Sequence record: NC_028927.1
Direction: 5' to 3' (one strand)
DNA from: Escherichia phage slur02
Length of the DNA: 64,000 nt
In this document: one piece after another, positions 1-64,000 of the stretch
How the letters are laid out: each line of letters begins with the position of its first letter
Numbering within the stretch: position 1 is the first letter of the stretch
The notes under the pieces: model-generated
Seen by the model: the letters and a program-made list of their open reading frames with translations, nothing else
Told to the model about the DNA's origin: nothing
Databases searched by the model: none
Program-made: the position numbers and the translations under genes

Positions 1-2
1 GT

Positions 3-848
3 GCCGGTGAATCTTTAGAAACAGCATCTACTGTCCAAAAACACGTCGTTTCAATTGGTGATGCTCGTCAAGATTGCTTAGTATTGTGCTCACCACCACG
101 TGAAACTGTAGTTGGAATTCCTGTAACTCGTGCAGTAGATAATTTAGTTAACTGGAGAACTGCAGCAGGTTCATACACTGATAATAACTTTAATATCAGT
201 TCAACCTATGCAGCAATTGACGGCAACTACAAATATCAGTATGACAAATATAATGATGTGAATCGTTGGGTTCCATTAGCAGCTGATATTGCTGGTTTAT
301 GCGCAAGAACTGATAACGTATCTCAGACTTGGATGTCTCCAGCTGGTTATAATCGTGGCCAAATTTTGAACGTTATTAAACTTGCTATTGAAACTCGCCA
401 GGCTCAGCGCGACCGTTTATACCAAGAAGCTATCAACCCAGTAACTGGTACAGGTGGTGATGGTTACGTATTGTATGGTGATAAAACAGCTACTTCTGTT
501 CCTTCTCCATTTGATCGTATTAACGTTCGTCGTCTGTTTAATATGTTGAAAACGAATATCGGACGTAGTTCAAAATATCGTTTGTTCGAATTAAACAACG
601 CGTTTACTCGTTCATCGTTCCGCACAGAAACTTCCCAGTACTTGCAGGGAATTAAAGCTCTCGGTGGAATTTATGAATATCGTGTAGTTTGCGATACAAC
701 AAATAACACTCCGTCAGTAATTGATAGAAATGAGTTTGTTGCAACATTCTACATTCAACCGGCTAGAAGCATTAACTACATTACCTTAAACTTCGTAGCA
801 ACTGCTACTGGTGCAGATTTCGATGAGTTAACTGGTCTTGCAGGTTAA
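3..848 (+). CDS. 18: tail sheath protein gp18, C-terminal part (5' end outside window)
   Basis: Reading frame is open from the window start to the stop at 846-848; the track start at 84 is a TTG caused by the window edge. Followed by a late promoter and the tail tube gene as in T4. Confidence 0.85.
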   Translation, partial: AGESLETASTVQKHVVSIGDARQDCLVLCSPPRETVVGIPVTRAVDNLVNWRTAAGSYTDNNFNISSTYAAIDGNYKYQYDKYNDVNRWVPLAADIAGLCARTDNVSQTWMSPAGYNRGQILNVIKLAIETRQAQRDRLYQEAINPVTGTGGDGYVLYGDKTATSVPSPFDRINVRRLFNMLKTNIGRSSKYRLFELNNAFTRSSFRTETSQYLQGIKALGGIYEYRVVCDTTNNTPSVIDRNEFVATFYIQPARSINYITLNFVATATGADFDELTGLAG

Positions 849-942
849 TACGGTGCATTCTAAAGGCCTGTTTCGGCAGGCCATATAAATACACTATATC
901 CTTAATTCTTTAATTCTATATGCCCTAGGTTAAACATAGGGA

Positions 943-950
943 TATAAATA
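943..950 (+). promoter_or_regulatory. T4-type late promoter (TATAAATA) for gene 19; a second copy lies at 884-891
   Basis: Exact TATAAATA 15 bp before the gene 19 start. Confidence 0.6.
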
Positions 951-964
951 CTACAGAGGCTAAT

Positions 965-1456
965 ATGTTTGTAGATGATGTAACACGAGCGTTTGAATCT
1001 GGTGATTTTGCTCGACCTAACTTATTCCAAGTAGAAATTTCTTATCTTGGACAAAATTTTACGTTCCAATGTAAAGCTACTGCTCTACCAGCTGGTATTG
1101 TAGAAAAAATTCCAGTCGGATTTATGAACCGTAAAATTAACGTAGCAGGCGATCGTACATTCGATGACTGGACTGTTACAGTAATGAACGATGAAGCTCA
1201 TGATGCTCGCCAGAAGTTCGTTGATTGGCAAAGCATTGCTGCAGGACAAGGAAACGAAATTACTGGTGGAAAACCTGCAGAGTATAAAAAGAGCGCTATC
1301 GTTCGTCAATATGCTCGTGACGCTAAAACAGTAACAAAAGAAATTGAAATTAAAGGTCTGTGGCCTACTAACGTGGGTGAACTTCAATTAGATTGGGATT
1401 CAAATAATGAAATCCAAACCTTTGAAGTAACTCTTGCTCTCGATTATTGGGAATAA
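965..1456 (+). CDS. 19: tail tube protein gp19
   Basis: 163 aa, same length and position as T4 gp19; late promoter TATAAATA 15 bp upstream. Confidence 0.9.
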   Translation: MFVDDVTRAFESGDFARPNLFQVEISYLGQNFTFQCKATALPAGIVEKIPVGFMNRKINVAGDRTFDDWTVTVMNDEAHDARQKFVDWQSIAAGQGNEITGGKPAEYKKSAIVRQYARDAKTVTKEIEIKGLWPTNVGELQLDWDSNNEIQTFEVTLALDYWE

Positions 1457-1488
1457 AATGAATGGGGAGAAATCCCCATCCTGCTTAA

Positions 1489-3113
<1,625 letters not shown>

Positions 3114-3114
<1 letters not shown>

Positions 3115-3362
3115 TGGAAGGTTTAATTGAAGCTATTAAATCAAACGACCTCGTAGCCGCTCGTAAATTATTTGCTGAAGCCATGGCTGCAAGAACGATT
3201 GATTTAATTAAAGAAGAAAAAATCGCTATCGCTCGTAATTTCTTAATCGAAGGTGAAGAACCTGATGACGAGGATGATGACGAAGACGAAGATAGTGATG
3301 ATAAAGACGACAAAAAAGACAAAGACTCTGATGAAGATGACGAAGACGAGGATGATGAATAA
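3114..3362 (+). CDS. 67: prohead core protein gp67 (acidic C-terminal tail)
   Basis: 82 aa with a poly-Asp/Glu C-terminus; ATGA overlap with gene 20 stop; T4 gene order. Confidence 0.8.
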
Positions 3363-3787
3363 TGCTTCTGATCCCTGAAACTCATGAATTAGTTCTCGAG
3401 AATGTCGAAGCACTTATTCCTGAAGCACAGGGTCGCTTTGACGAATTGTCTTCTGCTTTAAATAAAGACGATATAAATACAATTGTCGAGAATATGCTTG
3501 ATGATGAAACTGATTTAGCGGTTGCATTAGCTTCTATTAATGAAAATATGCCGCTAAATGAATTTATCGTTAAACATGTTTCCGCCCGTGGTGAAATTAC
3601 ACGTACCAAAGATCGCAAAACGCGTGAACGTAATGCATTTCAAACCACCGGGCTGTCTAAAGCAAAACGTAGACAAATTGCTCGTAAAGCTACCAAAACG
3701 AAGATTGCCAATCCAGCAGGTCAATCTCGTGCTCAGCGTAAGCGTAAAAAAGCTCTTAAACGCCGTAAAGCATTAGGATTAAGCTAA
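3362..3787 (+). CDS. 68: prohead core protein gp68
   Basis: 141 aa with a basic C-terminus, between 67 and 21. Confidence 0.75.
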
Positions 3788-4425
3788 TGAATGAACCCCA
3801 ATTACTAATTGAAACTTGGGGTCAACCTGGCGAAATTATTGATGGCGTACCAATGCTTGAATCTCATGATGGAAAAGACTTAGGTTTAAAACCAGGTTTA
3901 TACATCGAAGGAATATTCATGCAAGCGGAAGTCGTCAATAGAAATAAACGTCTTTATCCAAAACGCATATTAGAAAAAGCGGTAAAAGACTATATTAATG
4001 AGCAAGTTTTAACTAAACAAGCTCTCGGAGAATTAAATCATCCTCCACGCGCTAATGTTGACCCGATGCAAGCCGCTATCATTATAGAAGATATGTGGTG
4101 GAAAGGAAATGACGTATACGGACGAGCTCGTGTTATTGAAGGTGACCATGGTCCTGGAGATAAATTAGCAGCTAATATTCGTGCCGGATGGATTCCAGGA
4201 GTTTCTTCTCGTGGATTAGGTTCATTGACTGACACAAATAAAGGTTATCGTATCGTAAACGAAGGATTCAAATTAACTGTAGGTGTTGATGCTGTATGGG
4301 GTCCAAGTGCTCCAGATGCATGGGTAACTCCTAAGGAAATTACCGAATCACAGACGGCGGAAGCCGATACAAGTGCCGATGACGCCTATATGGCTCTCGC
4401 AGAGGCCATGAAAAAAGCGTTATAA
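3787..4425 (+). CDS. 21: prohead core protease gp21
   Basis: 212 aa; start overlaps gp68 stop; position as in T4. Confidence 0.9.
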   Translation: MNEPQLLIETWGQPGEIIDGVPMLESHDGKDLGLKPGLYIEGIFMQAEVVNRNKRLYPKRILEKAVKDYINEQVLTKQALGELNHPPRANVDPMQAAIIIEDMWWKGNDVYGRARVIEGDHGPGDKLAANIRAGWIPGVSSRGLGSLTDTNKGYRIVNEGFKLTVGVDAVWGPSAPDAWVTPKEITESQTAEADTSADDAYMALAEAMKKAL

Positions 4426-4428
4426 ATA
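4421..4428 (+). promoter_or_regulatory. late promoter for gene 22
   Basis: TATAAATA overlapping the gene 21 stop codon. Confidence 0.6.
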
Positions 4429-4455
4429 TTATTATCTAAACAACAGGACTACAAA

Positions 4456-5265
4456 ATGCTTAAAGAACAACTGATTGCTGAAGCGCAAAAAATTGATGCT
4501 TCCGTTGCTCTTGATAGTATTTTCGAATCAGTTAATATTTCTCCGGAAGCAAAAGAAACTTTCGGCACTGTATTCGAAGCTACCGTCAAGCAGCACGCCG
4601 TTAAATTAGCTGAATCTCATATCGCTAAAATTGCTGAAAAAGCAGAAGAAGAAGTAGAAAAAAATAAAGAAGAAGCCGAAGAAAAAGCTGAGAAGAAAAT
4701 CGCTGAGCAAGCTTCTAAATTCATCGACCATCTTGCAAAAGAATGGCTCGCTGAAAATAAATTAGCAGTTGATAAAGGCATCAAAGCCGAACTGTTTGAA
4801 TCCATGCTTGGTGGATTGAAAGAGCTCTTCGTTGAACACAACGTTGTTGTTCCAGAAGAATCAGTTGATGTTGTAGCTGAAATGGAAGAAGAACTGCAAG
4901 AACATAAAGAAGAATCAGCTCGTCTGTTCGAAGAACTCAATAAGCGTGACGCATATATCAATTATGTGCAGCGTGAAGTGGCATTGAGCGAAAGTACTAA
5001 AGATCTGACTGAGTCTCAAAAAGAAAAAGTCTCTGCTCTGGTCGAAGGTATGGATTATTCAGATGCATTCTCAAGTAAATTGAGTGCAATCGTAGAAATG
5101 GTGAAGAAATCTAATAAAGATGAAAGCACTATTACTGAGAGTATAAATACTCCTGATACTGAAGCAGCCGGACTGAATTTCGTCACTGAAGCTGTAGAAG
5201 ATAAATCTGCACAAGGTGCAGAAGATATTGTAAGTGTATATGCGAAAGTCGCATCTCGTTTCTAA
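4456..5265 (+). CDS. 22: prohead core scaffold protein gp22
   Basis: 269 aa, highly charged coiled-coil-type protein; late promoter at 4421-4428. Confidence 0.9.
   Translation: MLKEQLIAEAQKIDASVALDSIFESVNISPEAKETFGTVFEATVKQHAVKLAESHIAKIAEKAEEEVEKNKEEAEEKAEKKIAEQASKFIDHLAKEWLAENKLAVDKGIKAELFESMLGGLKELFVEHNVVVPEESVDVVAEMEEELQEHKEESARLFEELNKRDAYINYVQREVALSESTKDLTESQKEKVSALVEGMDYSDAFSSKLSAIVEMVKKSNKDESTITESINTPDTEAAGLNFVTEAVEDKSAQGAEDIVSVYAKVASRF
5142..5149 (+). promoter_or_regulatory. late promoter for gene 23, inside the 3' end of gene 22
   Basis: Exact TATAAATA. Confidence 0.6.
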
Positions 5266-5283
5266 TTTTAAAGGTTAACACAA

Positions 5284-6849
5284 ATGACTATCAAAACTAA
5301 AGCTGAACTTTTGAACAAATGGAAGCCATTACTGGAAGGTGAAGGTTTACCGGAAATTGCTAATAGCAAACAAGCGATTATCGCTAAAATCTTTGAAAAC
5401 CAGGAAAAAGATTTCCAGACAGCTCCGGAATATAAAGACGAAAAAATTGCTCAGGCATTCGGTTCTTTCTTAACAGAAGCTGAAATTGGTGGTGACCACG
5501 GTTACAATGCTACCAACATCGCTGCAGGTCAGACTTCTGGCGCAGTAACCCAGATTGGCCCGGCTGTTATGGGTATGGTACGTCGTGCTATTCCTAACCT
5601 GATTGCTTTCGATATTTGCGGTGTTCAGCCGATGAACAGCCCGACTGGTCAGGTATTCGCACTGCGCGCAGTATATGGTAAAGACCCAATCGCTTCCGGC
5701 GCTAAAGAAGCATTCCACCCAATGTATGGTCCAGATGCAATGTTCTCTGGTCAGGGTGCTGCTAAGAAATTCGCTGCTTTGAAAGCAAGTGATACTCTTG
5801 AAGTCGGAACTATTTACACTCACTTCTTCCAGGAAACTGGTACAGTATATCTGCAAGCTACAGAAGTTAAACAAATTGATTCAGGCGCATCTGACGCAGA
5901 CAAATTAGATGCTGAAATTAAGAAACAAATGGAAGCTGGTGTACTGGTAGAAATCGCTGAAGGTATGGCTACTTCTATCGCTGAACTTCAGGAAGGTTTT
6001 AACGGTTCTACCGATAACCCATGGAATGAAATGGGCTTCCGTATCGATAAACAAGTTATCGAAGCTAAATCTCGTCAGCTGAAAGCTGCTTACTCTATTG
6101 AATTAGCACAAGACCTTCGCGCTGTTCACGGTATGGATGCTGATGCTGAACTGTCTGGTATTCTGGCTACCGAAATTATGCTGGAAATCAACCGCGAAGT
6201 TGTTGATTGGATTAACTACTCCGCTCAGGTTGGTAAATCTGGTATGACCCTGACTCCGGGTTCTAAAGCTGGTGTATTTGACTTCCAGGACCCAATCGAT
6301 ATTCGTGGTGCTCGCTGGGCAGGTGAATCCTTTAAAGCTCTGTTGTTCCAGATTGACAAAGAAGCAGTTGAAATTGCTCGTCAGACCGGTCGTGGTGAAG
6401 GTAACTTCATTATCGCTTCCCGTAACGTAGTTAACGTTCTGGCTTCAGTTGATACCGGCATTTCTTATGCTGCACAAGGTCTGGCTACCGGCTTTAACAC
6501 TGATACTACCAAGTCAGTATTTGCTGGTGTTCTGGGTGGTAAATACCGTGTATATATCGACCAGTATGCTAAACAGGATTATTTCACTGTAGGTTATAAA
6601 GGTCCGAACGAAATGGATGCTGGTATTTACTATGCTCCATATGTAGCTCTGACTCCGCTGCGTGGTTCCGATCCGAAGAACTTCCAACCGGTAATGGGAT
6701 TCAAAACTCGTTACGGTATCGGTATCAACCCATTTGCAGAATCCGCTGCTCAGGCTCCGGCTTCTCGCATCCAGAGCGGTATGCCTTCTATTCTGAATAG
6801 CCTTGGTAAAAACGCTTACTTCCGCCGTGTATATGTTAAAGGTATCTAA
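5284..6849 (+). CDS. 23: major capsid protein gp23
   Basis: 521 aa, matching T4 gp23 length; strong codon bias; terminator hairpin downstream. Confidence 0.95.
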   Translation: MTIKTKAELLNKWKPLLEGEGLPEIANSKQAIIAKIFENQEKDFQTAPEYKDEKIAQAFGSFLTEAEIGGDHGYNATNIAAGQTSGAVTQIGPAVMGMVRRAIPNLIAFDICGVQPMNSPTGQVFALRAVYGKDPIASGAKEAFHPMYGPDAMFSGQGAAKKFAALKASDTLEVGTIYTHFFQETGTVYLQATEVKQIDSGASDADKLDAEIKKQMEAGVLVEIAEGMATSIAELQEGFNGSTDNPWNEMGFRIDKQVIEAKSRQLKAAYSIELAQDLRAVHGMDADAELSGILATEIMLEINREVVDWINYSAQVGKSGMTLTPGSKAGVFDFQDPIDIRGARWAGESFKALLFQIDKEAVEIARQTGRGEGNFIIASRNVVNVLASVDTGISYAAQGLATGFNTDTTKSVFAGVLGGKYRVYIDQYAKQDYFTVGYKGPNEMDAGIYYAPYVALTPLRGSDPKNFQPVMGFKTRYGIGINPFAESAAQAPASRIQSGMPSILNSLGKNAYFRRVYVKGI

Positions 6850-6864
6850 TCTTTGACGATTTAA

Positions 6865-6890
6865 GGGACCTTCGGGTCCCTTTAGTTGTT
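6865..6890 (+). terminator. rho-independent terminator after gene 23
   Basis: GGGACC-UUCG-GGUCCC hairpin followed by a U-run. Confidence 0.7.
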
Positions 6891-6897
6891 TTTATGG

Positions 6898-6905
6898 TAT
6901 AAATA
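6898..6905 (+). promoter_or_regulatory. late promoter for gene 24
   Basis: Exact TATAAATA 28 bp before the ATG, after the gene 23 terminator. Confidence 0.6.
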
Positions 6906-6932
6906 AATCATATAAACCAAAAGGAAAGCGCA

Positions 6933-8216
6933 ATGGCTAAAATCAACGAACTTCTGCGCGAATCAACCACAACGAATAGCAACTCAATCGGTCGCCCAAA
7001 TCTCGTTGCTTTGACTCGCGCTACCACTAAATTAATATATTCTGACATTGTAGCAACGCAAAGAACTAATCAACCTGTTGCTGCTTTTTATGGTATCAAA
7101 TACCTTAACCCAGACAATGAATTTACATTTAAAACTGGTGCTACTTATGCCGGCGAAGCTGGATATGTAGATCGAGAACAAATCACAGAATTAACAGAAG
7201 AGTCTAAATTAACTCTCAATAAAGGCGATTTATTCAAATATAATAATATCGTTTATAAAGTATTAGAAGATACACCATTTGCTGATATTGAAGAAAGCGA
7301 TTTAGAATTGGCTCTTCAGATTGCAATTGTTCTTTTAAAGGTTCGTCTATTTTCTGACGCAGCGTCAACAAGCAAATTTGAAAGCTCTGATAGTGAAATT
7401 GCGGATGCTAGATTCCAGATTAATAAATGGCAAACCGCAGTTAAATCTCGCAAACTTAAAACTGGTATCACAGTTGAATTAGCACAAGATTTAGAAGCAA
7501 ATGGATTCGATGCTCCTAATTTCTTGGAAGATTTGCTTGCAACTGAAATGGCAGATGAAATCAATAAAGATATTCTGCAGTCTTTGATTACAGTATCAAA
7601 ACGTTATAAAGTTACAGGAATTACTGATACTGGATTCATTGATTTGAGTTATGCATCTGCACCTGAAGCTGGTCGTTCATTATACCGAATGGTATGCGAA
7701 ATGGTTTCGCATATCCAAAAAGAATCAACTTATACAGCAACGTTCTGTGTTGCTTCTGCTCGTGCCGCCGCGATTCTTGCTGCATCAGGTTGGTTAAAAC
7801 ATAAACCAGAAGATGATAAATATCTTTCACAAAATGCCTATGGGTTTTTAGCTAATGGTTTACCACTTTATTGCGATACTAACAGCCCATTAGATTATGT
7901 AATCGTTGGCGTAGTAGAAAATATCGGTGAAAAAGAAATTGTTGGATCAATTTTCTATGCTCCGTATACAGAAGGTCTCGACTTAGATGACCCTGAACAT
8001 GTAGGTGCATTTAAAGTTGTTGTTGATCCAGAAAGCTTGCAACCGTCTATCGGTTTATTAGTTAGATATGCTTTATCTGCAAATCCTTACACCGTAGCAA
8101 AAGATGAAAAAGAAGCAAGAGTAATTGATGGTGGAGACATGGATAAAATGGCGGGTCGTTCAGATTTGTCTGTTTTATTAGGTGTTAAGCTACCAAAAAT
8201 TATCATTGATGAATAA
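6933..8216 (+). CDS. 24: capsid vertex protein gp24
   Basis: 427 aa, gp23 paralog-type sequence with shared motifs such as ELAQDL; late promoter upstream. Confidence 0.9.
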   Translation: MAKINELLRESTTTNSNSIGRPNLVALTRATTKLIYSDIVATQRTNQPVAAFYGIKYLNPDNEFTFKTGATYAGEAGYVDREQITELTEESKLTLNKGDLFKYNNIVYKVLEDTPFADIEESDLELALQIAIVLLKVRLFSDAASTSKFESSDSEIADARFQINKWQTAVKSRKLKTGITVELAQDLEANGFDAPNFLEDLLATEMADEINKDILQSLITVSKRYKVTGITDTGFIDLSYASAPEAGRSLYRMVCEMVSHIQKESTYTATFCVASARAAAILAASGWLKHKPEDDKYLSQNAYGFLANGLPLYCDTNSPLDYVIVGVVENIGEKEIVGSIFYAPYTEGLDLDDPEHVGAFKVVVDPESLQPSIGLLVRYALSANPYTVAKDEKEARVIDGGDMDKMAGRSDLSVLLGVKLPKIIIDE

Positions 8217-8222
8217 AACAAA

Positions 8223-8245
8223 GGGACCTTTCGGTCCCTTTTTAT
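8223..8245. terminator. bidirectional terminator between gene 24 and rnlB
   Basis: GGGACC-UUUC-GGUCCC hairpin flanked by an A-run and a T-run. Confidence 0.65.
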
Positions 8246-9250
8246 TTAACTTACCAATTCAATCCAAGCCGGACGAAGTACATCTTGTACCATTTTAACT
8301 AATTCCTTTTTAATCAAAGAAGGATTATCCGCTTGAGTTAGAGTAATACCTTCACGAGAAGTTTCTTCCAAAATATCTTGAACAGTTAGTCCCATCACCT
8401 TTCCAAAATCTTTTGGACCAATTTCGCCAATTTTAGAAATAACGTTATTTACTCGGTTTAGTGTAACGTAACAAGCTAAAATCCCCACCAATTTGTTATC
8501 AGCTTCTGACAGTTCAACTTTAGCTTTAATAGGCTTATCAGACTTTTTCTTTTCACTAAATTTAGAATTCTTGCATTTGATGGCTACACGATTGCGATTA
8601 GGCAGCCAAGAAGGATAACAAGGTTTCAATACATATCCTTCAGCGGTAAATACTTCGCCTTTGGCTTCAGCTTTCCAAACACATTTGTTAGCGTCAATTA
8701 AACCTGCATTATCTACGGTAAAATTATAAGACGGAACAACAGAATCCAAATCATTTGGAAGTTTAATAAGATCTTCAAATTTACCACGACCCAAAAGTGG
8801 AGCGATTTTAAACCCAAATGAATTACAAAACGATTCCATCATGTAATCATCAACATAAGTTACATCACCACTTTCGGTAGTGACAATAATGTCAAATACA
8901 TAAAAATCTTTATCGCCATAATCAACATTCTTCTGAATGCCAGGTCCAGCGAATTCGCCAAAAACTTGATAAGTCACAACAGCTGAAGTTTCCATAATTT
9001 CTTGGACAGCTTTAATAGAATCTTCGTAATTCTTTAAAATAATTTCATAACCGAAGAAATCTTCAGCAGGAAGAATCGGTCCAGTACGTTTAGCGCAAGT
9101 TACTTTATCACGCTCAATAATCAATGAGAAATTTGTGCCGTGAATCTTTTCACGAGCTACCCATTCGCCGCCAGTCAATCCTAAGCTATAAAGTTTTTCA
9201 ATAAATTTAGAGTTGTAATGATTTTCAAGACTGCTATACTTTTTAAACAT
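8246..9250 (-). CDS. rnlB: RNA ligase 2 (Rnl2)
   Basis: 334 aa; nucleotidyltransferase motif I KIHGTN; position after gene 24 on the opposite strand as in T4. Confidence 0.9.
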
Positions 9251-9259
9251 AATTAATCC

Positions 9260-9538
9260 TCAAAATGTAATTTCTAACCAATCACCATCACGCTGATCAC
9301 TATTGACTTTAAAGCTGAATCCCTCTTTTCTCAGCCAATCACCAATTTCTTCAGTAATCAATTTATCGCGAGCAGTACAATAATAACTAAAATATGTTTT
9401 ACCTTGTTCAGCTGCTTTATTAGCAAGTTCTGAAAAATCTTTAATAAAACACTCTAGCTTAAACTGTTTACTTTTTAATGCTTTTTCACGTAATTGATTA
9501 GCAAAAGATTCATTTTCATAAAGATCATACTGTTCCAT
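9260..9538 (-). CDS. hypothetical protein (24.2-like)
   Basis: 92 aa ORF in the T4 24.2 position. Confidence 0.6.
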   Translation of the reverse strand: MEQYDLYENESFANQLREKALKSKQFKLECFIKDFSELANKAAEQGKTYFSYYCTARDKLITEEIGDWLRKEGFSFKVNSDQRDGDWLEITF

Positions 9539-9740
9539 TTTTCACCTTTTTATTGATATGTCTTTTTCTATAGACAACTTTTTCTCGAGTTTTAAATTTA
9601 TTCTTAGCAGTCATAGCTCGAGCCCATAATACAGCCACTTCTTTCGCCTGTAAGTTTAATTCACGAGCAATTTCAATGAATGACTTTCCAGACTCATGAA
9701 GAGTAAACACCACAACCTCAGTTCTCATAATCAATCTCAT
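9525..9740 (-). CDS. hypothetical small basic protein (24.3-like)
   Basis: 71 aa ORF overlapping the start of the 24.2-like ORF. Confidence 0.55.
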   Translation of the reverse strand: MRLIMRTEVVVFTLHESGKSFIEIARELNLQAKEVAVLWARAMTAKNKFKTREKVVYRKRHINKKVKNGTV

Positions 9741-9802
9741 GTTATCGAGTTGGTGCCATTATATACATCATTTTCTGATTGTGTTTGTGTGCTTTCAAAA
9801 TG

Positions 9803-9822
9803 AAGAAAGGGGCCGAAGCCCC
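9803..9822 (-). terminator. terminator downstream of hoc
   Basis: GGGGC-UUCG-GCCCC hairpin followed by UUUCUU on the minus strand. Confidence 0.55.
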
Positions 9823-9834
9823 TTATGATTATGA

Positions 9835-11253
9835 TTATGGATAGGTATAGATGATACCAGTTTCTAAAGCAGTTTTATGAATGATGTATCCATTACGTGA
9901 TTCTTGAACATCAACTTCTGGATAGTCTTTCATCATCTTCTGGAGAGTGTAACGATGCAAGTAGTACTTACTATCTGGATCGTCAGTTTTCCAATCTTTA
10001 CCTTCTTCAGTCATTTTTTGGATTTCATCCATAACCCACCAACCGCACCAGATGTAAGCTGAAGTACGATGTGGAAGAGGATGAACATAAGGCAATTCAC
10101 CTTCTGGCTCTGGAGCAACTTTATCAGTCACTTGAACTTGACCTTCTGCTGTAGTAGTTTTGCTATCATAATCAGCAGCAGTAACAGTTGCAGTAACTTC
10201 AATAGTTTGACTTCCAATAGATGAGGTATCAACGGTATACACGTTAGTTGACCCTTCTACAGGAGAAGAATCTTTCTTCCATGAATAAGCAATTTGTGCT
10301 TCTTCTGGTGCATCAGTGACATTAGCAGTAAATGTAGCCGAAGCATCTTGTTGAACGTTAATAGAAGGAGGAGTCAATGTAACCTGTGGATTCATTGTCT
10401 TCTTATTAACCGTTAATGATACTTCATTCGAAGTAACTTCCTTTTCATTGTAATTTTCAGCAGTTACTTGGGCTACGCATTTAATTCTTTTTACTCCACT
10501 TGTAGTTGGAGTATAGTTAAATGTAGAGTTAGTTTCTCCACCAACTTGTGAATCATCTACATACCACTGATACGTAGCAGACGCTCCAACGGGTTGAGAA
10601 GCTAAGGCAGCAGTAAATTGAACTAGTGTTCCAATTACTCCAGCTGAAGGACTATCAGGAGTTACTGCCAAAGTAGTTGTCTGTGTCTTTTTATTAACAG
10701 TCAGTGACACTTCATTAGAAGTAACTTCTTTTGCATCATAATCTGTCGCGGTTACTTGAGCCACACACTTAATTGTTTTAACTCCGCTTGTGTCAGGAGT
10801 GTAATTGAATGTAGCGCTAGTCGCTTCGCTCACAGGAGAACCGTCAACGTACCATTGATACGTAGCAGATGCGCCTGATGGCTGCGAAGCCAAAGCAGCG
10901 GTAAATTCAACAGCTGTTCCAATTACTCCAGCTGAAGGACTAGCAGGAGTTACAGCTAAGGTGGTCGTTTGTGTCTTATTTTGAACTGTGATAGTTGTAG
11001 TAGCTTCTGCTGTTTCAGCTTCAGTATCAGGAACTGGATTTGTTGCAACTACCTTAATAGTCTTTTGACCGGCAGGACCTTTTAGTACATAACTAAAAGT
11101 TGCAGACGTTTCTTCCTGTGGTGCATCATCAACAGTCCAAGCATATGTAATAGGTCCATCTCCAGTTTGACCACTGGGCGTAGCAGTAAACTGCTGAGTC
11201 TGATCTATAACTCCAGTAGGTGTTTTAGGAGTTATATCAACTGTAAAAGCCAT
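9835..11253 (-). CDS. hoc: Hoc outer capsid decoration protein with an extra tandem Ig-like domain
   Basis: 472 aa; Thr/Ser-rich Ig-like repeats plus a Trp-rich C-terminal capsid-binding region; two 96-aa units in perfect tandem. Confidence 0.85.
   Translation of the reverse strand: MAFTVDITPKTPTGVIDQTQQFTATPSGQTGDGPITYAWTVDDAPQEETSATFSYVLKGPAGQKTIKVVATNPVPDTEAETAEATTTITVQNKTQTTTLAVTPASPSAGVIGTAVEFTAALASQPSGASATYQWYVDGSPVSEATSATFNYTPDTSGVKTIKCVAQVTATDYDAKEVTSNEVSLTVNKKTQTTTLAVTPDSPSAGVIGTLVQFTAALASQPVGASATYQWYVDDSQVGGETNSTFNYTPTTSGVKRIKCVAQVTAENYNEKEVTSNEVSLTVNKKTMNPQVTLTPPSINVQQDASATFTANVTDAPEEAQIAYSWKKDSSPVEGSTNVYTVDTSSIGSQTIEVTATVTAADYDSKTTTAEGQVQVTDKVAPEPEGELPYVHPLPHRTSAYIWCGWWVMDEIQKMTEEGKDWKTDDPDSKYYLHRYTLQKMMKDYPEVDVQESRNGYIIHKTALETGIIYTYP
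10402..10689 (-). repeat. hoc internal tandem repeat, unit 2 (aa 189-284)
   Basis: Second 288-nt unit, about 82 percent identical in protein to unit 1, in frame and head to tail. Confidence 0.85.
10690..10977 (-). repeat. hoc internal tandem repeat, unit 1 (aa 93-188)
   Basis: 288-nt unit encoding KTQTTTLAVTPASPSAG...SLTVNK. Confidence 0.85.
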
Positions 11254-11262
11254 AAGTTATCC

Positions 11263-11943
11263 TTATTTTAATGTTACGAAAGAAGAATTGCGTGTTTCAC
11301 GAATTAAAACTGATCCGTCACGGTTAATGTAATAAATTAAGCTAAATAATGTTTGGTGTGCAGAAGCATGCTCAAAACTAGTTGGGTGAGATTTCCAATC
11401 CGGAGTTTCAGCGATCCATTGATAAATCCACCAAGGAACAGTACAGAATCCTGGATTTTTTCCAATCAACTGAAGATTCGGGCTAAAGTTTTCCGGAAGA
11501 GTAAATACACACGGCTTTTCAGATTCAATAATCTCAGCTACAGCCTGTTCGAATTTTTCTTCAACAAAAGGAGTATCTTCAATCAAAACATCGGTATTTT
11601 CAGGAATTTTATCCGTTTCTACTACTTCAATTTTAATGTCAGATTTAACTGGAGAATCAATCAAAAGTGCTGCTTCTGGATTGACTTCTTCATCGTCATA
11701 TTTTAATCCCTCTGCAGCATCAGCAGCATCAATTAAGTCTTTAATAGATAACCCATCAGTCTCTGGCATAGGTTCACTAGCGAGCTTCTGGAGGGCTTCT
11801 TCAATATCAACAACGATATTATCAAAAGATTTATTCTTTTTGACCTTTATACCAAACTGTTCAGCATATTCAGCTAATTTAGCTTTAGCTTCTTTATTAT
11901 CATCAAGAGCCTTCAGCTCTGCAATATAATCTTTATCTATCAT
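11263..11943 (-). CDS. inh: Inh, inhibitor of prohead protease (internal head protein-like)
   Basis: 226 aa acidic protein immediately after hoc, as in T4. Confidence 0.7.
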   Translation of the reverse strand: MIDKDYIAELKALDDNKEAKAKLAEYAEQFGIKVKKNKSFDNIVVDIEEALQKLASEPMPETDGLSIKDLIDAADAAEGLKYDDEEVNPEAALLIDSPVKSDIKIEVVETDKIPENTDVLIEDTPFVEEKFEQAVAEIIESEKPCVFTLPENFSPNLQLIGKNPGFCTVPWWIYQWIAETPDWKSHPTSFEHASAHQTLFSLIYYINRDGSVLIRETRNSSFVTLK

Positions 11944-11956
11944 AATATTTCCTCAG

Positions 11957-11964
11957 TATAAATA
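11957..11964 (+). promoter_or_regulatory. late-type promoter upstream of the seg endonuclease gene
   Basis: Exact TATAAATA 29 bp before the ATG at 11993. Confidence 0.5.
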
Positions 11965-11992
11965 TAGATATATTTATTACTCGGAAAATAGT

Positions 11993-12610
11993 ATGTACCA
12001 CTTTGTATATGAAACAACAAATCTAATAAATGGTAAAAAGTATATAGGAAAACACTCTACTGATGACTTGAATGATGGTTATCTTGGTTCCGGTAAGGCA
12101 ATTCAGCAGGCTATAAAGAAATATGGTGAAAACAATTTCTCTAGAACAATACTAAAAGAGTTTAAAACTTCCGAAGAAGCGTACATGTATGAAGAAAAAA
12201 TTATAACTCCTGAACTAATAAAAAGCAAAAATTACTATAATATGAAACCTGGTGGAATTGGTGGAATTGTTATGACTACAGATGTTATAGCAAAGATGAA
12301 AGAATCTTCCGCTAAAAGATTTGAAAACTCACCGGGCACGGTATTAGGTAAAACTTGTTATACTAATGGAACTAAAAATATTTTTATTAAACCTGGAGAA
12401 CTTGTTCCAGAAGGATTTGTAAAAGGGATGGTTCATCCTAATAGAAAGTCCAGAAAAGGATGTAAAGTCAAACCGACTACCACAGGAACTTTTTGGGTCA
12501 ATAATGGCGCAATAAATAAATTAATACAACCAGACGGTATTATTCCCGACGGATTTATTAAAGGTCGTCTCATGAAAAGAGATTCTAAAGGCAAATTTAG
12601 TAAGGCATAA
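11993..12610 (+). CDS. GIY-YIG homing endonuclease, Seg family
   Basis: N-terminal GIY-YIG module (YHFVYETTNL...GKKYIGKHS), 205 aa; sits between inh and uvsW where T4 carries a seg gene. Which seg ortholog it is cannot be decided from memory. Confidence 0.8.
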   Translation: MYHFVYETTNLINGKKYIGKHSTDDLNDGYLGSGKAIQQAIKKYGENNFSRTILKEFKTSEEAYMYEEKIITPELIKSKNYYNMKPGGIGGIVMTTDVIAKMKESSAKRFENSPGTVLGKTCYTNGTKNIFIKPGELVPEGFVKGMVHPNRKSRKGCKVKPTTTGTFWVNNGAINKLIQPDGIIPDGFIKGRLMKRDSKGKFSKA

Positions 12611-12612
12611 TT

Positions 12613-14121
12613 ATGGATATTAAAGTACATTTTCACGACTTCAGTCATGTACGCATCGATTGTGAAGAGAGCACGTTCCACGAATTAAGAGATTTCTTTT
12701 CGTTTGAGGCCGATGGATATAGATTTAATCCTCGCTTCAGATATGGCAACTGGGATGGACGAATCCGTCTTTTAGATTATAATCGTCTTCTTCCATTCGG
12801 CTTAGTCGGGCAAATTAAAAAGTTCTGTGATAACTTTGGCTATAAAGCCTGGATTGACCCACAAATTAACGAAAAAGAAGAATTATCAAGAAAAGATTTT
12901 GATGAATGGATTTCTAAATTAGAAATCTATTCAGGAAATAAAAGAATTGAACCACACTGGTATCAAAAAGATGCAGTGTTCGAAGGATTAGTCAATCGTC
13001 GTAGAATTCTTAATCTTCCAACATCCGCTGGTAAATCGTTAATTCAAGCTTTGCTTGCGCGATATTATTTGGAAAATTATGAAGGTAAAATTCTTATCAT
13101 TGTTCCAACAACTGCTCTAACAACTCAGATGGCTGATGACTTCGTCGACTATCGTCTATTCAGTCATGCAATGATAAAGAAAATTGGTGGCGGAGCATCA
13201 AAAGATGATAAATATAAAAATGATGCACCAGTCGTTGTTGGTACATGGCAAACTGTAGTAAAACAACCGAAAGAATGGTTCTCACAGTTTGGAATGATGA
13301 TGAATGATGAATGCCATCTTGCTACAGGAAAAAGTATTTCATCTATCATATCAGGTTTAAATAACTGCATGTTCAAATTTGGTCTATCTGGTTCATTACG
13401 TGATGGAAAAGCCAATATCATGCAGTATGTTGGAATGTTTGGTGAAATATTTAAGCCAGTAACGACTTCTAAGTTAATGGAAGATGGACAAGTAACTGAG
13501 CTAAAAATTAATAGTATTTTTCTTCGCTATCCCGATGAGTTCACTACTAAATTAAAGGGAAAAACTTATCAAGAAGAAATAAAAATTATTACTGGGCTTA
13601 GTAAAAGAAATAAATGGATCGCTAAATTAGCTATTAAGCTTGCGCAAAAAGATGAAAACGCTTTTGTCATGTTTAAACATGTATCGCATGGTAAAGCTAT
13701 TTTCGATTTAATTAAAAATGAATACGATAAAGTTTATTACGTATCAGGGGAAGTTGATACCGAAACCCGCAATATAATGAAAGCCTTAGCTGAAAATGGT
13801 AAAGGAATAATTATAGTAGCTAGTTATGGTGTATTTTCTACTGGTATTTCAGTTAAAAATCTGCATCACGTTGTTTTAGCGCACGGTGTTAAATCTAAAA
13901 TTATTGTATTGCAAACAATCGGTCGTGTATTACGTAAGCATGGTTCTAAGACAATAGCAACAGTCTGGGACCTCATAGATGATTGTGGTGTTAAGCCAAA
14001 ATCTGCTAATACGAAAAAGAAATATGTTCATTTGAACTATCTTTTAAAACACGGCATTGATCGTATTCAGCGCTACGCAGATGAAAAATTCAATTACGTA
14101 ATGAAAACAGTTAATTTATAA
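12613..14121 (+). CDS. uvsW: UvsW helicase
   Basis: 502 aa; Walker A-like PTSAGKS and DExH-like MMNDECH motifs; T4 position. Confidence 0.9.
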   Translation: MDIKVHFHDFSHVRIDCEESTFHELRDFFSFEADGYRFNPRFRYGNWDGRIRLLDYNRLLPFGLVGQIKKFCDNFGYKAWIDPQINEKEELSRKDFDEWISKLEIYSGNKRIEPHWYQKDAVFEGLVNRRRILNLPTSAGKSLIQALLARYYLENYEGKILIIVPTTALTTQMADDFVDYRLFSHAMIKKIGGGASKDDKYKNDAPVVVGTWQTVVKQPKEWFSQFGMMMNDECHLATGKSISSIISGLNNCMFKFGLSGSLRDGKANIMQYVGMFGEIFKPVTTSKLMEDGQVTELKINSIFLRYPDEFTTKLKGKTYQEEIKIITGLSKRNKWIAKLAIKLAQKDENAFVMFKHVSHGKAIFDLIKNEYDKVYYVSGEVDTETRNIMKALAENGKGIIIVASYGVFSTGISVKNLHHVVLAHGVKSKIIVLQTIGRVLRKHGSKTIATVWDLIDDCGVKPKSANTKKKYVHLNYLLKHGIDRIQRYADEKFNYVMKTVNL

Positions 14122-14134
14122 GGGCTTCGGCCCT

Positions 14135-14377
14135 TTGGAGAAAAAGATGTTACTAGAATTTAAACAATTTCTTTATGAAGCTTCTATTGATGAATTTATG
14201 GGTAAAATTGCCTCTTGTCAAACATTAGAAGGTTTAGAAGAACTTGAAGCTTATTATAAGAAAAGAGTCAAAGAAACTGAATTAAAAGATACTGATGACA
14301 TCTCTGTGAGAGATGCTTTGGCAGGAAAAAGAGCTGAATTAGAAGATTCAGACGATGAAGTAGAAGAAAGCTTTTAA
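14135..14377 (+). CDS. uvsW.1: UvsW.1 small acidic protein
   Basis: 80 aa ORF directly downstream of uvsW. Confidence 0.7.
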   Translation: MEKKMLLEFKQFLYEASIDEFMGKIASCQTLEGLEELEAYYKKRVKETELKDTDDISVRDALAGKRAELEDSDDEVEESF

Positions 14378-14380
14378 ATT

Positions 14381-14413
14381 AAAAAAGGCCCAACCAAAAA
14401 GGAAGGGCCAAAA
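14381..14413. terminator. possible bidirectional terminator between the convergent uvsW.1 and uvsY.-2-like genes
   Basis: GGCCC ... GGGCC stem with a 13-nt loop, flanked by A-runs; weak. Confidence 0.35.
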
Positions 14414-14432
14414 CTATAGACTAAAGGTCACA

Positions 14433-14600
14433 CTATAGCAAAAGTTGTGTTTCATTTAATTGTTCTTCCGAACTTTCTGAAACTGGTAGTTCTTTAATGT
14501 AATTATAGCAAGGCCCAGGATGTACAGGACCTTTGTCTGTTTCAACAACCAATGCAGAATCGATTGGAGTTTTACAGACAACACAAATCTTATCTGACAT
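14433..14600 (-). CDS. small Cys-containing protein (uvsY.-2-like), 55 aa
   Basis: Hand-translated as MSDKICVVCKTPIDSALVVETDKGPVHPGPC...; below the 60-aa track threshold; start codon follows the stop of the next gene. Confidence 0.5.
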   Translation of the reverse strand: MSDKICVVCKTPIDSALVVETDKGPVHPGPCYNYIKELPVSESSEEQLNETQLLL

Positions 14601-14628
14601 GATTGTCTCCTCTGAATTATATATCTAT

Positions 14629-14853
14629 TTATACAACTCTCATATGCATATCAATGCCCATATCTTTAGAATAAAAATATTCATCAAGATATCCGGCAAA
14701 TTTTCCTTTAATATAAAGGACATCTTCACCACATGGGTGATCGGCCAGGATACGAATATCCTGACGCTTAAGATTATGCTTTTTCATTAAGAATTGAATT
14801 TCCGTTTCAAATTCTTCTTCATAATTAAAAGCATCATCAATGCTATATCTCAT
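14629..14853 (-). CDS. hypothetical protein (uvsY.-1-like)
   Basis: 74 aa; ATGA overlap with uvsY stop. Confidence 0.65.
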   Translation of the reverse strand: MRYSIDDAFNYEEEFETEIQFLMKKHNLKRQDIRILADHPCGEDVLYIKGKFAGYLDEYFYSKDMGIDMHMRVV

Positions 14854-15266
14854 TATTTTCCAGCCTCAAATGCTCGCATGTCTTGAATATGCTTAATAGC
14901 AAATCCACGTGATTTAATAGCATCAAGAGCTCCGCTACAGAAATCTAATAAAATCCCCCAATACTGTAACGAGGTATCAACTTTTAAAACATCCTTATCA
15001 GCTGATAGAACTGTCTTCATTTCTGATTTCTCGTAACGATCCATACTAAATTCATCACCATCTCCTCGTCCCGAGTAGTAGTCTAATTTAGCTTTAAGAG
15101 CAACTTTTTTCTGTGCTTCAATTCTAAGCATTTCCTTTTTAATACTTGAATGCTTATTAAGCCATTTACTATATAACATCACATTATTAGCTGCTTCATA
15201 CTGTAATTTAGTCGAATCTATAAACACATCTTTCTTCAATTCTTCTTGAAGATCTTCTAATCTCAT
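14853..15266 (-). CDS. uvsY: UvsY recombination mediator
   Basis: 137 aa as in T4 UvsY; position before gene 25. Confidence 0.9.
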   Translation of the reverse strand: MRLEDLQEELKKDVFIDSTKLQYEAANNVMLYSKWLNKHSSIKKEMLRIEAQKKVALKAKLDYYSGRGDGDEFSMDRYEKSEMKTVLSADKDVLKVDTSLQYWGILLDFCSGALDAIKSRGFAIKHIQDMRAFEAGK

Positions 15267-15332
15267 ATTGTTCTCTATTCAATTGTTATTGGATGGACTT
15301 AGATTCATTATACCACGTTTATACGTGAAGCA

Positions 15333-15731
15333 TTATACTCTATTACTGGAAGCCAGTTGCAATTTTATCTGCTCAATATCATCAGGATTATCGATGACCG
15401 AAAAGCGTATTTCTACTATCAGAGTATAATCATCATAAACGGGTATCACATTAACTGATAATTTATCAATACGTGGCTCATAGTTTCTTACTGCGCTTTC
15501 AATGTTACGCTCAACAGTATCAGCAGTAAGAGGAGTCATATTCTCAAAAAGCTGGTCAGATAAATCGCATCCAAATTCTGGGTCAAATGGCCTTGACCCT
15601 TTTCTGGTTGTAATAATTCCCAAAAGGCTATTTTTAATTGACCTTAATCCAAGAGATCTGGAAACGTCTTTGTCCCAGTCCATTTTCATTTCTGGGTCGA
15701 TGTCAGAATAAAGCTTATTAATATTTGCCAT
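15333..15731 (-). CDS. 25: baseplate wedge protein gp25
   Basis: 132 aa; T4 position and length. Confidence 0.9.
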   Translation of the reverse strand: MANINKLYSDIDPEMKMDWDKDVSRSLGLRSIKNSLLGIITTRKGSRPFDPEFGCDLSDQLFENMTPLTADTVERNIESAVRNYEPRIDKLSVNVIPVYDDYTLIVEIRFSVIDNPDDIEQIKLQLASSNRV

Positions 15732-16357
15732 TATAATAGCTCAAAGAATTCTTTGAGTCCTCTTATTACATGAGCATGGGTTTTTCCACACTCTGGACAT
15801 TTAATTGGAACAGCCAAATAAACAGTAGGCTTTAAAAGCATATCTTTTATAGCTACAATATCTGACTCTGTGATGATAGAGTATAAATCTTCCAGCTCTT
15901 TTTCATTTAAGTCTTCAACTGGAATGCTTTCCCCGTTAGCGTGAATCGTTTCTATACATGATACTATCATGTGGGCTATATTTTTATCATCAAAAATTTT
16001 AGGGTATCGGAATTTAATTTTAATGTCACCCAGTGTATACCAGAGGTCTTCTGGTGCATCTATTTGTGTATGTAATAGATTTATATGGGTTGGTATTTCA
16101 GTTCCACAGGTGCACTTCCAGGAGTTTTCGTGATTAACTTCTCCAAGAGAATGCGCCCATAAATGAATCAACAATAGCTCTGATTCTTGGCGGTTTAAAT
16201 CTTTTGCATTTGTGCAGTCTTTGATTAGCTTTTTAACAATTACTTCTACGGAACCATTATTTTTGGCAGTAATAAGTTCTAGATATTCTTTAAGCGTGAA
16301 TGCGCGACAATTGATTATTTTAGAACCAACTCTCACATCAAATTTGTATTCATACAT
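15731..16357 (-). CDS. 26: baseplate hub protein gp26
   Basis: 208 aa; ATGA overlap with gene 25; divergent from gene 51. Confidence 0.85.
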
Positions 16358-16378
16358 ATTTAGCTCCTTTATTTATCA

Positions 16379-16390
16379 TATTTATAAATA
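16379..16390. promoter_or_regulatory. overlapping divergent late promoters for genes 26 (minus) and 51 (plus)
   Basis: The plus strand reads TATTTATAAATA: TATAAATA on the plus strand at 16383-16390 and on the minus strand at 16379-16386. Confidence 0.55.
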
Positions 16391-16407
16391 GAATAAAAGG
16401 AGCATCT

Positions 16408-17157
16408 ATGGCAAACATTATTCGTTGTAAATTACCAGATGGTGTTCATCGTTTTAAACCATTTACGGTAGAAGATTATCGAGATTTTTTGTTAGTTCGA
16501 AACGATATAGAACATCGGTCACCACAAGAACAAAAAGAAGTAATTGCTGATTTAATTGCTGATTATTTTGGAGACTATCCAAAGACTTGGCAACCATTTA
16601 TATTTTTGCAGGTATTTGTAGGGTCTATAGGTAAAACTAAAGTACCGGTCACATTTGTATGTCCAAAATGTAAAAAAGAAAAGACAGTTCCATTTGAAAT
16701 ATATCAAAAAGAATTAAAGGAACCTATTTTTGATGTAGCTAATGTTAAAATTAAATTAAAGTTTCCTTCTGAGTTTTATGAAAATAAAGCAAAGATGATT
16801 ACTGAAAATATTCATTCTGTTCAAGTAGATGAAACTTGGTATGATTGGAAGGAAATTAGCGAGTCCAGTCAAATAGAACTAGTTGACGCCATCGAGATAG
16901 AAACATTAGAACAAATTCTCGATGCAATGAATCCTATTAATTTAACTCTACATATGTCATGCTGTAATAAGTACATTAAAAAATACACTGATATAGTAGA
17001 TGTGTTTAAGCTATTAGTTAACCCAGATGAGATATTTACTTTTTATCAAATTAATCACACACTTGTAAAAAGTAATTATAGCTTAAATTCAATAATGAAA
17101 ATGATTCCTGCCGAGCGCGGATTCGTATTAAAACTGATTGAGAAGGATAAACAATAA
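16408..17157 (+). CDS. 51: baseplate hub assembly protein gp51
   Basis: 249 aa; late promoter upstream. Confidence 0.85.
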
Positions 17158-18332
17158 TGAGTATGTTGCAACGCCCCGGATATCCAAATCTCAGCGTTAA
17201 ATTATTTGATAGCTACGACGCTTGGAGTAATAATAGATTTGTTGAATTAGCTGCTACTATTACCACATTAACTATGCGGGATTCTCTTTATGGCCGAAAT
17301 GAAGGAATGCTGCAGTTTTATGATTCTAAAAACATCCATACAAAAATGGATGGAAATGAAATAATTCAGATTTCTGTAGCTAATGCAAATGATATTAATA
17401 ATGTTAAAACACGAATTTATGGATGTAAGCATTTTTCCGTGTCAGTAGATTCAAAAGGTGATAACATCATTGCTATTGAATTGGGAACTATTCATTCTAT
17501 AGAAAATCTTAAATTTGGTAGACCATTTTTCCCTGATGCAGGTGAATCTATAAAAGAAATGCTTGGTGTCATTTATCAAGATCGCACATTATTAACTCCA
17601 GCGATAAATGCTATAAATGCTTATGTTCCTGATATTCCATGGACTAGCACATTTGAAAACTATTTGTCATATGTAAGAGAAGTTGCTCTAGCTGTAGGAA
17701 GCGACAAATTTGTATTTGTATGGCAAGACATCATGGGAGTTAACATGATGGACTATGATATGATGATAAATCAAGAACCATATCCAATGATTGTCGGTGA
17801 GCCATCTTTAATAGGTCAATTTGTCCAAGAATTAAAATACCCATTAGCATATGATTTTGTTTGGTTGACTAAATCGAATCCTCACAAACGTGACCCAATG
17901 AAAAATGCTACTATCTATGCTCATTCATTTTTAGATTCTTCACTGCCAATGATTACTACAGGAAAGGGCGAAAACTCTATTGTGGTGTCAAGGTCAGGTG
18001 CTTATTCTGAAATGACTTATAGGAATGGATATGAAGAAGCTATTCGTCTTCAAACTATGGCACAATATGACGGCTATGCTAAATGTTCTACTGTCGGTAA
18101 TTTTAACTTGACTCCTGGTGTTAAAATTATTTTTAATGATAGTAAAAACCAATTTAAAACAGAATTTTACGTTGATGAAGTTATCCATGAATTATCAAAT
18201 AATAATTCAGTAACTCATCTATATATGTTCACTAATGCAACGAAACTGGAAACAATAGACCCAGTTAAGGTTAAAAATGAATTTAAATCTGATACTACCA
18301 CTGAAGAAAGTAGTTCTTCCAATAAGCAATAA
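17157..18332 (+). CDS. 27: baseplate hub protein gp27
   Basis: 391 aa; T4 length and order. Confidence 0.9.
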
Positions 18333-18810
18333 AGAAGTTTCTATTCCTAAAATGGGTCTTAAACATTATAACATTTTAAAAGATGTTAAAGGTCCTGATG
18401 AAAATTTAAAACTTCTTATTGATTCTATTTGTCCGAATTTATCACCGGCAGAAGTTGATTTCGTTTCTATTCATTTATTGGAATTTAATGGAAAGATTAA
18501 ATCTCGTAAAGAAATAGATGGCTATACTTATGACATTAATGATGTCTATGTATGCCAAAGATTAGAATTTCAATACCAAGGAAATACATTTTATTTTAGA
18601 CCTCCTGGAAAATTTGAACAATTTTTAACGGTGAGCGATATGTTATCTAAATGCTTGCTTAAGGTCAACGATGAAGTTAAAGAAATTAATTTTCTTGAGA
18701 TGCCAGCATTCGTTTTAAAATGGGCAAATGATATTTTTACAACTTTAGCAATTCCTGGCCCTAATGGTCCAATAACCGGAATTGGCAATATTATTGGATT
18801 ATTTGAATGA
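18277..18810 (+). CDS. 28: baseplate hub distal subunit gp28
   Basis: 177 aa; overlaps the 3' end of gene 27. Confidence 0.85.
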
Positions 18811-20579
18811 AAAAGCCACAAGAAATGCAAACGATGCGTAGAAAAGTTATTTCAGATAATAAACCAACGCAGGAAGCGGCTAAATCCGCTTCCAACACTT
18901 TATCTGGACTTAATGATATATCTACGAAATTGGATGATGCCCAAGCTGCTTCTGAATTAATAGCTCAAACTGTCGAAGAAAAATCGAATGAAATAGTTGG
19001 AGCAATTGGTAACGTAGAAAGCGCAGTGAGTGATACTACTGCCGGTTCTGAGTTAATTGCTGAAACTGTCGAAATTGGCAACAATATTAATAAAGAAATC
19101 GGTGAATCGCTCGGAAGCAAATTAGATAAATTAACAAGTTTACTAGAGCAAAAAATCCAGACAGCTGGAATTCAACAGACTGGAACTAGTTTAGCCACGG
19201 TTGAAAGCGCTATTCCTGTTAAAGTTGTTGAGGATGATACTGCTGAATCTGTGGGTCCTTTATTACCGGCTCCCGAAGCAGTTAATAATGATCCTGATGC
19301 TGATTTTTTCCCGACTCCTCAGCCAGTTGAACCCAAACAAGAATCGCCAGAAGAAAAACAGAAAAAAGAAGCATTTAACTTAAAATTATCTCAAGCTTTA
19401 GATAAATTAACAAAGACTGTTGATTTTGGATTTAAGAAATCCATTTCAATTAGTGATAAAATATCAAGCATGTTATTTAAGTACACCATAAGTGCTGCTA
19501 TTGAAGCTGCTAAAATGACTGCAATGATATTGGCTGTTGTTGTTGGAATAGACCTGTTGATGGTTCATTTTAAATACTGGTCAGATAAATTTTCAAAAGC
19601 CTGGGATTTATTTAATACTGACTTTACTAAATTCTCTAGCGAAACCGGAACATGGGGTCCTTTATTACAGAGCATCTTTGATTCTATTGATAAAATTAAA
19701 CAACTTTGGGAAGCGGGAGATTGGGGTGGATTGACAGCAGCTATTGTTGAAGGACTCGGAAGTGTTCTTTTTAATTTAGGTGAACTTATTCAATTAGGTA
19801 TGGCTAAATTATCTGCAGCAATTCTTCGAGTCATTCCTGGTATGAAGGATACTGCTGATGAAGTAGAAGGAAGAGCATTAGAAAATTTCCAAAATTCTAC
19901 TGGAGCATCTCTCAATAAAGAAGACCAGGAAAAAGTTGCAAATTATCAAGATAAACGAATGAATGGAGACCTTGGTCCGATAGCAAAAGGATTAGATAAA
20001 ATTGCTAATTGGAAAACTCGTGCATCTAATTGGATTCGTGGGGTTGATAATAAAGAAGCACTAACTACCGACGAAGAACGCGCAGCAGAAGAAGAAAAAT
20101 TAAAGCAACTTTCACCTGAAGAAAGAAAAAATGCTTTAATGAAGGCTAATGAAGCCCGTGCCGCAATGATTCGTTTTGAAAAATATGCCGATTCAGCTGA
20201 TATGAGTAAAGACTCAACGGTTAAATCAGTTGAAGCTGCCTATGAAGACCTTAAAAAACGGATGGATGACCCGGATTTAAATAATTCACCGGCAGTTAAA
20301 AAAGAACTTGCTGCTAGATTTTCTAAAATTGATGCTACTTATCAAGAGCTCAAGAAAAATCAGCCTAATGCCAAACCTGAAACTTCTGCTAAATCACCAG
20401 AAGCGAAACAAGTCCAGGTGATTGAAAAGAACAAAGCACAGCAAGCTCCTGTTCAACAAGCATCTCCTTCGATCAATAATACTAATAATGTTATTAAGAA
20501 AAATACTGTCGTTCATAATATGACACCTGTCACAAGCACAACTGCTCCTGGTGTATTTGATGCGACTGGAGTTAATTAA
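18807..20579 (+). CDS. 29: tail length tape-measure / baseplate hub protein gp29
   Basis: 590 aa, extended helical protein with a hydrophobic segment; T4 position. Confidence 0.9.
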   Translation: MKKPQEMQTMRRKVISDNKPTQEAAKSASNTLSGLNDISTKLDDAQAASELIAQTVEEKSNEIVGAIGNVESAVSDTTAGSELIAETVEIGNNINKEIGESLGSKLDKLTSLLEQKIQTAGIQQTGTSLATVESAIPVKVVEDDTAESVGPLLPAPEAVNNDPDADFFPTPQPVEPKQESPEEKQKKEAFNLKLSQALDKLTKTVDFGFKKSISISDKISSMLFKYTISAAIEAAKMTAMILAVVVGIDLLMVHFKYWSDKFSKAWDLFNTDFTKFSSETGTWGPLLQSIFDSIDKIKQLWEAGDWGGLTAAIVEGLGSVLFNLGELIQLGMAKLSAAILRVIPGMKDTADEVEGRALENFQNSTGASLNKEDQEKVANYQDKRMNGDLGPIAKGLDKIANWKTRASNWIRGVDNKEALTTDEERAAEEEKLKQLSPEERKNALMKANEARAAMIRFEKYADSADMSKDSTVKSVEAAYEDLKKRMDDPDLNNSPAVKKELAARFSKIDATYQELKKNQPNAKPETSAKSPEAKQVQVIEKNKAQQAPVQQASPSINNTNNVIKKNTVVHNMTPVTSTTAPGVFDATGVN

Positions 20580-20587
20580 GGAATAAT

Positions 20588-21682
20588 ATGGCAATTGTTA
20601 AAGAAATAACTGCTGATTTAATTAAAAAGTCCGGTGAGAAAATTTCAGCCGGACAGAGTACTAAATCAGAAGTAGGAACTAAAACATACACTGCCCAGTT
20701 TCCAACTGGGCGTGCTAGTGGTAATGACACTACAGGGGACTTCCAGGTAACAGATCTATATAAGAATGGATTATTATTTACTGCATACAATATGTCATCT
20801 AGGGATTCTGGAAGTCTTAGATCGATGAGATCTAACTACTCTTCTTCATCTTCGAGTATTTTACGTACAGCCAGAAACACTATTAGTAGTACAGTATCAA
20901 AACTATCAAATGGATTAATATCAAATAATAATTCAGGAACAATAAGTAAATCTCCTATCGCAAACATTCTTTTACCGAGATCTAAATCTGATGTTGATAC
21001 ATCATCACATAGATTTAATGATGTTCAAGAAAGCCTTATCAGTAGAGGCGGAGGTACTGCTACTGGTGTGCTAAGTAATATTGCTTCAACCGCAGTATTT
21101 GGGGCGCTGGAAAGTATAACACAAGGTATAATGGCTGATAATAATGAACAGATTTATACGACAGCCAGAAGTATGTATGGTGGTGCTGAAAATAGAACTA
21201 AAGTGTTTACATGGGATTTGACTCCACGTTCAACAGAAGATTTAATGGCTATTATTAATATCTATCAATATTTTAACTATTTTTCTTATGGTGAAACGGG
21301 TAAATCTCAATATGCTGCTGAAATAAAGGGATATTTAGATGATTGGTATCGTTCTACGTTAATTGAACCTTTATCTCCGGAAGACGCAGCTAAAAATAAA
21401 ACACTATTTGAGAAAATGACATCGAGTTTAACTAACGTTCTAGTAGTTTCAAACCCGACAGTTTGGATGGTGAAAAACTTTGGTGCAACATCTAAGTTTG
21501 ATGGAAAAACGGAAATATTCGGTCCATGTCAAATCCAGAGTATCAGATTTGATAAAACACCTAATGGTAACTTTAACGGATTAGCTATTGCTCCAAACCT
21601 CCCTAGTACATTTACTCTTGAGATTACTATGAGAGAAATTATCACGTTAAACCGTGCTTCTTTATATGCGGGGACTTTTTAA
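20588..21682 (+). CDS. 48: baseplate-tail tube junction protein gp48
   Basis: 364 aa; T4 position. Confidence 0.9.
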   Translation: MAIVKEITADLIKKSGEKISAGQSTKSEVGTKTYTAQFPTGRASGNDTTGDFQVTDLYKNGLLFTAYNMSSRDSGSLRSMRSNYSSSSSSILRTARNTISSTVSKLSNGLISNNNSGTISKSPIANILLPRSKSDVDTSSHRFNDVQESLISRGGGTATGVLSNIASTAVFGALESITQGIMADNNEQIYTTARSMYGGAENRTKVFTWDLTPRSTEDLMAIINIYQYFNYFSYGETGKSQYAAEIKGYLDDWYRSTLIEPLSPEDAAKNKTLFEKMTSSLTNVLVVSNPTVWMVKNFGATSKFDGKTEIFGPCQIQSIRFDKTPNGNFNGLAIAPNLPSTFTLEITMREIITLNRASLYAGTF

Positions 21683-22647
21683 TGTATTCTTTAGAGGAAT
21701 TTAATAATCAAGCAATAAACGCAGATTTCCAACGTAATAATATGTTTAGCTGCGTTTTTGCGACAACTCCATCAACTAAAAGCTCTTCGTTGATAAGTTC
21801 AATTAGCAACTTTTCTTATAATAACTTGGGCCTAAATTCAGATTGGCTAGGATTAACTCAAGGTGATATTAATCAGGGAATTACCACGCTAATTACAGCT
21901 GGCACACAAAAACTGATAAGAAAATCAGGGGTTAGTAAATATCTTATTGGTGCCATGAGTCAACGTACAGTTCAAAGTTTATTGGGCTCATTTACAGTTG
22001 GTACATATTTAATTGACTTCTTTAACATGGCATATAACTCATCTGGATTGATGATATACTCTGTAAAAATGCCAGAGAATAGATTATCCTATGAAACTGA
22101 TTGGAACTATAATTCTCCTAATATTCGTATAACTGGGAGAGAATTAGACCCTTTGGTTATTTCATTTAGAATGGATTCAGAAGCTTGTAACTATCGTGCA
22201 ATGCAAGACTGGGTTAACTCCGTTCAAGACCCAGTAACTGGACTGCGTGCTTTGCCACAAGATGTCGAGGCAGATATTCAGGTTAATCTTCATTCTCGTA
22301 ATGGATTGCCTCATACTGCGGTGATGTTCACCGGATGCATTCCAATATCAGTGAGCGCTCCTGAGTTATCATATGATGGAGATAACCAAATAACTACATT
22401 TGATGTTACTTTTGCGTACAGAGTGATGCAGGCTGGAGCAGTTGATAGGCAAGCTGCGCTTGAATGGCTTGAATCTGCTGCTATAAATGGTATTCAAAGC
22501 GTTCTCGGAAATAGTGGAGGTGTTACTGGACTATCTAATTCGCTTTCACGACTCAGTAGATTAGGAGGAACTGCAGGAAGCATTTCAAACATTAATACTA
22601 TGACAGGAATTGTCAATTCGCAAAGTAAAATATTAGGAGCAATATAA
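21682..22647 (+). CDS. 54: baseplate-tail tube initiator gp54
   Basis: 321 aa; terminator hairpin downstream. Confidence 0.9.
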   Translation: MYSLEEFNNQAINADFQRNNMFSCVFATTPSTKSSSLISSISNFSYNNLGLNSDWLGLTQGDINQGITTLITAGTQKLIRKSGVSKYLIGAMSQRTVQSLLGSFTVGTYLIDFFNMAYNSSGLMIYSVKMPENRLSYETDWNYNSPNIRITGRELDPLVISFRMDSEACNYRAMQDWVNSVQDPVTGLRALPQDVEADIQVNLHSRNGLPHTAVMFTGCIPISVSAPELSYDGDNQITTFDVTFAYRVMQAGAVDRQAALEWLESAAINGIQSVLGNSGGVTGLSNSLSRLSRLGGTAGSISNINTMTGIVNSQSKILGAI

Positions 22648-22651
22648 CAAT

Positions 22652-22677
22652 GGGGACCGAAAGGTCCCCATATTTTT
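22652..22677 (+). terminator. terminator after gene 54
   Basis: GGGGACC-GAAA-GGUCCCC hairpin followed by a U-run. Confidence 0.7.
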
Positions 22678-22966
22678 ATTTACGGAATGAAATGAAAGCA
22701 GAAACTGAAGCAACTAAACTGTCTTCAATATAAACTTCAATTTTTACCGGAGCTTCTGACTCAAATTTACCTGTTACTACACCTTGGAAAATGCTTTCAG
22801 TCTGTTCTGGTTTTGAAAAATTTTCAGAAGGAAAAATTCCGAACTTTTTATCTGTTCCAAAAATTTTAATAAATTCATCGTAAACTGCTTCATTAAAAGC
22901 ATTATCAGCAGGAATAACGCCTTCAACTACAAGTTCTTGACCTAAAAAGCGCAAAGAAGATTTCAT
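22676..22966 (-). CDS. hypothetical protein (alt.-3-like position)
   Basis: 96 aa ORF with SD GAGGA and an early-type promoter upstream. Confidence 0.6.
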   Translation of the reverse strand: MKSSLRFLGQELVVEGVIPADNAFNEAVYDEFIKIFGTDKKFGIFPSENFSKPEQTESIFQGVVTGKFESEAPVKIEVYIEDSLVASVSAFISFRK

Positions 22967-22997
22967 TTTGTGTTCCTCATGTTATGTCAGTAAGACT

Positions 22998-23027
22998 ACT
23001 ATAACACAACATGAGGAACTTGTAAAC
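22998..23027 (-). promoter_or_regulatory. early sigma70-type promoter (-35 GTTTAC, 18-nt spacer, extended -10 TGTTATAGT)
   Basis: Read on the minus strand; -35 overlaps the stop of the alt-like paralog; leader carries GAGGA before the ATG at 22966. Confidence 0.5.
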
Positions 23028-25084
23028 TACATTTTGAACTTTTTAGACATTCCGTTAATGTTAACCAAAGAAGCTAAGATTTGAGAAACTTCGTTTTCCT
23101 CTTCTTTTGATTCTTCTACAAGGAATTGATTAAATCCAGCCATTGGACGAACTTCACCAGTTTCCATTAAATGGTCGCCATCATATACTGATTCTTCTAA
23201 TTGTTCAGAAGGAGGAACGATTGTACCTTCGATTAGATACTTGTTATAAGCAGTTTCTTTCATAAAGTACGTACTTACTTTATTAATCTTCAGTAAAATT
23301 CCACGCGGTAGAATAACTTCAGCTTCTGATGGAAATCCTGTTAAATGACCTGGAACGATAACTTTGATTCGCTCAGCTCCTTTAATTACCATACCCACGC
23401 TAGTTTCAGCATTTTCATTAGCGTATGTAGAATGACTACCCATATGCATCAAATCTTCTGCATCAACAGAACCTTCTCCTTCGCCAGAAAATACTGCGCC
23501 GGAATCATCTAGAGCCATATAGTTTTTACCATGCTCACCGAAGATATTTGGTTTAAGCGATGTAGATACGAAGTTCTTGAAATAGAACATTTTGTTTTCA
23601 ATGTTATGACGCAAAGTTTTAAAGGTAACTTCTTGTCCACGATAAAGCGTAGTTCCTGGAGGAAGAACTGAACCTTTAGCGAATGCAGAATCTAACGTCT
23701 CGATGTGCTTAATAGCTCGTTCCATATATTCTTCACGGGTAGAATCTGGTTTACCCAAAAGGAACGAGTTCATTTCAACATATGAATCTGCACAATAATC
23801 TTCAATTACATCAGATTCAGCTTGAGTTAATCCTTTTGGAGTTACTTCAGTACTTGCATATTCATATGCCTGGGCAGCAGATTCATTAATCAATTTATAA
23901 ATGCCATTCATGACAAATTGAATAATAGCTGTCTTTTCATCTGGCGTGGCTTTAGAACCTTTAACCAAATCATTGATAATTTTCTTAATAACATCAAAGC
24001 TATTAGAAATATTAATATCAGCAAGATCACTTAAAATTTTATCAGTTTTATAATCAAAGAATTCTTTATTCTTTAAATATTCTTGAGAACCTTGATATGT
24101 TATATCGCTCTGCAACTTGATGGATGGATCACGTAAACGTGCATGGGCTAATGCAATATGATTTCGGAAGTTTTCTAGTTCATAATCGCTAGATTTAAAA
24201 CGAGAAGCACTCCTCATACCACCGATAGCTCCTTTGCTGAAGTTTGAACCAATCTGAATAACGCCAGAGTTCATTGGTCCTTCTGCTTTATATACCGGAA
24301 CTTTAGATTCAAACTCTTGATATTTCTTGGCAGCGAAGCTATCACCCTGAAGTGAAGCATCAACAGTAGAATATTGAGCTTGTGCTGCTAATCGACGACT
24401 AATTTTAGTTTTCTGAATAACAGCTTGGTCAGTACGTTTATCATTTTCTAAAGCAATAGAAGCAGCAACAGCGACAGCTTTAGGAACAGCATTACCTGTT
24501 TTAACGTCTACATAAACATCACCAACCTTTGATTCAACTTTTGTGAATAACTCAGTTGAAATAGGAGGTACGCCTGGAATGTCTTCTAAATTGGCATTTT
24601 TACGGTAAACCATAATATATGCATACTTTTTATCATAGTCCCAGATTTCCTTTAAAAGAACATATCGACCTGCTCCTTTAGTACGTACTAAACGGTCAGC
24701 AATAACTTGCATTTGACGAGCAGCGCCATTTGTTTTACTCTTTAGTACGCGGAATAGGCATGCGTCGATTTTATACTGCTTCATTGTTTGAAGAGCAGTA
24801 TCAAAAACAGCACTAATGACGCCAATTGGATTTCCACCCAAGTTTCTAAGCTTAACCAGCGATAATTTCTCGTTGACACCTATCATTACGATATGCATCA
24901 TTTTATCGCCCGGCTTAACGTTTTTATTCGTATCACCGCCAGAGGTGTATGTACAAAATCTAAATCCAGGAAGCACGCTTTCTTCGCCGGCTTGAATAGC
25001 AAAAATTTGTGGTATTTTATGCTTAGGATTTAAGTTAACAACCGGCGCCGAAGCGCCGTCAAATAATTCTGTAATAAGTTCCAT
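23027..25084 (-). CDS. Alt-like ADP-ribosyltransferase paralog (685 aa)
   Basis: N-terminal 230 aa closely similar to the adjacent alt ORF; C-terminal half has R / S-T-S / E-x-E ADP-ribosyltransferase motifs (YRGQ, FVSTSL, SEAEVILP). Confidence 0.85.
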   Translation of the reverse strand: MELITELFDGASAPVVNLNPKHKIPQIFAIQAGEESVLPGFRFCTYTSGGDTNKNVKPGDKMMHIVMIGVNEKLSLVKLRNLGGNPIGVISAVFDTALQTMKQYKIDACLFRVLKSKTNGAARQMQVIADRLVRTKGAGRYVLLKEIWDYDKKYAYIMVYRKNANLEDIPGVPPISTELFTKVESKVGDVYVDVKTGNAVPKAVAVAASIALENDKRTDQAVIQKTKISRRLAAQAQYSTVDASLQGDSFAAKKYQEFESKVPVYKAEGPMNSGVIQIGSNFSKGAIGGMRSASRFKSSDYELENFRNHIALAHARLRDPSIKLQSDITYQGSQEYLKNKEFFDYKTDKILSDLADINISNSFDVIKKIINDLVKGSKATPDEKTAIIQFVMNGIYKLINESAAQAYEYASTEVTPKGLTQAESDVIEDYCADSYVEMNSFLLGKPDSTREEYMERAIKHIETLDSAFAKGSVLPPGTTLYRGQEVTFKTLRHNIENKMFYFKNFVSTSLKPNIFGEHGKNYMALDDSGAVFSGEGEGSVDAEDLMHMGSHSTYANENAETSVGMVIKGAERIKVIVPGHLTGFPSEAEVILPRGILLKINKVSTYFMKETAYNKYLIEGTIVPPSEQLEESVYDGDHLMETGEVRPMAGFNQFLVEESKEEENEVSQILASLVNINGMSKKFKM

Positions 25085-25087
25085 GAT

Positions 25088-27184
25088 TTATCCTTGAACG
25101 AACTTGTAAGGCATGTTTGTAATATCTATGCAAGACGCAATAATTCCAAGAGATGATTCTACTTTCTGTTTAACATTTGATGAAACAAATGATGCAAAGT
25201 CAACTCTGTCTTCTACTTCAATATCACCTGTCATTGCAACTACTTCGCCGGTTTCCATTAGATGGTCACCGTCATAAATTACCGATTCGGTGAGTTCTTC
25301 TGTGGTCATAACTTCAGCTTGAATAAGTTTTGTATTATTAGATGTTGTTCCGTCATTATTAGAAGCATCAGTTATTTTATTAACTTTAACCATCAATCCG
25401 CGCGGTAGAATAACTTCAGCTTCTGTTGCTATTCCGAGACTTCCTGGATATACAACATTAACTTTATGAGCTCCATCAATTGCCCATCCTATTTGAACTT
25501 TAACGTATTCAGGATTTTCTTTATACGCTCTTATTTCGTTTGGATTAATAGTTATTCCTTCTTCATTTTTATCAACTGTTAATTCATTGCGAGCTTCTGG
25601 TTCTAAAAGACCAATACCAGCATGTGTAATTCCAAAACGTCCAAAAATGATAGGAGTTAAAGAAGTAGATACAAAATTTCTGAAATAGAACACTTTATTT
25701 TTAACTAGCGCTTCGTATATAGGAGCAGTCATACTTTGAGCACGATAAACTGTAATGCCTTCCGGTATGCGGTCACCATTTTCAAAAGCTGAATCTAAAT
25801 TATTTATAGCAGATTCAATTTCTTTTTCACTCATTACATCATATCGTTCTGGATTGTAACGACCTAAAAGAAGATTATTGATGTCAGTATATCCTGAACC
25901 ACAATACTCTCTAATGCCGCGCTTTTGTGATGGAGTATATTTAGAACCATCACGGGCAATAGTAATATCAATCATTGGACCTGCACCAATTCCAGAAAAA
26001 CTATAAATCATTCTTTTGAGGAATTTAGTTTTTGCTGCGTTCCAGGAATTTTTAGTTATTTCTTCCCAGACTTCATCTGGTTGTCCTTTACGATTTTTAT
26101 TATGATTAGCAAGCCATTTATCTTTATAATCTTCAAAGAATTGATTTACAGCTGCTGCGTATTTCTCTAAACATTTTATTGAAGTAGTTGGTTCATTTTT
26201 AATTGCATTAAAAATTACTTCTTTAATTTTTTCTGAAACTTCACCGACTTGACTCATTGGAAAGAATTTATAATCATAGTGAAGTTCATCTGCCGTTCCT
26301 TCAGCAATAATTTTTGCTGCCTTAGTTTTAGAAGCTAATGAATTAATTCCAAGCTTCATTTCTTCTGCTTCGGGAATTAAAGGAGCGGTAGCAGGTTTAT
26401 TGAAATTAGCTGCGGTAGATTCATACTTCTGGAATAATTCACTTTCAAATCTAGAAGATTCCAATGACTGACTTTGCGCAATTGCTCTACGTGAAATTTT
26501 AACTTTAACGATTACAGCTTGGTCAGAACGTTTATCATTTTCTTGCGCAATAGATGCTGCAATTGCCTCATTTTTAGTTACTTGAGCTCCAGTATCTTTA
26601 TTGATATAAACATCACCGACCTTCGATTCAACTTTAGTAAAGAGCTCGGTACTAATTTCCGGAACCCCTGGAATGTCTTCTAGTGATACATTTTTGCGAT
26701 GTATAAGAATATATGCATACTTTTTATCGTAATCCCAGAGTTCCTTAAGAAGGACGTATCTGCCACCTGAACGACTACGGATAAGTCTATCAGCAATAAC
26801 TTGAATTTGTCGAGCTTGACCAGCGGTTTTAGACTTAAGAATACGGAGCATACAAGCATCAATTTTATATTGACGCATTGTTTGCATTGCAACAGTAAAA
26901 ACTGAATTGATATAATTAATTGGGCTTGGACCAAGACCTTTCAATTTAGCAATTGAACCTTTAGCAGTTAATGTAAAAGGAACAATATGCATCATTTTAT
27001 CGCCCATTTTTAAATCGCGATTAGTATCACCTCCAGATGTATAGGTACATAAACGAAAGCCTGGTTGTTCAATTGCATCATCAACATGAACTGAAAAAAT
27101 TTGTGGTATTTTCTTCTTTGGGTTTAAGTTTGTAATCGGAAGAGTAGTATCTTCGTCAAATAATTCTGTAATGAGTTCCATCAT
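25088..27184 (-). CDS. alt: Alt, capsid-packaged ADP-ribosyltransferase (698 aa)
   Basis: Alt-type N-terminus MELITELFDEDTTLP...; ADP-ribosyltransferase motifs YRAQ, FVSTSL, EAEVILP; adjacent to gene 30 as in T4. Confidence 0.85.
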   Translation of the reverse strand: MMELITELFDEDTTLPITNLNPKKKIPQIFSVHVDDAIEQPGFRLCTYTSGGDTNRDLKMGDKMMHIVPFTLTAKGSIAKLKGLGPSPINYINSVFTVAMQTMRQYKIDACMLRILKSKTAGQARQIQVIADRLIRSRSGGRYVLLKELWDYDKKYAYILIHRKNVSLEDIPGVPEISTELFTKVESKVGDVYINKDTGAQVTKNEAIAASIAQENDKRSDQAVIVKVKISRRAIAQSQSLESSRFESELFQKYESTAANFNKPATAPLIPEAEEMKLGINSLASKTKAAKIIAEGTADELHYDYKFFPMSQVGEVSEKIKEVIFNAIKNEPTTSIKCLEKYAAAVNQFFEDYKDKWLANHNKNRKGQPDEVWEEITKNSWNAAKTKFLKRMIYSFSGIGAGPMIDITIARDGSKYTPSQKRGIREYCGSGYTDINNLLLGRYNPERYDVMSEKEIESAINNLDSAFENGDRIPEGITVYRAQSMTAPIYEALVKNKVFYFRNFVSTSLTPIIFGRFGITHAGIGLLEPEARNELTVDKNEEGITINPNEIRAYKENPEYVKVQIGWAIDGAHKVNVVYPGSLGIATEAEVILPRGLMVKVNKITDASNNDGTTSNNTKLIQAEVMTTEELTESVIYDGDHLMETGEVVAMTGDIEVEDRVDFASFVSSNVKQKVESSLGIIASCIDITNMPYKFVQG

Positions 27185-27215
27185 ATCCTCTCTAGTGTTT
27201 ATTCTATTTATAAAA

Positions 27216-27233
27216 TTAAAGGCCCGAAGGCCT
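27216..27233 (-). terminator. terminator between the small ORF after gene 30 and alt
   Basis: AGGCC-UUCG-GGCCU hairpin followed by a U-rich tract on the minus strand. Confidence 0.5.
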
Positions 27234-27422
27234 TTAATAATCTATTGGTAAGAGAGTACGATATATTTCAAACTTTGGACCTTTTTCATAAGCATCAAAA
27301 GTTTCTGTGAATTTATTATAAGCATATGCATCTATAAATTCAATCATGATTTGTGATACAGAAGTAGAAACATCTCCACCTTCTTTTTGAGCCACGACAA
27401 TTGTTTCTAAGTAAGCTTTCAT
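27234..27422 (-). CDS. hypothetical small protein
   Basis: 62 aa ORF overlapping gene 30 stop; terminator hairpin downstream. Confidence 0.5.
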   Translation of the reverse strand: MKAYLETIVVAQKEGGDVSTSVSQIMIEFIDAYAYNKFTETFDAYEKGPKFEIYRTLLPIDY

Positions 27423-28882
27423 AAACCAGTTACCTCATGAAAATCACCAAATACATCTTCGAATGTATTAGCTTTAGTTTTATCTTCACGTAAACGAATC
27501 GCAATCGGAAGAAATAATTTAACGTAATCAGTGCGGCCATCAGATTTTAACCAACCGTTGCATTCGCACTCTAGAATTTTTCCAATATAATAATTTTGGT
27601 TTTCCATAATGCGAGTACGGTCAAGTTCATGCGATTTTACACCGGCTTTATCTTTTAAGCCTGAACCAGCATTTACTTTAATTTTTCCACACTCTGACTC
27701 AAGAATAAATCCACCTGCTTTAGTAGGGTCTTTACGGTGAGGATAAATTCCTACAATTTTTAAATCAACATCAATTACTTCTTTAAATTTATAGAGATTT
27801 TTTGAACGAGCATTTTCCCATAATCCATCGATATTTTTGAGAATAATACCTTCAAGACCTTGGTCAATATACTTTTTATAAATTACCTTAGCTTCATCTA
27901 GGTTATTTACTACTTGGTTTTCAATTAAAATTACTTTATCATATCCTGATGTCATTTGTTCTAATTTAGAAAAACGTACATCATATTTTAAACGAAATGC
28001 TGGAAGACCGTATATTTCTACCAACGGAACATAATCCCAGACCTGAAACTTCATGCATTGAGCTTCTTTTTCTGAAATAGTTCCCTTTAAAGATTTATTA
28101 GCGATTCCATTAGAAGTAGTACGTGATTCAGCTACTTCAGCAAACTCTTTAGCTTTACTAATTTCAGGATAAGCATCAAAAAGAAAATCTAGGCCTTCTG
28201 GCTCCTTTTTAACTTGCTCATGGTATACCAATTCGCCATCAATTAACACGCCTTCTGGATGAATCTGGCGGGCTTCAGCGGTCATTTTGATTAATTCTTC
28301 CTTAAGAAGATCTAATCCTAGATACTCATTACCGGCTCGTGATAAAAGACGAACATCATCTAATTCATCACCTCTGACTTCGGCAAAGCACCGAGCCCCA
28401 TCAGCTTTTAACTGGGCAAAGGCTGGAAATTTGATATTCTTATTAATGCCTTTTTCATCATAAGAACTTGCCAGCATTTGAGGTTGTTCAGGAATTAAAC
28501 CTGGCCAAACTTTGTTTGCAATAGATACTGAAGCACCACATTCAAGGTCTCGCATCATCACTCGACGCAAAACTTCAACATCATCTTTTTTACCATCGGT
28601 GATATATCCAGATAATTCCTCAATTGCCGCATTTCCGGTCAATTTCCGAGTAGCTAACGTGAATTCAATGAAGTCAAGCATATCGGTAAGAGTCAACATT
28701 CCAAAACTCTGGGTAGCAATACCAGATTTAGGCCATTTCTTGATATAATACTGCAACCCACGAGAATAAGTCAGACGATATACTCGTTTAAGCAATTCAT
28801 TATCTTTATTCTTTTCAAGAATTGCTTGCTTCTGCTTAGTTGAACCAATAGATGCTATTTCGTTCAGAATTTTAAGAATCAT
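27419..28882 (-). CDS. 30: ATP-dependent DNA ligase gp30
   Basis: 487 aa; adenylation motif KADGAR; T4 length. Confidence 0.95.
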   Translation of the reverse strand: MILKILNEIASIGSTKQKQAILEKNKDNELLKRVYRLTYSRGLQYYIKKWPKSGIATQSFGMLTLTDMLDFIEFTLATRKLTGNAAIEELSGYITDGKKDDVEVLRRVMMRDLECGASVSIANKVWPGLIPEQPQMLASSYDEKGINKNIKFPAFAQLKADGARCFAEVRGDELDDVRLLSRAGNEYLGLDLLKEELIKMTAEARQIHPEGVLIDGELVYHEQVKKEPEGLDFLFDAYPEISKAKEFAEVAESRTTSNGIANKSLKGTISEKEAQCMKFQVWDYVPLVEIYGLPAFRLKYDVRFSKLEQMTSGYDKVILIENQVVNNLDEAKVIYKKYIDQGLEGIILKNIDGLWENARSKNLYKFKEVIDVDLKIVGIYPHRKDPTKAGGFILESECGKIKVNAGSGLKDKAGVKSHELDRTRIMENQNYYIGKILECECNGWLKSDGRTDYVKLFLPIAIRLREDKTKANTFEDVFGDFHEVTGL

Positions 28883-29148
28883 TGTTCATCCTTTAGAGTT
28901 TGGTTTACAGCTCTATTATAAATCAATTCATCATTAAGCTCAGTCAAAGACCTATGGTACGTGGTTCTAACTTTATTTCCTTGCATCCAGTGTTTGACGT
29001 AAATGAAACCTTGCTCTACACATTTTTTAAAAATTCGTTCGTCTTTTTGAGCTCGGAATTTTGGATTGCATCTAAAAAATTGATTTACGTGACCGTAATC
29101 ACGTGTAGTATTACCTTCATTTTCATAAATAGTGTGAACAACAAACAT
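28879..29148 (-). CDS. hypothetical protein (30.1-like)
   Basis: 89 aa; ATGA overlap with gene 30 start. Confidence 0.6.
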   Translation of the reverse strand: MFVVHTIYENEGNTTRDYGHVNQFFRCNPKFRAQKDERIFKKCVEQGFIYVKHWMQGNKVRTTYHRSLTELNDELIYNRAVNQTLKDEQ

Positions 29149-29984
29149 TAGAATGCTCCTTGGAAAATATTATCACCACTAGTAGGTCTATTATACAAAT
29201 ACTCTATGCCACCAGGTTTAATATAGTTCCATGTCTGAAACGGATGTGTCTGATATGGATGATATGGATTATAAGGATTAAATCCAGGAGTTCTCCAGGT
29301 AGTGTTCCAACGAAAAGAATCATTTTTAATCATCTTTTCAATTACATCTTTTATAGCTTTTTCACTATCAAAACTTTCTTTATTTTCCTTCGGTGAAAAA
29401 AGCTTATTCTCTACATCGTTCCATGTATAAACTCGCTGAGCGGTTTTTGGAATACTGTCACGTTCCCCTCGAGCCATCCAATAAACAGGAACATTTAATA
29501 TTTCACTCGCGTGATCGCAGTGGTGAGCGAGATCGTCAATATAACAAATTACGTTATATTTCTCTTTTGCCTTTTTGAACAACTCTTCTTTTGAAGAATC
29601 ATGACCACACATCATTACTTCTGAGAAGGCACCAGGAAAAAGAGCATTCAAATTAAATTGACGATTCAGCAGAGCGTCAATAGAATCACCCAGTGCTGTA
29701 ACAGCTACAAAATTATAATCTTCTTTTAATTTGTTAATTACACACAGGGCATCTTTATACGGAGACAAGTAACGAATAAAATCTGAACGATTGTATTTTT
29801 CAATTAACTTGACGCCAAGTTCTTCATCACAATTAAAAAGTTTACCTGGAGAAATAAATTTCTCATCTTGGATCATTTTTAAAATATGTTCCAACGGAAG
29901 ATTATATTTCTGAGCAAAATAAGGAAGGCCTGATTGCCAGCTTAAACATACTCCATCAATATCAGTTAAAATAGTAGGCTTCAT
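29148..29984 (-). CDS. hypothetical protein (30.2-like)
   Basis: 278 aa; conserved T-even ORF position. Confidence 0.65.
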   Translation of the reverse strand: MKPTILTDIDGVCLSWQSGLPYFAQKYNLPLEHILKMIQDEKFISPGKLFNCDEELGVKLIEKYNRSDFIRYLSPYKDALCVINKLKEDYNFVAVTALGDSIDALLNRQFNLNALFPGAFSEVMMCGHDSSKEELFKKAKEKYNVICYIDDLAHHCDHASEILNVPVYWMARGERDSIPKTAQRVYTWNDVENKLFSPKENKESFDSEKAIKDVIEKMIKNDSFRWNTTWRTPGFNPYNPYHPYQTHPFQTWNYIKPGGIEYLYNRPTSGDNIFQGAF

Positions 29985-30445
29985 AGAGAGTCTCTTAATA
30001 GGTTTAACACATCAATAAATTCAGCTTCTGTTAGTATTGTATCATCTTTTGTTAGACCACTAGCCATGCTGTGCTTCAAAACTTTTCCTTTCGAGGCTTG
30101 TAATGCATCGCGAAAGCCCTTGTTTTGGATCGCTGCTTCAAAATATGCATTTGTGTATAATTCTTTCCACGCTGGGGAGTATCTTGAAAACGGAACTCCA
30201 AGCCAAAAGAGGGTCCCACGGTCCTGAGCTCTTGCATAAGACCTTCCAGCTTGTTGGGCGGCAAGACCGGATAACCAAAATATACGACGTTGTTGTTCAA
30301 CATTTTTCACCTTACACCCTTGGAGGAATCCTTCGAGACCTCCAAATTGGATACCATCCATAACAAAAGGCCATTGGGCGAAATTACTTAATGCACATGA
30401 TGGCCATCTAAAATTACTTCTTATCTCTAGCTCAAACATTTTCAA
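29981..30445 (-). CDS. hypothetical protein (30.3-like), possibly NADAR/YbiA family
   Basis: 154 aa; family assignment is from memory of the T4 30.3 annotation and is not verified by motif here. Confidence 0.6.
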   Translation of the reverse strand: MKMFELEIRSNFRWPSCALSNFAQWPFVMDGIQFGGLEGFLQGCKVKNVEQQRRIFWLSGLAAQQAGRSYARAQDRGTLFWLGVPFSRYSPAWKELYTNAYFEAAIQNKGFRDALQASKGKVLKHSMASGLTKDDTILTEAEFIDVLNLLRDSL

Positions 30446-30638
30446 TACTTATAATTTCAACATCAGCCCAATGACCATAGCAAGGAAGACGAAATTCAAC
30501 TGGCCAGTTAGGGTCCTTTTCTAATATAATAGACTTAACTTGTGGTTCTTCATGTTCATCGGTATACGGACCTTTATACGTTACTTTATATGTGACCTTA
30601 ATGTACTGAATTCCAAAAATCTTATTAATTATATTCAT
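30432..30638 (-). CDS. hypothetical small protein (30.x cluster)
   Basis: 68 aa ORF in the packed minus-strand array. Confidence 0.5.
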   Translation of the reverse strand: MNIINKIFGIQYIKVTYKVTYKGPYTDEHEEPQVKSIILEKDPNWPVEFRLPCYGHWADVEIISIENV

Positions 30639-30832
30639 ACTAATTCCTTTAATCCATAGATAGGAGATAATTCATCACCCATACGAAGGTCTTCATTTCC
30701 ATCTACCCAGAAAACAATATAAGCCTCTTTTATTTGAATACCACTCCATTTAAATGGAGGTAGAACCTTAGAAATTAATCCAGGTATACCAACTCCCTTT
30801 AATTCAACAGTTTGACCTAAAAAGAATTTCAT
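30635..30832 (-). CDS. hypothetical small protein (30.x cluster)
   Basis: 65 aa; ATGA-type coupling with neighbours. Confidence 0.5.
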   Translation of the reverse strand: MKFFLGQTVELKGVGIPGLISKVLPPFKWSGIQIKEAYIVFWVDGNEDLRMGDELSPIYGLKELV

Positions 30833-31119
30833 TAGAACCTCATCTGAAAACCGTGCGATTTAACATTACCGCCGCCAATATCAGAAATGTTAATTTCGCG
30901 CGCAATTGAAGGGTCAATGTCAATTTCACGATTGAGTTTAGTGATAGCTAAAGTATCGCGCCCATTTACTGTACGGAATTTTAAAGGACAAACCACATCA
31001 ACGTAGTTTTTAATCGATTCACTGGTAGGCTGCAAATGAGCAGGAAGGTCTTTAGGTGCCTTTGAGAAAACAACTTCACAGAAATTTTTGCGGGTGTCAA
31101 AATAAGTAGTCATAAACAT
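30832..31119 (-). CDS. hypothetical protein (30.x cluster)
   Basis: 95 aa; SD GAGGA upstream. Confidence 0.6.
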   Translation of the reverse strand: MFMTTYFDTRKNFCEVVFSKAPKDLPAHLQPTSESIKNYVDVVCPLKFRTVNGRDTLAITKLNREIDIDPSIAREINISDIGGGNVKSHGFQMRF

Positions 31120-31160
31120 AATATTTTCCTCAGTAAGGGGCTAAAGCCCCTCATTTTATT

Positions 31161-31538
31161 TTAAATATCAAATTCATTAAGAACTACATCAAAGATTGCT
31201 TCAAGATGCTCAGATTTGGCTTTGTTACTCAGAATATGACGAATCCAAGTTTTAACTAAGAGTTTACGATTAACGCCATTCCAGCAAGGATGAGTCCCTA
31301 AATCGCGTTGACGGAAATCATCATCCAGAGCGATTTTAAAGTTGGAACCTTCCATTGTGATTGAAACCGTGATACCGTTTTCAAATCGCATATAAACGTA
31401 ATTAGGAGTCATATACTGATCGATTTCGCATACTGATCCGTTTTGATGTTTCCAGAGGCAAATAGTATCAATAGAACCTGCAATACCATTAGAAACATAT
31501 TTACGTTCAAAGTTGATGTAGTTCATTTTATTCTCCAA
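31161..31538 (-). CDS. hypothetical protein (30.x cluster)
   Basis: 125 aa; early-type promoter upstream. Confidence 0.6.
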   Translation of the reverse strand: MENKMNYINFERKYVSNGIAGSIDTICLWKHQNGSVCEIDQYMTPNYVYMRFENGITVSITMEGSNFKIALDDDFRQRDLGTHPCWNGVNRKLLVKTWIRHILSNKAKSEHLEAIFDVVLNEFDI

Positions 31539-31562
31539 GATGTTTAATTGCGGTACAGGTAT

Positions 31563-31591
31563 ATAATATCATATCCTGTACCAAAGTAAAC
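31563..31591 (-). promoter_or_regulatory. early sigma70-type promoter
   Basis: Minus strand GTTTAC, 17 nt, TGATATTAT, ahead of the ORF starting at 31538. Confidence 0.45.
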
Positions 31592-31593
31592 AA

Positions 31594-31926
31594 TTATTTT
31601 ACTACTTTCCAATGCTGCATGTCAAGTTTACCAACTTTTTTCATCTTCTCAATTAAGCGTTCGGCACGTTGGCGAGCTGTAACATAATGCCATTCGCCTA
31701 ATTCATTTTGTTCAATTTTTCCAACGATTACTGTATTCAATTCATAAATCCAACCAGTAAAGAAATTATGAACTTGAATTGTAAAGGTGAAATCTGTTCC
31801 CATACCTTCTGTTGTTTCTACTTCAATAATATCACCTTCAACTGCCATTAAGAACCACATAGTTTCATCATATTTACCATTGAAGCATTTAGTTTTAACT
31901 GTAGCGTTCAGATTAATCGTTTTCAT
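31594..31926 (-). CDS. hypothetical protein (30.x cluster)
   Basis: 110 aa; early-type promoter upstream. Confidence 0.6.
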   Translation of the reverse strand: MKTINLNATVKTKCFNGKYDETMWFLMAVEGDIIEVETTEGMGTDFTFTIQVHNFFTGWIYELNTVIVGKIEQNELGEWHYVTARQRAERLIEKMKKVGKLDMQHWKVVK

Positions 31927-31953
31927 TTTATTCTCCTTTGTTTGTGTAAGATA

Positions 31954-31983
31954 ATACTATCACAAAGGAACCGTACTGTAAAC
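31954..31983 (-). promoter_or_regulatory. early sigma70-type promoter
   Basis: Minus strand GTTTAC, 18 nt, TGATAGTAT, ahead of the ORF starting at 31926. Confidence 0.45.
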
Positions 31984-32002
31984 AACTTTGTGCAATCTTT
32001 GG

Positions 32003-32031
32003 AAAATAAAAAAGGACTCCCGAAGGAGTCC
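32003..32031 (-). terminator. strong terminator downstream of the 30.9-like ORF
   Basis: GGACUCC-UUCG-GGAGUCC hairpin followed by UUUUUUAUUUU on the minus strand. Confidence 0.7.
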
Positions 32032-32036
32032 TCAAC

Positions 32037-32213
32037 TTATGCTTTCTGCTTACCAAAACGAGAAGCATCATCTCGAAGAACCGCACGTGCTCGGCGCATG
32101 ATCTTCTCAACAGTTTGATTGATACGAGAGTTCGACCCACGCTTGTAACCAGCGCGTTTAGAATCACCAACTTTCTTTTCAACTGCTTTCTTTGCTTTAG
32201 CTTGTTTTGCCAT
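32037..32213 (-). CDS. small basic protein (30.9-like)
   Basis: Likely start at MAKQAKAKK (58 aa); the track ORF 32037..32255 extends further 5'; strong terminator downstream. Confidence 0.5.
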   Translation of the reverse strand: MAKQAKAKKAVEKKVGDSKRAGYKRGSNSRINQTVEKIMRRARAVLRDDASRFGKQKA

Positions 32214-32226
32214 TATAAATTCTCTT

Positions 32227-32370
32227 TTAAATGAAAATGCAGGACTTATTGGCATTGCCTGCGCAAGCCCTCAAAGGGGTACTTAGGTTTTGAATATTTA
32301 CCGACAGGATAACCATAAACCTCGTCATCATACCACCAAGACTTACACAGATAACACTTTTCTGACGCAT
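32227..32370 (-). CDS. possible 47-aa Cys-containing small ORF
   Basis: Hand-translated MRQKSVICVSLGGMMTRFMVILSV...; below track threshold; weak RBS; ends 13 nt before the 30.9-like start. Confidence 0.3.
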   Translation of the reverse strand: MRQKSVICVSLGGMMTRFMVILSVNIQNLSTPLRACAGNANKSCIFI

Positions 32371-32501
32371 GATAGTAACATTCAAGAGGTACACCGTAAA
32401 ACTGCCGGGGTCTTAAAACTATAATGATTTGCGAATCATTAATCAGACAGTTCGACGGCTCCTCGATTTAGCTCACACTAAGGCAGTGAATCTCCAATAA
32501 A

Positions 32502-32750
32502 TTACTTCAATGTTACCACAAAGTGACGAACTGCTTTTCGTGCAGCAGAAGCCAGAGGCTTAGCATACTTAAGTTCATCTTTTTCCTGAAGCTCAGCAGC
32601 TAATGCAGTTTGAGCAGGATTCAGATGTTTGAAATAACGCAGGATTTCAAGAGCTTCGGCTTCAACATCAATAGATGCGCCATAGTTTTCGTGACCATTA
32701 TTCCATGCGTTTCGTTGCAGTTCAAGAGCGTGTTGTAATTGTTTAATCAT
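32502..32750 (-). CDS. rIII: rIII lysis inhibition accessory protein
   Basis: 82 aa (MIKQLQHALELQRNAWNNG...); position upstream of gene 31 as in T4. Confidence 0.8.
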   Translation of the reverse strand: MIKQLQHALELQRNAWNNGHENYGASIDVEAEALEILRYFKHLNPAQTALAAELQEKDELKYAKPLASAARKAVRHFVVTLK

Positions 32751-32876
32751 TTAAAAATTCTCGTTAGAGATTAAAACTCGGTAGTCACGTTCTTCTGAAT
32801 TTCATCTTCTTTCGACAGATCTCTCAGTTGTAGACTACCACATAGAATTGAAACTCAATTCATATTATTATTTATA

Positions 32877-33212
32877 TCACTTATAAAGACACGGAATAGC
32901 TTTATAGTGACAGGTAACAAATTTTTGTTTAATTTCTTTTGGCTGCTTAAGACCCAGAGCTACAAAAGGATGCGGAACATTTCGAATTTGACCAACTGGG
33001 AGAGAAGTCAAATCACCAACTTCGCAGAAACCTTCAGGAACATCAGGACCGACAGAGTGAATTACACACAGTTCAGGAACTTCACCTTGAACACGTTTAC
33101 CGATAATAAGTCCTGATTCTGTAACTTCTTCATCACCGGCTTGTGCAGGTTCAGAAACTAAAATAACATATTCACCGACAGCACGAATTGGTAGCTGTTG
33201 TACTTCAGACAT
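32877..33212 (-). CDS. 31: co-chaperonin gp31 (GroES-like)
   Basis: 111 aa ([21 protein letters not shown]...); T4 gp31 length and sequence pattern. Confidence 0.9.
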
Positions 33213-33268
33213 CGTTTTTCCTTTTTGTTAACAGATGAGTTAATAATAACAAATAATTCTTAAAGCAT

Positions 33269-33577
33269 TTATTTACCAATAAATTGAAGCAAATGCTCAA
33301 CTTTCATACCATTAACAGAAATCAATTTGTCAATAGAAAAACCTCGCCATGCACCGAGCTCAACATCAAATACTGGAATCATATCCGTAGATTCTTTCCG
33401 AGTAGATTCAGTCAATTTACCGGTTTGCATGGTTGGCATAAAGTCTGCATCACGAGTACCTTTCATAGTACGAATAGTACCATCAGACTTTTCAAAAACT
33501 ACGTTTGAAACACCCATGGACAGTTTAGTTTTCAAAATTTCACGAATTGCTACTTTCTGCTCAGTTGTCAGTTTCAT
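33269..33577 (-). CDS. hypothetical protein (31.1-like)
   Basis: 102 aa ORF. Confidence 0.6.
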   Translation of the reverse strand: MKLTTEQKVAIREILKTKLSMGVSNVVFEKSDGTIRTMKGTRDADFMPTMQTGKLTESTRKESTDMIPVFDVELGAWRGFSIDKLISVNGMKVEHLLQFIGK

Positions 33578-33814
33578 TTATTTACCTATCACAGTTTTAA
33601 TATGAGTTGTTCCACGTTCTTTAAGGGTGGAAAGTAATTTTTGGCATTTTTCTAAATCAGATTTCCAACTATATGGTCTATCAATACTAGTCCAATCAGT
33701 TTTATAATACTGTTTCCATTTAGAGAAAAAATACTTCTTATACTCTACAGCAAATGAAATGTTCTCGTTAGAATAAGAACTAATTGCTGTGAGCTGTACC
33801 AAACGAAATTTCAT
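33578..33814 (-). CDS. hypothetical protein (31.2-like)
   Basis: 78 aa ORF abutting cd. Confidence 0.55.
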   Translation of the reverse strand: MKFRLVQLTAISSYSNENISFAVEYKKYFFSKWKQYYKTDWTSIDRPYSWKSDLEKCQKLLSTLKERGTTHIKTVIGK

Positions 33815-34395
33815 TATTCACCACAGAATTCGTTGATATTTTCCCAATTTAACTTATTCAAGTTTTTCTTAGGAACATTAAACACTTCAATACCTGCATT
33901 TCGCAGAATATCATCCCAGCCAGGTTTATTTTTATCGTATGTTTCACAATAAACCAGCTTTTTAATTCCAGATTGAGCTATCGCTTTTGCACAATCTGGG
34001 CAAGGAGAAAGTGTTACATACATAGTAGCACCTTCAATAGAAGAACCATTTCGTGCAGCAAACAAAATCGCATTTAGTTCAGCGTGAATTTCATTTTTAG
34101 ACGACCATTCAGAGTGAGCGCTACGGTGTTCTTTCGCCAAGACAAAACGATCAGTTGAACCAAACGATACGCATTCAGGCTTATGACCTTGAATGATAGT
34201 ATGTTTAGGCTTGTTCAACAACCAGCCTTGTTCAGCAGCATAATCACAGCAATTCACACCACCAGCAGGTGAACCATTATATCCGGTAGAAATAATACGT
34301 CCATTCTTTTCAATTACTGCTCCTACCTTCCAGGAGCAGCATTTTGATTCTTGCGATACTAAATATGCAATTTGAAGTACTGTACTCGCTTTCAT
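33814..34395 (-). CDS. cd: dCMP deaminase
   Basis: 193 aa; zinc-binding motifs HAELNAI and PCPDCAKAI. Confidence 0.9.
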   Translation of the reverse strand: MKASTVLQIAYLVSQESKCCSWKVGAVIEKNGRIISTGYNGSPAGGVNCCDYAAEQGWLLNKPKHTIIQGHKPECVSFGSTDRFVLAKEHRSAHSEWSSKNEIHAELNAILFAARNGSSIEGATMYVTLSPCPDCAKAIAQSGIKKLVYCETYDKNKPGWDDILRNAGIEVFNVPKKNLNKLNWENINEFCGE

Positions 34396-34730
34396 TTCAT
34401 AATCACCAGATAAGCAGATTTAGCAGTTTCTACACGATAAATTTCGTGACGAAGTTTAGTTATACTTTTAATAACAGAACTAATTATATTCTGCCCATCT
34501 TTAAAGCGGTTTTTCTTATCAATAAAAATTGCGCCAACCAGCTTTTTGTGAAGCTCAACTGGATACTTCGTCACAATAATAGCATCATACACAGAAGGAT
34601 GAATACTATTCACTAGAGTGTCATTCATTAAAGTTATTCTAATGAACTGTGCTGTTTCAGAGTCAAGCGCTCTATGATCGCCAGTATCATTTTCAAGACA
34701 ATTATCAATTATATCAGTTAAATTCATCAT
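34392..34730 (-). CDS. hypothetical protein (cd.1-like)
   Basis: 112 aa; ATGA overlap with cd. Confidence 0.6.
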   Translation of the reverse strand: MMNLTDIIDNCLENDTGDHRALDSETAQFIRITLMNDTLVNSIHPSVYDAIIVTKYPVELHKKLVGAIFIDKKNRFKDGQNIISSVIKSITKLRHEIYRVETAKSAYLVIMK

Positions 34731-34963
34731 AGTACGCCATACACCCTTTGTGCTTCAACTAATCCATCAAAATCCAATTTGAGATGTGTTATTTGATCAC
34801 CATCACCTGGATTCACAATTACTAATACTGAACGAGGAGTTTCGGTAATAACGCGAACCGATGTTTCTGGAAATCGTTCAGAAACCTTATTTACCAATTC
34901 CTGAGCAAATAGTTTAACTTTTTCTTGGAATTCTTTAACAGTAATTGGTTTTTCACTTAGCAT
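34727..34963 (-). CDS. hypothetical protein (cd.2-like)
   Basis: 78 aa. Confidence 0.55.
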   Translation of the reverse strand: MLSEKPITVKEFQEKVKLFAQELVNKVSERFPETSVRVITETPRSVLVIVNPGDGDQITHLKLDFDGLVEAQRVYGVL

Positions 34964-35487
34964 GTTGATCCCAGCTCCTTACTTTCAACGTTTTTAACTA
35001 ATTTGACAGAAACTAATTCGGCATCTTGGGTAATCATTACCGGGCCTTCTTCATACTCTTCAAGATATTCTAGAGCTTTCTTTTTAGCTTCTTCCTTCGT
35101 ATCAGTTTGAGCATAGATATAAAACATGCAACCACCAGTAATACCTACTACTTTCCACTTAATTTCTTTATCAGTTTTAATTTCAAATTTACTGACAGAA
35201 TCATCTTTTTGAACTTCTTCGAAAAAATAATATTCTGACATATAAGTAATTGAAAATAGCGGGCTATCTTTATAGCATTCGCCCATTACATCAACAGCTT
35301 TATACCAGCAGTCATCAATTTCGCGTTTAATGCTAATAACATTCTTCGCGGGATCAATTTTTACTTTAAATGAATTTTCATCAATAAACTGGGCAATTCG
35401 TTTATTAGCCCCACAAGTTTCATTAAAAATATCTTTATATCCAGCTTTAAAGCGATAAACCTTATCTTCTTCAAACCATTCGCTCAT
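34957..35487 (-). CDS. hypothetical protein (cd.3-like)
   Basis: Likely start at MSEWF with SD GAGGA; the track extends to 35502; early-type promoter immediately upstream. Confidence 0.6.
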   Translation of the reverse strand: MSEWFEEDKVYRFKAGYKDIFNETCGANKRIAQFIDENSFKVKIDPAKNVISIKREIDDCWYKAVDVMGECYKDSPLFSITYMSEYYFFEEVQKDDSVSKFEIKTDKEIKWKVVGITGGCMFYIYAQTDTKEEAKKKALEYLEEYEEGPVMITQDAELVSVKLVKNVESKELGSTC

Positions 35488-35517
35488 TTTCAATTTCCTC
35501 ATTTGTTTGGTAGAGCT

Positions 35518-35547
35518 ATAATATCACAACTCTACCGTAAAGTAAAC
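35518..35547 (-). promoter_or_regulatory. early sigma70-type promoter upstream of the cd.3-like ORF
   Basis: Minus strand GTTTAC, 18 nt, TGATATTAT. Confidence 0.45.
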
Positions 35548-35549
35548 TG

Positions 35550-35825
35550 TTAAATTGCTTTGAATTCTGATGTCTGTGATTCAAAGCGAATATCGCCTTT
35601 GATGACTAGCTCAGCATCAAGACCAAATACGACAATGATATGCGCAGAACCTGGATACAGCGTAATGGCAATAGAATCCACCTGGTCTGGAAGCAAAGTG
35701 TTCAATACATGAGTCACTTGAGCATGAATTCGAAGCTCGGCTGCGTTATCAAGCTTTTCAAACATATTATTAGCGATAATTTGGCTAAAAACTACTTCTA
35801 CGATTTTAGAATAAGTCGGAAACAT
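35550..35825 (-). CDS. hypothetical protein (cd.4-like)
   Basis: 91 aa. Confidence 0.55.
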   Translation of the reverse strand: MFPTYSKIVEVVFSQIIANNMFEKLDNAAELRIHAQVTHVLNTLLPDQVDSIAITLYPGSAHIIVVFGLDAELVIKGDIRFESQTSEFKAI

Positions 35826-35827
35826 AT

Positions 35828-36028
35828 TTACCTCACATAATTTTCTTCAAGCCAATCAATAACATCCAACGCATTATCAAAAGTTGAACCATCTACTTTT
35901 TCTTCTGTTTCATAATCAAGAACATCTAAGCCTAATCTTCCGTTAACAATAGGCCATAAACAAAATAGATATTTCTTTTCTTTTTCAATTTTATCACAAA
36001 GACGATAAATCTTTTCTAGATTATTCAT
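35828..36028 (-). CDS. hypothetical protein (cd.5-like)
   Basis: 66 aa. Confidence 0.5.
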   Translation of the reverse strand: MNNLEKIYRLCDKIEKEKKYLFCLWPIVNGRLGLDVLDYETEEKVDGSTFDNALDVIDWLEENYVR

Positions 36029-36217
36029 AAGTTTTCCACGGTAAAGGCAGTTTAGTTTTCTTTACTGTTAGTTCAACATCGGGATTCTTTTCTCTTAATT
36101 TAAGACATTCCTCCCAAGCTCTGATTTCACTAGTGAAAACACAAAATTGACCATTACTAGTACCAACTAAACCGCTATTTACAATAACAATAGCCCAAGT
36201 TTCATGATGCAAAGCCA

Positions 36218-36218
<1 letters not shown>
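36021..36218 (-). CDS. hypothetical small protein
   Basis: Likely start at MALHHETW, coupled to pseT stop; the track ORF extends to 36248. Confidence 0.5.
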
Positions 36219-37443
<1,225 letters not shown>

Positions 37444-37677
37444 TTATTTTTTCTCAACCAATGATTGAATATAATCATGCAGGTCTTTAGATGCTTTACC
37501 CCACTTATTTTGATATTCATTTTTGAGATTAGCGCGTGATTGAGCTAATAAAACATCATTAGTTGGAGGTAAAGATTCTAATCGCTGAATCTGGCGTCCA
37601 TAAATCATTGCAGCCATCTCGGATTCATAAATCAATCCTTTAAGATGTTCAAATTGATGCCATGAAATCATTTGCAT
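37444..37677 (-). CDS. hypothetical protein (pseT.1-like)
   Basis: 77 aa. Confidence 0.5.
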   Translation of the reverse strand: MQMISWHQFEHLKGLIYESEMAAMIYGRQIQRLESLPPTNDVLLAQSRANLKNEYQNKWGKASKDLHDYIQSLVEKK

Positions 37678-37967
37678 TTATCCTCTTTTAACTCTTGACG
37701 ATAATAACATATCATAGTTTTCTGGTCATGTACATATCGTTTTACATCATTAAGCCAAATACGAAATTCCTGGGAATCTTCAAATGGCATACCGACCCAA
37801 GCTTTACCATCAATAACTTTAACTTGCCAAGATAGTTTAGCTTCATCATATGACTTTATCTGCACAGGCCAATTAGGATGAACTGTTTCTTTCTTTACTT
37901 CTAGAGGCTTTGTCGAACAACCAACTAGAAGACCAATAGATAATATTACTGCTGATAGTCTAATCAT
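37668..37967 (-). CDS. outer-membrane spanin lipoprotein (Rz1-like, pseT.2-type)
   Basis: 99 aa; signal peptide plus lipobox LLVGC. Confidence 0.7.
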   Translation of the reverse strand: MIRLSAVILSIGLLVGCSTKPLEVKKETVHPNWPVQIKSYDEAKLSWQVKVIDGKAWVGMPFEDSQEFRIWLNDVKRYVHDQKTMICYYRQELKEDKCK

Positions 37968-38317
37968 TTAGAAAGGTCCTGGATGTCTTCTACGAACTTG
38001 TTGAAGGAGTTATTGATTTGTTTTTCAACCAATCCTGGCTTATGAGCCACCACATCCGCCTTCTTTGCGTCTTTGCGCAGTTTTTCATTTTCACGCTCAA
38101 TAGCAGCAATTGCCTCACGATTTTTATTATTCATCGCATCAATATAATTATACTGAATTCGCAAATTATTTAATGCTAAAGCGTTTTCATTGGCCGTTTT
38201 TGTAATTTCTACAACAGACGTTTCTAATCTTTCAATTTTGTTTTTTAAAATTAAAGAAGTTCCGCCCAATGCAATTACAATTAATAGCAAGCCTGTTGTC
38301 ATATTACTTAATTGCAT
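37964..38317 (-). CDS. inner-membrane spanin (Rz-like, pseT.3-type)
   Basis: 117 aa; N-terminal transmembrane helix (TTGLLLIVIALGG) then coiled-coil; adjacent to the lipoprotein gene. Confidence 0.7.
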   Translation of the reverse strand: MQLSNMTTGLLLIVIALGGTSLILKNKIERLETSVVEITKTANENALALNNLRIQYNYIDAMNNKNREAIAAIERENEKLRKDAKKADVVAHKPGLVEKQINNSFNKFVEDIQDLSK

Positions 38318-38814
38318 AAAGTTTTAATAACCTCTATAATATCGTCTTGAGAAAGACCATTAATTAAAATATGATGTTCAGCCGGAGATTTAGAAATTTT
38401 AAAGCATGCCTCAACATCTTCTGCCATATCCGATGCGCTACGATTTGGATTACTAATTCCAAGACGATGTTTTCCCGTTAAAGGATTAACGATGATATAG
38501 CATTTACAGCTATTGATATGAACATTAGGTTGAGTCTGATTAATGAACACTTCACAATCATACTTAGCGAGTTGATTTTCTAAAAAGACTTTCATCTCTT
38601 CAACCGCATCAGGAAGCATATCACGGGCTTGCTCAAGACGACGATTTCGATATTCTTTAATGGTCGTTTTCCGCTTGACTTGCTTAGCTAAATCTTTCTT
38701 AAGATCGGTGATATATCCAACTCGACGATTTCCTTTAAATACAGAAATCCCATCTGTAGTATCACCGTATGCTTCAACGACCATTTCAGTAGTAATAAGC
38801 TGCAAATCCATCAT
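38308..38814 (-). CDS. alc: Alc, host transcription unfolding/termination protein
   Basis: 168 aa; position between the spanins and rnlA as in T4. Confidence 0.8.
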   Translation of the reverse strand: MMDLQLITTEMVVEAYGDTTDGISVFKGNRRVGYITDLKKDLAKQVKRKTTIKEYRNRRLEQARDMLPDAVEEMKVFLENQLAKYDCEVFINQTQPNVHINSCKCYIIVNPLTGKHRLGISNPNRSASDMAEDVEACFKISKSPAEHHILINGLSQDDIIEVIKTLCN

Positions 38815-38842
38815 AAAGTCCTCATGTTATGTCAGTAAGATT

Positions 38843-38872
38843 ACTATAACACAACACGAGGGACTTGTAAAC
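38843..38872 (-). promoter_or_regulatory. early sigma70-type promoter upstream of alc, near-identical to the element at 22998-23027
   Basis: GTTTAC, 18 nt, TATAGT; 51 of 54 surrounding bases identical to the other copy. Confidence 0.5.
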
Positions 38873-38875
38873 AGC

Positions 38876-40463
<1,588 letters not shown>

Positions 40464-40471
40464 AATAAAAT

Positions 40472-40485
40472 GGGCCTTGCGGCCC
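40472..40485 (-). terminator. hairpin between nrdB stop and denA start (terminator or attenuator)
   Basis: GGGCC-GCAA-GGCCC followed by AUUUUAUUAUG, which includes the denA start codon. Confidence 0.5.
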
Positions 40486-40490
40486 ACTCC

Positions 40491-41669
40491 TTAAAAATAT
40501 TTTTTAAAACTCATCATAACTTTATCATCAACGTCATTATCAATCTGTGCTACAAGATAAGATGACAGTTCTACTTCTTGCGGCGCGGATTGAACATTAT
40601 CAGAATTAAGATATTCACGAATCCAAGGATATGGATGTTTAACCGGAGCATCGGTAATTGGGCATGGAAGACCACACTGTTTCATACGAGATACAGTTAA
40701 GTAATCAATAAAGCTCCACATGCTATTTGTATTTAATCCAGGAACATCGCCATCTTTAAATAAATGAACTGCCCAATCTTTTTCTTGGCGGTTAACTTCC
40801 ATGAAAATATCAACTGCTTCTTGTTCACACTCTTTGGCAATTTTAACCCATTCATCACCATCCGTGCCAAGTTGAAGTTGACGAATAATATATTGTGTAC
40901 CTTTAAGATGAAGCTGCTCATCACGTGCAATGAACTTCATAATCTTGGCATTACCTTCCATGATTTCCATGTTCTTATGGAAGTTAAAGGTACATGCGAA
41001 AGATACATAAAAACGAATAGCTTCCAATGCGTTGATTACGTGTAGGCAGAGGTAAAGAGAGCGCATTAGTTCACGTTTCCAATACATTTCATGCTCTATG
41101 GCATCTTTAATATCATCTTCGTCTGCATTAATTTCTTTTTGGTATTCGATATCAGCTTTAGCGTTTTCCCAATAACGAGTTTTAATCAGAACATCATCAT
41201 AATAACGTCCAATGGATTCAGCACGTTTCATAATAGCTTCATCTAATACAATTTCATCAAATACCTTCGATGGATCAGTATAAAGATTTCGCATGATATG
41301 TGTATATGAACGACTGTGAATAGTTTCACTAAAAGTCCATGTAGCAACCCATGTATCAAGACTTGGGTCTGAAATTAACGACATAAGTACAGCAGATGGT
41401 GCACGACCCTGAATGCTATCCAAAAGTGATTGATACTTCAGGTTATTAGTAAAAATATCTTGCTGATATTGAGGAAGCTTGTTAAATTGCGCAGCATCCA
41501 TCATTAAGTTTACTTCTTCGGGACGCCAAAAAAATGATAAAGATTTCTCAATAAGTTCTTCAAATACTCTATGTCGTTGAATATCATATCGAGCTAAACC
41601 CAATCCAGAACCAAAAAACATCGGCTCAGTCAAAATATTAACAGGGGATGTATTAAAAACTGTACTCAT
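40491..41669 (-). CDS. nrdB: ribonucleotide reductase small subunit, uninterrupted
   Basis: 392 aa continuous ORF with ferritin-like di-iron features; no intron-sized interruption. Confidence 0.9.
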   Translation of the reverse strand: MSTVFNTSPVNILTEPMFFGSGLGLARYDIQRHRVFEELIEKSLSFFWRPEEVNLMMDAAQFNKLPQYQQDIFTNNLKYQSLLDSIQGRAPSAVLMSLISDPSLDTWVATWTFSETIHSRSYTHIMRNLYTDPSKVFDEIVLDEAIMKRAESIGRYYDDVLIKTRYWENAKADIEYQKEINADEDDIKDAIEHEMYWKRELMRSLYLCLHVINALEAIRFYVSFACTFNFHKNMEIMEGNAKIMKFIARDEQLHLKGTQYIIRQLQLGTDGDEWVKIAKECEQEAVDIFMEVNRQEKDWAVHLFKDGDVPGLNTNSMWSFIDYLTVSRMKQCGLPCPITDAPVKHPYPWIREYLNSDNVQSAPQEVELSSYLVAQIDNDVDDKVMMSFKKYF

Positions 41670-42307
41670 TTAGAATCCTTAAATTTACATTTATCATAAT
41701 GCCATCTTAAAGCATTGCCTTTATTAACTTTCTTGCCACAATGCGGACAAGGCGGATACTCTGTACCTTGCTTAGTTCTCAAAGAAATCAAATCACGGGT
41801 TTCTTTAGTATGAGGAACATCTCTTGTCGGAGAGATTGTACCATACATCGGATTAAGCACGCCGACTTTAGCAGCAGCTATATTCTTTTTAGCTTCTTCG
41901 GTTTTAGGTTTTCTCATGCGAGCTAAATGCTCTTTGGTAAATTTCCTTCCTTTAAGGGCTCTACTTATCTTTTCTCTGGTTTCCATAGAAACTTCACGTC
42001 CTGTAGCAGCTTCAGATAAACGTCGTCTACCTAATTCGTACAGTTGAGAAGAAATTTTATATGAGCGATTTTTACCAGTCAAGCACATTAAACCAAAAGC
42101 TTTCTTTAATCCTGGGGTGTCATATATTTTACATAAAAGCCAATGAGCTATAAAATGCTCTCTACCTGTTAATTCAACTAAATTTTCTTTATCATCAGAA
42201 CCTCCCATACATCTAGGGATTATATGATGTGTCTCTTTATATTCAGATAAAGGTTCCCGAGCCTGAGCTCGGGAAATTAGGTCATTATAGATTTTTTGAT
42301 AATTCAT
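41666..42307 (-). CDS. mobE: HNH homing endonuclease (MobE-like)
   Basis: 213 aa; HNH motif HHIIPRCMGGSDDKENLVELTGREHFIAHW; lies exactly between nrdA and nrdB. Confidence 0.8.
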   Translation of the reverse strand: MNYQKIYNDLISRAQAREPLSEYKETHHIIPRCMGGSDDKENLVELTGREHFIAHWLLCKIYDTPGLKKAFGLMCLTGKNRSYKISSQLYELGRRRLSEAATGREVSMETREKISRALKGRKFTKEHLARMRKPKTEEAKKNIAAAKVGVLNPMYGTISPTRDVPHTKETRDLISLRTKQGTEYPPCPHCGKKVNKGNALRWHYDKCKFKDSK

Positions 42308-44571
42308 TACAATTTACACGCTGCACAATCTTCAGCTTTTGGAGTTTCTATTTCATAATCATCAGTACCAGAACCATCGCGGGTATTATGATAATAGAAA
42401 TTTTTTCCGCCAAAATACCAAAAATACAAAAGGTCATCAATCATTATTGACATTGGAACCTTGCCTTTAGGGAAGATTTGGGGGTCATAGTATGTATTCG
42501 CCGAAGCTGATTGACAAACCCATTTCAGCATAATAGCTACCTGCGTAAGATAAGGTTTATTACCTTTCTTAGCTAATTTCCATGTATAGTCGTAAAGGTC
42601 TATGTTATGCTCAATATTGGGCACGACTTGATTAAAGGAGCCCTCTTTTGATTCTTTAACAGAGACTGGTCCACGTGGAGGCTCGATACCGTTTGTACTG
42701 TTAGAAACTTGGGAAGATGACTCACATGGCATAAGTGCTGATAATGTGCTATTACGGATGCCAAAGAGCTTAAGGTCTTCCCGCAGCGACGACCAGTCAC
42801 AAACGTATTTTGGAGCTGCGATTTGGTCAATCTTTTTATTGTACCAGTCGATAGGTAATTCGCCTCGAGACCAACGAGTGTCTGAATAATATTCGCAAGG
42901 TCCTTTTTCTTTGGCGAGCTTAATGGATGCTTTAATGAGTCCATACTGTAATCTCTCAAATAGTTCATGTGTTAAATCGTTAGCATCTTCATAAGAAGCA
43001 AAGTTACTTGCCAGCCAAGCTGCATAGTTAGTAACACCTACACCAAGGTTTCGACGCTTTTTAGCTTTTTCTGCTTCAGGAACTGGATATCCTTGGTAAT
43101 CCAAAAGATTATCAAGAGCACGAACTTGAACTTCTGCTAATTCATTAATTTTATCTTGGTCTTGCCAATCGAAGTTATCCAGCACAAATGCAGATAACGT
43201 GCACAATCCAATTTCAGCATCAGGGCTATTCACATCATTTGTTGGAATAGCAATTTCACAGCACAAGTTACTCTGACGAATAGGTGCCTTTTCACGAATA
43301 AACGGAGTATAGTTATTCGTATTATCAATGAACTGCACATAAATCCTTGCTGTTCCTGAGCGTTCAGTCATGAGCAATTCAAATAGTTCACGGGCTTTAA
43401 TACGCTTTTTGCGAATATTAGGGTCTTTTTCTGCTGCTTCGTATAATTCACGGAAACGGTCTTGGTCTTTAAAATAAGAATAATAAAGCTCGCCACCCAT
43501 TTCATGCGGACTGAACAAAGTAATGTAGTCGTTCTTTCCAAAACGTTCCATCATTAGATCATTCAGTTGAACACCATAATCCATATGACGAATGCGGTTT
43601 TCTTCTACACCTTTGTTATTTTTCAAAACAAGAAGATTTTCAACTTCCAAATGCCAAATAGGATAATAAGCAGTAGCAGCGCCGCCACGAATTCCACCTT
43701 GTGAGCATGATTTAACAGCAGTCTGAAAATGTTTCCAAAAAGGAATAACACCAGTATGGCGTACTTCACCCATGCCAATCTTAGAACCTTCGGCACGAAT
43801 CATACCAACGTTAATACCAATTCCAGCACGTTTGGAGATATATTCAACAATTGAAGCGGAAGCCTTATTGATAGACTTTAATGAATCACCTGCCTCAATA
43901 ACAACACATGAACTAAACTGTCGAGTCGGAGTACGACAACCAGCCATAATAGGAGTTGGTAATGAAATCTGTCGAGTAGATACTGCTTCATAAAAACGGA
44001 TAACGTGTTTTAATCTATCAACAGGTTCATCTTGATGCAGTGCCATTCCAATAGTCATAAATGCAAACTGTGGAGTTTCATAAATTTGACCAGTGGTTTT
44101 ATCTTTAACTAAATATTTTTCTTTTAATTGCATCGCCCCGGAATAAGTAAATTCCATATCCCGCTCGTGCTTAATTTTTGATTCTAAAAATGTAATTTCT
44201 TCTGCTGAATATTTTGACAATAATTCAGGGTCATATTTACCTGCATTTACACAATAAGAAATATGGTCAATAAATGAACGTGGTTCATACTGCCCATAAA
44301 CATGCTTACGAAGAGCAAACATTAAACAGCGTGCAGCTACATATTGATAATCAGGCTCTTCAACCGAAATAGAATTCGCAGCAGCCTTAATGACAATAGT
44401 CTGAATATCATCAGTTGTCATTCCATCACGGAGATAAGATTTAATATTTTCATATAATTCATAAGGATCTACTGATGTTCCTTCAGCTGCCCAAGATAAA
44501 ACTTTAATAATTTTTTGTGGGTCAAAGCTCTGAGAAACACCACTACTTTTGATAACATTAATTAATTGCAT
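42307..44571 (-). CDS. nrdA: ribonucleotide reductase large subunit
   Basis: 754 aa; class Ia large-subunit features including the C-terminal Cys pair. Confidence 0.95.
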   Translation of the reverse strand: MQLINVIKSSGVSQSFDPQKIIKVLSWAAEGTSVDPYELYENIKSYLRDGMTTDDIQTIVIKAAANSISVEEPDYQYVAARCLMFALRKHVYGQYEPRSFIDHISYCVNAGKYDPELLSKYSAEEITFLESKIKHERDMEFTYSGAMQLKEKYLVKDKTTGQIYETPQFAFMTIGMALHQDEPVDRLKHVIRFYEAVSTRQISLPTPIMAGCRTPTRQFSSCVVIEAGDSLKSINKASASIVEYISKRAGIGINVGMIRAEGSKIGMGEVRHTGVIPFWKHFQTAVKSCSQGGIRGGAATAYYPIWHLEVENLLVLKNNKGVEENRIRHMDYGVQLNDLMMERFGKNDYITLFSPHEMGGELYYSYFKDQDRFRELYEAAEKDPNIRKKRIKARELFELLMTERSGTARIYVQFIDNTNNYTPFIREKAPIRQSNLCCEIAIPTNDVNSPDAEIGLCTLSAFVLDNFDWQDQDKINELAEVQVRALDNLLDYQGYPVPEAEKAKKRRNLGVGVTNYAAWLASNFASYEDANDLTHELFERLQYGLIKASIKLAKEKGPCEYYSDTRWSRGELPIDWYNKKIDQIAAPKYVCDWSSLREDLKLFGIRNSTLSALMPCESSSQVSNSTNGIEPPRGPVSVKESKEGSFNQVVPNIEHNIDLYDYTWKLAKKGNKPYLTQVAIMLKWVCQSASANTYYDPQIFPKGKVPMSIMIDDLLYFWYFGGKNFYYHNTRDGSGTDDYEIETPKAEDCAACKL

Positions 44572-44888
44572 AAGTCCTCAACTTGAAAATCGTCTTTAAA
44601 CAATCGGTTAACTATATGAGCTATTATATCACCATGACACGGCTTTGGTTTACATGTGCATCCTAGCCTCATTCCACGTAAAGGCTCTAAATGTGCTTTA
44701 GTTATTTCTCCGGATTTAATTCGACGTATAAAATCTTTTTTGAATAATTCAATGGCAGCCTCCCGGCTGCCAGCATCTTTACCGACGTGATTTCCCCAAA
44801 ATGTACCGCGGTGAATATTAACATCAAAGTCGGATTTGTATTTATTCACTACCCGGCATAGACGGCCCGGTTGGTAATAATTCTTCAT
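44562..44888 (-). CDS. hypothetical protein (nrdA.1-like)
   Basis: 108 aa ORF overlapping the nrdA start. Confidence 0.6.
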
Positions 44889-45105
44889 ATTGTTTTTCCG
44901 TTAATACAGTAATATCATAGTAACAATCGGAAGAAGTTTTAACTGTGGAAATTTTATTGTCAAAATACTCACGAGTCATTTTATGAGTATAGTATTTTTT
45001 ACCATAAATGGTAATAGGCTGTTCTGGTCCTGGAACTTCTAACTCGCTTGGGTTAGGAAGTGTAAAAAGAACGGCACCAGAAGTATCTTTAAATCGTAAA
45101 ATCAT
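44842..45105 (-). CDS. hypothetical protein (nrdA.2-like)
   Basis: 87 aa. Confidence 0.55.
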
Positions 45106-45962
45106 ATTGCCATTTTCCCTTTAATTGCTGGATGCGATTCATAATTTTCAAGGATAAAATCTTTCGGTTTCATGTATTCAGTTAACCAGTAAAGCTGTGT
45201 TTCGGTGTCACAATTTCCAAACTCTATAGGCCAATCAATTTTAAGTTCACACAGTTCTTTAGGCTCACGACGTAAAATTTCTTTACATTGCTCAGTATGA
45301 TTCATATAGATGTGAGTATTACCACCAGAAAATATCAAATCTCCTGGGATAAGATTACACATCTTAGCCACAATATGCGTCAAGGCAGCGTACGAGGCAA
45401 TGTTGAATGGCAAGCCCAAGAAAACATCTACACTTCTTTGGTACCATTGTAAATCAAGATAACCATTACGCACATTAAACTGATAGAACATATGACAGGG
45501 CGGTAATGCCATTTGATTGATTTCAGCTGGATTCCATGCTGAAACGATTTGACGTCGATCAGTTGGTAATTTTTTAATACGATCAATAGTTTCAACTAAT
45601 TGATCCACACCACCGAAATCACGCCATTGTTTACCGTATATAGGACCAAGTTCACCACTATGATATCCTAGGTCTTTAGCCTGGTTTTCATAGTTATCGT
45701 CCCAAATAGTTTTACCTTGAATAAGACTACCATGAGTGCGAAGACGTAAATCATTAACATTGGTAGAACCGGAAATAAACCATAAAAGCTCAGCAACGCA
45801 TGCATTCCAGGCGAGCTTCTTAGTTGTTACTGCAGGAAAACCTTTGGTTAAATCCCAACGCAATTTAGTACCGAACAGAGCAATTGTTCCTGTGCCCGTT
45901 CGGTCATCGGTTTCATAGCCATTTTCAAAAATGTCTTTAATTAAATCTTGGTATTGTTTCAT
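45102..45962 (-). CDS. td: thymidylate synthase, uninterrupted (no group I intron)
   Basis: 286 aa continuous ORF with the active-site region [11 protein letters not shown]. Confidence 0.95.
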
Positions 45963-46006
45963 TTAGTACCTTATATAAATTATAATACATTTTATGAAGC
46001 TAATAA

Positions 46007-46354
46007 TTAATACGGTTTAGCATCAAATTTTCTCTCAATTTCAGGCGTGAAATATAATTCTTTACCGCGTTTGGAAAAGCGACCAATAATATGATAATTA
46101 TTCTCATCAAACGTAATATTACCAATATCCATAGCTTTCAACCAAATATCGATATTTCTATCCAGCTTTATGTCAAAATTCCAATACGGAGAACTATTAC
46201 CGAAAATACTACAAGCGGATTCAGTGAAACAGCTACTATAAATCTTGTCTTTAGGAACTACTAATTGATAGACACCTTTAATAAACTGAGGACCTTGCCA
46301 TTTTGGCTGTTTCTCGTCTTTTTCTAATAGAATAGGGTAATAATTAAAATTCAT
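46007..46354 (-). CDS. hypothetical protein inserted between frd and td
   Basis: 115 aa ORF with no recognisable motif. Confidence 0.6.
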   Translation of the reverse strand: MNFNYYPILLEKDEKQPKWQGPQFIKGVYQLVVPKDKIYSSCFTESACSIFGNSSPYWNFDIKLDRNIDIWLKAMDIGNITFDENNYHIIGRFSKRGKELYFTPEIERKFDAKPY

Positions 46355-46373
46355 ATTTCCGCCACGCGTTATT

Positions 46374-47200
<827 letters not shown>

Positions 47201-47211
47201 ATTATCTCCTA

Positions 47212-47544
47212 TTAAAAAGGATCAGGAACATATCCGCTAGCTTTAATCATTTTAATTAACGTTAACATTCCTTTGTTAACTGCTCGTGAGATTTCATCAA
47301 AAACTTCATCACTAAAAAGTTCTAACACGCCCTTCTGAACTTTTAATTTACAGCCAACAATTTCTTCATCGCCTATAGTAAATTCATTACCACCAATTCC
47401 ACCGAAAAACTTAATTACACCAGTTAACTGTCTTCCACGAGAATATGGGTCGTGTGATAAAGTAATATGAGTCACCCCGGGTACAGTTTTAAATTGGCAG
47501 CGAATATTTACTTGTGAAATTCCAGTTACATGAATATCAGACAT
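47212..47544 (-). CDS. hypothetical protein (frd.2-like)
   Basis: 110 aa. Confidence 0.6.
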   Translation of the reverse strand: MSDIHVTGISQVNIRCQFKTVPGVTHITLSHDPYSRGRQLTGVIKFFGGIGGNEFTIGDEEIVGCKLKVQKGVLELFSDEVFDEISRAVNKGMLTLIKMIKASGYVPDPF

Positions 47545-47554
47545 AATATTTTCC

Positions 47555-47797
47555 TCAAATAGACTTTTTCACAATTTTCCAATCAGCTTTAAACTGATCG
47601 ACGTCAGAGTGATAAATCCAAAATCCTGCGCTTTCTCCGTCTTCATAAAGAGGACATCCATCGCATTCATCTTCCCACCCCATATCGCGTAAAAGGTGTT
47701 CAGCTTTTTCAACAAGCTCAGAATCTTTACCGATGATATTAAAATACCATTTACCTCTAACTTCTGAATCTTTGATGCTCTGGCGTTGTAATCTCAT
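47555..47797 (-). CDS. hypothetical protein (frd.3-like)
   Basis: 80 aa; early-type promoter upstream. Confidence 0.55.
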   Translation of the reverse strand: MRLQRQSIKDSEVRGKWYFNIIGKDSELVEKAEHLLRDMGWEDECDGCPLYEDGESAGFWIYHSDVDQFKADWKIVKKSI

Positions 47798-47906
47798 TTT
47801 ATTCTCCTTAGCAAGCTTTAATCAAAAGATATAAACAGACCAACATAACTGCTGCCATAATATAAGGTGCGAACATTTTCTTTTCTCCATTAGTTTTGAT
47901 AGGGTA

Positions 47907-47936
47907 ATAGTATCACACTACTACCCTTCTGTAAAC
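47907..47936 (-). promoter_or_regulatory. early sigma70-type promoter
   Basis: Minus strand GTTTAC, 18 nt, TGATACTAT; -35 overlaps the stop of the upstream ORF. Confidence 0.45.
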
Positions 47937-48316
47937 TACTTTTTGAAAGTTTTTCGCAAAAGTTCAATGATTTCATCTACATTGTTTTCGTCAACAACGC
48001 AGTGAATTTTTGTTACGCCAGAAACCTTGTCTTTGACTTCATCTTCTTCAGAAGTCGGTTCTTTATACTCACGAAAACAATGAAATTCATCTTCGCAAAT
48101 TTCTAAAAGTCTATCTTTGAGGTAAAAATGCTTTCCATTTGCGCATTCAATGTGTTTTACTGCTTTATATCCATTAGCGACGGAAACTTCTTTAACTTCA
48201 AACCATCCGCCATTCTCTCGAATGGCTTTAACTATTGATGAATTAGAACGTGGGCTATAATTAATAAATGTATCAATAAGTCTTGGAACAAGTTCATACT
48301 TTTTACCGGTATACAT
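47936..48316 (-). CDS. hypothetical protein
   Basis: 126 aa ORF. Confidence 0.6.
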   Translation of the reverse strand: MYTGKKYELVPRLIDTFINYSPRSNSSIVKAIRENGGWFEVKEVSVANGYKAVKHIECANGKHFYLKDRLLEICEDEFHCFREYKEPTSEEDEVKDKVSGVTKIHCVVDENNVDEIIELLRKTFKK

Positions 48317-48360
48317 TACGGTTTCCTCATTTTAATAGGGGCTTGATAGCCCCTTGATAA

Positions 48361-48654
48361 TTATTGTTCAATCAGTCCCATGTAAAATTCTGCGTCTTCA
48401 GAATCCATGCCATCACAATATTCATTAGCCATAAAGCGGGTGAGGTCTTCAAGAGGACCTTCAATGACAATAGAAAAATTGCAATAATTGGGATCATCGT
48501 GAATACTTGTGATACTAAGCTCAGGATAACGATTACGAATAATTTCTTCAATATATTCAAAATCAACAATGTCAATATCAACTTTAGCCATATTATTTTC
48601 CTCTTTAATCATCAGCAGTATTGCCGATAGTTGTATAGTACCATGGAAGGACAA
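48361..48654 (-). CDS. hypothetical protein
   Basis: 97 aa ORF (start may instead be the internal MAKVDIDIV); downstream of gene 32. Confidence 0.5.
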
Positions 48655-48694
48655 GGATGTAAACCGTTTTGTGAAAAAATTTTTGAAATAAAAA

Positions 48695-48724
48695 AGGGGA
48701 CCTCTAGGGTCCCCAATTAATTAG
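48695..48724 (-). terminator. terminator downstream of gene 32
   Basis: 7-bp GGGGACC stem with a 5-nt loop, followed by UUUUUUAUUU on the minus strand. Confidence 0.7.
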
Positions 48725-48736
48725 TAATGTAATCTA

Positions 48737-49645
48737 TTAAAGGTCATTCAAAAGGTCATCTAGGTCCGTGTCATCAGCACTAGATGAACTACCAGAGCTT
48801 GAGCTCATAAAATCATCTTCAGTTTTTGTATTGAAGTCATCAACATTGAATGCATCCAAATCATCAGCAACTTTATCAGCTTTCTTAGCAGCAGTTGCAG
48901 CAGCACCGCCCATCACAGCAGTTCCCATAACTTGACCAAATTTAGTGCTCAGTTCTTCAAACGATTTGAATTTATCTTTAGAAGTCATTTCAGAAAGGTC
49001 AACCATTTGTTCGAACAGTTCTTTCTGGAAAGATTCATCATCAATGTTTGGAATCGCAGATTGATTCAGGAATTTAGATTCGTCGTAGTTACTAAATCCA
49101 GAAACTTGTTTAACTTTCAGTACAAAGTTAGCACCTTCCCACGGACAAGTTACATCAACTGGAGTTTCACCCATTTCAACATCAACCGCAATCATTGCAT
49201 TGATTTTATCCCAGATTTTCTTACCGAAACGGTATTTAAATACTTTACCTTCGTTTTCTGGAGCAGCTGGGTCTTTTACTACAAGAATGTTAGCCCAGTA
49301 AGAAGTTTTACGTTTAACAAGACTGTACTCTTTATTGTCAGTGTTGTACAGATCATTTTTACTGATGTACTGACATACTGGGCAAGAATCGTAATCACCG
49401 TGGGTAGATGAACAGTTTTCAATATACCATTTACCATTTTTCTTGAAACCGTGATTTACAAGAATTGCGAATGGTGCTTGTTCATCATTTTTAGACGGAA
49501 GAAAACGAATTACTGCTTGACCATTACCCGCATTGTCGAGTTTCAGTTTCCACTCGCCTTTATCTTCAGAAGAAAAACCACCTTTATTTCCAGCCAGTTT
49601 AGCCATTTGTGCAGCGAGTTCAGCAGTAGATTTACGTTTAAACAT
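48737..49645 (-). CDS. 32: single-stranded DNA-binding protein gp32
   Basis: 302 aa; zinc site [14 protein letters not shown]; acidic Ser/Asp-rich C-terminus; strong terminator downstream. Confidence 0.95.
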
Positions 49646-49744
49646 TTTTATTTCCTTTTTAATTTAATTAACAGTTGGTGCTATGACGATGTATGACCTC
49701 ATAGCTGGTCAGTGAGATAATTATAATCTATTTATAATAAGCAA

Positions 49745-50398
49745 TTAATACTTGCAAGATTTCACAGTTTCAATGAAAACATTTTTAGCTTTCTGTGAAT
49801 CAATATTTAAAATTTTTCTATAAGCCTTTAACTTTATAGAATAATTATTCCAGACTAAATTATCAGTCTGTTCATCATGTTTATCAATTATATTTAAAAA
49901 CGAATCAAGCAAGATAAACGTCTCAAACGAAATTATGTTCGATTGCAGAAGTTTAAAAATATAACTTGACTGAACTTTTGGATTATATTCAAAGATTTCT
50001 TTAAAAGCAGAAACTTCAACTTTTTTACTAAAATAATAAATGTTGCGAATATCTTCTTCAAACTTAAATTTAATTTGCTTTAAGCGTCCGATATATTCAC
50101 GATAAAACACAAGTGCATCAGCGTCAGAGATGTCACCAATCCAAGCATCTTGGTTAGCAACAAGATTGCTTATAAAGATTAAAGCAAGTTCCTTTAATTT
50201 ATATTTTTCTGATAACTTCTGGAAAAAATACTTATCCCTTCGCTTTTGATAAGCGGCATCAGACACCCGCATGCACCAATTATACTTAATAACATCATAC
50301 TTTCCATTCATATGCTGTTTTATCATTAAGTATAATTTATAAACTGATTTACCATCAATGTATCTTTCACCACCAGCAGGCATGCGGAGTTTAATCAT
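49745..50398 (-). CDS. 59: helicase loader gp59
   Basis: 217 aa; directly adjacent to gene 32 (no seg gene between them). Confidence 0.9.
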   Translation of the reverse strand: MIKLRMPAGGERYIDGKSVYKLYLMIKQHMNGKYDVIKYNWCMRVSDAAYQKRRDKYFFQKLSEKYKLKELALIFISNLVANQDAWIGDISDADALVFYREYIGRLKQIKFKFEEDIRNIYYFSKKVEVSAFKEIFEYNPKVQSSYIFKLLQSNIISFETFILLDSFLNIIDKHDEQTDNLVWNNYSIKLKAYRKILNIDSQKAKNVFIETVKSCKY

Positions 50399-50733
50399 AG
50401 TAGAAAATCTAATGTATTAGTTTTTTCACAACGAACAACAGAAGGACGTAAAAGATTTTCGTCGATAGCTTCTGACTGAATTTTTTCAATTATACCCGAA
50501 GGAATAAATTTAGCAAATTGAGTTTCAGGAATAGAGTTTTCTTCCAAGAATGCTGTCGTAGCTTCAAGATAACTCATTCCAAACTCTTCTACCATTTTTT
50601 CAATAATAAATCCATTTTCTTGGCGGTCAAGAAGCTTTGCAATTTCATCCTTTTCTTTCTTAATTGAAAGTTCTTTTTCTGAAAGACCGGTCTCATCGAC
50701 CGGACGAATATCATTTAGAGAAAACTGTGTCAT
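50395..50733 (-). CDS. 33: late transcription co-activator gp33
   Basis: 112 aa from MTQFSLNDIR; the track extends 3 codons upstream. Confidence 0.8.
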   Translation of the reverse strand: MTQFSLNDIRPVDETGLSEKELSIKKEKDEIAKLLDRQENGFIIEKMVEEFGMSYLEATTAFLEENSIPETQFAKFIPSGIIEKIQSEAIDENLLRPSVVRCEKTNTLDFLL

Positions 50734-50980
50734 AAAGTTCAACTACCTCTTCAGTTTCAGCTTCAAACACATCACGGTTATCTTTATGATACAAAGCTAA
50801 TAGACGATTAAACATCTTACCATCAACACCAAGTTCATCTTTGGCACGAATTCGAATATCTTTAATCAGTTCATTATAACCGGAAATTTTCAGTTTATGA
50901 TCAGATGCTTCTTTAATAAATTTAGCCAAGTCTTCGCCGTGGATAGCTTCATCAAATTCAACCATTTCTTTTTTAGCCAT
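50711..50980 (-). CDS. dsbA: dsDNA-binding protein DsbA
   Basis: 89 aa; position between rnh and 33. Confidence 0.8.
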   Translation of the reverse strand: MAKKEMVEFDEAIHGEDLAKFIKEASDHKLKISGYNELIKDIRIRAKDELGVDGKMFNRLLALYHKDNRDVFEAETEEVVELYDTVFSK

Positions 50981-50988
50981 TATTCACC

Positions 50989-51906
50989 TCAAAATTCATT
51001 AATGCTATTAGTTAATTTAGAAAGACCCGCTTTTACAAAATATGAATAAATTTTGCCACGCGGTGGTAATTTATATGAATTATAGTAATTCACAATGTTT
51101 GAAGCAATATTATCAGGAATATAATCAAAATCAATTAGAACTAAATTTTCTTTATAACGATTATATTCAGATTCTGTGAGAAGCACCTTAGCTTGCTCAC
51201 GGTCATTAGCAATAGCTTCAACGATTGAAGTTTTCATTGAAGGAGTTCGTTCACCTTCAACTCTGGTAAACCAAAAGTCAGATCGTACTTTAACTGAAGC
51301 AACGTTATCCTTTTTGTCGCCTTTAAGGATTTTAGTCATACAGTCAATTTCAGCAGAACCGCTTTTAATTTTAACCCATTTCTTATGCATCGGTGACCAT
51401 TGCTTAACATTTGGGTATTTGTGAAGCTGTGTAAAGTCACCATCCGATGAAATGATTAAAATCTTGTGTCCTTCTAAAGAGAACTTTTTAACAAGAACAG
51501 CAATGTGGTCATCTGCTTCATACTTATCAATATCCATAACAATGTATGGCATATAAGCTTTCAATTCATCTATAACTTTATGACTAGATTCAAAATAACC
51601 TTCCCAGTCCCAAGTCGATTCTTCTCGTGCTTTTCCACGGTTTTTCTTATAATAATAAGCAAAATCACGGCGCCAGTATCCAGATTTCGCGTTATCAATA
51701 CACAGTACAATTTTAGTGTATCCAAGCGTTTTTGCTTTTTTGACATTAAACTTAATTGAGTTCAATATCAAATGACGAACCATTGATAAATTAATTTTTT
51801 CTTTATCTGGGAAGTTTACCAAAGCAGTTGAAAGCGCAATTTGACTAAAGTCAATAAAGCAAATTCCTTCTTTGTAATCTTCATCCAGCATCATTTCTAA
51901 ATCCAT
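50989..51906 (-). CDS. rnh: RNase H (5'-3' exonuclease / flap endonuclease)
   Basis: 305 aa from MDLEMMLDEDYKEG; the track extends 5 codons upstream. Confidence 0.9.
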   Translation of the reverse strand: MDLEMMLDEDYKEGICFIDFSQIALSTALVNFPDKEKINLSMVRHLILNSIKFNVKKAKTLGYTKIVLCIDNAKSGYWRRDFAYYYKKNRGKAREESTWDWEGYFESSHKVIDELKAYMPYIVMDIDKYEADDHIAVLVKKFSLEGHKILIISSDGDFTQLHKYPNVKQWSPMHKKWVKIKSGSAEIDCMTKILKGDKKDNVASVKVRSDFWFTRVEGERTPSMKTSIVEAIANDREQAKVLLTESEYNRYKENLVLIDFDYIPDNIASNIVNYYNSYKLPPRGKIYSYFVKAGLSKLTNSINEF

Positions 51907-51968
51907 ATGAACCTCGTTCAATTAGTGAGATTTCTATTATATACCATCCAAATCTTAAAGTAAACAAG

Positions 51969-51976
51969 TATAAATA
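51969..51976 (+). promoter_or_regulatory. late promoter for gene 34
   Basis: Exact TATAAATA 35 bp before the ATG. Confidence 0.6.
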
Positions 51977-52010
51977 CTTATTATTGAAAACACAATAGGA
52001 GCCCGGGAGA

Positions 52011-55000
52011 ATGGCCGAGATTAAAAGAAAGTTCAGAGCAGAAGACGGTCTGGACGCAGGTGGTGATAAAATAATCAACGTAGCTTTAGCTGATCGTACC
52101 GTAGGAACTGACGGTGTTAACGTTGATTACTTAATTCAAGAAAACACAGTTCAACAATACGATCCAACTCGTGGATATTTAAAAGATTTTGTAATCATTT
52201 ATGATAACCGCTTTTGGGCTGCTATAAATGATATTCCAAAACCGGCAGGAGCTTTTAATAGCGGACGCTGGAGAGCATTACGTACCGATGCTAACTGGAT
52301 TACGGTTTCATCTGGTTCATATCAATTAAAATCTGGTGAAGCTATTTCAGTTAACACCGCAGCTGGTAATGATATTACATTTACTTTACCATCTACCCCA
52401 ATTGATGGTGATACTATCGTTCTCCAAGATATTGGAGGAAAACCTGGAGTTAACCAAGTTTTAATTGTAGCTCCGGTGCAAAGTATTGTAAACTTTAGAG
52501 GTGAACAGGTACGTTCAGTACTAATGACTCATCCAAAGTCACAGCTAGTTTTAATTTTTAGTAATCGTCTGTGGCAAATGTATGTTGCTGATTATAGCAG
52601 AGAAGCTGTAGTTGTAACACCAGCAAGTCTATATCAGGCGCAATCTAATGATTTTATCGTACGTAGATTTACTTCTGCTGCACCGATAAATATTAAACTT
52701 CCAAGATTTGCTAATCACGGCGATATTATTAATTTCGTCGATTTGGACAAATTAAATCCACTTTATCATACAATTGTTACTACATACGATGAAACTACTT
52801 CAATACAAGAAGATGGAACTCATTCTATTGAAGGCCGTACATCGATTGACGGTTTCTTGATGTTTGATGATAATGAGAAATTGTGGAGATTGTTTGACGG
52901 GGATAGTAAAGCACGTTTACGCATTATAACGACTAATTCTAATATTCGTCCAAACGAAGAAGTTATGGTATTTGGTGCGAATAACGGAACAACTCAAACA
53001 ATTGAGCTTCAGCTTCCAACTAATATTTCTGTTGGTGATACTGTTAAAATTTCCATGAATTACATGAGAAAAGGACAAACAGTTAAAATCAAAGCTGCAG
53101 GTGAAGATAAAATTGCTTCTTCAGTTCAATTGCTGCAATTCCCAAAACGTTCAGAATATCCGCCTGAAGCTGAATGGGTGACTGTTCAAGAATTAGTTTT
53201 TAACGGTGAAACTAATTATGTTCCAGTTTTACAACTTGCTTATATAGAAGATTCTGACGGAAAATACTGGGTTGTACAACAAAACGTTCCAACCGTAGAA
53301 AGAGTTGATTCTTTAAATGATTCTACTAGAGCAAGATTAGGCGTAATTGCTTTAGCTACACAGGCTCAAGCTAACGTCGATTTAGAAAATTCTCCACAAA
53401 AAGAATTAGCAATTACTCCAGAAACATTAGCTAACCGTACTGCTACAGAAACTCGTAGAGGTATCGCAAGAATAGCAACTACTGCTCAAGTGAATCAGAA
53501 CACCACATTCTCTTTTGCTGATGATATTATCATCACTCCTAAAAAGCTGAATGAAAGAACTGCTACAGAAACTCGCAGAGGTGTTGCAGAAATTGCTACT
53601 CAGCAAGAAACAAACGCAGGAACAGATGATACAACCATCATTACTCCTAAAAAGCTTCAAGCTCGTCAAGGTTCTGAATCATTATCTGGTATTGTAACTT
53701 TTGTATCTACTGCAGGTGCTACTCCAGCTTCTAGCCGTGAATTAAATGGTACGAATGTTTATAATAAAAACACTAATAATTTAGTTGTTTCGCCAAAAGC
53801 TTTGGATCAATATAAAGCTACTCCAACGCAACAAGGTGCAGTAATTTTAGCAGTTGAAAGTGAAGTAATTGCTGGACAAAGCCAAGAAGGATGGGCAAAT
53901 GCGGTTGTAACGCCAGAAACGTTACATAAAAAGACATCAACTGATGCAAGAATTGGTTTAATTGAAATTGCTACGCAAAGTGAAGTTAATACAGGAACTG
54001 ATTATACTCGTGCAGTCACTCCTAAAACTTTAAATGACCGTAGAGCAACTGAAAGTTTAAGTGGTATAGCTGAAATTGCTACACAGGTTGAATTCGACGC
54101 AGGCGTCGACGATACTCGTATCTCTACACCATTAAAAATTAAAACCAGATTTAATAGTACTGATCGTACTTCTGTTGTTGCTCTATCTGGATTAGTTGAA
54201 TCAGGAACTCTCTGGGACCATTATACCCTTAATATTCTTGAAGCAAATGAGACACAGCGTGGTACACTTCGTGTAGCTACACAAGTTGAAGCTGCTGCAG
54301 GAACATTAGATAATGTTTTAATAACTCCTAAAAAGCTTTTAGGTACTAAATCTACTGAAGCACAAGAAGGTGTTATTAAAGTTGCAACTCAGTCTGAAAC
54401 TGTGACTGGAACGTCAACAAATACTGCTGTATCTCCAAAAAATTTAAAATGGATTGTGCAGAGTGAACCTACTTGGGCAGCTACTACTGCAATAAGAGGT
54501 TTTGTTAAAACTTCATCTGGTTCAATTACATTCGTTGGTAATGATACAGTCGGTTCTACACAAGATTTAGAACTGTATGAGAAAAATAGCTATGCAGTAT
54601 CACCATATGAATTAAACCGTGTATTAGCAAATTATCTGCCGTTAAAAGCAAAAGCTGTAGATAGTAATTTATTGGATGGTCTAGATTCATCTCAGTTCAT
54701 TCGTAGGGATATTGCACAGACGGTTAATGGTTCACTAACCTTAACCCAACAAACGAATCTGAGTGCCCCTCTTGTATCATCTAGTACTGCTACGTTCGGT
54801 GGATCAGTCACAGCAAATAGTACATTAACTATTTCTAATACTGGTACGTCTTCTTCTCGATTTACATTTGAGAAGGGTCCTGCTTCTGGTAGTAATGCTG
54901 ATTCTGCACTGCATGTTCGTGTATGGGGTAATAAGTACAGCGGCGGTTCTGATGTAACTCGCGCAACGATTATAGAATTCTATGATGCATCCGGCACTCA

Positions 55001-55883
55001 TTTCTATTCTCAAAGAGATACGTCAAATAATGTGTTGTTCAACATTTTAGGTACGATGCAATCAGTCCATGCTAACGTTCGTGGTGTTCTGAACGTTACA
55101 GGTGTCTCAACGTTTAATAGTTCAGTTACTGCTAATGGCGAATTTATCAGTAAATCGTCGAATGCTTTTAGAGCAATAAATGGTGATTATGGATTCTTTA
55201 TTCGCAATGATGGATCAGTAACGAATTTTATGCTTACTGCATCCGGTGATCAGACCGGTGGATTTAATGGATTACGTCCTTTATCTATTAATAATGCATC
55301 TGGTCAAGTAACGATTGGTGAAAGCTTAATCATTGCCAAAGGTGCTACTATAAGTTCAGGTGGTTTGACTGTTAACTCGAGAATTCGTTCTCAAGGTACT
55401 AAAACTTCTGATTTATACACTCGTGCGCCAACGTCTGATACTGTAGGATTCTGGTCAATCGATATTAATGATTCAGCTACTTATAACCAGTTCCCAGGTT
55501 ATTTTAAAATGGTTGAAAAAACTAATGAAGTGACTGGGCTTCCATACTTAGAACGTGGCGAAGAAGTTAAATCTCCTGGTACATTGACTCAGTTTGGTAA
55601 CACACTTGATTCGCTTTACCAAGATTGGATTACTTATCCAACGACTCCAGAAGCACGTACCACTCGCTGGACACGTACATGGCAGAAAACCAAAAACTCT
55701 TGGTCAAGTTTTGTTCAGGTATTTGATGGAGGTAACCCTCCTCAGCCGTCTGATATCGGTGCTTTACCATCTGATAATGCTACAATGGGGAATCTTACTA
55801 TTCGTGATTTCTTACGAATTGGTAATGTTCGCATTATTCCTGACCCAGTGAATAAAACGGTTAAATTTGAATGGGTTGAATAA
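52011..55883 (+). CDS. 34: long tail fibre proximal subunit gp34
   Basis: 1290 aa; late promoter at 51969-51976. Confidence 0.95.
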   Translation: MAEIKRKFRAEDGLDAGGDKIINVALADRTVGTDGVNVDYLIQENTVQQYDPTRGYLKDFVIIYDNRFWAAINDIPKPAGAFNSGRWRALRTDANWITVSSGSYQLKSGEAISVNTAAGNDITFTLPSTPIDGDTIVLQDIGGKPGVNQVLIVAPVQSIVNFRGEQVRSVLMTHPKSQLVLIFSNRLWQMYVADYSREAVVVTPASLYQAQSNDFIVRRFTSAAPINIKLPRFANHGDIINFVDLDKLNPLYHTIVTTYDETTSIQEDGTHSIEGRTSIDGFLMFDDNEKLWRLFDGDSKARLRIITTNSNIRPNEEVMVFGANNGTTQTIELQLPTNISVGDTVKISMNYMRKGQTVKIKAAGEDKIASSVQLLQFPKRSEYPPEAEWVTVQELVFNGETNYVPVLQLAYIEDSDGKYWVVQQNVPTVERVDSLNDSTRARLGVIALATQAQANVDLENSPQKELAITPETLANRTATETRRGIARIATTAQVNQNTTFSFADDIIITPKKLNERTATETRRGVAEIATQQETNAGTDDTTIITPKKLQARQGSESLSGIVTFVSTAGATPASSRELNGTNVYNKNTNNLVVSPKALDQYKATPTQQGAVILAVESEVIAGQSQEGWANAVVTPETLHKKTSTDARIGLIEIATQSEVNTGTDYTRAVTPKTLNDRRATESLSGIAEIATQVEFDAGVDDTRISTPLKIKTRFNSTDRTSVVALSGLVESGTLWDHYTLNILEANETQRGTLRVATQVEAAAGTLDNVLITPKKLLGTKSTEAQEGVIKVATQSETVTGTSTNTAVSPKNLKWIVQSEPTWAATTAIRGFVKTSSGSITFVGNDTVGSTQDLELYEKNSYAVSPYELNRVLANYLPLKAKAVDSNLLDGLDSSQFIRRDIAQTVNGSLTLTQQTNLSAPLVSSSTATFGGSVTANSTLTISNTGTSSSRFTFEKGPASGSNADSALHVRVWGNKYSGGSDVTRATIIEFYDASGTHFYSQRDTSNNVLFNILGTMQSVHANVRGVLNVTGVSTFNSSVTANGEFISKSSNAFRAINGDYGFFIRNDGSVTNFMLTASGDQTGGFNGLRPLSINNASGQVTIGESLIIAKGATISSGGLTVNSRIRSQGTKTSDLYTRAPTSDTVGFWSIDINDSATYNQFPGYFKMVEKTNEVTGLPYLERGEEVKSPGTLTQFGNTLDSLYQDWITYPTTPEARTTRWTRTWQKTKNSWSSFVQVFDGGNPPQPSDIGALPSDNATMGNLTIRDFLRIGNVRIIPDPVNKTVKFEWVE

Positions 55884-55891
55884 GAGGTATT

Positions 55892-57007
55892 ATGGAAAAA
55901 TTTATGGCAGAGTTTGGACAAGGATATGTCCAAACGCCATTTTTATCGGAAAGTAATTCAGTAAGATATAAAATAAGTATAGCGGGTTCTTGCCCGCTTT
56001 CTACGGCAGGACCATACGTTAAATTTCAGGATAATCCTGTCGGAAGTCAAACATTTAGCGCAGGTCTTCATCTAAGAGTTTTTGACCCTTCCACCGGAGC
56101 ATTAGTTGATAGTAAGTCATATGCTTTTTCGACTTCAAATGATACTACATCAGCTGCTTTTGTTAGTTTCATGAATTCTTTGACGAATAACAGACTTGTT
56201 GCTATATTAACTAGCGGAAAGGTTAATTTTCCTCCTGAAGTAGTATCTTGGTTAAGAGCTGCAGGAACGTCTGCTTTTCCATCTGATTCTATATTGTCAA
56301 GATTTGACGTATCATATGCTGCTTTTTACACTTCTTCTAAAAGAGCTATTGCATTGGAGCATGTTAAACTAAGTAATAGAAAAAGCACAGATGACTATCA
56401 AACTATTTTAGATGTTGTATTTGACAGTTTAGAAGACGTTGGAGCTACCGGGTTTCCAAGAAGAACATATGAAAGCGTTGAGCAATTTATGTCGGCAGTT
56501 GGCGGAACTAATAACGAAATTGCACGTCTACCAACTTCAGCTGCGATAAGTAAATTATCTGACTATAATTTAATCCCTGGTGATGTTCTTTATCTTAAAG
56601 CACAGTTATATGCTGATGCCGATTTACTTGCGCTTGGAACTACAAATATATCTATCCGTTTTTATAATGCATCGAATGGATATATTTCCTCGACACAAGC
56701 TGAGTTTACCGGGCAAGCTGGGTCTTGGGAATTAAAGGAAGATTATGTGGTTGTTCCAGAAAACGCTGTCGGATTTACGATATATGCACAAAGAACAGCA
56801 CAAGCGGGTCAAGGCGGTATGAGAAATTTAAGCTTTTCTGAAGTGTCAAGAAATGGTGGCATTTCAAAACCTGCTGAGTTTGGCGTCAATGGTATTCGAG
56901 TTAATTATATCTGTGAATCTGCTTCACCTCCGGATATAATGGTACTTCCTACACAAGCATCGTCTAAAACTGGTAAAGTGTTTGGGCAAGAATTTAGAGA
57001 AGTATAA
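55892..57007 (+). CDS. 35: long tail fibre hinge protein gp35
   Basis: 371 aa; terminator then late promoter downstream. Confidence 0.9.
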   Translation: MEKFMAEFGQGYVQTPFLSESNSVRYKISIAGSCPLSTAGPYVKFQDNPVGSQTFSAGLHLRVFDPSTGALVDSKSYAFSTSNDTTSAAFVSFMNSLTNNRLVAILTSGKVNFPPEVVSWLRAAGTSAFPSDSILSRFDVSYAAFYTSSKRAIALEHVKLSNRKSTDDYQTILDVVFDSLEDVGATGFPRRTYESVEQFMSAVGGTNNEIARLPTSAAISKLSDYNLIPGDVLYLKAQLYADADLLALGTTNISIRFYNASNGYISSTQAEFTGQAGSWELKEDYVVVPENAVGFTIYAQRTAQAGQGGMRNLSFSEVSRNGGISKPAEFGVNGIRVNYICESASPPDIMVLPTQASSKTGKVFGQEFREV

Positions 57008-57012
57008 ATTGA

Positions 57013-57039
57013 GGGAGCCTTCGGGTTCCCTTTTTCTTT
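57013..57039 (+). terminator. terminator after gene 35
   Basis: GGGAGCC-UUCG-GGUUCCC hairpin followed by UUUUUCUUU. Confidence 0.7.
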
Positions 57040-57046
57040 ATAAATA
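57039..57046 (+). promoter_or_regulatory. late promoter for gene 36
   Basis: Exact TATAAATA immediately after the gene 35 terminator. Confidence 0.6.
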
Positions 57047-57069
57047 CTATTAAAATAAAGGGGCATACA

Positions 57070-57732
57070 ATGGCTGATTTAAAAGTAGGTTCAACAACTG
57101 GAGGCTCTGTCATTTGGCATCAAGGAAATTTTCCATTGAATCCAGCCGGTGACGATGTACTCTATAAATCATTTAAAATATATTCAGAATATAATAAACC
57201 ACAAGCTGCTGATAACGATTTCGTTTCTAAAGCTAATGGTGGTACTTACGCCGCGACCGTTCGATTTAATGGAGGAGTACATGTTCCTACTATAGGTAGT
57301 AGTCAACAGTGCGGTGTTTATCCAGGTAACGGTGATGCAGCTACTTTTGCTATGGCAAATATTGACATCGTTTCATGGAATGGTATTGGTTTTAAATCAT
57401 CACAAGGTTCAGCAGACCGAACTGTTGTAATTAATGCACGTAATGGTGATATTAGTACAAAAGGCGTTGTGACAGCAGTAGGTCAAATAAGAAGTAATGC
57501 AGTTTCTCCTGTATCAGCAAATGACCTTACTAGAAAGGACTATGTTGATGGAGCAATAAATACTGTTACGGCAAATGCGAACTCTAGAGTGTTACGATCT
57601 GGCGACACTATGACGGGTAACTTAACCGCACCAAACTTTTTCTCGCAGAATCCCGCATCTCAACCTTCACATGTTCCACGATTTGACCAAATCGTAATTA
57701 AGGATTCTGTTCAAGATTTCGGCTATTATTAA
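57070..57732 (+). CDS. 36: long tail fibre distal connector gp36
   Basis: 220 aa. Confidence 0.9.
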
Positions 57733-57740
57733 GAGGACTT

Positions 57741-60700
57741 ATGGCTACTTTAAAACAAATACAATTTAAAAGAAGCAAAACCGCAGGTGCACGTCCTGCT
57801 GCTTCAGTATTAGCCGAAGGTGAATTGGCTATAAACTTAAAAGATAGAACAATTTTTACTAAAGATGATTCAGGAAATATCATCGATCTAGGTATTGCTA
57901 AAGGCGGTCAAATTGATGGAAATGTAACTATCAATGGTCTTTTGAGGTTAAACGGTGATTATGTACAAACAGGTGGAATGACCGTAAATGGACCTATTGG
58001 TTCTACTGATGGCGTAACTGCAAAAGTTTTCAGATCTACACAGGGTTCATTTTATGCAAGAGCAACAAACGATACTGCAAATGCCCATCTTTGGTTTGAA
58101 AATACAAATGGCTCAGAACGTGGCGTTTTATATTCAAAACCGCAGTCTGAAAATGAAGGCGTAATTACAATGCGTGTTCGTCAAGGAACCGCTGCGGGAG
58201 CTCAAAATTCAGAATTTCATTTCATTTCTACTGATGGAGGTATCTTCCAGGCACGTAAGTTAACTGCTTTAACTTCTATTAGTACACCAACTATTAGTGT
58301 TAATTTAATTAATCATGATTCTAAATCATTTGGACAATACGATTCACAATCTTTGGTTAACTATGTTTATCCTGGAACCGGTGAAACAAATGGTGTAAAC
58401 TATCTTCGTAAAGTTCGCGCTAAGTCCGGTGGTACAATTTATCATGAAATTGTTACTGCCCAAACAGGCCTGGCTGATGAAGTTTCTTGGTGGACTGGTA
58501 ATACACCATTATTTAAACTATACGGTATTCGTAACGACGGTAGAATGATTATCCGCAATAGTTTGGCCATTGGTACTGTGACACAAGGGTTTCCGTCAAG
58601 TGATTATGGCAATGTTGGGGCACTAGGAAATATATTTCTTGCTTTAGGTGATAATGGAACTGGTCTAGTTTATAGAAAAACCGGGGTATTTGATTTCGTT
58701 GGTTCTGGTTTATCTTTGGCATCTATTACTCCTGATAGTTTCCGTAGTACCCGTAAAGCAATTTTTGGTCGTTCCGAGGACCAAGGTACAACATGGATTA
58801 TGCCTGGCACTAATGCTGCTTTCTTGTCTGTTCAAACACAAGCTGATGAAAACACTGCTGGAGATGGTCAAACCCATATTGGATATAATTCTGGCGGAAA
58901 AATGAACCACTATTTCCGTGGTAAAGGCAAGACTAATATTAATACTCAAGAAGGCATGGAAGTTAATCCGGGTATTTTGAAATTGGTAACTGGCTCTAAT
59001 AACGTACAGTTTTATGCTGACGGAACAGTATCTTCAATACAAAGAATTAAATTTGATAACGGATTAGTTCTTACTGGTGCTAGACCCGACGGTATTCAAC
59101 TTGACGCTCCTACAACAACAGATGGCACTAAAACTATATTGTGGGCCGGCGGTACTCGCCCAGGTCAGAATAAAAGTTATCTATCTATCAAAGCATGGGG
59201 TAACGCCTTTAACACATCTGGCGATCGCGCTCGTGAATCAGTTTTTGAAGTAGCTGATGGACAAGGTTATTATTTTTATGCGCAGCGTGTAGCTCCTGCG
59301 GCAGGTTCAACAACTGGAGTAGTTCAATTCAGAATTGCTGGAGCATTATTAACTGGTGGGGGTATTACATCATCTGGTTCTATTGTTACTGAATCAAGTT
59401 TAGTTGCCAATAATGGCATGTCAGTAAATGGTCAGGCTAAATTTGGCGGAACAGCAAACGCATTGAGAATTTGGAACGCCGAATATGGCGCTATTTTCCG
59501 TCGTTCAGAAAGTAACTTTTATATTATTCCAACCAATCAAAATGAAGGCGAAAGTGGAGACATTCACAGCTCTTTAAGACCTGTTAGAATAGGATTAAGC
59601 GATGGCATGGTTGGGTTAGGAAGAGATTCTTTTATAGTAGATCAAAATAATGCTTTAACTACTATAAACAGTAACTCTCGCATTAATGCCAACTTTAGAA
59701 TGCAATTGGGGCAGTCGACATATATTGATGCAGAATGCACTGATGCCGTTCGTCCAGCCGGTGCAGGTTCATTTGCTTCGCAAAATAATGAAAACGTCCG
59801 TGCTCCGTTCTATATGAATATTAATCGCACAGATACAAGTACTTACGTTCCAATTGTTAAACAGAGATACGTACAAAATAATAGTTGCTATTCTATTGGT
59901 ACTTTAATTAATGGCGGTAATTTTAGAGTTCATTATCATGAAGGTGGTGATGGCGGTTCAACTGGTGCGATTATAAAGGATTTAGGCTGGGAATTTAACA
60001 AAAATGGTGATTTTTACTCTCCTGGTAAATTAGGTGCTGGAAATATTCGTATCGGAACAGACGGTAATATTACCGGTGGTTCTGGTAACTTTGCTAACCT
60101 AAATACGACTTTAAACCGTAAAGTAACTACCGGCTGGATTAACTATTCTTCTGTAAGCGGTTGGTATAAATTGGCAACAGTAACTATGCCTCAAGGTGTA
60201 GCTACGGTCCAATTTAAAATAACAGGCGGTTCCGGTTTTAACGTTGGTATTTTCGAACAAGCAACAATTAATGAAATTGTATTACGTTCTGGTAATAATA
60301 CACCTAAAGGAATTAACGGTGTTTTGTGGCAACGTGAAACAGATGCTATTAAAGATATTGCGTATATTAATACCTCAGGCGATGAGTATGATGTTTATAT
60401 TAGTTGTGGCACTTATTTAAATAGACTTACCATAGAATATAGCACTTCAGAAAATGCTTCTGTGGTAGTTCATGGATTATATGGGCCTACGCAATCACCG
60501 GTAGAAGAGCTTCCTGTAGATATTGTTAAAGGTCGTGTTTTTAAACTTCTTAATAATAGCTCAGGCGTTTTTGACGCGGGTAGTTCTAATATTTCTACAA
60601 ATGCAACTTTTGTGGCAAATACTACTATAGGATACCGTCACAAATCTAACGGCGACGAAAGTGGCTCTGCAGCTGCTCTGTTTTATAATGATGGTACTAC

Positions 60701-61562
60701 GTTCCACATATTATTAACAGATAAAAATACCGATACTGATAAAACTAAAGCCTCGGGTTCTTATAATAGCTTGAGACCTTTTTCTATCAATATCGCTTCA
60801 GGTAAAGTAACTATTTCAAACTCTATGAGCGTTTCTGGGGTATCAGAGTTTTATAATGGCCTTAACATCAAAAATAATGGAAGCATTAACTTTGATAAGT
60901 CTGGTGCTAACCCGAGAAATATGAGAATATTTCATGCTGGCGATGCTTCTCGCGGTAACCGCATTGAAATTGCAGATGAAACTAACTATATTGCTTACTT
61001 TGAAAAAACTCCAGGTGGAGCTAACCGCTTTGTAGTAAATAATGCTACTGTAGCTGGTGTTAATCAAATGAATTCATTTGGTATTAACATCAATAACGCG
61101 CTTGGTGGAAATAGTATAGCATTTGGTGATAATGACACAGGTATTAAGCAAAACGGCGATGGATTATTAGACATTTATGCGAATGGTGTGCAAACGTTCC
61201 GTTTTCAAAACGGTGATTTGTACTCATATAAAAATATAAATGCCCCAAACGTTTATATTCGTTCTGATATTCGCTTAAAATCTAATTTCAAACCTATCGA
61301 AAATGCACTTGATAAAGTTGAAAAACTCAATGGTGTCATTTATGATAAAGCTGAATACATCGGTGGAGAGGCAATTGAAACTGAAGCGGGTATTGTAGCT
61401 CAAACGTTACAAGACGTTTTACCAGAAGCCGTCCGTGAAACAGAAGACAGCAAGGGTAATAAAATACTCACTGTTTCTTCTCAAGCCCAGATTGCTCTTC
61501 TGGTTGAAGCTGTGAAAACGCTTTCTTCTCGTGTAAAAGAACTTGAATCTAAACTTATGTAA
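57741..61562 (+). CDS. 37: long tail fibre distal subunit gp37 (T2/T6-like long form)
   Basis: 1273 aa; conserved N-terminus ([16 protein letters not shown]); C-terminal region resembles an intramolecular chaperone domain. Confidence 0.95.
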
Positions 61563-61564
61563 AA

Positions 61565-61590
61565 GAGGGCTTCGGCCCTCTAAGGATTTT
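61565..61590 (+). terminator. hairpin between genes 37 and 38 (partial terminator or attenuator)
   Basis: GAGGGC-UUCG-GCCCUC hairpin; the U-run is separated from it by the SD of gene 38. Confidence 0.45.
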
Positions 61591-61592
61591 TA

Positions 61593-62378
61593 ATGGCAAT
61601 TGTAGGTGTTCCTGGCTGGATTGGTGAATCTGCCGTGAATGAAACTGGACAACGTTGGATGGATGCTGCAATGAGAGCAGTCCGTGTTTCAGTTCCCGGT
61701 TGGATGAGCTCAATGGCCGGACAATCTAAAGAAGTATATTATAGCATTGGTGCTAGTAATTCTTATAATAAAGATACATTAATAAACTGGATAAAAGCCC
61801 AAGGCAGTACTCCTGTTGTTATTACTATTACAGGAAATATTGTTTCTCAATCTACTGGTGTTCCATGCTTAGATTTTCCTAGCTCATTAACTAATGCATA
61901 CGTGACACTTAATATCAATTCAGGCGTGCATGTTTGGGGCCGTGGCGGGAATGGCGGAAATAACTCTGCCGGTGGAGCAGGAGGAACTGCAATAAATAAT
62001 GGAATTGGAACTAGATTGCGTATTAACAACAATGGTGTTATCGCAGGAGGCGGTGGAGGCGGTGGAGGCGGATATTATTCTCCTTTTTCACAAATGAAAT
62101 TGACTTTTGGCGGTGGCGGCGGTCGTCCATTTGGTGCTGCTGGCGGGTCTGCTAATATGGAACAGGGCGCTACTGCTGGTACTATTTCTGCACCTGGTAA
62201 AGGGTCTGTCAATGGTATCTATAATGGCGGGAATGGCGGTGATGCTGGTGCCGCAGGTGGTAAATGTAATATTCGTGGGCAAGGATCAGAATATAACGGC
62301 GGTGCGGCCGGTAAAGCTGTTACTGGTAATGCTCCAACTTGGACTAAGGTTGGTACAATATATGGTTCAAGAGTATAA
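61593..62378 (+). CDS. 38: gp38 receptor-binding adhesin (T2-type, glycine-rich motifs)
   Basis: 261 aa with several poly-Gly runs (GGGGGGGGG, GGGGG) separated by variable segments. Confidence 0.9.
   Translation: MAIVGVPGWIGESAVNETGQRWMDAAMRAVRVSVPGWMSSMAGQSKEVYYSIGASNSYNKDTLINWIKAQGSTPVVITITGNIVSQSTGVPCLDFPSSLTNAYVTLNINSGVHVWGRGGNGGNNSAGGAGGTAINNGIGTRLRINNNGVIAGGGGGGGGGYYSPFSQMKLTFGGGGGRPFGAAGGSANMEQGATAGTISAPGKGSVNGIYNGGNGGDAGAAGGKCNIRGQGSEYNGGAAGKAVTGNAPTWTKVGTIYGSRV
62046..62072 (+). repeat. three tandem copies of a 9-nt unit (GGAGGCGGT x2, GGAGGCGGA) encoding the poly-Gly run in gp38
   Basis: Direct reading of the sequence at 62046-62072. Confidence 0.8.
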
Positions 62379-62410
62379 TTTTTGAATAAATATCCTTAAA
62401 AGGAGGGTCT

Positions 62411-63067
62411 ATGGCAGCACCTAGAATATCATTTTCGCCCTCTGATATTCTATTTGGTGTTCTAGATCGCTTGTTCAAAGATAACGCTACCGGGAAAGTT
62501 CTTGCTTCCCGGGTAGCTGTCGTAATTCTTTTATTTATGATGGCGATTGTTTGGTATAGGGGAGATAGTTTCTTTGAGTACTATAAGCAATCAAAGTATG
62601 AAACATACAGTGAAATTATTGAAAAGGAAAGAAATGCACGCTTTGAATCTGTCGCCCTGGAACAACTCCAGATAGTTCATATATCATCTGAGGCAGACTT
62701 TAGTGCGGTGTATTCTTTCCGCCCTAAAAACTTAAACTATTTTGTTGATATTATAGCATACGAAGGAAGATTACCTTCAACAATAACTGAAAAATCACTT
62801 GGAGGATATCCTGTTGATAAAACTATGGATGAATATATAGTTCATTTAAATGGACGTCATTATTATTCTGACTCAAAATTTGCTTTTTTACCAACTAAAA
62901 AGCCTACTCCCGAAATAAACTACATGTACAGTTGTCCATATTTTAATTTGGATAATATCTATGCTGGAACGATAACCATGTACTGGTATAGAAATGATCA
63001 TATAAGTAATGACCGCCTTGAATCAATATGCGCTCAGGCGGCCAGAATATTAGGAAGGGCTAAATAA
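62411..63067 (+). CDS. t: holin T
   Basis: 218 aa; N-terminal transmembrane segment (VAVVILLFMMAIVWY) and large periplasmic domain; follows gene 38. Confidence 0.9.
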   Translation: MAAPRISFSPSDILFGVLDRLFKDNATGKVLASRVAVVILLFMMAIVWYRGDSFFEYYKQSKYETYSEIIEKERNARFESVALEQLQIVHISSEADFSAVYSFRPKNLNYFVDIIAYEGRLPSTITEKSLGGYPVDKTMDEYIVHLNGRHYYSDSKFAFLPTKKPTPEINYMYSCPYFNLDNIYAGTITMYWYRNDHISNDRLESICAQAARILGRAK

Positions 63068-63340
63068 TTATTTGTTCGTATACATCTCTAGATATCGATA
63101 TACACCCTCAAAACCCTCGTTGAATTCGTCGATGAGGGTTTTCTTATCTTCTTGAGTTAATTCAGAAACAATTTTACGGAATGAATTCTGATTTAATTTT
63201 CTACCTTCATGCGTTACTCCAATCTCATTCAGAAATGCAATAAAATTAGCACGATTCTCAACAATATCTTCTCTGGAAAATTTAATCAAAATAGACGCAA
63301 CAGTAATAATTTCACGAACTGTATCAATGTTTTTATTCAT
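63068..63340 (-). CDS. asiA: anti-sigma70 factor AsiA
   Basis: 90 aa (MNKNIDTVREIITVASILIKF...). Confidence 0.9.
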   Translation of the reverse strand: MNKNIDTVREIITVASILIKFSREDIVENRANFIAFLNEIGVTHEGRKLNQNSFRKIVSELTQEDKKTLIDEFNEGFEGVYRYLEMYTNK

Positions 63341-63352
63341 TAACTATACCAC

Positions 63353-63505
63353 TCAATTAGTTGACTTTGTTATAATATCATCAGACGCTTGATTTGTAAA
63401 CTGGTCTGTGTTATTTTCTTCAAAAATTTTTTCTACGAATTCCTTGAACGACTTACGTTCCTGAGCTACATTATGCTCGATTACTTTTTCAAGATTATGA
63501 CTCAT
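63353..63505 (-). CDS. hypothetical 50-aa protein between arn and asiA
   Basis: Hand-translated MSHNLEKVIEHNVAQERKSFKEF...; ATGA overlap with arn stop; below track threshold. Confidence 0.45.
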   Translation of the reverse strand: MSHNLEKVIEHNVAQERKSFKEFVEKIFEENNTDQFTNQASDDIITKSTN

Positions 63506-63780
63506 TCGAAATAATCTTCAATTTCATAATCATGGACGTAAATCATTATAGTTTTTAATACATCATCAATACTTTTTCCTGGAGCTGGAATTACGTAGAA
63601 ATATCCTGCTTTTGAGAGGTCTTTATAAGTTCCAATCAAGAAATCATTATTCTCAAGATGTAGTTCTTCAACTAATTCATTAACAATTGAATGGTATAGG
63701 TTTGGTAGAAACTTATATAGCTTTTCTAGAATATCAATTTTGATTGTGTATTGAACCACGGATTGAGAATCAATAATCAT
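63502..63780 (-). CDS. arn: Arn, anti-restriction (McrBC inhibitor) protein
   Basis: 92 aa acidic protein in the T4 arn position next to asiA. Confidence 0.8.
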   Translation of the reverse strand: MIIDSQSVVQYTIKIDILEKLYKFLPNLYHSIVNELVEELHLENNDFLIGTYKDLSKAGYFYVIPAPGKSIDDVLKTIMIYVHDYEIEDYFE

Positions 63781-64000
63781 AGACCTTCCCCTTATGTTTC
63801 TGTTTGCGATTAGATTCTTTAAACGCTTTCTTCTTATCCTTATGAACAGAAGCTTTATTAAAATTATGTTTTGCGACTAAATTGTTCATAGTGCTGAATT
63901 ACCTCTCTTAAACATTTGCATGTGAATGAGAACTTTTTAGCTACACCACATTCAAATATATGTTCTCTTAAATCACGCGTATCAGTATATCCCATCTCAA

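Follow-up and report, generated by a model that had tools for sequence, protein, structure and literature searches.

A conserved small gene at the frd-td junction of T4-like phages and its probable loss from phage T4

Introduction

The T-even phages carry free-standing and intron-encoded homing endonucleases such as I-TevI, MobE and the Seg proteins. Their genes are small, lie amid the genes of nucleotide metabolism and are missing in some relatives. The td region of T4 hosts mobile DNA of this kind, namely the I-TevI intron and mobE. The frd/td junction of T4 was reportedly described by Purohit and Mathews in 1984, with an ATGA overlap of 4 nt between the two genes. With regard to the protein, the small beta-barrels of the OB fold (SSB/RPA, S1, cold-shock and telomere-end-binding proteins) are the comparison named for the fold predicted in this study. 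Ligands of OB folds are bound on a face made up of the beta1-beta2 loop and the beta4-beta5 hairpin.

The window analysed here is the whole stretch of 64,000 nucleotides from Escherichia phage slur02 (NC_028927.1). A 115-aa ORF is located between frd and td in this window, and it shares the three features of the T-even homing endonuclease genes mentioned above. The initial annotation took the ORF for an extra insertion, possibly a mobile remnant or an alternative cargo of the td hotspot. In this study, the distribution, the junction alleles, the selection and the predicted fold of the ORF were analysed and the possible origins and roles of its product were compared.

Results

The frd-td junction of the window

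The features of the junction are collected in Table 1. The position, strand, length and description of the ORF given by the initial annotation were correct. Its frd-td region is 100% identical to that of Escherichia phage slur04 (LN881729 / NC_042130, Tequatrovirus), in which the 115-aa ORF is already annotated as a CDS. A weak Shine-Dalgarno-like sequence, GGCGGA, lies 3 nt ahead of the ATG of the ORF, within the spacer that follows frd. No Rfam family reached the gathering score in the 64-kb window, so there is no group I intron. The td gene of T4 (NC_000866) has the I-TevI intron, whereas that of the slur02 window does not. The absence of an intron from td, the direct overlap of frd and td in T4 (4 nt, ATGA, in NC_000866) and the lack of a gene between them in T4 had all been pointed out beforehand and were confirmed.

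Table 1. Features of the frd-td junction in the window and in the compared loci. Coordinates without a prefix refer to the window; those with an L prefix refer to the collected locus of that number.
Feature	Coordinates	Strand	Remarks
115-aa ORF	46007..46354	minus	ATG start, TAA stop; 13.7 kDa, pI about 7.7; from the ORF listing
frd (dihydrofolate reductase)	46374..46955	minus	neighbour upstream of the 115-aa ORF
td (thymidylate synthase)	45102..45962	minus	single unbroken 286-aa frame, intronless; downstream neighbour
nrdA.2, nrdA.1, nrdA	beyond td	minus	gene order in the window
frd-ORF spacer, 19 nt	46355..46373	minus	AATAACGCGTGGCGGAAAT
ORF-td spacer, 44 nt	45963..46006	minus	ends in the td ribosome-binding site AAGGTACTAA
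31-nt module	45972..46002	minus	TAGCTTCATAAAATGTATTATAATTTATATA; MotA-box-like AGCTTCA, then TATAAT/TAATTT -10-like element
Direct repeat, copy 1, 12 nt	46369..46380	minus	TAAATGAAATAA, across the frd stop codon; spacing 415
Direct repeat, copy 2, 12 nt	45954..45965	minus	TAAATGAAACAA, across the td start codon
81-aa ORF	46955-47200	minus	between frd.1 and frd
DUF7247 gene	47212-47544	minus	between frd.1 and frd
frd.1-frd spacer of T4, 71 nt	L002:7692-7762
Orthologue of Mosigvirus Shf125875	L010:1201-1548
42-aa cassette, phage ACG-C40	L007:752-953		same junction as window 45963-46373
Extra small ORFs in the frd-td interval	L004:2059-2490, L005:2790-3140, L011:1826-2182, L012:3332-3670, L013:3344-3685, L015:2245-3288

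Distribution and synteny of the ORF

The 115-aa protein was searched with tblastn against 50,697 phage records, and homologues were found in 580 of them. Those with at least 90% identity occur in 361 of the 580 records, which include T6, RB6, RB27, RB32, RB68 and Shfl2 as well as hundreds of Tequatroviruses of Escherichia, Shigella, Yersinia and Salmonella. The other 219 records hold homologues below 60% identity and belong to T4-like phages of Klebsiella, Enterobacter, Erwinia, Serratia and Citrobacter. The frd-td junction of T2 contains an insert of 418 bp, equal in size to the ORF-bearing one.

The gene order was inspected by opening the loci of Klebsiella phage K65_evo10, Erwinia phage Cronus, Klebsiella phage phi1_146055, Serratia phage WSPA, Mosigvirus Shf125875, Kanagawavirus Q7622 and four uncultured contigs. 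In every locus opened, that is the window and 11 others from at least seven lineages, the homologue sits immediately between frd and td. Orthologues directly follow frd in Mosigvirus, Kanagawavirus, Roskildevirus, Muldoonvirus, the Klebsiella T4-likes and uncultured relatives. At least seven T4-like lineages other than that of the window have diverged orthologues (23-48% identity) after frd, often together with tandem paralogues. The frd stop codon overlaps the start codon of the homologue in most relatives, which implies translational coupling; the slur04-type Tequatroviruses have short spacers instead. Several genera also have other, unrelated small ORFs within the frd-td interval. The initial annotation had itself named the conservation of an orthologue at this position across many T4-like phages as the observation that would speak against its reading. 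Such conservation is what the 580 records and the synteny revealed, and the idea of an extra insertion could not be upheld.

One of the records with the ORF (99% identity) is PV654520.1, a 142-kb sequence named Pseudomonas phage vB_PSGBLB0006 with Pseudomonas aeruginosa as its host. It looks like a Tequatrovirus, and this suggests a mislabelled host or a contaminant.

Three alleles of the junction

The initial annotation regarded the frd-td region as variable, and this variability took the form of three alleles. In Tequatrovirus-type genomes, the junction holds the 115-aa ORF (361 records), a 42-aa cassette (147 records) or nothing, as in T4 (32 records). The empty T4-type junction was counted by a 34-mer spanning the frd/td overlap. 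About half of its 32 records are T4 isolates or laboratory derivatives, and the remaining ones are RB55, RB59, vB_EcoM_112, HY03, SG1, G28, F1, FN, JEP6, FL18, FL12 and G2133.

An alignment of slur04 with T4 showed a single indel of 415 bp, with near-identical flanks up to the two 12-nt direct repeats. The repeat region was also aligned with T4, F1 and CJY920. When the 415 bp between the repeat copies were removed in silico, the T4 junction with its ATGA overlap was obtained base for base. The 9-mer TAAATGAAA within the repeats is a common motif of gene junctions and is present 9 times in the window, where 3.5 copies would be expected. Therefore, the repeats alone give no direction to the event, and it is the distribution across genera that does. 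By parsimony on this distribution, the frd/td overlap of T4 is best read as a derived state, which arose by a 415-bp deletion through the 12-nt repeats. The empty junction was also found with a divergent td allele (CJY920), and thus the loss may be recurrent or may have been spread by recombination.

A similar situation appears on the other side of frd. Two small genes that lie between frd.1 and frd in the window, the DUF7247 gene and an 81-aa ORF, are missing in T4. The frd.1-frd spacer of T4 begins with the ribosome-binding site and the ATG of the DUF7247 gene, GAGGAAAATATTATGT. This start appears to be the fossil of a second deletion just upstream of frd. Small genes would accordingly have disappeared from T4 upstream as well as downstream of frd.

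The alternative allele is a 202-bp cassette with a 42-aa ORF (MTPKQYLKGERSLGFTHKAKQMVKLGYKPNFAKYPSTYSWMN), which replaces the 115-aa ORF in phages such as ACG-C40 and Dhakavirus JS98. The family HMM of the 115-aa protein was run against the ORFs of the loci collected at that stage, ACG-C40 included, and gave no match to the 42-aa protein. Phapecoctavirus-type genomes of roughly 150 kb encode proteins related to the 42-aa protein at about 51% identity. Therefore, the 42-aa ORF looks like a roaming mini-gene.

In a spread sample of records, some carriers of each of the three junction alleles had the td intron and others had none. Both the ORF and the intron are present in T6, T2 lacks only the intron, and T4 lacks only the ORF. 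Loss of the ORF by I-TevI co-conversion was rejected since all three alleles occur with and without the intron. The presence of all allele and intron combinations implies that, over a stretch of about 550 bp, recombination has been frequent or homing has recurred. The polymorphism of the Tequatrovirus junction is explained by deletion and cassette swap.

Transcription signals

The 31-nt module in the ORF-td spacer fits a relaxed pattern of middle promoters, GCTTYA-N11-13-TANNNT, which has 16 matches in the window against 7.4 expected. It is cleanly missing from the otherwise collinear spacer of Shf125875 (Mosigvirus). A simple sigma-70 scan did not pick up the module, and the promoter and terminator scans performed no better than on shuffled sequences. 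It is possibly an insertable middle promoter of td, and is regarded as a candidate only. No terminator-like site between frd and td rose above the shuffle background.

Selection, divergence and composition

The dN/dS value of the 115-aa ORF against its Mosigvirus orthologue is 0.05 at a dS of 0.71. Among the pairs with estimable, unsaturated dS, the values range from 0.035 to 0.17. For the uncultured relatives with 63-66% identity, dN/dS is about 0.1; their dS is close to saturation or beyond it, and for some pairs inestimable. From these values, the 115-aa ORF is evidently a real gene under strong purifying selection. The identities of the ORF and of Frd to those of slur04 are 63/49, 47/49, 36/45, 31/48 and 23/33%, and those of Td are 73-82%. 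The identity of the ORF thus falls alongside that of Frd, which fits vertical co-inheritance. The GC3 content is 27.6% for the ORF, 28.9% for td and 26.8% for nrdA. A foreign origin by composition was rejected because the GC3 of the ORF is neighbour-like.

The orthologue of Mosigvirus Shf125875 is 93% identical to that of slur04, higher than the flanking Frd (84%) and Td (87%). The ORF may have been exchanged between Mosigvirus and Tequatrovirus. A 2-nt difference (AA) makes the frd gene of Shf125875 longer by 12 codons, and its 3' end overlaps the start of the ORF. In the homologous alignment, the bases of the 19-nt spacer of the window correspond to the 3' end of frd in Shf125875.

Protein family and predicted fold

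The 115-aa protein matched PHROG 1928 with an E value of 3.1e-36, where residues 4-111 cover profile positions 2-125 of 126. All of the 12 orthologues and paralogues tested matched the same PHROG. A Pfam search of the 115-aa protein returned no family at E<=10, and a search of 24 family members at E<=1 found neither a nuclease nor any other consistent family. The remark in the initial annotation that the protein has no HNH or GIY-YIG motif agrees with the Pfam result. NCBIfam and PADLOC models gave no match to the protein and its relatives, and the sequence and profile searches of the PDB gave nothing beyond noise, such as dynein and a designed coiled coil. With HMMER, 1.84 billion representatives were searched exhaustively and only 23 clusters were obtained, nearly all of 95-116 aa. 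A profile search of 5.8 billion proteins yielded 26 clusters and a word-indexed search with the single protein yielded three. Neither a functional name nor a Pfam domain was found among those 26 clusters and three matches. A literature search under the various labels of the ORF found no mention of it, and its sequence is not among the genes listed in those supplements of two systematic accessory-gene screens that could be consulted.

Q16, W19, G91, F93, K95 and G97 are invariant in the family alignment that includes the paralogues (A5). The same residues are invariant in alignment A3 save F93, which is nearly so. They belong to two conserved motifs, Q-x-x-W after strand 1 and a G-x-F-x-K-x-G hairpin near the C-terminus. 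The structure was predicted by AlphaFold with an alignment of 24 sequences, which gave a pLDDT of 90.1 and a pTM of 0.83; a run with 4 sequences gave a pLDDT of 61. The elements of the model are beta strands at 6-12, 27-34 and 62-64, a helix at 68-77, and beta strands at 80-82, 86-96 and 99-104. The predicted order beta1-beta2-beta3-helix-beta4-beta5 would fit a small barrel of the OB type, to which one short strand (80-82) is added. Solved OB domains with significant structural similarity were not found. Therefore the term OB-like small beta domain is used as a working description of the model, not as a statement of family membership.

Two copies of the family stand in tandem in the frd-td interval of several other T4-like genera. 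The extra copies tested have an insertion of roughly 20 aa (W-A-L-V...P-T-I-E-Q-Y-K-R-N-P) right after Q-x-x-W. One interval (L015) contains three small ORFs of 148, 106 and 95 aa, of which the 95-aa ORF was assigned to the family.

The labels of the CDS in public records are in conflict. In MZ501066, MZ501065, OK272473, OK272476, OK274152, MW749000, OR125554 and MN580668, the same CDS is called putative homing endonuclease, putative dihydrofolate reductase or putative glucose-1-phosphate adenylyltransferase. The latter two labels were rejected, as the profile searches gave them no support. One GenBank note calls the gene RB32ORF229c-like. A small ORF next to it bears the name putative prohead core scaffold protein in some related records (teqsoen, teqdroes, IsaacDaniel).

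Discussion

The 115-aa ORF is best described as an ordinary conserved accessory gene, already known as a feature and named a hypothetical protein in hundreds of GenBank records. It is very probably a real ancestral gene that T4 deleted. The ORF looks like an insertion because T4 is taken as the reference. The main value of this study is the correction of that view, since a common ancestral gene appears inserted once T4 serves as the reference. For the annotation of phage genomes, the labels homing endonuclease, dihydrofolate reductase and glucose-1-phosphate adenylyltransferase on this CDS should be removed. The study also defines a small, well-conserved family with a confident predicted structure that is tightly linked to the phage DHFR.

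With respect to its origin, it is very probably a vertically inherited accessory gene of the enterobacterial T4-likes (Tevenvirinae), placed within the string frd -> td -> nrdA. The ORF is probably present on the same transcripts as frd and td. This presumed co-transcription is proposed because no terminator-like signal stands above the background from frd to td. Its product would be a putative binding module without enzymatic activity, which has a nucleic acid or a protein as its partner and modulates nucleotide or DNA metabolism rather than performing a step of it. In the model, the beta1-beta2 loop and the hairpin of beta4 and beta5 carry the conserved aromatic and basic residues. The net charge of the protein is about neutral (pI 7.7), which would be unusual for a strong nucleic-acid binder. 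The binding-module mechanism is put forward tentatively, and we would not yet count on it. The combined statement, a conserved ancestral gene lost by T4 together with the binding-module mechanism, appears likely to us. The gene is dispensable, as T4 and about 180 further records do without it. If its product acts in nucleotide metabolism or in host defence, the family would be a modest addition to the biology of T-even phages.

The gene may serve anti-defence or host takeover, occupying a variable slot, neutralising a host factor and being kept or dropped according to the hosts that the phage meets. One site with three states, namely the 115-aa ORF, an unrelated 42-aa cassette or nothing, speaks for such a slot, and the 42-aa alternative itself roams, being present in Phapecoctavirus genomes. 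The tandem paralogues of other genera with their variable loop insertion point in the same direction, as do the dispensability in T4 and the small, domain-less and uncharacterised nature of the protein. However, the gene is strongly constrained and evolves no faster than the adjoining frd. Its position after frd is fixed across genera and not patchy. In addition, no PADLOC model matched it, and it does not appear in the gene lists of the two screens, as far as their supplements reach. An anti-defence role is thus conceivable but on the whole unlikely.

Another explanation places the protein closer to its neighbours. It could be a partner of DHFR and thymidylate synthase or of their mRNA, either as an adaptor of the dNTP-synthetase complex or as a translational modulator of td. 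The linkage with frd is strict in all lineages, the overlaps imply coupled and near-stoichiometric synthesis, and the ORF co-diverges with Frd. The OB-like order and the conserved aromatic and basic residues of the predicted model would also suit such a partner. On the other hand, DHFR and TS of T4 function without the 115-aa protein, and a cursory comparison revealed no obvious compensating change in Frd and Td of ORF-less phages. The unrelated small ORFs in the interval of several genera suggest a permissive site, not an operon logic. Therefore, we consider a partner of this type improbable. Its most specific form would be an unrecognised, DHFR-coupled, OB-like protein of the thymidylate cycle, working as a DHFR-TS tether or as an RNA-binding modulator of td and frd. 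The coupling to frd across genera and the co-divergence with Frd are compatible with this form, which we hold to be a long shot. If it were true, the loss in T4 would have hidden the family from sixty years of T4 genetics.

The possibility that the ORF is a degenerate or free-standing homing endonuclease at the td hotspot, and thus a mobile remnant or cargo, was also weighed. The mobile DNA in the td region of T4, the 12-nt direct repeats flanking the ORF, the polymorphic frd-td site and the label in MZ501066 and MZ501065 can be cited for it. Against it, no HNH, GIY-YIG, LAGLIDADG, NUMOD or other nuclease domain was detected in this protein (E<=10) or in 24 relatives (E<=1), and the protein is predicted to be one compact 115-aa domain. 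The ORF is full-length and under purifying selection, and so it is not decaying. It shows synteny and co-divergence across genera with a native GC3, and its presence is independent of the td intron. Terminal inverted repeats were not found around the ORF, so transposon-like ends were rejected as well. A homing gene would be expected to occur sporadically, at odds with the phylogeny of its flanking genes; the position after frd is instead fixed and the identity tracks that of Frd. The suggestion of a mobile remnant or alternative cargo in the initial annotation is therefore not supported, in view of the missing nuclease domain, the synteny, the purifying selection and the independence from the intron, and such an origin is very unlikely. 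The idea that the frame is open by chance, in a spacer that codes for nothing, has the weak Shine-Dalgarno sequence and nothing more in its favour and is hardly credible against a frame kept at 23-97% protein identity in hundreds of genomes, a dN/dS of 0.05 and a confident predicted fold.

The conserved accessory gene proposed here can finally be set beside the known systems. The 115-aa protein differs from I-TevI, MobE and the Seg proteins in that it has neither a nuclease nor a DNA-binding motif and is at most half the usual size. It also differs from them in being, by all indications, vertically inherited and co-diverging with frd. The ACG-C40-type cassette has the same boundaries as the ORF, from the frd stop to the td ATG, and abuts td translationally. 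It differs from the ORF in its length of 202 bp and its unrelated sequence. The T4 junction differs from that of the window by the lack of 415 bp, which hold the ORF and a promoter-like spacer. The closest system is the PHROG 1928 CDS of, among others, T2, T6, RB6, RB27, RB32 (RB32ORF229c), RB68, Shfl2 and slur04. It is the same gene at the same position, and its Tequatrovirus versions are 97-100% identical to the protein of the window, with no difference to separate them.

Follow-up and report, generated by a model that had tools for sequence, protein, structure and literature searches.

Is a short tandem repeat inside the adhesin gene of a T-even phage a site at which a receptor-binding protein changes its length, and with it the range of hosts that can be infected, or is it simply the form in which a structurally constrained run of glycine residues is encoded? 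This question is raised by a 27-nt tract (positions 62046-62072, + strand) of Escherichia phage slur02, located in a 64,000-nt stretch of DNA (NC_028927.1) that was analysed as a whole and is referred to here as the window. We consider it probable that the tract encodes helix 3 of a polyglycine-II (PGII) sandwich, that it is a substrate for slippage and unequal exchange whose length is held by selection, and that it lies at the junction of a mosaic gene.

The tract resides in gene 38 (61593-62378, + strand), whose ORF, Pfam domains, PDB similarity and fold matches identify the product as a tail-fibre tip adhesin of the T2/T6 type. A preceding sequence-only reading of the window had taken the product for the T2-type adhesin gp38 (261 aa), and this assignment is correct: Pfam GP38 (PF05268) covers residues 47-261 (3.5e-72, 243.2 bits) and Gp38_N (PF21721) residues 1-42 (8.2e-18, 64.6 bits; cut-off 25 for both), while HMMER comparison with the PDB retrieved 6f45_D (2.7e-49) and 9v85 (1e-33). 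The same reading had assigned a chaperone role to the gp38 of T4, in agreement with the published description of that protein as an assembly chaperone unrelated to the T2-type adhesin (PMC6851490). Gene 38 is preceded by gene 37 (57741-61562, + strand; ORF, Pfam), encoding the 1273-aa distal subunit of the long tail fibre, to whose tip gp38 attaches; gp37 carries Gp34_trimer and a C-terminal intramolecular chaperone, Peptidase_S74 (residues 1175-1232; Pfam). It is followed by the holin gene t (62411-63067, + strand; Pfam Phage_holin_T, 5.4e-116). The g37-g38-t order of T-even phages is complete here, and relatives are annotated likewise. The gp38 gene is 100% identical at the nucleotide level to those of Escherichia phages slur04, slur11 and slur13. 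Judging by its family, the protein would be expected to bind an outer-membrane receptor and to set host range.

An AF2 model of gp38, built on a 50-sequence alignment, has a mean pLDDT of 92.2, and Foldseek found two significant PDB matches to it and no others, namely 6f45_D (E 2.5e-21, TM 0.80/0.84) and 9v85 (TM 0.75/0.87). The matches of the model point to the three-domain fold, composed of an N-terminal attachment bundle, a beta-helix and a polyglycine-II sandwich. In the 50-sequence alignment conserved Gly motifs alternate with hypervariable segments; the glycines are invariant or nearly so, and the segments have no majority residue.

The tract is composed of two copies of GGAGGCGGT followed by GGAGGCGGA (codons GGA GGC GGT GGA GGC GGT GGA GGC GGA), in frame with the ORF 61593-62378, and its codon map gives G152-G160, the longest Gly run of gp38. 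The triplicated 9-nt repeat reported from the letters of the sequence is indeed present: Tandem Repeats Finder detected, at 62046-62071, a period of 9 with 2.9 copies, 100% matches and a score of 52, i.e. identical short units arrayed in tandem within coding sequence. With three units the array is short. When nine Gly codons were drawn independently, with codon usage taken from the whole window, from gp38 or from GG contexts, the chance of the observed periodicity (codons 1=4=7, 2=5=8, 3=6) was 0.0024-0.0076, and a simulation with GG-context Gly codon usage gave P ~0.010 for at most one codon mismatch at the 9-nt lag. The 9-nt periodicity of the tract is mildly non-random for a single run.

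What this run does in the protein can be judged from solved structures of the family. Residues G152-G159 align (HMMER) on G151-G158 of the gp38 of Salmonella phage S16, a segment named 'helix 3; 151-GGGGGGGG-158'; in the three-layer sandwich of S16 gp38 it is the polyglycine-II helix at the centre, its backbone being saturated with inter-helix hydrogen bonds (PMC6851490). By homology, G152-G160 would be PGII helix 3 of the slur02 protein, the central and fully hydrogen-bonded strand of its three-layer polyglycine sandwich, extending between the beta-helix body and the distal tip, where it would hand over to receptor loop B (HVS2). In the AF2 model residues 151-160 have a mean pLDDT of 98, residues 152-159 are assigned neither helix nor strand by DSSP, and a hairpin follows within residues 160-173 (E160-165 / E168-173). 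The DNA encoding HVS2/loop B (Y161-F172, YYSPFSQMKLTF; 62073-62108, + strand) is T6-like and lies directly 3' of the run; next to it is a Gly5 run (G173-G177, GGC GGT GGC GGC GGT; 62109-62123, + strand) belonging to the GGGGGRPF motif. The arrangement resembles that of the gp38 of E. coli phage PP01, in which loop B (Q161-V170) directly follows the Gly run (PMC12892980); lines of PP01 adapting to O157:H7 fixed the changes Y159H, Q161H and N163H at this loop-B region (PMC6027323), and PP01 Tyr159 aligns with G160 of the protein studied here. By analogy with these structures, G152-G160 most probably is a core structural strand with its C-terminal end at the receptor-binding tip. The view that glycine motifs frame the receptor-binding loops holds in so far as glycine-rich motifs separate the hypervariable receptor loops of gp38 (PMC3157838, PMC12892980), but it is incomplete, since this run is also the central PGII helix and its length is near-universally conserved.

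The extent of this conservation was assessed in 246 gp38 proteins (cluster representatives together with cluster members), in which the run was counted after the conserved N-x-G-x-I-x. The run segment fills the same alignment positions in nearly all gp38 proteins. Nine glycines were found in 147 proteins, eight in 41 and seven in 13, and more than nine in none; a further ~15 of the II-GGGGGGG-AGA type count as six solely through having Gly at the preceding position too. Where the count is below nine, the cause is mostly substitution of the final one or two residues and not a change in length. Within the lineage of the slur02 gene no length variant was found: the 28 slur04-type records with at least 91% nucleotide identity are all 786 nt long, all ten contigs encoding the identical protein keep nine Gly codons despite 3-41 nucleotide differences (all synonymous), and the 12 listed full-length members of a 68-member 90% cluster are all 261 aa long. 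With synthetic four-unit and two-unit probes, ~30 records of the slur04 lineage all spanned 130 nt, which is the three-unit length. Metagenomic data from IMG/VR were searched too, but exact flanks with a variable gap gave no match, and an alignment-based locus search and a degenerate N-G-x-I-x-G6 DNA pattern returned mostly unrelated poly-Gly sequences; just one new locus matching the degenerate pattern coded for gp38.

Changes in the length of the homologous tract do occur in more distant relatives. In Yersinia phage PYps14T the run is (GGCGGCGGT)x3+GGCGGCGGA and encodes 12 Gly, whereas its sister PYps15T has two GGCGGCGGT units and 9 Gly. There are no mismatches between the two gp38 genes, the only other difference being a 3-nt deletion of one Asn codon, and the comparison, extended to 25,000 nt around gp38, gave a 100.0% match in a single segment, with PYps15T 12 nt shorter, a shortfall equal to the sum of the two in-frame gp38 gaps. 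E. coli phage AV121, which comes from a different laboratory, matches the four-unit allele over 138/138 nt, so that an assembly artefact is a less likely source of the difference. PYps14T and AV121, set against PYps15T, constitute a direct natural example of the predicted change in copy number. An independent gain is seen in PYps32T, where an extra 9 nt accompanied by a Gly>Val change gives G10-V-G. Losses have also taken place: the Krischvirus-like gene P0017, on a 162-kb metagenomic contig, reads GGT GGT GGC GGT and has lost exactly one 9-nt unit (GGTGGTGGC; L027 vs L009) in comparison with its relative P0012 (GGT GGT GGC GGT GGT GGC GGT), and P0005, which is 3 aa shorter than P0003, is without the GGC GGC GGT of the latter.

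Larger rearrangements affect the same region. Loop B (HVS2) is duplicated in tandem in PYps47T (18 aa) and in ZN18 (17 aa), in each case with a junction that is a hybrid of the G9 and G5 runs; the hybrid junctions differ, and the two duplications are therefore independent events. In P0067, P0101, P0116 and P0117 the G9 and G5 runs are fused and loop B is lost, while P0011, P0087/P0089 and P0158 have lost longer stretches between Gly motifs. No viable T6 phage was obtained when glycine motifs 2-4 or HVS1-3 were deleted completely (PMC3157838); the metagenomic deletion variants may for this reason be defective. Two further groups of candidates were discarded. Proteins of 278-281 aa in several clusters proved, with the exception of PYps47T, to be N-terminal extensions resulting from alternative starts and not insertions; the split gp38 of Shigella phage Sf25 resembled a motif-mediated deletion, but it has a 103-nt gap in the beta-helix region and a second gap at the 3' end, is unrelated to the run and is probably an assembly problem.

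The idea that in-frame slippage or recombination alters the length of the run is thus supported by homologues (PYps14T/PYps15T, AV121, P0017, PYps47T, ZN18) but not by the gene's own lineage. The comparison of gp38 across T2/T6-like phages that had been suggested from the sequence has the same two-sided outcome, with units gained and lost in homologues and nine codons fixed in the slur04 lineage. Because this lineage is without length variation, an elevated mutability of the slur04-type tract is extrapolated from its homologues. The length-variant alleles that were traced, seven of them in the run/HVS2 region and two (D5505, PYps55T) in other Gly motifs, each occur on one contig, while canonical alleles occur on up to 146; the single-contig status of the variants is consistent with purifying selection.

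The run also coincides with a boundary between segments of different relatedness. Nucleotide identity to the T6-type phage RB5 amounts to 0.47-0.55 in the beta-helix segments that precede the run, rises to 0.78 in the run itself and to 0.97 in HVS2, and lies at 0.69-0.85 beyond. In general, the HVS2 coding DNA is 94-97% identical to T6-type genes (RB5, L015) and HVS3-4 are 77-85% identical, whereas the N-terminal and beta-helix parts show just 47-66% identity to these genes. The abrupt rise in identity to RB5, from 0.55 on the immediate 5' side of the run to 0.97 on the immediate 3' side, places a recombination junction at or near the run. Rearrangement end-points in homologues also fall in Gly runs, as in the PYps47T and ZN18 duplications and the P0067, P0101, P0116, P0117, P0011 and P0087/89 deletions, and the mosaic boundaries and end-points of gp38 coincide with glycine-rich motifs. 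The phage WilhelmHis, a member of the T6-type protein cluster, uses Tsx as its receptor. The T6-like character of HVS2-4 suggests the same receptor for this phage, and Tsx is a reasonable guess.

In the explanation that we prefer, the run is encoded by a short GGN tract of low complexity whose third positions drift, on which replication slippage would act and which would exchange unequally with the Gly5 run next to it. Occasional changes by one 9-nt unit (3 Gly) at a time do occur in nature, as do duplications and deletions of the whole loop. Selection acting on the PGII lattice would remove most of these changes, leaving nine positions in the great majority of proteins and in all sampled members of the gene's own lineage.

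The perfect triplication itself is of recent origin. Eight of the ten identical-protein contigs read GGA GGC GGT GGC GGC GGT GGA GGC GGA, one synonymous difference from the window; among genes for the identical protein, GGC is present in unit 3 of JK38 and in each of the three units of JLBYU22, and one such gene has an irregular codon order in the run. The T6-type genes read (GGC GGC GGT)x2 GGC GGC GGR and share the GGM-GGC-GGT periodicity. By parsimony, the window allele probably arose in the slur04 lineage through a single synonymous C>A change in the middle unit, which would have rendered the three 9-nt units identical. A fresh triplication can be ruled out because eight of ten identical-protein contigs differ by one synonymous base and the T6-type genes share the periodicity; the perfect repeat is instead a recent, lineage-specific state of a scaffold whose 9-nt periodicity is older. 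There is no need to invoke concerted evolution of the three units, as single synonymous A/C changes account for every identical-protein allele.

The proximity of the perfect repeat to the commonest identical-protein allele, from which one synonymous base separates it, also favours pure coincidence, by which the periodicity would be a by-product of synonymous drift in a GGN run and have no mutational or functional consequence. Other relatives do show period-3, period-6 or irregular Gly codon orders, and a chance of 0.002-0.01 is hardly remarkable when a single gene has been picked from a scan of 64 kb. We nevertheless find this explanation unlikely. Units have been gained and lost whole at the homologous tract, and in 32 distinct run sequences codons three positions apart match more often than in shuffles (94 observed vs 78.9, P=0.0036, uncorrected for relatedness), a statistic that is descriptive only because the run sequences are related; this excess is family-wide and is coupled with a deficit of identical adjacent codons. 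Moreover, GGC makes up 51% of the run codons vs 16% of Gly codons window-wide, and for this reason the codon order is not neutral noise.

The size of the steps can be related to the geometry of the strand. With three residues per turn and a rise of ~3.1 Angstrom per residue in a polyglycine-II helix, one 9-nt unit would correspond to one PGII turn (~9 Angstrom), which may be why three-residue steps recur in viable isolates; two contractions, by 2 codons in P0141 and by 5 codons in P0028, misfit a strict one-turn rule. In a more elaborate proposal the unit would act as a one-turn module, whose gain or loss by slipped-strand events would add or remove exactly one turn of the central strand with its angular register kept, would move loop B out or in, and would provide T-even phages with a fast, reversible, in-frame and selected means of receptor retuning. 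We regard such retuning as improbable.

A further rival view takes the tract for a contingency locus, i.e. a selected hypermutable tract with standing in-frame length variants that switch or broaden host range. The run adjoins receptor loop B, and PYps14T and PYps15T differ by one repeat unit, with no length difference outside gp38 over 25 kb. Furthermore, of the five independent alleles with an expansion or a duplication, four are from phages isolated on Yersinia pseudotuberculosis (PYps14T, PYps32T, PYps47T, ZN18), and PYps32T and PYps47T, compared over gp38 and genome length, have gp38 genes one base plus indels apart and genomes differing by 45 nt, which is the net gp38 difference, and they lyse 87/128 and 52/128 Y. 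pseudotuberculosis strains, respectively (PMC8762354). Against this, the link of expansions to Yersinia hosts, which we had considered, is weakened by the same four-unit allele in E. coli phage AV121, there are three units only, no polymorphism was seen in the gene's own lineage (~30 records, 10 contigs, 12 listed full-length cluster members), and the variants looked up are single-contig tips. The shift of host range by motif length envisaged in the sequence-only reading is a conjecture: the 12-Gly phage PYps14T and its 9-Gly sister PYps15T, which are non-isogenic isolates, are nearly equal, lysing 78/128 and 85/128 Y. pseudotuberculosis strains (PMC8762354). In experimental evolution, four PP01 populations passaged 21 times acquired only point mutations in gp38, without indels (PMC6027323). 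Selected switching at this site is, in our opinion, very improbable.

An explanation by translational or nucleic-acid constraint, with alternating codons avoiding long G homopolymers, GGA/GGC/GGT balancing tRNA use and instability playing no driving role, fits the depletion of identical adjacent codons (87 observed vs 108 in shuffles), the near absence of GGG (1% of run codons) and the enrichment of GGC in GG contexts within gp38, but some relatives use GGC x7 or GGT x7, a link of Gly codon choice to phage tRNAs had to be rejected as there is no tRNA gene within the 64-kb window, and the unit-sized indels are left unexplained, so that we give it little credence as the driver, although it is compatible with the preferred explanation and not exclusive of it.

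It is instructive to set the tract, understood as a PGII strand whose code is open to unequal exchange, beside systems described previously. The gp38 proteins of S16 (6F45) and PP01 (9V85) belong to the same family and share the polyglycine-II sandwich fold, the run falling on S16 helix 3 and loop B following it as in PP01; both proteins have 8 Gly, unlike the 9 found here, the ninth position of PP01 being Tyr159. The hypervariable loops differ from those of S16 and PP01, and the receptor therefore probably differs as well. The Tsx-binding group of T6, RB5 and WilhelmHis resembles the slur02 protein in HVS2-4 and in a 9-Gly run with GGM-GGC-GGT periodicity, but its N-terminal and beta-helix parts are diverged, the window gene being a mosaic.

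Glycine motifs have long been regarded as recombination sites of gp38 that permit modular shuffling (Tetart 1998, as cited; Trojet 2011, PMC3157838). In accordance with this model, Gly motifs flank the hypervariable segments, and exchanges, duplications and deletions end there; unlike the model, which concerns events between motifs or genes, homologues gain or lose single 9-nt units inside one motif. The PYps14T/AV121 and PYps15T alleles have the homologous tract, the same unit length and an almost identical unit sequence (GGCGGCGGT there vs GGAGGCGGT here), but they belong to a different, T6-type lineage with ~64% amino-acid identity to the slur02 protein, and in the slur04-type no unit-number variant was found. 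In gp37 of T4, a duplication of a small tail-fibre domain expands host range (Tetart et al. 1996, as cited in PMC3157838). The in-frame tandem duplications of loop B in PYps47T and ZN18 are likewise located in a tail-fibre tip protein; the present case concerns gp38 and far smaller units, and the host-range change is experimental in T4 gp37 only.

Bacterial simple-sequence contingency loci usually have longer arrays, often switch expression on and off by frame-shifting, and show high measured rates of switching through slipped-strand mispairing. The likeness to them lies in the presence of a short tandem repeat in a surface-recognition gene and in unit-number differences between near-identical genomes of homologues. 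Gene 38 differs in having three in-frame units and strong conservation of length.

The gp38 protein, its fold, the role of its glycine motifs and the use of these motifs as recombination sites are already known, as are the indels in PYps adhesins, which were noted in passing in an alignment (PMC8762354). A literature search on gp38 and slippage returned no description of 9-nt unit-number variation inside helix 3. The sequence-only reading correctly recognized a known feature, and its mutational corollary is plausible and partly verified. The established picture of gp38 is unchanged; a small mutational mode is added to the known motif-mediated shuffling, which bears on how gp38 genes are assembled and compared. 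Given that host range in most T-even phages depends mainly on gp38, a protein also targeted in therapeutic phage engineering, whole-unit 9-nt changes and viable 12-Gly isolates have a bearing on the stability of engineered adhesins. The occurrence of 12-Gly versions in viable isolates also suggests that the tolerance of the polyglycine sandwich to changes in length can be simply tested.

Changes in length are seen in other Gly motifs of gp38 as well. D5505 has GGGG at the site of the G5 run, one codon fewer. The first glycine motif of the slur02 gp38 contains a second 9-nt tandem repeat (61944-61961, + strand; GGCGGGAAT GGCGGAAAT, encoding GGN-GGN), recorded by Tandem Repeats Finder at 61943-61961 with a period of 9 and 2.1 copies, and at the homologous site PYps55T carries an extra GGTGGACAA unit in comparison with PYps35T.

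Across ten loci (L153-L162) the 261-residue sequence of gp38, the T2/T6-type tail-fibre tip adhesin, is exactly preserved despite up to 41 nucleotide differences from the gene of slur02 (window 61593-62378, plus strand), all of which are synonymous. The adjoining gene for gp37, the distal tail-fibre subunit, encodes 1253 to 1312 aa in nine of these contigs, and in the remaining one it is annotated at 594 aa. This comparison indicates that gp38 is under very strong purifying selection, beside a gp37 that varies in length.

Among the codons of the glycine runs (window 62046-62123 and the homologous runs of 32 relatives) GGC accounts for 51%, versus 16% of the glycine codons of the window as a whole, GGG is nearly missing, and neighbouring identical codons are under-represented.

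Changes in length were observed in the gp38 genes of several phages. The sister alleles of PYps14T and PYps15T (L176 and L177; four and three repeat units, respectively) differ solely in the number of units and in one Asn codon, which PYps15T has lost from the "IYNGG" region (TATAAT to TAT), directly upstream of a glycine motif. A second 9-nt tandem repeat of the slur02 gene, GGCGGGAAT GGCGGAAAT (window 61944-61961), encodes GGN-GGN of the first glycine motif; at the homologous site the Yersinia phage PYps55T carries one additional GGTGGACAA unit compared with PYps35T. Larger changes are found 3' of the Gly run, where the whole receptor loop segment termed loop B (YYSPFSQMRLTF), together with a hybrid Gly run, is tandemly duplicated in PYps47T (L150; 18 aa) and in ZN18 (L003; 17 aa), with different duplication junctions. 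Both phages were isolated on Yersinia pseudotuberculosis, and PYps47T, which lyses 52 of 128 strains, has the narrowest host range within its subgroup.

The short gap that separates the stop codon of gp37 (61560-61562) from the start of gp38 (61593) contains a perfect hairpin with a UUCG tetraloop (AGAGGGC-TTCG-GCCCTCT, window 61564-61581), after which come five consecutive T residues.

In the Krischvirus-like loci (L008-L010 and L021-L027) gp38 is preceded not by gp37 but by a 73-aa ORF, which is consistent with the displaced g38 of RB49 (PMC3157838). In Shigella phage Sf25 (L007, MF327009) the beta-helix region of gp38 lacks 103 nt, and the gene is for this reason annotated as two separate CDS; its 3' end continues into the holin gene, and the Gly run is undamaged. 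The split gene of this record is probably an assembly problem. Adhesins of the gp38 type (protein clusters P0031, P0039, P0043, P0066, P0071 and their members) are also frequent on contigs of 100-225 kb, which may represent phage-plasmids or co-assembled phages. The assemblies concerned carry the labels E. coli, Shigella sonnei, Salmonella, Citrobacter and Enterobacter, with a plasmid label in one case. Several of these proteins have an N-terminal extension of 17-19 residues, which looks like an upstream start call.
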